Translations under genes and position numbers: made by a program
Part shown: piece by piece, positions 1 through 32,547 of the stretch
Layout: each line of letters opens with the position of its first letter
Position numbering within the stretch: position 1 is the first letter of the stretch
NCBI GenBank assembly: GCA_045863295.1
Contig: BTWA01000035.1
Span: 31,281 to 63,827, forward strand
DNA: 32,547 nt
Direction: 5' to 3'
From: Candidatus Hydrogenedentota bacterium
GTDB taxonomy: Bacteria > Hydrogenedentota > Hydrogenedentia > Hydrogenedentales > SLHB01
The notes under the pieces: model-generated
Seen by the model: only the letters and a program-made list of their open reading frames with translations
Told to the model about the DNA's origin: nothing
Database searches by the model: none

Positions 1-2
1 CG

Positions 3-191
3 GCAGATGCGGCAGCGGCTCCGGCAGATGCGGCAGCGGCTCCGGCAGATGCGGCGGCGGCTCCGGCAGATGCGGCAGCGGCTCCGGCAGATGCGGCAGC
101 GGCTCCGGCAGATGCAGCAGCGGCTCCGGCAGATGCGGCGGCGGCTCCAGCAGATGCGGCAGCGGCGGCGGCTCCAGCAGATGCGGCACCG
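3..191 (+). repeat. 21-bp coding tandem repeat GCAGATGCGGCAGCGGCTCCG, about 8.5 copies
   Basis: Seven 21-nt units (3-149), one 27-nt expanded unit (150-176) and a partial unit, with no spacers. Confidence 0.95.
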
Positions 192-203
192 GTAACGCCG
201 TGA
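3..203 (+). CDS. 3' end of a protein with an Ala/Pro/Asp-rich (ADAAAAP)n tail; 5'-truncated by the window edge
   Basis: Frame 3 reads ADAAAAP repeats then ADAAPVTP and TGA at 201-203. Substitutions between repeat units (gca/gcg, ccg/cca) are synonymous in this frame. Confidence 0.75.
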   Translation, partial: ADAAAAPADAAAAPADAAAAPADAAAAPADAAAAPADAAAAPADAAAAPADAAAAAAPADAAPVTP

Positions 204-244
204 GTGCGATAAACGTGTTGCATCCTGACTTTTGGTGAATCGCT

Positions 245-1357
245 ATGAAAGCGACGTGCACACGGGTAAGTCTCGCCCTTCTGATCTTTGTGGGTGCTGC
301 CACATCGCAAGAAGGCGTCGACACGTCGCGCAGAAATGCCATTGTACAGGCTATTGAGCGCGCTGCGCCGGGGGTCGTGTCCGTCAATGTTGTACAGGTG
401 GAGACGGTGCGGCCATTTCGAGGTCCGTTTGGGGATTTCTGGGAATTCTTCGACCTTCCCAATGCTCCGCAGCAGCGCACTCGCGAGCGGCATGTGCGAT
501 CCGTCGGCAGCGGATTCGTGTTTGACGCGCGCGGCTATATTATGACCAACTTCCATGTGCTGGAATCGTCCAGACCCGAGTCTGTCACGCTGCCGGATGG
601 ACGCACGATTGCCGTTGAATTGGCCGGGGTGGATGAACGGGCGGACATCGCCGTACTGCGGACACGTGAGCCGGGGTTGCAGGTAATTCCGCTGGGCAAT
701 TCGGACACCCTTTACACCGGCGAATGGACAATTGCGATCGGCAATCCATTTGGACCGTTGATGGATGATCCCCAGCCGACCGTGAGTGTGGGCGTGGTCT
801 CCGCGACAAATCGGCGGATTTCTCCGAGTGTGGCGCAGGGGGAACGGCTATATCAGAACATGATTCAGACAGACGCCGCCATTAATCCCGGCAATAGCGG
901 CGGGCCGCTAGTCAATGCACGGGGCGAGGTCATCGGCGTCAACACGATGATCTTTTCGCAGAGCGGCGGCAGCGTGGGTCTGGGATTTGCCATTCCGATC
1001 AACCGCGCAAAGCGTGTCGCGGAAGAGATTGTTGCGTATGGCCGCCGCCGGGATCCCTGGGCCGGATTTAAGGTCGAGGATGTGCAGAACATTCCTGATC
1101 AGTTGCGGCGGCAACATGGCATTGCGCTGGAAGAAGGCTGCCTTGTCGTCAATATCTTGACCACCTCGCCAGCGTATGAAGAGGGGTTGCGACCGGGCGA
1201 TGTAGTGACGGGCATTAATGGTCAGCGCGTGCGAATGGCTTCGGACATCGATTTTGTGATGTGGGATTTGTTTGTCGGGGATACTGTCGCATTGGATGTC
1301 ACCCGGGATGCCAAGCGTTTGTCCTTTGAATTCCCTGTGAAAGAATTGGAGCGGTAA
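245..1357 (+). CDS. HtrA/DegQ-family serine protease with one PDZ domain
   Basis: Signal peptide; GSGF, TNFHV (His), ADIAVL (Asp) and TDAAINPGNSGGPL (Ser); C-terminal PDZ (SPA..GLRPGDVV..ING). Confidence 0.95.
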   Translation: MKATCTRVSLALLIFVGAATSQEGVDTSRRNAIVQAIERAAPGVVSVNVVQVETVRPFRGPFGDFWEFFDLPNAPQQRTRERHVRSVGSGFVFDARGYIMTNFHVLESSRPESVTLPDGRTIAVELAGVDERADIAVLRTREPGLQVIPLGNSDTLYTGEWTIAIGNPFGPLMDDPQPTVSVGVVSATNRRISPSVAQGERLYQNMIQTDAAINPGNSGGPLVNARGEVIGVNTMIFSQSGGSVGLGFAIPINRAKRVAEEIVAYGRRRDPWAGFKVEDVQNIPDQLRRQHGIALEEGCLVVNILTTSPAYEEGLRPGDVVTGINGQRVRMASDIDFVMWDLFVGDTVALDVTRDAKRLSFEFPVKELER

Positions 1358-1395
1358 CGATCTGACATTTCACGAATTCGCACGGCGGCTTAGGG

Positions 1396-2463
1396 TTAGT
1401 TCAGCCATGCGTCCAGGTGTTGCAGCACAAAGGCATCGTCATTGAGATGGGGGTACGCCGCGTATACGCGGTCGATTTCTTCCATCTGACCGGGGGACAA
1501 CTCTTCATGAGAATCCAGGCAGCGGCGGTTGGCCATCAGACCCTGTCTCCTGAGCACTTCGTGTATACCGGCGATGCATCCGCGAAATCCGTTTGTGGCA
1601 TCGAAGAAGGCGGCGTTGGCATCGGTGACTTCAGCCGCCCGTGTCAGTAGTTCGCCGGGTACGTCTCCGCCGCGATCCAAGCAGCGGTGGCATGCTTGCA
1701 ATACATGCACCGCTTGTCGCGTCCAGCAGGCCCAGTGTCCCAGAAGTCCGCCGACCACGCGGAGATGAATCCGCTTGCCGTTGAGATTCACGCGAAAATC
1801 GGTCAACAGGTCGATGATGATATTGTCGTCGTTACCGGTGTAAAGGGCCACTTGGCCGGCGCGCCCGGATTCGGCCACGCCGCGAATAACGTCAAGCGTT
1901 TGGTAGCGATTGAAAGGGGCAAACTTGATGCCCACCAAGTTCTCTATACTTGCCAGTTCCCGCCAGAATTCCAGCGGCAAGAGCCGTCCGCCGACGGCTG
2001 GCTGAAGATAAAAGCCCATGATCGGCAGCACCTGCGCGACTTCACGGCAATGCATAATAAGTTCCGCGACGGTTTCGTCTCGCAGGGCGGCGAGGCTGAC
2101 GAGGGCGATGTCATAGCCTGTCTCTTTTAGAACAGCGGCTTCTGCTACGGCTTGCTTGGTGGGTCCGCAGACGCCGCCGATTTTAACCATTGGCCTGCCC
2201 GCATACTCTTCCACGGTTTCGGAGGCCAAGTGGAGCACCGGCTTGAAGAGGCCGATCTTGGGATCGCGTATTGCGAATTGCGTAGTGTGCACGGCGACAG
2301 CCAATCCTCCCGCACCCGCATCGCAGTAGTAGCGGGTGATGGCACGCTGACGTCGTTCGTCGAATTTTCCGTCGTCGGTCAAGGCCAACGGGTGTGCGGG
2401 TATGACGAGCCCGGATTTGAGGAGCTTGAACAGACTTGGATCCAACATGGGAAGAGTGCTCAT
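1396..2463 (-). CDS. Dihydrodipicolinate synthase (DapA/NanA)-like class I aldolase family protein
   Basis: VIPAHPLAL, VHTTQF, FYLQ and GIKFAPF (Schiff-base Lys position). Start reassigned to the ATG at 2463, which overlaps the upstream stop (TGATG). Confidence 0.85.
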   Translation of the reverse strand: MSTLPMLDPSLFKLLKSGLVIPAHPLALTDDGKFDERRQRAITRYYCDAGAGGLAVAVHTTQFAIRDPKIGLFKPVLHLASETVEEYAGRPMVKIGGVCGPTKQAVAEAAVLKETGYDIALVSLAALRDETVAELIMHCREVAQVLPIMGFYLQPAVGGRLLPLEFWRELASIENLVGIKFAPFNRYQTLDVIRGVAESGRAGQVALYTGNDDNIIIDLLTDFRVNLNGKRIHLRVVGGLLGHWACWTRQAVHVLQACHRCLDRGGDVPGELLTRAAEVTDANAAFFDATNGFRGCIAGIHEVLRRQGLMANRRCLDSHEELSPGQMEEIDRVYAAYPHLNDDAFVLQHLDAWLN

Positions 2464-3494
2464 CAGAAATTTCCGTTTCGCACCTGGAAATGCGTTGGCT
2501 TGCCGAGCGTGCTGCCTCCAGCGGCGATCCAGTCCGCGATGAGACCGATTGCGGCATCGGCGGTAACGGACGGCTTTCCGTAGAGACGATGGCATAGGGA
2601 GGCGTCGCTCAACAGGGCCGTGGGCGCTTCTTCGTTCATGAAGAGCGGTTCCTTGTCAAAACAGCGTCCAAACGCGGTTGCGACGTCCCTCACTGCGAGG
2701 ATTTCGGGCCCGGCAATGTTCAGAATGGCAGGTGGAGAAGCCGCCAAAGCAAAGCTGCGCAGGGCAACCGAATTGGCATAGCCTTGCCACACTACGTTGA
2801 CATGGCCCATGGCAAGGTCAATGGGCAATCCCTGCCAGACTTGCATGGCAATGTCTAACAACACGCCATACCGGGGTTCGACGGCGTAATTCAATCGCAG
2901 GTGCACGACCTTTGTTCCGTAAGCGTGGGAAGCAAAGTCAAACATGCGCTCTCGGCCCAGCGCGGACATGGCGTATTCGCCGACCGGGGCTGGCGGCGTA
3001 CTTTCGTTGGCGCCTCCCGAATCGACCGGCACGAGGGGATAGACATTTCCGCTGGAGAAGGCGGCAATCCTGGCATGGCGAAAGCGCTCGGCCACGCGGC
3101 CCGCGACATACACGTTCGTAGCCCACGTATTCCATTCCGCACCGGACGAGCCGAACTTTCGCCCGACCATGTAGAGTACGTTGGGCAGGTCCGGCAGCGT
3201 ATCCACGGCGCCGGGCTGTAGCAAGTCGCAGGGAATCGTCTTAATATCGAAGCGATGCAGGTGGTCGCGCAAACTGGAATTGGAAAATGACGAGACGGCC
3301 ACAATTGGGAAGTTGAGACCTGCTTGTTGCCGCGCTTTCGCCGCGAGCATCGCCAGGGTAGGCCCCATCTTTCCGCCCGCGCCAAGAATCAACAGGCCGC
3401 CGTCAAGATCTCGCGCGGCGTCCACGTCGCCTGCAGCGGGTGTGCTCAGACGGTCTTCCAGCCATTCGATGGTTGAGTTCGATTCGTCGGTCAC
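2463..3494 (-). CDS. NAD-dependent epimerase/dehydratase (extended SDR-like)
   Basis: Rossmann motif LILGAGGKMG, FSSGNVY, GEYAMS and LRLNYA. Confidence 0.85.
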   Translation of the reverse strand: MTDESNSTIEWLEDRLSTPAAGDVDAARDLDGGLLILGAGGKMGPTLAMLAAKARQQAGLNFPIVAVSSFSNSSLRDHLHRFDIKTIPCDLLQPGAVDTLPDLPNVLYMVGRKFGSSGAEWNTWATNVYVAGRVAERFRHARIAAFSSGNVYPLVPVDSGGANESTPPAPVGEYAMSALGRERMFDFASHAYGTKVVHLRLNYAVEPRYGVLLDIAMQVWQGLPIDLAMGHVNVVWQGYANSVALRSFALAASPPAILNIAGPEILAVRDVATAFGRCFDKEPLFMNEEAPTALLSDASLCHRLYGKPSVTADAAIGLIADWIAAGGSTLGKPTHFQVRNGNF

Positions 3495-3599
3495 GCAAGG
3501 GCTTCTTTCACATTAGGCCGTGGGGCACCGTGGAAGTTGGAGGGTATTTTGCCACGGAGTGCGCCGTCCAGCAAAACCGGAGGAGTATGCAGACGCGGT

Positions 3600-5942
3600 C
3601 TAGCCGTCCAACAACGACCGTACGTTTTCAGTCAACGCGCCCAACTTGAACGGCTTCGACAAAAAGCGGACGTTTTTACTTTGAAGGATATCCTCGTCCA
3701 GGTTGTCGACGCCGTATCCACTGGCAATCAGGCAACGTATGTCGGGATCGATGCGGCCCAACTCCGCCAAGGCAGCTATTCCGCCCATTCCCGGCATGAT
3801 GATGTCGAGCACTATGAGGCGTATGTCGCCTTGATGCGATTGATACAGCAAGAGCGCTTCTTCCCCGGTGGCAGCTTCCAGCACGCGGTATCCGCGCTCC
3901 TCCAGGGCTTCTTTGATGAACGAACGCACCACGTCCTCGTCGTCGACGATGAGGATGGTTTCGTTGCCGCCTCCGGCGGCTTGCCCCGTAACTTCGCCGG
4001 AGTCGGCAGGGGTTTCGGTCCGCCCGATGGACGGCAGATATATACAGATTCGCGTGCCTTGGCCCGGTTCCGTGTCCAATTCGATGGCGCCTTCATGCGA
4101 TTGAACAATGCCGTATACCACGGACATGCCGAGGCCGTACGCCTTGCCGGGCTGTTTGGTCGAAAAGAAGGGATCGAATATCTTCTGGCGCACATCGGGC
4201 GTCATGCCGCACCCGTTGTCTTCCACGCTGAGACAGACGTAGCGGCCCGGTTTTTTCAGGTTTCTTTCCCGGGCGGCGTCCAAATCCAGTTCGCGCATAT
4301 AGGTTGCGACCTTGATCATTCCTCCCGTCTGTACTGCGTCACGCGCATTGATGCACAAATTCATAAGAATCTGTTGCAACTGAACCGGCTCGCCGAATAC
4401 GGCATCCAATTGGGTGCTCCGCTCGAAGGTCACTTTGATGTCCTGGCCAATGCTGCTGGATAGCAGGCTGACGTTTTCGTCAATGACGGCATTCAGATCC
4501 ACCGCCTTGCGCGCGGGCTCGCCACCTCGCGCAAAGGCGAGCAATTGGTGCGTCAGATCGGCTGCGCGCTGGGCGGATTCTTCAATGGCCGCCATGTGGC
4601 GGCTTAGCGCGGTATCCGGCTCGACCTCCATTCGTGCCACGCCCGCGTATCCCATGACTGCCGCGAGGAGGTTATTGAAATCGTGCGCGATGCCACGTGC
4701 CAACCGTCCGATGCTTTCCATCTTTTGCGCTTCGAACAATCTGGCTTGTAGTTGTTCGCGTTCTGTAATATCGACCACCACCCCCGCGGCCGCTACGATT
4801 TCGCCGTCATCTCCGAATACGGGAGAGATTGCAACGTTGCAGACATTCACTTCGTCATCGCTTCGGTAAATGCGCAGATTGTGAAATTCTACCTGTTCGC
4901 CGAGAACGAGGACATGATGGGTAAGTCGATCCGCAAACGGCACTTCATCGCGCAGCAACACACGTTGCAGATATTCCAGATCCGTTTCCTTAATCTGATC
5001 CAGCGACAGGCCGGTGATTATGGCAACGCGGGCATTGTATTCCAGCACGGACAAATCCCGAGCAATGACGAACAGGCCGACGTCGACTTCTTGCAGCGCC
5101 CTGGACAGCAGGTTTCTCGAGGCGATCAATTCATGCAATGTGCGGGTCCGTTCTTCGACCTCCTGCACGACCACGCTAATGCCCGCAGGCATACCCCGGC
5201 TGTCGGTAACTTGGGAAAATGAAGCCTCACCCAAAACGCGATCGTGGTTTTTGGTGCGGAGCGCCGTGGCGATGTTCTTCAGGTCACCGTGCCGCGCGAT
5301 GTACTCGTGAATCGTGCCGCATTCCTGCCAGGGACGAAATGCGAACAAATCCTCAATATGCTTGCCCACGGCATCGGCCGGTTCGTAGCCAAATAGCCGT
5401 TGGGCGCCCTTATTCCAGGTCAGAATGACTCCTTTGTGGTCGCATCCGAAGACGGCCTGATTGGCCATGTCCGCCACGCGCGCCAGAAACAGACTGGCCT
5501 GGTGCAATGCCTTGTATCTGTGGTGTTCCTCAATGGCGTGATTGCGAAGCCGGTTGAGTTCGTAAGCGAGCATTAACATGGAAAGCAAGATGCAGGTAAG
5601 CGCCATGCTTTCGGGGACATTAAAGAAATGGTGTTGCCAGGGCCACGCCTTGTCGAACAGGCGAATCGTTTCCCCGGAGAACACCTCTTCGGCGAAATCC
5701 AGGGAACGGACCCACACTTCCAGCAGGGTGCCGAAATAGAACAAGCCCTGGGTATAAGCGCTGGTAGCCACGTAGCGTACGATGTAGCAGGCCCCTCCCA
5801 AGATAAGCAGGGTACCCGCCAGTTCGCACAAGTCGCCCACAACATAACTGTCATTGACTCGGTTGGCGGCGTACGATAGCCAGAAGACCACCACGCCAAG
5901 GACGATGGCAAGGACAGATGCCGGCGAGAAGCGTTTGCGCAT
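3600..5942 (-). CDS. Membrane-bound hybrid sensor histidine kinase (TM-PAS-PAS-HisKA-HATPase-REC), CckA-like
   Basis: N-terminal hydrophobic helices; PAS (WNKGAQRLFGY); H-box GIAHDFNNLL; NLCINARDA, DNGCGM, FDPFFSTK and GLGM boxes; receiver ILIVDDE..LDIIMP..KPF. Confidence 0.93.
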   Translation of the reverse strand: MRKRFSPASVLAIVLGVVVFWLSYAANRVNDSYVVGDLCELAGTLLILGGACYIVRYVATSAYTQGLFYFGTLLEVWVRSLDFAEEVFSGETIRLFDKAWPWQHHFFNVPESMALTCILLSMLMLAYELNRLRNHAIEEHHRYKALHQASLFLARVADMANQAVFGCDHKGVILTWNKGAQRLFGYEPADAVGKHIEDLFAFRPWQECGTIHEYIARHGDLKNIATALRTKNHDRVLGEASFSQVTDSRGMPAGISVVVQEVEERTRTLHELIASRNLLSRALQEVDVGLFVIARDLSVLEYNARVAIITGLSLDQIKETDLEYLQRVLLRDEVPFADRLTHHVLVLGEQVEFHNLRIYRSDDEVNVCNVAISPVFGDDGEIVAAAGVVVDITEREQLQARLFEAQKMESIGRLARGIAHDFNNLLAAVMGYAGVARMEVEPDTALSRHMAAIEESAQRAADLTHQLLAFARGGEPARKAVDLNAVIDENVSLLSSSIGQDIKVTFERSTQLDAVFGEPVQLQQILMNLCINARDAVQTGGMIKVATYMRELDLDAARERNLKKPGRYVCLSVEDNGCGMTPDVRQKIFDPFFSTKQPGKAYGLGMSVVYGIVQSHEGAIELDTEPGQGTRICIYLPSIGRTETPADSGEVTGQAAGGGNETILIVDDEDVVRSFIKEALEERGYRVLEAATGEEALLLYQSHQGDIRLIVLDIIMPGMGGIAALAELGRIDPDIRCLIASGYGVDNLDEDILQSKNVRFLSKPFKLGALTENVRSLLDG

Positions 5943-6149
5943 TTCAGTTCCCCGAGGGCCGACGCAAGCGAGAGTACAATGATACCAGAGTACTCAATTT
6001 GCTAAATTTTCTCCACTCTGGCAAGAATCAGGGTGTTGTTTACGTCTGGCGGGTGCTACGACTACAATGCGTGCCGATCTGCCCCCCAAGGAGAATCGTG
6101 CCTCGACCCAAGGGGGCTTTGCGGCCGAATGGATGCGGGAGGAGGTGTC

Positions 6150-7175
6150 ATGAAGCAATATCGAGTGGGTGTCGCTGGAACGGGTTGGGTATCCGGCGAA
6201 CACATCAAGGCCTTTGAGTCCCATGCCCAAGCCCAGGTGGTCGCCCTTTGCGGTCGCACGGCCGAGGGAACCAAAGCGAAAGCGGCTGAATACGGCATCG
6301 AATGCGCCATTTACACTGATTTTGAAAAGATGTTGGGGCATGAGGGTATCGACATCGTCGCGATTGCGACTCCTCCGCATGTTCACCGGGAGCAGGCCGT
6401 GGCGGCAGTCCAAGCGGGCAAGCACCTTATGTTGGAGAAGGCGATGGCCACATCGGTGGAGGACGCCAAAGCCATACGAGATGCCGTGGCGAAAGCCGGG
6501 GTGAAATCCGTAGTCAGTTTTGTGCTTCGTTGGAATCCCCTGTTCGAGATTATTAAGACCCAGTTGGCCGACGACGCGATTGGAAGCCTTATCCTGGGAG
6601 AGGTCGACTATTTTCATGGCATCGGCCCCTGGTACAAGCAGTTTGCCTGGAACATCAAAAGAGAGATCGGGGTGAGTTCGTTGCTGTCGGCGGGATGTCA
6701 TGCGATGGATGCCCTGCGTTGGTTCATGGGGGGCGAGGTTGTCGAGGTGTTTCAATACGCCACGCATGGCAAGGGCCCGGATTTCAAAGTGTACGAATAC
6801 CCGCCCACGACATGCACGTTGGTGAAGTTTTCGGACGGACGGGTTGGCAAGGTTGCGTCCAGCATCGAATGCGTACAGCCCTACGTTTTCAACATCAATT
6901 TGGTGGGTTCGCACGGAACCATTAAGAACAACTTGTTGTACTCGCGCAAGAAGCTGCCCGGCCAGACCGGTTGGGCGACCATTCCCACTATCTTGCCGGA
7001 CAGCGGCGATGTGACGCATCATCCTTTTGTGCATGAAGTGGCGCATTTGATTGATTGCATTGAATCGGGAAAGGAATCCCACTGCAACGTGGGCGATGCG
7101 TACAAGTCGCACGAGGTTTGTTTTGCGGCGGATCTTTCTGGACAAGAAGGCCGGCCCGTGAAGCTGCCGCTCTAG
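6150..7175 (+). CDS. Gfo/Idh/MocA family oxidoreductase
   Basis: GVAGTGW, IATPPHVH, GKHLMLEK and GCHAMD motifs. ATG at 6150 follows a GGAGGAGG RBS. Confidence 0.9.
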   Translation: MKQYRVGVAGTGWVSGEHIKAFESHAQAQVVALCGRTAEGTKAKAAEYGIECAIYTDFEKMLGHEGIDIVAIATPPHVHREQAVAAVQAGKHLMLEKAMATSVEDAKAIRDAVAKAGVKSVVSFVLRWNPLFEIIKTQLADDAIGSLILGEVDYFHGIGPWYKQFAWNIKREIGVSSLLSAGCHAMDALRWFMGGEVVEVFQYATHGKGPDFKVYEYPPTTCTLVKFSDGRVGKVASSIECVQPYVFNINLVGSHGTIKNNLLYSRKKLPGQTGWATIPTILPDSGDVTHHPFVHEVAHLIDCIESGKESHCNVGDAYKSHEVCFAADLSGQEGRPVKLPL

Positions 7176-7178
7176 TCC

Positions 7179-8123
7179 ATGAAGCGGTTCCTTGCCAAAC
7201 ACTCGCCTCTGGTCTTGCTGGCGGTTCTTTGCATTGTGCTGGGTTTTGTGTCGGAGAATTTTCGCACGCCGCACAATCTTCAACTGGTATCGCTCCGCAC
7301 ATGTGTGGTGGCGATTATTGCCGCCGGCCAGTTGTTGGTCATACTGACCGCGGGCATTGACTTGTCGGTTGGGAGCGTAGCAGCGCTGGCCAACGTGGTG
7401 GCGGCGCTCAGCATGAAAGAAGCCGGGGTGCCGGTGGAAATCGCCGTGATATTGGGATCGGCGGTGGGGATGATTTGCGGGACGGTGAATGGCGTCTTGA
7501 TCACGCTGGGCAGGATTCCGCCGTTTATCGTGACGTTGGGCATGATGATGGTGGCGCGTGGACTCGCGATGCTCATCACGGACGCAACTCCGATCTATAC
7601 CCTTCCCGATCGCTTCGACTATCTGGGTGGCACGCGCGGGTGGTGGATACCCGTGATAATCGCGTGTGCCATCATTGCGATTATCACGGTGATGTTGTCA
7701 CTGACTCGATTTGGCCGGAGCTTGTACGCAATCGGAGGGAACCTTTCCGCGGCGCGATTGTCCGGCATCAGTGTGGATGCGTTGCGCGTGGCCGCCTATG
7801 CCTTGTGCGGGCTCTCGGCGGGCTTTGCCGGGGTCATGCTGTCATCGCAAGTAGGTATGGGCGATCCCAATGCCGGGCAAGGGTACGAACTGGACTCCAT
7901 TGCCGCGTGTGTGATCGGCGGCACGAGTCTGATGGGAGGCGAAGGCACGGCCGTTGGTGCGCTGGCCGGCGCGCTCATCATGAACGTGCTGGTGAATTTC
8001 TGCAACCTGAACAATATCAACGTCTATTGGCAGCAGGTACTGGTGGGGTCGCTGATTGTCGCGCTCGTGTTTTACGACAATTACAGAAAGCACAAGGCGG
8101 GGCTTGTACAAGGCGGAAAGTGA
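7179..8123 (+). CDS. Sugar ABC transporter permease (RbsC/BPD_transp_2 family)
   Basis: ILTAGIDLSVGS, IPPFIVTLG, TRFGRSLYAIGGN..AARLSGI and YELDSIAACVIGGTSLMGGEG motifs. Confidence 0.93.
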   Translation: MKRFLAKHSPLVLLAVLCIVLGFVSENFRTPHNLQLVSLRTCVVAIIAAGQLLVILTAGIDLSVGSVAALANVVAALSMKEAGVPVEIAVILGSAVGMICGTVNGVLITLGRIPPFIVTLGMMMVARGLAMLITDATPIYTLPDRFDYLGGTRGWWIPVIIACAIIAIITVMLSLTRFGRSLYAIGGNLSAARLSGISVDALRVAAYALCGLSAGFAGVMLSSQVGMGDPNAGQGYELDSIAACVIGGTSLMGGEGTAVGALAGALIMNVLVNFCNLNNINVYWQQVLVGSLIVALVFYDNYRKHKAGLVQGGK

Positions 8124-8131
8124 CGTCTGGC

Positions 8132-8512
8132 TTACGCGTCCGGGTACATGTCAGGGCGAAGACCGATGTTGACAATGCTGCATGCCTGAATTGCGTTGAG
8201 CCCCTTCGATCGGGCTGCTTGTATCACTTGCGCGTCTTCCGATCCTGGGTTAAAGAAAACCTCACCTGGATTCTTTTCGGCAATGGCATCCAGCAAGGTC
8301 AGTCCGACCTTTGGAGGCACATAGAGAGAGACTCTATCCACGGAATCCGGCACGTGCTCGATGGACTTATATGCAGGAATCCCTTCCACTTCATCGGCTG
8401 CGGGGTTCACAGGAAATACCGTCCACCCGCCGTCACGAAAAGCCCGAACGGCCTTGTTGCCGTACTTTTTTCTATCCGTGGAAGCTCCGATAATGGCAAT
8501 TGTTTTCCCCAT
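8132..8512 (-). CDS. CoA-binding protein (YccU-like)
   Basis: KTIAIIGAS..KYG, VFPVNP and FFNPG motifs. ATG at 8512 has a CAGGAG RBS. Confidence 0.88.
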   Translation of the reverse strand: MGKTIAIIGASTDRKKYGNKAVRAFRDGGWTVFPVNPAADEVEGIPAYKSIEHVPDSVDRVSLYVPPKVGLTLLDAIAEKNPGEVFFNPGSEDAQVIQAARSKGLNAIQACSIVNIGLRPDMYPDA

Positions 8513-8546
8513 TATTTCCGTCTCCTGTGAAATCCAATCGATCATC

Positions 8547-8574
8547 AAAAAACGCCCAAGCCAAGGCTTGGGCG
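8547..8574 (-). terminator. Rho-independent terminator after the prepilin-type gene
   Basis: Minus strand CGCCCAAGCC-TT-GGCTTGGGCG followed by TTTTTT, about 25 nt after the stop at 8599. Confidence 0.85.
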
Positions 8575-8598
8575 CAGTTTAGTGTCCGAATCAGGCGT

Positions 8599-9501
8599 TT
8601 ACTTCACGCGTTCAATGATGGGTCCGTACACATTGACCCGTCCGTTCGGCGGCACGCCGGCACCCGGTTGAATATCTTCAAGTGCCCGGCCTTCCTGCAA
8701 CCGCGTCTGCGAGCGGTAGTCAAAATCCAGCTCACTATTGCCATTGAGGTCGCGGGTGGCAAAGTAATAGGCGCGAAGGGCCAGCAAATAGTATTGATGG
8801 TCGACCCGTTGCGTGGCGTCCGGATACGAACTGAGGTACGCTGCCTCGTCCGGCGGAGTGAGAATGCCGGCTGTGTTCTCGCCCGGCCCCATGCACAGGA
8901 GCACTGCTTCATCCAGCCGCGGAGGCGGCAGGCTGTTGAATGTCAAGCCGGCGGGCCATGTTTGGCCGTTCCATACGCCGCCGCTCTCCACGGCACGGCG
9001 GAACTTGTCGATATGTTGTGAATAAACCGCGATGTAAACCAGCGGACGTTGTGAACCCAGTTCCGGCCCAATGGGAGGACGCGGGGTATCGAACAGGGTC
9101 GCGTCGCCGTCTACACTCAGCGGCGAATACTCCAGTCTGGTAATGGTGCCGTTGCCATCGGTGTCATACTGCGTTGCGAAAAGATCGTAGATATCCGTCA
9201 CACCGAATAGTTTGATATCAGAGAGGTACGAGGTGAGTTTGATGACATAGGGCGGATCGCCCGGTTTCGGATTCAACGTGCGCCGCTGAAATCCGTAGGG
9301 CAGCGGATAGCTTTGATTTTCGGTAAAGTACTGTTGAAGGGTCGTGGACACGTTGCGCATGTCCGCAACCACCCGCCCAACTTTGGCCTTTTCCAGAGCT
9401 CGCGGAAGCGCCACGGCGACAATCCCGGCCAGGATGGCGATGATGGCTATCACCGTAAGCAATTCTACGAGCGTAAAGCCCTGTCTCGGCGCGGGTTTCA
9501 T
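8599..9501 (-). CDS. Prepilin-type N-terminal cleavage/methylation domain protein (pseudopilin-like)
   Basis: RQG^FTLVELLTVIAIIAILAGIV class III signal, then ALEKAK..ADMRNV..LQQY. ATG 9501 is best spaced from the AGGGGAG RBS (9510 is an alternative). Confidence 0.85.
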   Translation of the reverse strand: MKPAPRQGFTLVELLTVIAIIAILAGIVAVALPRALEKAKVGRVVADMRNVSTTLQQYFTENQSYPLPYGFQRRTLNPKPGDPPYVIKLTSYLSDIKLFGVTDIYDLFATQYDTDGNGTITRLEYSPLSVDGDATLFDTPRPPIGPELGSQRPLVYIAVYSQHIDKFRRAVESGGVWNGQTWPAGLTFNSLPPPRLDEAVLLCMGPGENTAGILTPPDEAAYLSSYPDATQRVDHQYYLLALRAYYFATRDLNGNSELDFDYRSQTRLQEGRALEDIQPGAGVPPNGRVNVYGPIIERVK

Positions 9502-9808
9502 GTTGCGCATCTCCCCTTCGTCAGCCACAGCCACTCTGGATCGATGATACCATGCGCGGGGAAGACCGTCAAATGATAACCTTGAAAGAAGCCTGTTAGA
9601 TTGCGTAGGATCAGGGCTTACAGCAGTGTGTGCAATCTGATAATTCTTCTTTTATCTACACCCTTGTCACGCCAGTAGTTTGCCCGACTGCGGGATTCGC
9701 CAGAATCATGGGACTTGCAGGGCATATGATGTCGCCCGATTGGGCGCGTAGTTTGGTACACGGTGTGGAAAACCAGCCCCGATTTCTTGGGTTGAGACGA
9801 GCCAACAA

Positions 9809-11935
9809 ATGCCAACATTGAATCAGGCGCAACACCAAGCCGTGACTCATTCGACCGGCCCTGCTCTGGTACTGGCTGGAGCAGGATCGGGCAAGACGCG
9901 CGTCATTGTGGAACGGCTAGCCTGGCTGGTTGAAGAAATGGGAGTAGATCCCCGCCACTTGCTTGCGCTCACCTTTACGAACCGGGCCGCGCGTGAGATG
10001 CGGCAGCGGACAATGGATAGAATTCAAGCGCAACGCTTCTCGGCGTGGGTAGGCACGTTTCATTCTTTTGGATTGTCCCTTTTGCGCCGCCACATGGACG
10101 CGTTTGGCCACAAGACGTCGTTTACTGTTTTTGACGATGCCGATCAGCTCTCGATTATGAAGACGTTGGTGAAGCAGGGTGCAAACTCTGGTGTCAGCCC
10201 TCGCGAGGCGCTTTGGTGGGTGAGCCAGCGGAAGCAGATGTTGCAGGACCCGGAAGCCTCCAAAAGCGAAGATATGGCGGGCAAGGGGTTTGTCGAGCTT
10301 TACCGGGGCTATCAGTCAGAGTTGTTGCGGGCCAACGCCGTGGATTTCGATGACATCCTATTGCTCACCGCGCGGCTGCTAACCGATCACGGCGGCGTAC
10401 TGGATGCGTGCCATATGCGGTATCACCACGTTCTGGTAGACGAGTATCAGGATACGAACCACGCCCAATATGTCATTGCGCGGCAGTTGGCGGCAGGCCG
10501 CCACAATTTATTTGTGGTGGGTGATGAGGATCAATCGATCTACTCGTGGCGTGGGGCGACTATTCGCAATATTCTGGATTACAACCGAGACTATCCAGAT
10601 GCCAAGGTGTACCGACTTGAGGAGAATTATCGCAGTACGGCGCCCATCCTGGCCGCGGCCAATGCGGTCGTTGCCCACAACACGGAGCGGCTGGGTAAAA
10701 CGCTGTGGACGGCGCGCAAAGACGGTGAAAAGGTGCGCTTATTCGAAGCGGTGGAAGCAGAAGACGAGGCGCGCTTTCTTGCGGAAGATATTGCCAAGGG
10801 ACCGTACACGCCCCACCAGGTTGCCGTGCTTTACCGGACCAGCGGCCAGTCGCGGCTCGTGGAAGAGGCGTTGCGCATGAAGGGCCTGGCTTATTCCGTG
10901 GTTGGGGGTGTTCAGTTTTACGCGCGCAAGGAAATCAAGGATGTGCTGGCCTATCTCCGGTTGCTGGTGAACGCGAATGACGACGTGTCGTTCCGGCGCA
11001 TCGTGAATGTGCCTGCGCGCGGAATCGGAGCCGGCACGCTGGCTCAGTTGGAGGAGTACGCGGCTCAGCGCCGCACGTCTTTGATGGACGTGTTGCGGGA
11101 GGTTGAGCACGATCACACGATGAGCGGCCGTGCCCGGCAGTCGTTGATTGAGTTTGTCCATTTGATCGATGAAGTGGCGGTGACGGCGCGCAAGAGCCCG
11201 TTGGCCGTGGTTCTTGGCGAGCTACTGATGCGAACCGGATATCGCGATTATGTGCAGAAATCGGACGAGAAAGATTTCCGGACGCGGCTGGAAATCCTGG
11301 ACGAGTTTGCATCCGCATGCGCCGAGTATGACCAGCGGAACCCGGAGGGGACCTTGGCGGATTTTTTGCAGGAGATGGCGTTGGAATCGGACGTGGACGG
11401 CTGGGACGAGTCGCTTCCGTCGGTCACCCTGATGACATGCCACTCGGCGAAGGGCCTTGAGTTCGATTCTGTGTACTTGATAGGGTTGGAAGAGGGCCTT
11501 TTGCCTCATGCCAGTGCGTTGGATTCGGACAGCGAACTGGAAGAAGAGCGCCGCCTTTGCTATGTCGCCATGACGCGCGCGCGGAAGCGGCTGACATTGA
11601 CGCGGGCACAAAGCCGGTTGATTTTTGGCCAACGGGTTTCCAATGAACCGTCGCGCTTTGTGGACGAGATTCCACGGAACGGGATTGAGTTCTTAAGTCG
11701 CCGCGAGGCGCCGGCGCGAGTGCCGCGGCCCATGGAAACGCCAGCCCCATCGAGTTCCGGCGACCTGAAAACAGGGGCACACGTGTGGCACGCCACTTTT
11801 GGCAAGGGCGTGGTCATGTACACCAAGGGGACCGGGGACAAGCAACGCGCGCGCATTCGATTTCAAACGGGCCGTGTACGTGAATTCATGGTCAGTTCCA
11901 CACCGCTCAAGGTAGTGGACGGAGATAAACGGTGA
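9809..11935 (+). CDS. pcrA: UvrD/PcrA/Rep family ATP-dependent DNA helicase
   Basis: LAGAGSGKT, TFTNRAA, VDEYQDTN, VGDEDQSIYSWRGA, LEENYRS, HSAKGLEF and EERRLCYVAMTRA motifs; C-terminal Tudor-like H..FGKG. Confidence 0.93.
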   Translation: MPTLNQAQHQAVTHSTGPALVLAGAGSGKTRVIVERLAWLVEEMGVDPRHLLALTFTNRAAREMRQRTMDRIQAQRFSAWVGTFHSFGLSLLRRHMDAFGHKTSFTVFDDADQLSIMKTLVKQGANSGVSPREALWWVSQRKQMLQDPEASKSEDMAGKGFVELYRGYQSELLRANAVDFDDILLLTARLLTDHGGVLDACHMRYHHVLVDEYQDTNHAQYVIARQLAAGRHNLFVVGDEDQSIYSWRGATIRNILDYNRDYPDAKVYRLEENYRSTAPILAAANAVVAHNTERLGKTLWTARKDGEKVRLFEAVEAEDEARFLAEDIAKGPYTPHQVAVLYRTSGQSRLVEEALRMKGLAYSVVGGVQFYARKEIKDVLAYLRLLVNANDDVSFRRIVNVPARGIGAGTLAQLEEYAAQRRTSLMDVLREVEHDHTMSGRARQSLIEFVHLIDEVAVTARKSPLAVVLGELLMRTGYRDYVQKSDEKDFRTRLEILDEFASACAEYDQRNPEGTLADFLQEMALESDVDGWDESLPSVTLMTCHSAKGLEFDSVYLIGLEEGLLPHASALDSDSELEEERRLCYVAMTRARKRLTLTRAQSRLIFGQRVSNEPSRFVDEIPRNGIEFLSRREAPARVPRPMETPAPSSSGDLKTGAHVWHATFGKGVVMYTKGTGDKQRARIRFQTGRVREFMVSSTPLKVVDGDKR

Positions 11936-13002
11936 ATCTGGACTCCATACGCGATCGCATCGATGCCTTGGATCGATCGATCCTCGAATTGCTGAACGAG
12001 CGGGCCTCGCTTGCGTTGGAGATTGGCGAAATCAAGAAGAACGCCAATGCGGCGTACTATGTGCCCGAACGGGAAAAGAAGATATTCGATGCATTGCGCA
12101 AACTGAATCCAGGCCCGTTGCCGGACGATGCCGTTATGGCGATCTTTCGCGAAGTCATCAGCGCGGTGCGCGCGTTGGAAAAGCCTTTGGACATTGCGTA
12201 TCTGGGTCCGAAGGATACGTTCAGCCACCTCGCCGCACTTCGAATGTTTGGCAGCCACGCGAACTTTCATCCGGAGCCGACCATTGACGATGTATTCACG
12301 GAAGTGGAACGCAAGCGCGTCGATTACGGCATTGTGCCGGTGGAAACCTCCATGGGCGGCGGCGTGCCGGATACGCTGGACCGGTTCGTGCATTCCGATT
12401 TGAAGATTCTGAACGAGGTCATGCTGCACATCTCGCAGAACCTGCTGTCGAACAGCGCTTTTGACGACATTGCGAAGGTGTATTCGAAAGCGCAACCGTT
12501 CGTGCAGTGCCGCAATTGGCTCAAGGCCAACCTGCCGAATGCGGAACTGGTGGAAACGTCCAGCACGGCCGAAGCGGCCCGGGTTGCCGCCGGCGAGCCG
12601 GGATCGGCGGCGATCGCGAGCATTCTGGCGGCTGAAACGTACGGAATCTCGGTGCTCATCAAAGGTATTGAAGATGCGGCCCACAATTTTACCCGTTTCT
12701 TTGTGATTGGCCGGCAAATGGCCAAACCGACCGGCGAAGACAAGACTTCGATACTTGTGGCCATCAAAGACAAGCCGGGGGCTCTTTACGAGCTATTGAT
12801 TCCCCTGGCTAATGCCAAGGTAAACCTAACGCGCATCGAATCCCGGCCTTCGCAGCGCCGGGCGTGGGAATATGTGTTCTTTATTGACATGTTGGGTCAT
12901 GCGGACGACCCTGGCATTAAAATGGCACTGGAGGAAGTTGGGCACCAGTGCAAGGAACTGCGGATTCTGGGGTCGTACCCCCACGGGGAGTTGGCGGAGT
13001 AG
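11932..13002 (+). CDS. pheA: Bifunctional chorismate mutase / prephenate dehydratase
   Basis: AroQ domain (IRDRIDALD..LLNER), AYLGP, NFTRFFVIG and ACT domain NLTRIESRPS..YVFFID. GTGA overlap with the helicase stop. Confidence 0.96.
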   Translation: MNLDSIRDRIDALDRSILELLNERASLALEIGEIKKNANAAYYVPEREKKIFDALRKLNPGPLPDDAVMAIFREVISAVRALEKPLDIAYLGPKDTFSHLAALRMFGSHANFHPEPTIDDVFTEVERKRVDYGIVPVETSMGGGVPDTLDRFVHSDLKILNEVMLHISQNLLSNSAFDDIAKVYSKAQPFVQCRNWLKANLPNAELVETSSTAEAARVAAGEPGSAAIASILAAETYGISVLIKGIEDAAHNFTRFFVIGRQMAKPTGEDKTSILVAIKDKPGALYELLIPLANAKVNLTRIESRPSQRRAWEYVFFIDMLGHADDPGIKMALEEVGHQCKELRILGSYPHGELAE

Positions 13003-13114
13003 CATCGCGGCGCCGGGTTGCCTGTGGGCGTGTTCCTAACGCATTATGTTGAGGTAAGTCTTGGGCTGCGCAAATTCTTCGAGTAGGCTGGCGCAGGCAA
13101 CGGAGGTGGACATC

Positions 13115-14119
13115 GTGAAAAAGGGAATTATTGCCCTCTGCGTCCTCTTGGCCGGTGGAGGGGTGGTTTACGGCGTGAATCATTTCCGGGAAAACCGGCT
13201 CATGCCGAGTCAAGTAAAAGCCATGGCCACAGCAGAAAACCGCTTGGCGCAGGCTTCCGCCGCGATCCGCAATGCGGAGACGTTTGAGTCGGACCTTGTG
13301 CTCGCCAAGGCCGAGGAGCTGGAGAACAATAAGCCGTTCAAGACCGCGCTGCAGGTGGCGTTGCATAAGTCTGAGGAAGCGCGTGAGAAATCGCTGCAAA
13401 TGGCCGGTGCGGCGACTCCGCCAACCAACACAGCGGATAAGAATCCCGCTGTAGCCATGCCTGCCAAGTCCCCTCAGGCGTTTCGGGTTGCCTTCGAGAC
13501 GAACAAGGGCGAATTTATTGTGGATGTGGTCCGGGAATGGGCGCCAAACGGTGTCGATCGTTTCTTTGAACTCCTTCAAACACCAAAGTTTTACGACCAG
13601 ATGAAGTTCTTTCGCGTGGTGAAAGACCCGACCCCGTTTGTCGTTCAATTTGGCATACCCGCCGACCCGGGGATATCCGGCGATTGGGTGGATAACAATA
13701 TCCCTGATGACCCCCGCAAGAAGTCAAACCTGGAGGGGTATTTGACCTTTGCCGCCGCCAAATCAGCCAATTCCCGGTCAACCCAGATGTTTATCAATCT
13801 TGGCGAGAACACGTATCTCGACACGATGGGATTTGCTCCGTTTGGCAAGGTTGTGTCCGGTATGGACGTGATTATGTCATTTAACGGAAACTATAGCGAC
13901 ACGATCACGTCTTTGCAGGGCCAGATTGTGGCGCAGGGCAACGCATTTCTCGACGCGATGTTTCCGGGTTTAGACTACATCATTCGGGTTCGCTACCTTG
14001 GCGAAATCCCTGTTGAAGAAGCGGCAAAGGACCTTCCGAAGCCGTCTACCGACGCGGCCCCGGCCGGCACGGATGATCCGGCAGCGCCCACGGCACCGGC
14101 CGAAACGAAACAAAACTGA
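13115..14119 (+). CDS. Exported or membrane-anchored cyclophilin-type peptidyl-prolyl isomerase with N-terminal helical extension
   Basis: GTG 13115 after a GGAGGT RBS; hydrophobic N-terminus; FETNKGEF, WAPNGVDRF, FFRVV..FVVQFG, TQMFINL..N..LD and FAPFGKV. Confidence 0.88.
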   Translation: MKKGIIALCVLLAGGGVVYGVNHFRENRLMPSQVKAMATAENRLAQASAAIRNAETFESDLVLAKAEELENNKPFKTALQVALHKSEEAREKSLQMAGAATPPTNTADKNPAVAMPAKSPQAFRVAFETNKGEFIVDVVREWAPNGVDRFFELLQTPKFYDQMKFFRVVKDPTPFVVQFGIPADPGISGDWVDNNIPDDPRKKSNLEGYLTFAAAKSANSRSTQMFINLGENTYLDTMGFAPFGKVVSGMDVIMSFNGNYSDTITSLQGQIVAQGNAFLDAMFPGLDYIIRVRYLGEIPVEEAAKDLPKPSTDAAPAGTDDPAAPTAPAETKQN

Positions 14120-14146
14120 TTGTGGAACGTATTGGAGGAGGTATTC

Positions 14147-14683
14147 ATGGCCGAGGCACCGGACGTATTTCAGGTGGAATTCACGTGTTCGAATGGTTCA
14201 TTCACCGTGGAATGCCATCGCAGTTGGGCGCCTCGCGGCGTGGATCGGTTTCATGAGTTGATTTCAGCAGGCTTTTACAATGACGCGCGGTTTTTCCGCG
14301 TGGTGGCCAAGCCGAGGCCGTTTGTGGTTCAGTTTGGCATTCCCGCCGACCCTGAAGTCGCCTCGGCCTGGCGAACGCGCACGTTTCCAGACGATCCGGT
14401 CAAGCAAACCAACGCCGCAGGCACGGTAACGTTTGCCACAGCGGGTCCGAACACGCGCACGACGCAACTTTTCATCAACCTGGGCGACAATGCGTTTCTG
14501 GACGGCCAGGGATTTTCACCCATTGGGAAAGTGGTGGCAGGCATGGAGGTGGTGAAGTCGATTACGGACCAGTACGGGGAACGGCCCGATCAGGGCCGGA
14601 TCCAATCCCAAGGCAACAGCTATTTGAAAGCCAGCTTTCCGGATATGGATTACATTAAAGAGACCGCTATCGTCACCGGGTGA
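14147..14683 (+). CDS. Cytoplasmic cyclophilin-type peptidyl-prolyl isomerase
   Basis: ATG 14147 after GGAGGAGG; WAPRGVDRF, FFRVV..FVVQFGIPADP and FATAGPNTRTTQLFINLGDNAFLD. Confidence 0.92.
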   Translation: MAEAPDVFQVEFTCSNGSFTVECHRSWAPRGVDRFHELISAGFYNDARFFRVVAKPRPFVVQFGIPADPEVASAWRTRTFPDDPVKQTNAAGTVTFATAGPNTRTTQLFINLGDNAFLDGQGFSPIGKVVAGMEVVKSITDQYGERPDQGRIQSQGNSYLKASFPDMDYIKETAIVTG

Positions 14684-14782
14684 GCGGACTCATTGCGCTG
14701 GGCGTTGAACCCGCTTTCGCAGTGCAGTATGATGCATGGGTTGTGATGGACGATTCCCCACCCTTGCACCTGAGGCGCAGCA

Positions 14783-16123
14783 GTGGACATCAAGGCAGCC
14801 AATCTCATCGCCCAGCGGGCGGCCGAGTTTTTCAAGACAGGCCGATTTGACGAAGCCCTTGTGCTTTTGCTCAAGATCCACGCGGCATTCCCGGACGACA
14901 AGAAGATCTTGTACAACCTTGCCGTGTGCTTTGGCCGTGTGGGCAAGGTGACGGAAGGCCTGGATATTGTCAACCAATTGGCCGGTTTTTTTCCGAACGA
15001 CCGCCTGGCCAAGCTTCGCGATTCCATTCGAATGTCAGTGCCCCCTCCCACTTCGGCGGCATTTCTCTCGCAAGTAGACGTGGGCGACGACGATATTCCC
15101 CCACCGGGTCCGCCCACGTCGCCTACGTTGGGAACGGCGCCCTCCCTGGTCAAGCGAAAACAGGTCACGCGATTTTCCCGCCCATTTGTAGGTATTTTTG
15201 ATCCTGTGCACATGATCATGTTGGCGGGTAATGAGCCGAGTATGCTTTCCTGCGGATTCATACCCTTGCCCTCCGGCGGAACCTTGTCTGTTCGATCGAA
15301 AGACGATGAGCCCTTCATGTTGCCACCGGATGGCTGGAAATCATTTGTGAAACTGGTGGACCTGCTGATTCAATCGAGCCCGAAGGGTCTTTGGCTCAGC
15401 GGGAGCGACTTGCCTCAGGCGACAATGCGGACCCAACTGGAACGGTTCGGGCGGGTTTTTAACCCCGGTGAATTGGTGATAGCCGTTGCCGAGCTGAAGG
15501 CCAATTCGTCGATTATGCTCACTGACCGCCGGTTGTATTTCCTTGATATGGCCGGGCCCAAGGCTGTGCCGCTGGACCGGATTGAAGCAGCCGTTGGCAT
15601 CTCGGGGCCCAACCAGGGTTTCTTTGAAGTTCGGCTCAGGGACACCACTCGCGTACATATAAATCTGGGGGCCACAAAAAAACTGGCGCATCCGCTGAGC
15701 CTTTTTCTCAATGAATTGTCGTTCCTGTATGAATGGGAAGGCACTTCGCTGATTGTCATGCCGAGTGAAATCACGGATCTCGTGTTTCCTCCTTATTGCT
15801 GCAATTGCCTGACCGACGAATCCGGCCGAACGGGCAGCGTGACCGTGCGAGACCCCTCCGAACCGCTGCCGGATCATTCAGCGCCAAGTGCGGAGGAGCG
15901 GCGTTCAGCGCTGTCGATGCTCTTTGGCAAGAAGGAAACGGCCGAGAAGAAGCCGTTGATCGGTCCAGTGACGTTTCCTCGTTGCACCGATTGCCAGTGG
16001 GAGCAGCCGGTTCGCGTGACCGTCGCTGGCGATCAGTTACGGGTATTCGTGTTTCAGAATGCGCGTTATGCCGAGGCGTTTCGTGTGGAAAATGCGCGTT
16101 ACTTTACTGAAAAGGGGCTTTGA
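14783..16123 (+). CDS. Hypothetical protein: N-terminal TPR, Pro-rich linker, PH-like segment and C-terminal Cys pairs
   Basis: TPR pattern (GRFDEAL..YNLAVCF..GK..EG), PPPGPP linker, LTDRRLYF, and CCNC...CTDC. Confidence 0.65.
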   Translation: MDIKAANLIAQRAAEFFKTGRFDEALVLLLKIHAAFPDDKKILYNLAVCFGRVGKVTEGLDIVNQLAGFFPNDRLAKLRDSIRMSVPPPTSAAFLSQVDVGDDDIPPPGPPTSPTLGTAPSLVKRKQVTRFSRPFVGIFDPVHMIMLAGNEPSMLSCGFIPLPSGGTLSVRSKDDEPFMLPPDGWKSFVKLVDLLIQSSPKGLWLSGSDLPQATMRTQLERFGRVFNPGELVIAVAELKANSSIMLTDRRLYFLDMAGPKAVPLDRIEAAVGISGPNQGFFEVRLRDTTRVHINLGATKKLAHPLSLFLNELSFLYEWEGTSLIVMPSEITDLVFPPYCCNCLTDESGRTGSVTVRDPSEPLPDHSAPSAEERRSALSMLFGKKETAEKKPLIGPVTFPRCTDCQWEQPVRVTVAGDQLRVFVFQNARYAEAFRVENARYFTEKGL

Positions 16124-16319
16124 ATCCTGAATTGGCCCTTTTTCTACGGATACGCAGGGCGGTCTGGTTGAATTTGGATGTGTGTGTTTATCCGCGCAAG
16201 AAACCGAGAGGCACTGTTGCCCGAGGGTACTATCCGGGCTAAATCCATGTGGCAAAAGGGTTTTTCTTGACTAAGGCAGTAGGGAATTTCTACAATTCGG
16301 CCCAAAATCGGAGCTTCGA

Positions 16320-17687
16320 TTGAGTACCGTCACGTTTACTACTGTTGGCGGGGGGTCGGAAATTGGCGCCAATTGTTTTCTGTTGCGCGCCGAGGGCCAC
16401 GACCTCCTGCTGGACTGCGGCATGCATCCCAAGAAGGAAGGCAATGACGCGCTGCCCAAGTTGGAGATTCTACAGCGCGCGCCGGAAGGGGTTGTGGTAA
16501 CGCATGCCCATATAGACCACTGCGGGGCGGTGCCCTACCTGGTAAAACAGTTTCCTTCCGTGGAATGTTTCGCTACGAATCCGACCGTCAACATCATGGA
16601 CCGCATGTTGCACAACAGTGTGTCGGTAATGGGTATCCTGGGCGAGGAACGAGGCATTCGCGAATATCCCCTGTACAGTCACAATGACGTGGAAAAGACG
16701 ATGCGCCGCTGCCATGGCGTTCGATTCAACAAGGACTTCATGCCGGCTCATGACAGCCCTTTCCGGGTCCGGTTTCAGCCGGCTGGCCATGTGTTGGGCA
16801 GCGCGGGGGTCATTATCAAAACACGAGGGCATACGGTCTATTACACGGGCGACGTGTGCGCGAATGACCAGGAGTTGATGGCGGGCCTGAAGCCGCTTGA
16901 CGACGACATCAAGGTGGACACGTTGATAATCGAATCGACCCGCGGCACACATGAAGTCGGCGACGATATCACGTATGAAAATGAAATCGAGCGTTTTGGA
17001 CGCGAACTGCATGCGGTATTGAGCCGGGGCGGAAGCGTGCTGGTGCCATCGTTCGCGCTGGGCCGTACGCAGGAATTGCTGAACGTCATCTCGCGTCTGC
17101 AGGAAGATGGTCTTGTACCGGACGTGCCGGTCTATGCCTCAGGGCTGGGGCGAGCCATATATGAGATCTATGTGAAGTTCCGCGAATACTTGCGAAGTGA
17201 CGCGGAATTGCGCCCACTGAATAAATACGGACGGATTGGCGATATGTACGATCCGCGTATTCGCAAGGAGATTCTGCGCCAACCCGGAATCATCGTTGCC
17301 ACGTCGGGCATGATGCTGGAGAATACTCCTTCATCCGTGTTGGCCTCGGAAATGGTGCGGCACGACAAGCATGCGGTGTTCTTTGTGGGTTACCTCGATC
17401 CGGATACGTTGGGGTACAAATTGTTGCATGCCTCCGTGGGCGATTCGTTGGCATTCGAATTGGAGAGTCCGCCGGTTGAAGTGCGTATGGCAAACCGGCA
17501 GCGCTTTCATTTCAGTGCGCACGCGACGCGCGAGGAACTGGTGGAAATCATCCATCGGGTCAAGCCCAAAAACGCCATCTTCGTTCACGGTGAGACTGGA
17601 GCGTTGGAGTGGATGCGGGACAATTGCAACGGGGTTCCCAATAAGTTCATGCCCGAATTGGGCAAGACCATCAGCCTGGAATCCTGA
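16320..17687 (+). CDS. Metallo-beta-lactamase fold beta-CASP nuclease (CPSF73/TTHA0252-like)
   Basis: EIGANC, LLDCG, THAHIDH, AGHVLGS, YTGD, IEST, FALGRTQE, FSAHA and VHGE motifs. Confidence 0.9.
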   Translation: MSTVTFTTVGGGSEIGANCFLLRAEGHDLLLDCGMHPKKEGNDALPKLEILQRAPEGVVVTHAHIDHCGAVPYLVKQFPSVECFATNPTVNIMDRMLHNSVSVMGILGEERGIREYPLYSHNDVEKTMRRCHGVRFNKDFMPAHDSPFRVRFQPAGHVLGSAGVIIKTRGHTVYYTGDVCANDQELMAGLKPLDDDIKVDTLIIESTRGTHEVGDDITYENEIERFGRELHAVLSRGGSVLVPSFALGRTQELLNVISRLQEDGLVPDVPVYASGLGRAIYEIYVKFREYLRSDAELRPLNKYGRIGDMYDPRIRKEILRQPGIIVATSGMMLENTPSSVLASEMVRHDKHAVFFVGYLDPDTLGYKLLHASVGDSLAFELESPPVEVRMANRQRFHFSAHATREELVEIIHRVKPKNAIFVHGETGALEWMRDNCNGVPNKFMPELGKTISLES

Positions 17688-17690
17688 GGG

Positions 17691-18620
17691 ATGTCCCGGA
17701 AATCCGGGTGGTTGCAGACCCTTGCCGCGCGAATTGCCATGGCTTACGTGGGTCTGTGCGGACGCCTTCCCCTGGCTGTCGCGCGGAAAGTGGGTGTGGC
17801 CACGGGCCTATTGATTTTTCTGGTGTCGTCTCGCGCCCGCAAGACCGCTCTTTCCAATCTAGATTTGGCCTTCAAGAATACGTTGAGCCCGGCCGAAAAA
17901 CGTCGAATCGCGCGCGAATCCACTGTAAACATGGGGTTGGTGGCGGCGGAATTTGGTCATATTCCTCGACTTTCGAGCGATATACTGTCGCGTCTTGTTC
18001 GTGTGGAGGGTTTAGAACATCTGCAGACAGGTCAGGGCACGCTTCTGATTGGCGCCCATTTGGGCAATTGGGAGTGGATGGCGCCCGTTTTGTCGATGCT
18101 CGGGCTTCGGGTGGCGGAAGTTGTGCGGCCACTTGACCACGCAGGATTGAACCAGGTAGTCGATTCCATCCGCACCTCGCAAGGCACAGCAACGATCGGC
18201 AAGAACAATGCGGGCCGGGAGATCATGCGGCTGCTCAAAGAAGGCTGGATTGTGGGAGTTTTGATTGATCAAAGCCCGCGTGTCAGCGCGGTTCCCGTCA
18301 CGTTTTTTGGCGAACGGTGTTGGGCCACCGTGGCTCCGGCAATGATCGCCGCGCGAACGAAAGTCCCGATCGTGGTGGTCAGCATGACCCGGAATGGCGA
18401 TGGTACGTATTTGTTTCGGGTGTCGCCTCCGTTGACGTTGCCGCAGGAAGATGGATTCCGGGAATCGCTTGGAGTGCTTTCGCAAGCGTGTCAAGATGTG
18501 GTGGAAACTCGAATTCGCCAATACCCGGGTCAGTGGTTGTGGGCGCATCGCCGTTGGAAGGGCCGTCCGCGACTGGAGGAAGAATGGTCCGCCAAGGCCC
18601 ATCGCCCCGATGGCGGATAA
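17691..18620 (+). CDS. Lipid A biosynthesis lauroyl/myristoyl acyltransferase family (LpxL/HtrB)
   Basis: AHLGNWE, LIDQ, VTFFG and YPGQWLWAHRRWK motifs. Confidence 0.9.
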   Translation: MSRKSGWLQTLAARIAMAYVGLCGRLPLAVARKVGVATGLLIFLVSSRARKTALSNLDLAFKNTLSPAEKRRIARESTVNMGLVAAEFGHIPRLSSDILSRLVRVEGLEHLQTGQGTLLIGAHLGNWEWMAPVLSMLGLRVAEVVRPLDHAGLNQVVDSIRTSQGTATIGKNNAGREIMRLLKEGWIVGVLIDQSPRVSAVPVTFFGERCWATVAPAMIAARTKVPIVVVSMTRNGDGTYLFRVSPPLTLPQEDGFRESLGVLSQACQDVVETRIRQYPGQWLWAHRRWKGRPRLEEEWSAKAHRPDGG

Positions 18621-18699
18621 CGCTTGCAGCACCCGGAAGGGGACTGTAAGCTATCGCGGCACGGATGAACTGGCTTAACCACGGTGAGGAGCCGCTCAG

Positions 18700-19734
18700 A
18701 TGGACACCATACGCGTGGGATTTGTGGGGCTGGGGGGAATTTGCCGCCAGAGGCATGTACCCAATTTAAGGAAATTGGATGGTGTCGAGTTAACGGTTGT
18801 CTGCAATCGCACCCGCGCCTCGAGTGAGCGTGCCGCAAAAGAGTTTGGCATTCCGCTGATCTGCGAGACATGGGATCAAGTGGTCCGTCACCCGGACGTG
18901 GACGCTGTTTTTATCGGGACGTGGCCTTATTTGCACAAGCCCATCGCACTGGAGGCGCTCCGCGCGGGCAAGCATGTATTCTGCCAGGCGCGCATGGCGA
19001 TGGATCTCGCCGAAGCGCGGGAGATGTATGACTTCTCGAGGTCGGCCGGCCGCGTGGCCGCGATTTGCCCGGCGCCCATTGGGATGTCCATCGACGACAC
19101 GATTCGCCGGCGGTTACTCGCTCGGAGCTTGGGGGACGTGCGTCTTGTACGCGTGCAGAGCTTGTCGAATGTGTTCGCGACTCCGGTCGAACCGATTCAT
19201 TGGCGCAAAGATCACCGGTTGTCCGGGCTAAACATGCACACCCTGGGCATCTACGTGGAAGTCATTCATCGCTGGTTTGGGTGGACCCGAAGTGTATCCG
19301 CTCAAACGCATACATACACGCACCACCTGTCTGGCGCCAAGGGCGAACGGGTGGATGTGCAGATTCCTGACTTGGTGCTGATCAACGCGGAAATGCAGAG
19401 CGGAGTGCCTGTGCAGTATGTGTTCAGCACGGCGGTGCATCACGGCGGAGACCGGATCGAGATTTATGGGTCGGATATGACCTTGCAGTATGAGGTGGAA
19501 GACGATTTGCTTTACGGGGCCAAGCCCGGTGAATACCTGGGCAGCGCGACAATGACTACAACCGATTCCGAGCGCACGGACCCGTGGCGCGTGGAATTGG
19601 ACTTCATCAACGCAATCCGCAAAGGCACTGAGTACCATCCGGACTTTTATGAAGGCATGAAGTACATGCAAGTGGTGCAAGCGGTCCATGATTCCGCGCG
19701 CGACGGAAAGACGGTGGTGCTGGAAAACCTTTAG
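18700..19734 (+). CDS. Gfo/Idh/MocA family oxidoreductase
   Basis: RVGFVGLGGI, DAVFIGTWPYLH and AGKHVFCQARMA motifs. Confidence 0.88.
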   Translation: MDTIRVGFVGLGGICRQRHVPNLRKLDGVELTVVCNRTRASSERAAKEFGIPLICETWDQVVRHPDVDAVFIGTWPYLHKPIALEALRAGKHVFCQARMAMDLAEAREMYDFSRSAGRVAAICPAPIGMSIDDTIRRRLLARSLGDVRLVRVQSLSNVFATPVEPIHWRKDHRLSGLNMHTLGIYVEVIHRWFGWTRSVSAQTHTYTHHLSGAKGERVDVQIPDLVLINAEMQSGVPVQYVFSTAVHHGGDRIEIYGSDMTLQYEVEDDLLYGAKPGEYLGSATMTTTDSERTDPWRVELDFINAIRKGTEYHPDFYEGMKYMQVVQAVHDSARDGKTVVLENL

Positions 19735-19766
19735 GTATTGGCGTACATTCGCTATCCGACGAACTG

Positions 19767-22700
19767 TTAATCGCGGCCTCCCTCTCTCCCTTTTGTGGCC
19801 GACATACGTTGCATGAGGTGTGCGGCAACTAACGCAGCCACAACTATGAGCATCATGCACAGCGATTCGGTTATGTTGTTTCCAATTCCCGATGTCTTGA
19901 TTAGTTTTTCCGTGTTGAGCGTAACCTGGACAACCCCTCCGTGATTCACAGTGAACTTCAGGTAATGCAGGCCATCGACAGTCTCCACAATTACCCCTTC
20001 ACTGGTGAGCCAGCCTTGAATCTCCGATCCTTCGTACCAGCCGGTCCGTTCTCCGTCCTTGAGATAGTAGGATAATGCGGCTTCATCCGGATGGATTCCG
20101 TCGGGCAAAGGCAACCAAAAGGTTTGCGGTGACGCAAATGTTTGATCGGAATCGATATAGTGCACATCTCCGATCCCGAACAAATGTGAGGGTATCGATT
20201 CTGAATCCAAATGGGATTCAGATTCGCCGGCCTTGCGGGTGGGATCCGGATCAATCTGGAATTTGATCGTTACCGGATCCAGGTCCACGCCATGTACGGT
20301 TTTTCCACCGGCCTTCACCGTGACACCCGAACCCGGAACCCACGCCGGATCCGGCAGAACGGCAACCCATCCATCGCGGTCCGAGATCATCTCCAGAGAG
20401 GTGTTGCGCTCGACGCCCTCGACAGACTCAACCATGCACCATATGCTGCTCAAGTCAATGGAATCTTGCGCCACAACGCGTACAGCGAGCCGATCGCCGG
20501 ACTTCGCCTGTCTGGTATCTTCGTCGACGTAATCGGCTGGCATGGCCTTTTCGTACAATGCCTTGTTTGGCTTTGCCACGTTGCCGTTATCGCCAATGGA
20601 GAAAGAGCCTTGCACGCACGAATTCTCCGCACGCACAAAATATGTGTAGTACGTAATGGTCGTGCTTGGATTGCATCCGCCAGTAGTTACCGGCGCCAAA
20701 GCAGTAAGGTCGTCATAGTTTGTATTCGAGGTTTCGCCGACTTTTGCCGCAGACCATGAGGGAGAATTCAAGCCTTCCGCACGGTAGACCGAATACTTTG
20801 TCGCACCCGTAGCCGCGCTCCAGGAAATGTGCACGCGGTCCGTCCACGTGTCCGTCGCTTGAACATTCGTCACCGAACCTGGCCCGGAGCAGCCCTTCTG
20901 GGTGATGGTAACTTCTTTCTGCAGGGGCTCGCCATCGGCATTAGTCTGCAACACTTTGATTTTGCCTACCCTGTCGCTGAGTGTTCCATTGGCGGTAAGA
21001 CTGACTTTGAACAATCCGCTGTTGGTACCCGGGCTTCCCGAGACGATTGAAATCCAATCCGAACCGCTCAAGACTTGTGTCTGCCACTGAAGCGTACCCA
21101 GTCCGGATTTTGCGACCGCGAGATCAAACTGCTGACTGGATGAATCCAATGGACCGGGAATACCATTAATGTCAAACGCCAATACTCCTCCAACGCTGAA
21201 CTGCGGGCTCGAACCGTGTACGGTGCTGAAGACGGCATCCGATACCCGTATCCAATAGTCGACTCCATCGGGTATGGAGTTGGGAATGGACCAGTTGAAT
21301 GTAAACGCTTTATTGGCGACGGGGAGATACGAGACTACGGACCGAACGGGAAAAGCCCCTTGCATAAGTTCGATATTCACATGGGCAATCAGCGCGGTCG
21401 AGGTGGTGCCAGCAATGGCATAGCTGTTTCCCCAATTCCACTGATCGCCCGCAATGGGGTTGGACACGTGAATCTCCGGAGTGATAATCCGGGTTAGCGT
21501 CAAGGTTTCCTGTACCGTCGATCCGGCAATTACCGTGGCCGGTTCTGGCGTCACCAGAAAATCCGAAGGCACTTCGGCGGTGATTGAGTACGATCCCGCC
21601 AGAAGAGTGAATTGGCAATTGCCGTTGAAATCGGTAGTCTTCAGTTCCTTTGCCAATGACGTGCTTGACAGCGCAGCAAATACCTTGATGTCCGGTATAC
21701 CTCGTCCTGTGAGACTGTCTTTCACCAGCACATTTAAGTAACCCTCGGTGGTGGGCCCTACTCCGCTCGAGCTGACGTACACTTGATATGAATGGTTGGC
21801 GCCAAATCCGGACGGCGTTGCATTTCTGACACGAACGGAATAGGACTTTCCAGCAGCCAACGCTTTTGTGACCAGTTCCGGTATGCTTTCGGCTATGAGT
21901 ACACCGTCCTGGTAGATATCCATCACCGGATTCGCGGAGCCGCCCATGTCGTGGAGGGACACAGTCGGGTAGATCACGACGGAATCGAATTGGAAAGAAA
22001 CCGTATCGACGTCTCCCGCCGCATGGAAACTATGTTCTTCATAATAATTCTGGAGGATCAATCCGTCCACGCCTGTACTGAAACTACTTCCCCAATCGTC
22101 GACTTCAAATTGGTCAGGCGCATCTTCACTATTACCTGACCCCTCGTCGTAGTAAGCAAAGCCGTTTACCGATTCAATGCTCCACGATTCAGTGGTCACC
22201 ACAACATCAACCCAACTCTCGTTGTTGGCGGGGTTGGTGCAGTCGATGTACTTGACTCCTCCGGGTCCGTCAGATGTGCTAATCCCGGTGGCGGGAACAC
22301 CGCCAAATGTGACCACGGGATTTGCAATCGAATCCGCGCCATGCACGTAGATTCGGATGGAATCTCCACCCAACTCAGGACCGGCGTGAGGTGCAATCTG
22401 TGTGATGCTCGGTGGCGGCACAAAGTATAAGAAAGCATTCTCTGCCACAGTGGACAGCAAATCGGGATTCACAATTTGCACGTCGACCGAGCCGGCGGCA
22501 TGAGGTGGAGTCTTGCATTGAATGGTGTACACTCCATCCCAGGCTTTGCTTACAACCACACCAGTGGCAGGCAAGCCATCAAAAAGTACCTGAGTGGCCG
22601 AGCCGGAATTTCTCCAGAAGTTGCCGCCGTGAATCGTAATGGTCTGACCACCGGTAACGGGACCTTCAGGCGGGCTCAAGAAATCCAACGTGGGTTCCGG

Positions 22701-23447
22701 AATTGGCGTATACGTAAAAGCATTGGCCTGAAAATTCTGCGTACCGTCCGGATGCGTTACATTCACATCCACTACACCCGGCGCATGCGGAGGCGCCAGA
22801 CAGTGCATGGTGGAAACGCTTGTGACTGTAACGTTGGTCGCCGGAACCCCTCCAAAGGTTACCGCGGGTATGCCGATACGCAACAGACCGTCTCCTTCAA
22901 AGAAGACGCGTTTGCCTCCGTCGGCAGAGTCGCTTACGGGACTTGATAAGGCAGCCAACGGAAATATATTGGGATCCGGAGCCGATGGTCCGTGCAACAA
23001 CTGAAATTCAGATCCCACTCCGCCCACGCCATCGACTGCAATCCAGTACTTCGTGCCGGAAACGGGCGAAAAGTCTACGGAGTACGATCCCTCGGCGACT
23101 TGACTCAGGCCGCCCAAAGTCGTGCCTGTGTACGCTGCAATTATTGGATCAAACAGATCATTGCCGTTGGAATCATCGGCAGGATCGACCGCGAAACTGG
23201 CGTATGCATTTGAAGGGGCAATCCACCAATACCAAACCGACTTGCCGCCCGTAAACGTAGAATTGTGGGCCGGTTCTCCTGATTCCAAGGTGGCGTTGGC
23301 ATTATTGCCGTCTGTGATATTTCCCCAAAGCATTTCCGCGCCCGCAAAACTATCGTTCACGGGTTGTGCGTGGGCACTCCATGCTATTGACAGCAGGGCA
23401 GACACCAAGACCGCGGGTACTATGGAGATTCTCTTGAACATCTTCAT
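19767..23447 (-). CDS. Large secreted multi-domain surface protein (PPC-like, 3x IPT/TIG, carboxypeptidase-regulatory-like, BACON-like, FN3, C-terminal TM anchor)
   Basis: Signal peptide MKMFKR..SAHA^Q from ATG 23447; three IPT repeats (VTFGGVPAT..PPHA.G.VDV..NAF.Y); SDWISI..N...R.G.I; FN3 (VHISWSAATGATKYSVYR); hydrophobic C-terminus followed by basic residues. Confidence 0.8.
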   Translation of the reverse strand: MKMFKRISIVPAVLVSALLSIAWSAHAQPVNDSFAGAEMLWGNITDGNNANATLESGEPAHNSTFTGGKSVWYWWIAPSNAYASFAVDPADDSNGNDLFDPIIAAYTGTTLGGLSQVAEGSYSVDFSPVSGTKYWIAVDGVGGVGSEFQLLHGPSAPDPNIFPLAALSSPVSDSADGGKRVFFEGDGLLRIGIPAVTFGGVPATNVTVTSVSTMHCLAPPHAPGVVDVNVTHPDGTQNFQANAFTYTPIPEPTLDFLSPPEGPVTGGQTITIHGGNFWRNSGSATQVLFDGLPATGVVVSKAWDGVYTIQCKTPPHAAGSVDVQIVNPDLLSTVAENAFLYFVPPPSITQIAPHAGPELGGDSIRIYVHGADSIANPVVTFGGVPATGISTSDGPGGVKYIDCTNPANNESWVDVVVTTESWSIESVNGFAYYDEGSGNSEDAPDQFEVDDWGSSFSTGVDGLILQNYYEEHSFHAAGDVDTVSFQFDSVVIYPTVSLHDMGGSANPVMDIYQDGVLIAESIPELVTKALAAGKSYSVRVRNATPSGFGANHSYQVYVSSSGVGPTTEGYLNVLVKDSLTGRGIPDIKVFAALSSTSLAKELKTTDFNGNCQFTLLAGSYSITAEVPSDFLVTPEPATVIAGSTVQETLTLTRIITPEIHVSNPIAGDQWNWGNSYAIAGTTSTALIAHVNIELMQGAFPVRSVVSYLPVANKAFTFNWSIPNSIPDGVDYWIRVSDAVFSTVHGSSPQFSVGGVLAFDINGIPGPLDSSSQQFDLAVAKSGLGTLQWQTQVLSGSDWISIVSGSPGTNSGLFKVSLTANGTLSDRVGKIKVLQTNADGEPLQKEVTITQKGCSGPGSVTNVQATDTWTDRVHISWSAATGATKYSVYRAEGLNSPSWSAAKVGETSNTNYDDLTALAPVTTGGCNPSTTITYYTYFVRAENSCVQGSFSIGDNGNVAKPNKALYEKAMPADYVDEDTRQAKSGDRLAVRVVAQDSIDLSSIWCMVESVEGVERNTSLEMISDRDGWVAVLPDPAWVPGSGVTVKAGGKTVHGVDLDPVTIKFQIDPDPTRKAGESESHLDSESIPSHLFGIGDVHYIDSDQTFASPQTFWLPLPDGIHPDEAALSYYLKDGERTGWYEGSEIQGWLTSEGVIVETVDGLHYLKFTVNHGGVVQVTLNTEKLIKTSGIGNNITESLCMMLIVVAALVAAHLMQRMSATKGREGGRD

Positions 23448-23944
23448 CCAGGTAGATCCCTTCTGCAGCTTACAGCAAATGCAATCAGCAACCTGCGCGC
23501 CAACCAACAGTCCAGGGTCCCTGTTCACGCGTAACTTATTCGCCATGTTCAAGTTACCACACAGGCGGAGCCAGCAGGTCGATGGATCGAATGCTTTCGT
23601 TGTTCAGAGATTTTACATATCGCGCGAAACGGTGACCAATTCTCAAACATGAGAGGACCGGTCAATTGTGATTCTTCGCGCAATTGGCATTACAACGGGG
23701 GTATGGTTCTGGTTTCGTCAATCATGGTGGACGGGCAGAGAGTCCGAAGTTCGCCGCATACGATTCCGATGGTCATAGATACGTCAGACACCATTCATCG
23801 GGGCGAACGAAGTGGCAAGACGTGGTGACCAGTGGCCAGTGCAATGGGGTTAAACTCACCACGTCAGCCTAACCCCGTATTTCAAGTACCTACTCTGTCC
23901 AAATTATGATGGGAATGAATTTAGCATGATCTGAACATAGGGCG

Positions 23945-24724
23945 TCACACGTTCAGGACTGCTTTCAGGAACTGGCGGGTGCGTTCTTCGGAAGGCTGGG
24001 TGAATATGGTGGCGGGCGTGCCTTGCTCGACCATTTTGCCTTGGTCGATAAACACAATCCGGTCGGAGATTTCCTGGGCAAAGCGCATTTCGTGGGTGAC
24101 GAGCATTAGGGTCATTTCGGTGTTGTGGGCGAGGTCGCGAATCACATTGAGCACTTCACCGACAAGTTCGGGGTCGAGTGCAGATGTGACTTCATCGAAG
24201 AGCATGACCTTGGGCTGCATGGCCATGGCGCGAGCGATGGCAACGCGCTGTTTCTGGCCGCCCGACAATTGGGATGGGTACACATCGAGTTTGTCCGCAA
24301 GCCCCACTTTAGACAACAGACCGATTGCCCTTTCTCTCGCTTCTTCCTTGGGCAACCGCAAAACGTGCACAGGCGCCATCGTGACATTGCGGAGCACGGT
24401 CATGTGGGGAAACAAATTAAAGTGTTGAAACACCATGCCTACGCGGCCACGGATCTTATGCAGGTGCTTGTTATCCGCGGGTACAGGACGCCCGTTCCGG
24501 GCCGACGCCCAGAGAGCCTCTCCTTCGATCTCGATATCGCCGGCCTGGGGGCGTTCCAATCCCATGATAAGCCTGAGCAACGTGGACTTTCCGGATCCGC
24601 TTGGTCCGATGATGGAGACTTTTTCTTTTGCGGCCACATCGATTGAAATCCCGTTCAGGACGGCGTGATCCTTATATCTTTTTATGATGTTGCTCACGCG
24701 AACCATGGGTTGCCGTATGTTCAT
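23945..24724 (-). CDS. ehuA: Ectoine/hydroxyectoine ABC transporter ATP-binding protein
   Basis: [17 protein letters not shown] and [16 protein letters not shown] motifs. Start set at ATG 24724 (ATGA overlap with ehuD). Operon context. Confidence 0.9.
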
Positions 24725-25386
24725 GTGCGTGCCCAGCCTTTCTCGATGCGTCGTTCCACCGATCGGACTAGTACGGATGCAAGCAGGCTCACGGCCAGGA
24801 ACAATCCACCCACGAGGGTCAGGGGTTCGAGGTAGCGAAACGTTTCGGAGCCGAATATTTTCGCGGTTTGCAGCAGTTCCAGTACCGTGATTGCGGAAAG
24901 CATGGGGGTGTCTTTGAACATGGCAATCAGATAGTTGCCGAGCGCCGGCAGTACCGGTGGCAGTGCTTGCGGCAAAATGACGCAGCGCCATACATCCAAC
25001 CGGGTCAAGTTAAGGGCGGCGGCGGCCTCCCATTGACCACGCGGTACGCCTTCAATTCCGGCGCGGTACACTTCCGAGAGGTAGGCACTGTAGTGAAAGC
25101 CAAGCGCCAGTACACCGGTCACCATCGGCGACATGCGGATCCCCGACTGGGGCAAGACGTAGAACAAAAAGTAGATCTGGACCAGTAGCGGCGTGCTTCG
25201 GAGAAACTCCACGGCGACGGTAGCGGGCCAAGCGACCCACTTGAAACGACTGCGTCGGAGCAGGGTCCAACCCAGTCCAATCATTGCAGCAGCGCCCAAG
25301 CCCAACACCGTTGCGTACACGGTGACGCCCAATGCGCGGATTAACTGCGGCAAGACGGCAAACGCGATATCCCAGTCCCATCTCAT
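24721..25386 (-). CDS. ehuD: Ectoine/hydroxyectoine ABC transporter permease
   Basis: MRWDWDIA N-terminus, [22 protein letters not shown] and MFKDTP. Confidence 0.88.
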
Positions 25387-26048
25387 GTTGCCGCTCCGGG
25401 GGCCCGGAATGTTCCGATACGTTTCTCAATCAACCGGAATGTACGGGTGATGGTCAACGCAAGAACAAAATAGAACGCAAGCAACAACAGGAACACCTCG
25501 GTGGTGCGCATGGTCTCGCTGCGAAGTATCTGCGCCTGAAACGTCAAATCGCTCAGCGTGATGAGCGACACAAGCGCCGTGGCCTTCATCAGTTCCACCA
25601 GCAGATTTCCGGCCGGCGGCATCATGGCCACGGCCGCCTGGGGCACGACGACGTGCCAGAGCGTCTGCATTCCGGACAGATTCAATGCGACCGATGCCTC
25701 TTTCTGACCCTTGTCCACGGATTGTATTGCGCCGCGCACCACTTCGGCGCCATAAGCGCCGATGTTCAGGCCCAGAACGAGGATTCCGGTTTGCATGGCC
25801 GACAATTCCAGGCCAAGAAAAGGCAACGCAAAGTAGAACCAGTACAACTGCACCAACGCGGAGGTTCCCCGAAACACTTCCACGTAGGCGACGGCGACCC
25901 AGCGAACATACTTTGGGCCGTATAGACGGGCTAATCCTGCAATCCATGCTGCGGCGAACGCGACGACCATCCCTCCCGTGGTTACCTGGATGGTAACCCA
26001 CAGGCCTTCCAACAGCGGCGGAATCAAGTCCACGGTGTTGCGCATCAT
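25383..26048 (-). CDS. ehuC: Ectoine/hydroxyectoine ABC transporter permease
   Basis: LLEGLWVT, YVEVFRGTSALVQLYW and GAYGAEVVRGAI motifs. Confidence 0.88.
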   Translation of the reverse strand: MMRNTVDLIPPLLEGLWVTIQVTTGGMVVAFAAAWIAGLARLYGPKYVRWVAVAYVEVFRGTSALVQLYWFYFALPFLGLELSAMQTGILVLGLNIGAYGAEVVRGAIQSVDKGQKEASVALNLSGMQTLWHVVVPQAAVAMMPPAGNLLVELMKATALVSLITLSDLTFQAQILRSETMRTTEVFLLLLAFYFVLALTITRTFRLIEKRIGTFRAPGAAT

Positions 26049-26992
26049 CGCGCCTCAGGCTGCGTCCGCGCGCCACATAGTGCATTGGCGGTCATGCCGC
26101 CGGGCAACTCGTTCTGTGTAAACCCAAAGGGCTGGACCATCGCGAGGTGCTCGTCCGAACCGAGAAAGGAAGCAAGTTCGCTGTTTACCGCATCGCGCAG
26201 CGCGGAATCCGCCAGACGAAAGCCAAATGCGCCATACCCACGTACCGATTGTCCCTCAATTACAGGGTCCGTAAAGGGGTCCGCCTGTTCCAGGGCGTCA
26301 TTATTCGATTTCTCGAGCAAGTCGCGCACCGTCAAGCTTGTTCCGGCATAGGCGTCTACGCGATCGCTCAGCACGCCTGCAATTGCGCTGGGCGCGTCGG
26401 GAAAGACGACCAGGCGGCTTTGCGGCACACCGCATGCCAGTGCGTAGCTTCGTTCGACCGCCCCGGCCACGACCGCCAAGCGAGCGGACGGATGTTTCGC
26501 CACGTCCTCGTAGCTGTGTAGCGCCAACGGATTATCCTTCTTCACGACAAAGGCCTCGCCGATTGCGTAGGTCGGGTCCGAAAATGCAATCTGCTCGCAC
26601 CGCTCGGGCGTGATGTACATGCCAGCCGCGATAACGTCGAACCGCCCCGCCTTCAAGCCGGGAATCAATGATCCAAACTCCGTGAGGACGCCTTCTATCT
26701 CGCTTACACCCAGACGGGCCATGACCGTTTTGAGGACTTCGGGCGCTTCTCCCGTCAGATCTCCCGAGGCCGATTCGACGTATGCGAAAGGTGCTTCGTT
26801 TGCGAAGCCAATGCGCACGCGCCGTTCGCTCTGAATGCGTTGCAGCGTATCGCCACCCAGGCCGGTTGCGTCGCTGTCTGGAGCGCAAGCAAGACCGTTG
26901 CACAAGCAGACCGCAACTACAACCGGGATCGCCGCCCTTGCGCGAATCGTGATTTTCCAATTCAAGCGTGCTTTGATGTGTGGCCACCTCAC
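26045..26992 (-). CDS. ehuB: Ectoine/hydroxyectoine ABC transporter substrate-binding protein, possible lipoprotein
   Basis: GFANEAPFAY, LTGEAPE, TEFGSLIPGL, AAGMYITPERC and YGAFGFR motifs; GLA^C lipobox-like sequence. Confidence 0.9.
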   Translation of the reverse strand: MRWPHIKARLNWKITIRARAAIPVVVAVCLCNGLACAPDSDATGLGGDTLQRIQSERRVRIGFANEAPFAYVESASGDLTGEAPEVLKTVMARLGVSEIEGVLTEFGSLIPGLKAGRFDVIAAGMYITPERCEQIAFSDPTYAIGEAFVVKKDNPLALHSYEDVAKHPSARLAVVAGAVERSYALACGVPQSRLVVFPDAPSAIAGVLSDRVDAYAGTSLTVRDLLEKSNNDALEQADPFTDPVIEGQSVRGYGAFGFRLADSALRDAVNSELASFLGSDEHLAMVQPFGFTQNELPGGMTANALCGARTQPEAR

Positions 26993-27915
26993 GCCGGCTG
27001 CATCGCGGCCACGGACGGCTTCACATCCATTGGAGCAATGGGCGTGAAGTCGCGGCTGGCAATAAACTCAGGCCGCTGGGATTTGGCTGCAAATGGTTTA
27101 CCCAGCGCGTTCGACACGCTGTTGTATACAAAGAACACGTTACTTCGAGGATACGGCGAGATATTGCTGTTGGATCCGTGCATCAGATTGCATTCGAACA
27201 AAAGCACCGAACCGGGACCGCCCTTGGGTGCAACGATGCCGCCCTGGTCTACAAGTGCCCGCAGGCTGGAGGGATCCGGCACACCGTATTCCTGGCGCTT
27301 TAGGGACTGCTTATAGTGGTTCTCGGGTGTTGCACCGCCACAGGAAACAAACGTTTTGTGACTGCCGGGGACTACCATAAGCGGACCGTTGAACTCGTTG
27401 TTTTCGGTGAGCGCGATTGAACAACTAACCGCCCGCATACGCGGCATACCGTCTTCGGCATGCCAGGTTTCAAAATCGGAATGCCAATAGAACTCCTTAC
27501 CCGCAAAGCCGGGTTTCAAGTTGACACGGCTCTGGTGAATGTAGACATGGTCATTCAACAGTTGCCGTACGATGTCTACCAGGCGGGGATTTCGCGACAA
27601 GGCGAAGAAGATGAGGCTTGACCGTGTTACGTCGAATATCGACCGGACTTCCCCGCTATTGGGTTCAGTGATGGAGTATTCGGCCTTCTTTACTTCCCTG
27701 GACTGCCGAAGCGATTCCAATTCGGCCTTCACTGTCTGTACTTCTTCGTGCCCAAAAAAGTTTTCGAAGAACAGATAGCCGTACCGATCGTAGGCAGTCA
27801 ACTGTGCGCGCGACAGGGGTCCGGCCGTGCTGCCCAGTCCCGAGTGGACAACAGGGTCTTTGCGGTCGGTCATGGCAAACGCGTCCGATTGGCGCGTCGG
27901 ATACAAGTCTTTCAT
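26989..27915 (-). CDS. ectD: Ectoine hydroxylase
   Basis: EctD signature FYWHSDFETWHAEDGMP, plus HQSRVNLKPGF and MHGSNSNISPYPRSN. Confidence 0.96.
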   Translation of the reverse strand: MKDLYPTRQSDAFAMTDRKDPVVHSGLGSTAGPLSRAQLTAYDRYGYLFFENFFGHEEVQTVKAELESLRQSREVKKAEYSITEPNSGEVRSIFDVTRSSLIFFALSRNPRLVDIVRQLLNDHVYIHQSRVNLKPGFAGKEFYWHSDFETWHAEDGMPRMRAVSCSIALTENNEFNGPLMVVPGSHKTFVSCGGATPENHYKQSLKRQEYGVPDPSSLRALVDQGGIVAPKGGPGSVLLFECNLMHGSNSNISPYPRSNVFFVYNSVSNALGKPFAAKSQRPEFIASRDFTPIAPMDVKPSVAAMQPA

Positions 27916-27938
27916 ATTGCTTCTCCCTTAGAGGCGAT

Positions 27939-28370
27939 TCACTCGCCTACGGCGGCGCGGCCCTGGGCGGAATGAGTTTGAAGTTCCTGCACGATCAGAG
28001 GATAGGCGCCGTCGGAATCGTGCACCTCCTGGCCTGTACAGGGCGGATTGAAAACACATATCATCCGTAGATTGGTCTTGGCTCGTAGTAGATGATTGTC
28101 GTGGTTGTTCAGGGCGTAAACAGTCCCGGGAACGATTGTGTGGGTCTCGCCGGTGGACTTGTCTTGAATCTCTCCCTCGCCTTCCACGCAATAGACAGCT
28201 TCCAAATGATTTTTGTACCACATGTGCGTCTCGGTGCCCGCGTACAGAACGGTTTCATGAAGTGAAAACCCCATGCCGTCGCTCTGAAGCAACAACCTCC
28301 GGCTCACCCACGTCGGTGCGTGCACTTCCCGCCGGGTTCCCCGAATGTCATTAATTGTCCTGACAATCAT
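27939..28370 (-). CDS. ectC: L-ectoine synthase
   Basis: [31 protein letters not shown] and CVFNPP.TG.EVHD..GAY. Confidence 0.97.
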
Positions 28371-28373
28371 GAA

Positions 28374-29693
28374 TCAAGCTCCCACCGCGGTTTTTTCCAG
28401 CGCAATCTGAATTCGTGACGCGCGTTCCATAGCCGACTCGATGAGGTCGAGACCGCGGGAAAGCGTCTCATCGTCAATGAGCAGGGACGGCAGCAATTTC
28501 AGCACTTCGCTTCTTGAGCCTGAAGTTTCAATGATGAGACCAGCCTCAAACGCGAGACGACTGACAGTGGCCGCGAGTTCGGGTTTCTTGAAGACCAGCC
28601 CCTGGATCAGACCCCGCCCCCGCACGCGATCGCACATGCCCGGAAACTGATTGCACATCGATTCCAGGCGAATACGCATGCGCTCTCCAGCAGCGACAAC
28701 GCGATTGGACAATCTATCGTCACGCCAGTACATTTCTATCGCCTTCGTGGCGGTTACAAATGCGAGATTGTTTCCACGAAACGTCCCATTGTGTTCGGAG
28801 GGTTTCCAGCGGTCCAATTCCGGCCTCATCAGGACGATGGCCATGGGAAGTCCGAATGCACTGATTGATTTCGAAAGCGTGATGATGTCGGGGCTGATTC
28901 CAGCCGGTTCAAAGCTGAAAAATGTGCCTGTGCGCCCGCACCCCACCTGGATGTCGTCTACGATGAGCAAGATGCCGTATTGGGTGCAGATGCGCTCAAG
29001 CCGCTTGAGCCATTTGAATCCGGCGACGTTGACTCCTCCTTCGCCTTGTACGGTCTCCACAATGGCCGCGGCGGGCAGGTCGAGCCCGCTGCTTCGATCC
29101 TGAATTGCCTTTTCAAAGTAGTCCAGCGTGTCGAGTCCCGATCCCAAGTATCCATCGTAAGGCATGAATACAGTGTTTTGCAGGGGCACGCCGGCCGCGT
29201 TCCGGAAGTGGCTGTTGCCGGTGGCCGCGAGTGACCCAAGGGAAACCCCGTGGAAGCCGTTCGTAAACGATACGATTGCCGTGCGACCGGTCACTTTGCG
29301 CGCGAGTTTGAATGCAGCTTCCACGGCATTTGTGCCCGTGGGTCCGGTAAACTGAATCTTGTAGTCGAACTCACGCGGCTTAAGTATGATCTCTCGAAAC
29401 GATTCCAGAAACGCGCGTTTGGCTGTACTCGCCATGTCTAGACCATGTACCAAACCGTCATGATCGAGGTATCGCACAATGCTGGATTTTAAGTGCGGAT
29501 TGTTGTGACCGTAATTCAACGATCCCGCTCCCGAGAGAAAGTCAATGTAGGCCCTTCCGGTTTCGTCGTACAGCAGGGCTCCTTGCGCATTTGCAAACAC
29601 TTTGGGAAACGAACGGGAGTAACCGCGCACTTCGGATTCAAGCCGTTCAAAGGGTTTCATGGCGCCAGGCCTACCCTGTTGTTCATTGGACAT
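28374..29693 (-). CDS. ectB: Diaminobutyrate--2-oxoglutarate transaminase
   Basis: FERLESEVRGY, GAGSLNYGHN, GPTGTNAVE, DDIQVGCGRTG, LSKS and EHNGTFRGNN. Alternative start is ATG 29660 (ATGA overlap with the ectA stop). Confidence 0.96.
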   Translation of the reverse strand: MSNEQQGRPGAMKPFERLESEVRGYSRSFPKVFANAQGALLYDETGRAYIDFLSGAGSLNYGHNNPHLKSSIVRYLDHDGLVHGLDMASTAKRAFLESFREIILKPREFDYKIQFTGPTGTNAVEAAFKLARKVTGRTAIVSFTNGFHGVSLGSLAATGNSHFRNAAGVPLQNTVFMPYDGYLGSGLDTLDYFEKAIQDRSSGLDLPAAAIVETVQGEGGVNVAGFKWLKRLERICTQYGILLIVDDIQVGCGRTGTFFSFEPAGISPDIITLSKSISAFGLPMAIVLMRPELDRWKPSEHNGTFRGNNLAFVTATKAIEMYWRDDRLSNRVVAAGERMRIRLESMCNQFPGMCDRVRGRGLIQGLVFKKPELAATVSRLAFEAGLIIETSGSRSEVLKLLPSLLIDDETLSRGLDLIESAMERASRIQIALEKTAVGA

Positions 29694-30274
29694 GCAGGCA
29701 ACTCCTGTTTGTGTGACGCTCCATTGTCCGAGCGGCCGCTGGTCATTTCAGACGCAGGCAACGGTCCGATGCGCAACAGAATCTCGTCATCATGTTTGTC
29801 GGAACCAAACGATTCACCGGGATAGAGAACGCGCTCAACACACGAAACGTTCAGCTTGCGGGCAAACCCTTGGAACAACCTTCGCGAGACATCATTGTTC
29901 TTACCCACCGTTGCCTCGAGAAATGCGGGGGGGTGGGTTGCCGCCCGATCAAGCAGATGGGTAATCATCGCATGTGCAATTCCTATTCCCCGGCTTCGCT
30001 TCGTTACGGCGATTTGCCAGATGAACAAGCACTCAGGCCGCGTCGGCGGCCGGTATGCGGTTACCATGCCGACCATTTCCCGGGCGTCTTCCGCAATTGC
30101 GCACGTCTCCGAGAAGTGATCGCAAAGCAGGTGGTATGCATAGCACGTATTCCGCTCTAGAGGCGGATTCGCGCACACGAACGTCCACATGCGGTTTGCG
30201 TCATCAAGCGCGGGTTTTCGGATTGCCACGCCGTTCCGCAATGCTTTCACTGGCTCTGCAATTTCTGTTGTCAC
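29657..30274 (-). CDS. ectA: L-2,4-diaminobutyrate acetyltransferase
   Basis: PPLERNTCYAY.LLCDHF.ETC, LFIWQIAV...RG.GIA, EATV..NN..S..LF and HDDE.L.RIGP; lies directly upstream of ectB. Confidence 0.92.
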   Translation of the reverse strand: MTTEIAEPVKALRNGVAIRKPALDDANRMWTFVCANPPLERNTCYAYHLLCDHFSETCAIAEDAREMVGMVTAYRPPTRPECLFIWQIAVTKRSRGIGIAHAMITHLLDRAATHPPAFLEATVGKNNDVSRRLFQGFARKLNVSCVERVLYPGESFGSDKHDDEILLRIGPLPASEMTSGRSDNGASHKQELPACPMNNRVGLAP

Positions 30275-30414
30275 TTCGAGGAGGACGCTTTCTTATCCGA
30301 TTGCGGGATACTGAGCGCTTTCTTGCACTGTGGGCACTTTCCTGTCTTACCAGCAAACTCGCCGGCGGCTTGGAGTTGGGTGTCGCAGTGGGGGCATTTA
30401 AAACGAATGGCCAT
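30271..30414 (-). CDS. 47-aa zinc-ribbon microprotein (not in the ORF track)
   Basis: MAIRFKCPHCDTQLQAAGEFAGKTGKCPQCKKALSIPQSDKKASSSK*; AAGGAG RBS 9 nt before the ATG; stop overlaps the ectA start (GTGA). Confidence 0.8.
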   Translation of the reverse strand: MAIRFKCPHCDTQLQAAGEFAGKTGKCPQCKKALSIPQSDKKASSSK

Positions 30415-30554
30415 GGGTTCATTCTCCTTGACGTTGTTCACCACTCTGCCGGTGTACAGGGGATTGAAAAGCGTAACTGTAGATGAGTCTTGTTTTTCGA
30501 CTCACCAGTTCGGTTGAATTCCATATCCCGTTGCACCCGCCACATGGCAGTAAA

Positions 30555-30571
30555 GGCAAAACCCGTGCCAA
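30555..30571 (-). promoter_or_regulatory. Sigma-54 (RpoN) -24/-12 promoter of the ect-ehu operon
   Basis: Minus strand TTGGCACGGGTTTTGCC matches YTGGCACGRNNNTTGC with exact GG-N10-GC spacing; about 140 nt before the first ATG and in the correct orientation. Confidence 0.8.
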
Positions 30572-30678
30572 GATGTTGATGAGGCGGCCAAACACGTTGG
30601 ATTGCAGGCGTTTGGGACAGGTGGCCACTCCTATCCGTCTTCACAAGTCCAAGTTCGGATTCGCGGACAATCGGTCTG

Positions 30679-30697
30679 GCGTGCACATTGTGCACGC
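30679..30697. promoter_or_regulatory. Perfect palindrome, candidate enhancer-binding-protein site
   Basis: GCGTGCACA-T-TGTGCACGC (9-bp arms), about 110-125 bp upstream of the -24 element. Confidence 0.5.
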
Positions 30698-30979
30698 TTC
30701 ACGCGGTAGATACTTGCTAGATGTGCACTTCAGGCACACGAGTTTGGTTTCATCCCAATCCCTTGCAAAAACAACGGCTGCCAATTGTGCCCTTGAATAG
30801 AGAGAAGCCATGGCATGGCGCCGTGGCGCGGTATGCGCAACCGTGCACGGAGCGTGCAGATGTTGCACATGAAAAGGCTAAACGCGACCTAAAGAGCGCG
30901 CTGGTTGCGATGTGAAGGCGCGTTTCGGTACACTATTGCCGGTGTAAGGTCTCATCTTCACTCGGTCAGGCTGAATTTC

Positions 30980-31375
30980 GTGCGTCCGTATCCCGCATAT
31001 AAGCGTTTGGCTATTGCCCTCGCAAGCTTTATTGTCTTGGCGAGTGCGCGGAGTCTTGTCCCGGGTCTTTGCGCGACTCAGGCCGCTTTCGACGCGCGTT
31101 GCGAGGCGGACCAGAGCCCGAAGGCGCACTCGTGTTGCAGCGCCTTGCCTTCGAGTTCAGGCACGGGTGGACCTGCCGTTGCCCCGTTGGTGGACGTTCC
31201 TGACATTGCTTGCGCATTCTGCGCCATCGCCAAGAGCCGCGTGGTCGGTTCGTACACTCTGGATGCCGCCCCGCAAGGCCTGCCACAATACACTTGGGCT
31301 GCGTGGCCTGCCACAGCGGTCTATTCTGCTTCACCTTCCTCTTCCAATGCTGTCCGCGCGCCCCCTATTGCCTAA
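30980..31375 (+). CDS. DUF2946/CruR-like protein (signal/TM, CC, CxxC, C-terminal RAPP)
   Basis: Hydrophobic N-terminus (KRLAIALASFIVLA), HSCC, CAFC and terminal VRAPPIA*. Start is uncertain (GTG 30980 vs TTG 30905). Confidence 0.72.
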   Translation: MRPYPAYKRLAIALASFIVLASARSLVPGLCATQAAFDARCEADQSPKAHSCCSALPSSSGTGGPAVAPLVDVPDIACAFCAIAKSRVVGSYTLDAAPQGLPQYTWAAWPATAVYSASPSSSNAVRAPPIA

Positions 31376-31581
31376 CGATTCCCCCATACAGTTCGATTAC
31401 CACGATTACGCGTAGGGCGTATACACGCTTTTACGTGATGCGCTGGATCATGACTATCCGCGCACAACGCTCGCGATTCGTCGCTCAAGCAGCGGAATTG
31501 CGGGATTCAAGGAATTGAAACAGGTTAGGTAAATCAGCGCCATCCGATCTGGAATGAGCGCGTGGAGGCATATTGTCAGTC

Positions 31582-32460
31582 ATGAAAAGACAAGGTTTCA
31601 CCCTCATCGAATTGCTCGTTGTAATTGCCATAATCGGCATTTTGGCAGCCATTTTGTTGCCCGCCCTCGCCCGGGCGCGCGAAGCGGCACGGCGGGCCAG
31701 CTGTCAAAACAACCTCAAACAGTTGGGTCTCTCATTCAAGATGTATGCAAATGAGTCCAACAAGCAAGTCTTTCCGTCGATTCAAGTATTCAATTGCGAA
31801 GGAGACATTACCGCGTTGAACATGATTTTCGATGGCGGCCACATGTTTCCGGAATACCTGAGCGATTGGGAAGTGGTGGTATGTCCCAGCAACGCATACA
31901 CGGATTCCGCGGTTGAGATGTGGGACGAAGGAAAGACGCCCTCATCGCACTGGCATCATTCGCCGTTGTCGGACAACGGGCGCGTCGATCCATGTGAATT
32001 AACGGACCACCCTTACTTCTACTTCGGATGGGCCATATCGGAGAACACGCTTTCCACCCAGGCCGACTTTACGGATCTGGAACATGAGTTGCCGATATTG
32101 CGCAATGCCATCATGATGAACCCGGACAAGGTAAATCAGGATTGGGATTTGGACCACCATACATTTGACGGCTACGAGAAGGTGTTTCGTCTGAAGGAAG
32201 GCGTGGAACGCTTCTTCGTGACCAACATCAACGCCGCCGCGGCGGGGTCCGTGGCGCAGTCGAATGTACCTGCCATGTGGGACATGATTGGCCGCGGGGC
32301 GACCATGTTCAATCACGTTCCTGGTGGGTGCAATGTGCTGTACATGGATGGCCACGTTTCCTTCGAGCGCTATTCCGGTACGGAAGGCAACGGGTATCCG
32401 GTGAACGGCGCGGGACTGGTGATGATGTCGGCCGCGATGGGCATGGGCGGACATCACTAA
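31582..32460 (+). CDS. DUF1559 family prepilin-type protein with H-X9-DG C-terminal motif
   Basis: KRQG^[45 protein letters not shown] and [16 protein letters not shown]. Start is ATG 31582 or TTG 31573. Confidence 0.92.
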
Positions 32461-32547
32461 GAAGCAGCGATCGGTCCGGCCGGGGGGCGCGCCGGCGGGG
32501 GGGGGGCGGGGGCCGGGGAGAGATGTGTGAGGTGAGAGCGGTGGGTT

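Follow-up and report, generated by a model that had tools for sequence, protein, structure and literature searches.

Among the described systems, the one closest to the locus considered here is the CruR (Bp2923)-bfrG operon of Bordetella pertussis, whose leader belongs to the DUF2946 family (PF11162; Roy et al. 2022, PMC9426467). According to the sections of that source on which we draw, the distance between the CxxC and RAPP motifs stays within one or two residues of 45 across the family, and more than 95% of its members carry an N-terminal export signal. Also comparable is the CutF-cutO operon of Rhodobacter capsulatus, headed by a DUF2946-like reading frame (Ozturk et al. 2023; preprint 10.1101/2025.02.05.636593), for which the preprint, as excerpted, reports that copper induces stalling; this logic is opposite to that of CruR and counts against the sign of regulation preferred below. 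The combination of an RAPP/RGPP leader with a DUF1559 gene has itself been recorded: Fujiwara et al. (2025, EMBO J, PMC12992588) have, in their source data, 'DUF1559 domain-containing protein' as an enriched downstream class (112 RAPP versus 68 AAPP counts, 6.46-fold, adjusted p 1.05e-31), and the rows consulted include leaders with the GRAFVPGLCATQ motif of the subfamily described here and His-rich CxxC-RAPP leaders from other genomes; planctomycetes with a leader of the latter kind ahead of a DUF1559 gene are among those listed. In the main text neither 'DUF1559' nor 'pilin' occurs, and the pairing is listed and counted only (PMC12992588). The initial annotation knew of no description of the pairing, which needs correcting for the source data and holds for the main text.

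The DNA considered here, called the window below, is a stretch of 32,547 nucleotides from a Candidatus Hydrogenedentota bacterium (contig BTWA01000035.1), and all coordinates refer to it. The features of the leader and its neighbour are as follows.

30980-31375, + strand: leader ORF of 131 amino acids, by translation, running from a GTG start (30980) to its TAA stop (31373-31375)
31007-31048, + strand: hydrophobic N-terminal segment LAIALASFIVLASA, residues 10-23, read from the translation
31055-31081, + strand: conserved motif LVPGLCATQ, its Cys31 invariant (alignments A1, A2 and A3)
31127-31138, + strand: HSCC with the invariant Cys52-Cys53 pair, residues 50-53
31211-31222, + strand: CAFC, the invariant CxxC and candidate metal-binding motif, residues 78-81
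31355-31366, + strand: RAPP arrest motif, CGC GCG CCC CCT, residues 126-129, followed by Ile-Ala-stop
31376-31581, + strand: spacer of 206 nt between the leader and the pilin gene
31582-32460, + strand: prepilin-type DUF1559 / H-X9-DG gene of 292 amino acids, 206 nt 3' of the leader
32398-32457, + strand: Met/His-rich C-terminal tail of the pilin, 20 residues, its end modelled at low confidence

Translation bears out every coordinate first assigned to this region, namely those of the leader, HSCC, CAFC, the 44-residue gap, RAPP and the downstream pilin. An alternative TTG start of the leader lies at 30905. The LAIALASFIVLASA segment, which is preceded by Lys-Arg, ends in an Ala-x-Ala-like ASA and is kept in alignment A3, is by inspection probably an export signal. 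A gap of 44 residues follows the second Cys of CAFC and ends before the Arg of RAPP and, by analogy with the toeprint of CruR as given in the consulted part of PMC12992588, the codon expected in the P site at arrest would be 31361-31363.

The arrangement is rare in the host genome: among 55,104 stop-to-stop ORFs with 60 or more amino acids, just 5 have a CxxC followed after 41-46 residues by R[AGSD]PP and, within at most 10 residues, by a stop, and three of the five directly precede DUF1559 genes, which places the association above chance. The stretches 31259-31572 and 31298-31561 are also present, with zero differences, on contigs from two further public metagenome runs, so that the leader-pilin junction is no assembly artefact; informative variation in the leader was not seen in these contigs.

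In sequence searches the kinship of the leader with DUF2946 emerges by way of its relatives. The window ORF itself matches neither PF11162 nor any NCBIfam model, even at E <= 10, and a word-indexed homology search found a single relative. A profile built from the leader and this one close relative, searched exhaustively at E <= 1e-3, retrieved 87 relatives, 23 of which match PF11162 at E <= 0.01; full-length, sub-threshold alignments to PF11162 were obtained for 7 of the 15 nearest. Two paralogous leaders score 24.8 bits (L006) and 20.2 bits (L007) against PF11162, the former above the gathering score of 23.7 bits. Residues R24, P28, C31, C52, C53, C78, C81 and P129 are invariant in all 87 relatives, with conservation of 90% or more at R126 and P128. 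Of 88 proteins (the 87 profile matches plus P0002), 66 carry R[AGS]PP and 22 do not; all of the latter except P0050 have RDPP, and RDPP and RSPP are described as partially arrest-permissive in ApdA and ApdP (PMC12992588, in part). The R[AGSD]PP motif stands 1-8 residues from the C-terminus of these relatives, and the gap from CxxC to R[AGS]PP is exactly 44 residues in 55 of 66 relatives and 43-45 in 64 of 66, so the spacing first noticed in one ORF is a property of the group that agrees with the CruR rule of 45 plus or minus one or two residues. Profile search and motif architecture make the leader a divergent candidate arrest peptide of the CruR/DUF2946 lineage; the likeness to CruR proposed at the outset holds for the CxxC/RAPP layout and the profile link to PF11162 members, and does not extend to a match in a direct PF11162 search.

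The downstream product is, by its sequence, a prepilin: it matches the prepilin methylation, DUF1559 and H-X9-DG models, namely N_methyl PF07963 (2.7e-9, 36.7 bits), DUF1559/SBP_bac_10 PF07596 (1.4e-12, 48.7 bits), TIGR02532 (36.1 bits) and, for H-X9-DG, TIGR04294 (25.3 bits, cut-off 19). Four Cys are conserved. The AF2 model (mean pLDDT 86) has an N-terminal helix of 51 residues, and this helix alone was matched when the model was compared with the PDB by Foldseek, in which the pilin as a whole had no match at E <= 0.001; a profile search of PDB sequences likewise matched only the helix. VIA-align places type IV pilins or pseudopilins in all of its first 21 rows but one, which is a chain of a GspK-GspI-GspJ complex, and all scores are weak (Z <= 4.9). 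The protein contains 12 His and 15 Met in 292 residues, six of them among the final 20, and this tail is a candidate for metal binding; Met-rich inserts are also found in some leader-linked pilins.

The pairing of such a leader with a DUF1559 pilin recurs. There are three pairs in the host genome and 41 junctions across the loci of 22 related genomes and 16 named Hydrogenedentota-type records (a search for related loci used the 16-row alignment A3), which settles in the affirmative whether the association, first seen at one locus, would recur in relatives. Among recurrent loci with enough downstream DNA none lacks a pilin (in L014 a normal pilin begins 148 nt 3' of the leader), and 30 of 30 proteins downstream of leaders match both N_methyl and DUF1559. 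In five genomes without a match to the leader profile, a CxxC...R[AG]PP leader precedes four of the five best pilin orthologues and none of the 21 other DUF1559 genes examined there.

The association is with a particular kind of pilin. Leaders stand before 3 of the 22 DUF1559 paralogs of the host genome, and the leader-linked pilins fall mainly in one clade: in a tree from a quick search, 21 rows (18 distinct proteins, three of which entered twice), all of them leader-linked, group with an SH-aLRT of 98. At least three His plus Met occur in the final 20 residues of 24 of 30 linked pilins, as against 0 of 19 unlinked paralogs, the latter drawn from one genome. The likely metal ligands pointed out in the window's pilin are therefore specifically a mark of the linked pilins. 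Since the compared sequences are related, p-values are overstated. The coupling is incomplete: a His-tailed orthologue in L059 has no leader, six of the 30 linked pilins, including that of the host genome's third pair (L007), have no His/Met tail, and a fourth CruR-like leader in the host genome heads an ABC-2 transporter operon instead of a pilin.

The wider surroundings are less uniform. The eight ORFs that follow the pilins include a rhamnosidase, an EF-G-like GTPase, an AIR carboxylase, a G6PD, a DUF1559 protein and a 3-keto-disaccharide hydrolase, with one ORF belonging to no family; the possibility of conserved genes 3' of the pilin was rejected, as what lies beyond it is unrelated and differs from locus to locus. 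No copper gene adjoins the leader-pilin cassettes among the downstream genes examined and, to our knowledge, DUF1559 is not a copper-homeostasis family. The host genome encodes three heme-copper oxidase subunit I genes, one prepilin peptidase and seven secretins, and a search of this genome, at 96% completeness, gave neither a Plug domain nor a TonB-receptor barrel. The idea that the pilin substitutes for TonB-dependent receptors was set aside, the context being weak: Plug domains are present in 26 of 94 genomes of the phylum that are at least 90% complete, and several of those genomes also have the leader.

How a leader of this type might act on the next gene depends on the RNA between them, for which three features are relevant.

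31330-31407, + strand: C-rich, G-poor stretch (31 C and 10 G in 78 nt), a rut-like candidate that covers the arrest site and extends into the spacer
31347-31359, + strand: 5' strand of a predicted helix masking the pilin ribosome-binding site (RBS), inside the region that a ribosome halted at RAPP would cover
31560-31571, + strand: 3' strand of the predicted masking helix, with the Shine-Dalgarno sequence GGAGG at 31564-31568 (local fold and duplex prediction)

Across 37 loci the excess of C over G is greatest some 20 nt ahead of the leader stop, at the arrest site, where C-richness is partly imposed by Arg, Ala and Pro codons. The spacer (31376-31581) contains no sigma-70-like promoter and no intrinsic terminator on the + strand, and a promoter of the pilin's own within 31376-31570, which would have spoken against a leader-controlled gene, was likewise not found among sites of this type; a scan for sigma-70-type sites is weakly informative for this phylum and carries little weight. 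Rfam gives no match at E <= 1 within 30200-32547, and the whole spacer folds no better than its shuffles (z = -1.47, 13 of 200 shuffles equally good). Many leader-pilin spacers are short (41-100 nt).

The predicted masking duplex of the window (31347-31359 with 31560-31571) amounts to -19.0 kcal/mol, and its formation depends on context, with P = 0.86, 0.17 and 0.35 when 36, 120 and 240 nt of upstream sequence are included. With longer upstream sequence the RBS prefers a partner near 31200-31216, and in the longer context it stays paired even when the footprint of the stalled ribosome is forced open. For the window locus, then, the modelled masking helix is not robust. Over the loci as a group the complementarity is in excess: duplexes between the arrest window and the RBS region average -14.7 kcal/mol for true pairs versus -12.2 for mismatched pairs, and 0 of 20,000 permutations reached so low an energy, a significance that is overstated by the relatedness of the sequences. 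Pairing of the RBS with the arrest window at P >= 0.5 is predicted in 16-19 of 37 loci at every context length, and is not predicted in about half of the loci. Codon choice at the motif is also skewed: CCU, with a background use of 11.4%, encodes the first Pro in 15 of 37 loci, and CCUCC is found in 15 of 37 arrest motifs versus 2 of 29 Pro-Pro pairs inside pilin genes.

The homology, the conserved spacing, the recurrent pairing, the restriction to Met/His-tailed pilins and the excess complementarity between arrest site and RBS are all observed, and on these grounds we consider it fairly probable that 30980-32460 is a two-gene cassette composed of a cis-acting, metal-sensing arrest leader of the CruR lineage and the Met/His-tailed DUF1559 pseudopilin that it regulates. 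By analogy the cassette is probably a copper-responsive, CruR-type arrest switch on a new target. While translating the leader, a ribosome would come to a halt at RAPP, the first of its two Pro codons occupying the P site; the CxxC would then lie some 47-50 residues from the peptidyl-transferase centre, just beyond the exit tunnel, and the upstream Cys31 and Cys52-53 would already be exposed or exported. The stalled ribosome would cover the C-rich end of the leader and the 5' strand of the helix that pairs with the pilin Shine-Dalgarno sequence, and we propose that in this way both transcription and translation of the pilin gene are permitted. Copper bound by the nascent cysteines may release the arrest and so turn the pilin off, as expected from CruR, which has the same CxxC, spacing and RAPP; the pilin would then be made under copper scarcity, its Met/His tail capturing copper in the envelope. 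In this scheme the arrest, the role of copper and the direction of control are inferred.

That sign could be reversed. PcoE and SilE are Met/His-rich periplasmic sponges induced by copper or silver, and the pilin could by the same logic be a periplasmic or surface copper sponge that serves detoxification, with excess copper inducing or prolonging stalling and thereby unmasking the RBS. The portions consulted of two preprints (10.1101/2025.02.05.636593, 10.1101/2022.11.11.516240) describe just this for CutF, a member of DUF2946 whose stall, induced by copper, melts a stem-loop shielding the RBS of the next gene, and the masking helix predicted in about half of our loci, together with the many spacers of 41-100 nt, would suit such a device. 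We nevertheless regard this reversed logic as rather unlikely, because the motifs here are those of CruR (CxxC, 44-45 residues, RAPP) instead of those of CutF (CxxxC, PPP), and RAPP/RGPP, reported in the consulted part of PMC12992588 to give robust, EF-P-resistant arrest on its own, fits arrest by default with release by a ligand.

A further possibility is that the leader senses export or oxidative folding, being released by the pulling force of Sec or by disulfides among its five cysteines, so that pilin synthesis would be tuned to the capacity of the envelope. The hydrophobic N-terminal segment of the leader and the four conserved Cys of the pilin are in keeping with it, as are the accounts, in the consulted part of PMC12992588, of the RAPP arrest peptides ApdA and ApdP as monitors of protein localisation and of RAPP/RGPP uORFs with conserved Cys pairs ahead of DsbA and thioredoxin genes. 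All 22 DUF1559 paralogs of the host need export, however, and most share the Cys pattern, yet the leader stands before three and tracks the His/Met-tailed clade; moreover, the fixed 44-residue spacing from CxxC is the signature of CruR, whose signal peptide is reported as dispensable for regulation (PMC9426467, in the sections consulted). Sensing of export or folding is on this evidence improbable. Still more so, to the point of being hardly credible, is the small ORF as a free-standing, co-transcribed, exported Cys-rich protein (a metallochaperone or pilin partner) whose RAPP has no regulatory role: its 131 amino acids are long for a leader and its N-terminal half (RxLVPGLCATQ, CC) is strongly conserved beyond the known needs of arrest, but RxPP, among the most avoided bacterial tetrapeptides (PMC12992588, as far as consulted), is near-invariant here at 1-8 residues from the end and at a fixed distance from CxxC, and the CruR protein, in the consulted account, has escaped all detection and is presumed to be broken down (PMC9426467).

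If the leader is indeed a CruR-type switch, the consequences reach beyond this locus. DUF1559 / H-X9-DG prepilins occur in tens of copies per genome (22 in the host, with five relatives together giving 150 profile matches or more), have no assigned function and are rarely mentioned in the literature searched. A CruR-type leader in front of the clade with metal-ligand-like tails provides a testable hypothesis, that of a metal-regulated, metal-binding pseudopilin, and hints at a first function within this very large family; it would also add a pilin-like protein to the transporters and chaperones known as targets of RAPP arrest leaders. That CCUCC is enriched at the arrest site suggests an economical layout, the stalling proline codons at the same time hiding the RBS of the next gene. 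A bolder extension, which we offer as tentative and somewhat doubtful, is that a type IV filament or pseudopilus contains Met/His-tailed DUF1559 pseudopilins as subunits that capture copper, and that their synthesis is controlled by a copper sensor in the nascent leader chain, with arrest codons that double as the anti-Shine-Dalgarno strand. If true, there would be filament-based acquisition or buffering of copper in lineages poor in TonB-dependent receptors (the Hydrogenedentota and probably the Planctomycetota), and a first function for one of the largest uncharacterised families of these phyla.

This returns us to the known systems, each compared here as far as the consulted sections of its sources describe it. 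With ApdA and ApdP (Sakiyama 2021; Morici 2024) the cassette shares a C-terminal RAPP in a small ORF upstream of a presumed regulated gene, whereas those peptides monitor Sec-pathway genes (sec, yidC) and are described without a CxxC at a fixed distance. CutF is an exported Cys leader, as the present one probably is, and its stall at a proline-based C-terminal site has been proposed to undo a structure covering the RBS, to which the masking helix predicted here is comparable; it differs in having CxxxC and PPP, dependence on EF-P and a multicopper oxidase as target, in place of CxxC, RAPP and a prepilin.

The likeness to CruR runs through the whole arrangement: a small ORF, here probably exported, stands first in the operon, with 44 residues between CxxC and RAPP as against 45, RAPP two residues before the end as against three (PMC9426467, in part), a long spacer (206 nt as against 162 nt), and a C-rich, G-poor 3' end of the leader at the position of the CruR rut site. 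Unlike CruR, the window leader scores below the Pfam threshold and has the additional invariant Cys31 and Cys52-53 with RxLVPGLCATQ; its target is a DUF1559 prepilin where that of CruR is a TonB-dependent transporter with PepSY_TM, and an RBS-masking helix, which is no part of the CruR model as described in the sections consulted, is predicted in many of its loci. The later genes also set it apart from DUF2946 operons, as they do not belong to known copper-homeostasis families, and the DUF1559 prepilin is the sole partner conserved among them. Compared with the listing by Fujiwara et al. 2025, as far as it was consulted, the present analysis adds the spacing, the pilin clade, the tails and the RNA pairing.

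The layout described in the initial annotation, a small CxxC- and RAPP-bearing leader ORF with a same-strand DUF1559 prepilin gene downstream, is confirmed at 30980..32460, sequence and ORFs agreeing exactly with that description, and within the reach of computation its interpretation finds support. The features are the following.

30980 (GTG; alternative TTG at 30905) to TAA at 31373-31375, + strand: leader ORF of 131 codons, from ORF reading of the sequence
31211-31222, + strand: CAFC, from the leader translation
31355-31366, + strand: RAPP, 44 residues past CAFC and two codons short of the stop
31582-32460, + strand: DUF1559 prepilin gene (292 aa), starting 206 nt 3' of the leader

From N- to C-terminus, the translated leader presents a hydrophobic segment led by Lys-Arg, LVPGLCATQ, HSCC, CAFC and RAPP. 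The downstream product carries a prepilin N-terminus (PF07963, TIGR02532), DUF1559 (PF07596) and the H-X9-DG motif (TIGR04294); in its AF2 model (mean pLDDT 86) the N-terminal helix spans 51 residues and confidence is low at the end of the tail, and the structural neighbours, with weak scores, are type IV pilins and pseudopilins. A profile search of PDB sequences returned no solved structure of a DUF1559 head domain. The contig stops 87 nt past the pilin gene in a G-rich low-complexity run (32470-32547), where public metagenome contigs stack to a summed depth of up to about 3,400, and the run and the pile-up together probably explain the assembly break. On the opposite strand upstream, transcribed away from the leader and unrelated to the present finding, lies an ectoine-type cluster (26989-30274, - strand) of GNAT acetyltransferase, class-III aminotransferase, ectoine synthase and PhyH-family dioxygenase genes, adjoined by a 57-aa zinc-ribbon-like ORF (30271-30444).

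The leader had been likened to CruR, the copper-responsive DUF2946 (PF11162) leader of Bordetella pertussis. By direct HMM match this did not hold, as the leader has no Pfam or NCBIfam match, permissive thresholds included, and is not among the matches of a genome-wide PF11162 scan; the kinship is carried instead by its relatives, motifs and spacing. A word-indexed search returned one relative (38% identity) sharing LVPGLCATQAA, H-x-CC and A-C-x-x-C-A and likewise the RAPPI ending; when 1.84 billion representatives were searched with a profile built from the two, 87 proteins came up at E <= 1e-3. All 87 retain R24, P28, C31, C52, C53, C78, C81 and P129, 23 of them match PF11162 at E <= 0.01, and among the nearest relatives seven of 15 align with PF11162 collinearly and over the full length, but below threshold. 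Counted over 88 proteins (the 87 plus P0002), R[AGS]PP is present in 66, at 1-8 residues from the C-terminal end, and follows CxxC after exactly 44 residues in 55 of these and after 43-45 in 64; the other 22 all have RDPP, except P0050. What defines the DUF2946/CruR family is CxxC together with RAPP, at a spacing conserved at 45, give or take one or two residues (Roy et al. 2022, PMC9426467), and RDPP and RSPP are still partly arrest-competent in the RAPP arrest peptides ApdA as well as ApdP (Fujiwara et al. 2025, PMC12992588). Judged by these sequence features, the leader belongs to the CruR lineage as a divergent member below the Pfam threshold, and it differs from the CruR family in having extra conserved cysteines.

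The pairing of such leaders with DUF1559 genes recurs, where the initial annotation had counted a lack of recurrence as refuting. The PF11162 scan revealed two further leaders on contig 21 of this genome, each directly before a DUF1559 prepilin gene, and the pattern of CxxC, 41-46 residues and R[AGSD]PP near the stop occurs in only five of 55,104 ORFs, three preceding DUF1559 genes and one heading an ABC ATPase/ABC-2 permease operon; the fifth looks spurious. The profile of all 87 proteins has matches in 22 of 61 genomes from the organism's own family and order and in 51 of 135 from the phylum, and a scan of species-representative genomes yielded 16 loci, most titled Candidatus Hydrogenedentota. 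Across all these loci a scripted search counted 41 distinct leader-pilin junctions, 37 with the leader adjoining the pilin gene (spacer 41-256 nt) and four in which the leader is the upstream one of two in tandem. Each of the 30 downstream proteins tested matches both N_methyl and DUF1559, and only three loci, L028, L047 and L053, all at contig ends, have a leader with no visible pilin. Tandem CruR-like leaders, seen in several relatives about 50-150 nt apart before a single DUF1559 gene (L015/L039, L018/L051, L044, L052), may be double switches or recent duplications. At L022/L037 (genome G032, contig 8, 69647-70049) the N- and C-terminal parts of the leader match the profile in different frames, which suggests either a frameshift or faulty assembly of this leader in that genome.

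As an independent check, a pilin profile was run against five near-complete genomes with no leader-profile match. In each, one match stood far above the rest, and upstream of four of these five lay a CxxC...R[AG]PP leader overlooked by the leader profile, so that the phylum prevalence is an underestimate; among the other DUF1559 genes of these genomes, none of 21 examined had a leader upstream. The fifth top match, at locus L059 (1477-2592, - strand), is orthologous to the leader-linked clade and its tail is strongly His-rich (HEAGHGHIGHDHHH); in place of a leader it has a divergent Hsp20-like gene upstream. Coupling can thus be lost; it is strong, not absolute.

This genome has 22 DUF1559 genes of the H-x-DG type, and only three have a leader. 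A quick maximum-likelihood tree combined these paralogs with the relatives' linked pilins, all unlinked controls coming from this genome; in it, 21 rows (18 distinct proteins, three entered twice) form one clade (SH-aLRT 98), all leader-linked, and four further linked pilins fall outside it. Clade members are extended at the C-terminus by FP-x-N-x-x-G-[LF]-x-x-H-x3-H, after which come Gly/His/Met-rich ends, and one subclade has Met-rich inserts as well. The candidate metal ligands attributed to the target recur in the tails, at least three His or Met among the last 20 residues being found in 24 of 30 linked pilins vs none of 19 unlinked paralogs; this genome's third pair is among the six exceptions. 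The pilin at 31582-32460 has six His or Met in this tail (32398-32457). DUF1559 copy number is itself uneven within one family (12, 15, 32, 38 and 99 matches per genome in five searched, G007 among them).

The leader before the ABC operon is the fourth CruR-like leader of this genome (139 aa; contig 21, 76013-76432, - strand; locus L055, 6514-6933, - strand). Its sequence holds a His-rich stretch and CGLC, with 44 residues between the latter and RGPP-LPA-stop; it has no Pfam match and is followed by genes for a 271-aa protein without family, an ABC ATPase, an ABC-2 permease and a TPR protein. Directly downstream of the operon's end lies the third leader-pilin pair, and the whole stretch may therefore be one metal-related island.

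The initial annotation knew of no description of this pairing. A full-text search found no paper combining 'DUF1559' and 'copper', DUF1559 being named in four papers and DUF2946 in sixteen; Roy et al. 2022 (PMC9426467) mention a few homologues in Planctomycetes and neither DUF1559 nor pilins, and the text of Ozturk 2023 and three of its supplements mention neither. The pairing is already present in the source data accompanying Fujiwara et al. 2025 (PMC12992588), where 'DUF1559 domain-containing protein' is enriched downstream of RAPP uORFs (112 RAPP vs 68 AAPP, 6.46-fold, adjusted p 1.05e-31) and some rows are leaders of this subfamily, while 'DUF1559' and 'pilin' are both absent from the main text. 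The system is thus visible in published data, without study so far.

How the leader might control the pilin gene is suggested by the intervening RNA. Scans of the spacer for sigma-70-like promoters, for terminators on the + strand and for Rfam elements all came back empty. Positions 31347-31359, which begin shortly 5' of RAPP and reach into its Arg and Ala codons, are predicted to pair locally with 31560-31571, which include the pilin GGAGG (duplex -19.0 kcal/mol), and would be covered by a ribosome whose arrest places 31361-31363 in the P site; in CruR arrested in vitro, both Pro codons occupy the P and A sites (Fujiwara et al. 2025, PMC12992588). Over 37 loci, whose relatedness inflates the statistics, true arrest-site/ribosome-binding-site pairs average -14.7 vs -12.2 kcal/mol for mismatched ones (0 of 20,000 permutations as low), and CCU serves as first Pro codon in 15 (background use 11.4%), giving CCUCC in 15 of 37 arrest motifs vs 2 of 29 Pro-Pro pairs within pilin genes. 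In 16-19 of the 37 loci, in any context, pairing between the arrest window and the ribosome-binding site is predicted at P >= 0.5. Against such masking stand the absence of this pairing from about half of the loci and the context-sensitivity of the window helix (P = 0.86, 0.17, 0.35), with an alternative partner near 31200-31216 that holds the ribosome-binding site in a duplex even when the footprint is masked; nor does the whole spacer show unusual stability (z = -1.47). C-over-G excess across loci peaks at the arrest site (31 C vs 10 G at 31330-31407 in the window), the same position as the CruR rut site (Roy et al. 2022, PMC9426467). Both the masking helix and this excess predict that ribosome stalling at RAPP would turn the pilin on.

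Copper is the best guess for the signal because of the homology to CruR and to CutF, the DUF2946-like leader of Rhodobacter capsulatus, the cysteine set and the Met/His tails; for His-only tails, nickel or zinc would also be suitable. This genome encodes three heme-copper oxidases, one prepilin peptidase and seven secretins, and no TonB-dependent receptor is detectable in it; such receptors are scarce, not absent, in the phylum (Plug domains in 26 of 94 genomes). As to the sign of the response, control as in CutF, where copper induces stalling and the target is turned on, is a conceivable if less favoured alternative. The leader's motif set fits best with the logic of CruR, by which copper would release the arrest and turn the target off.
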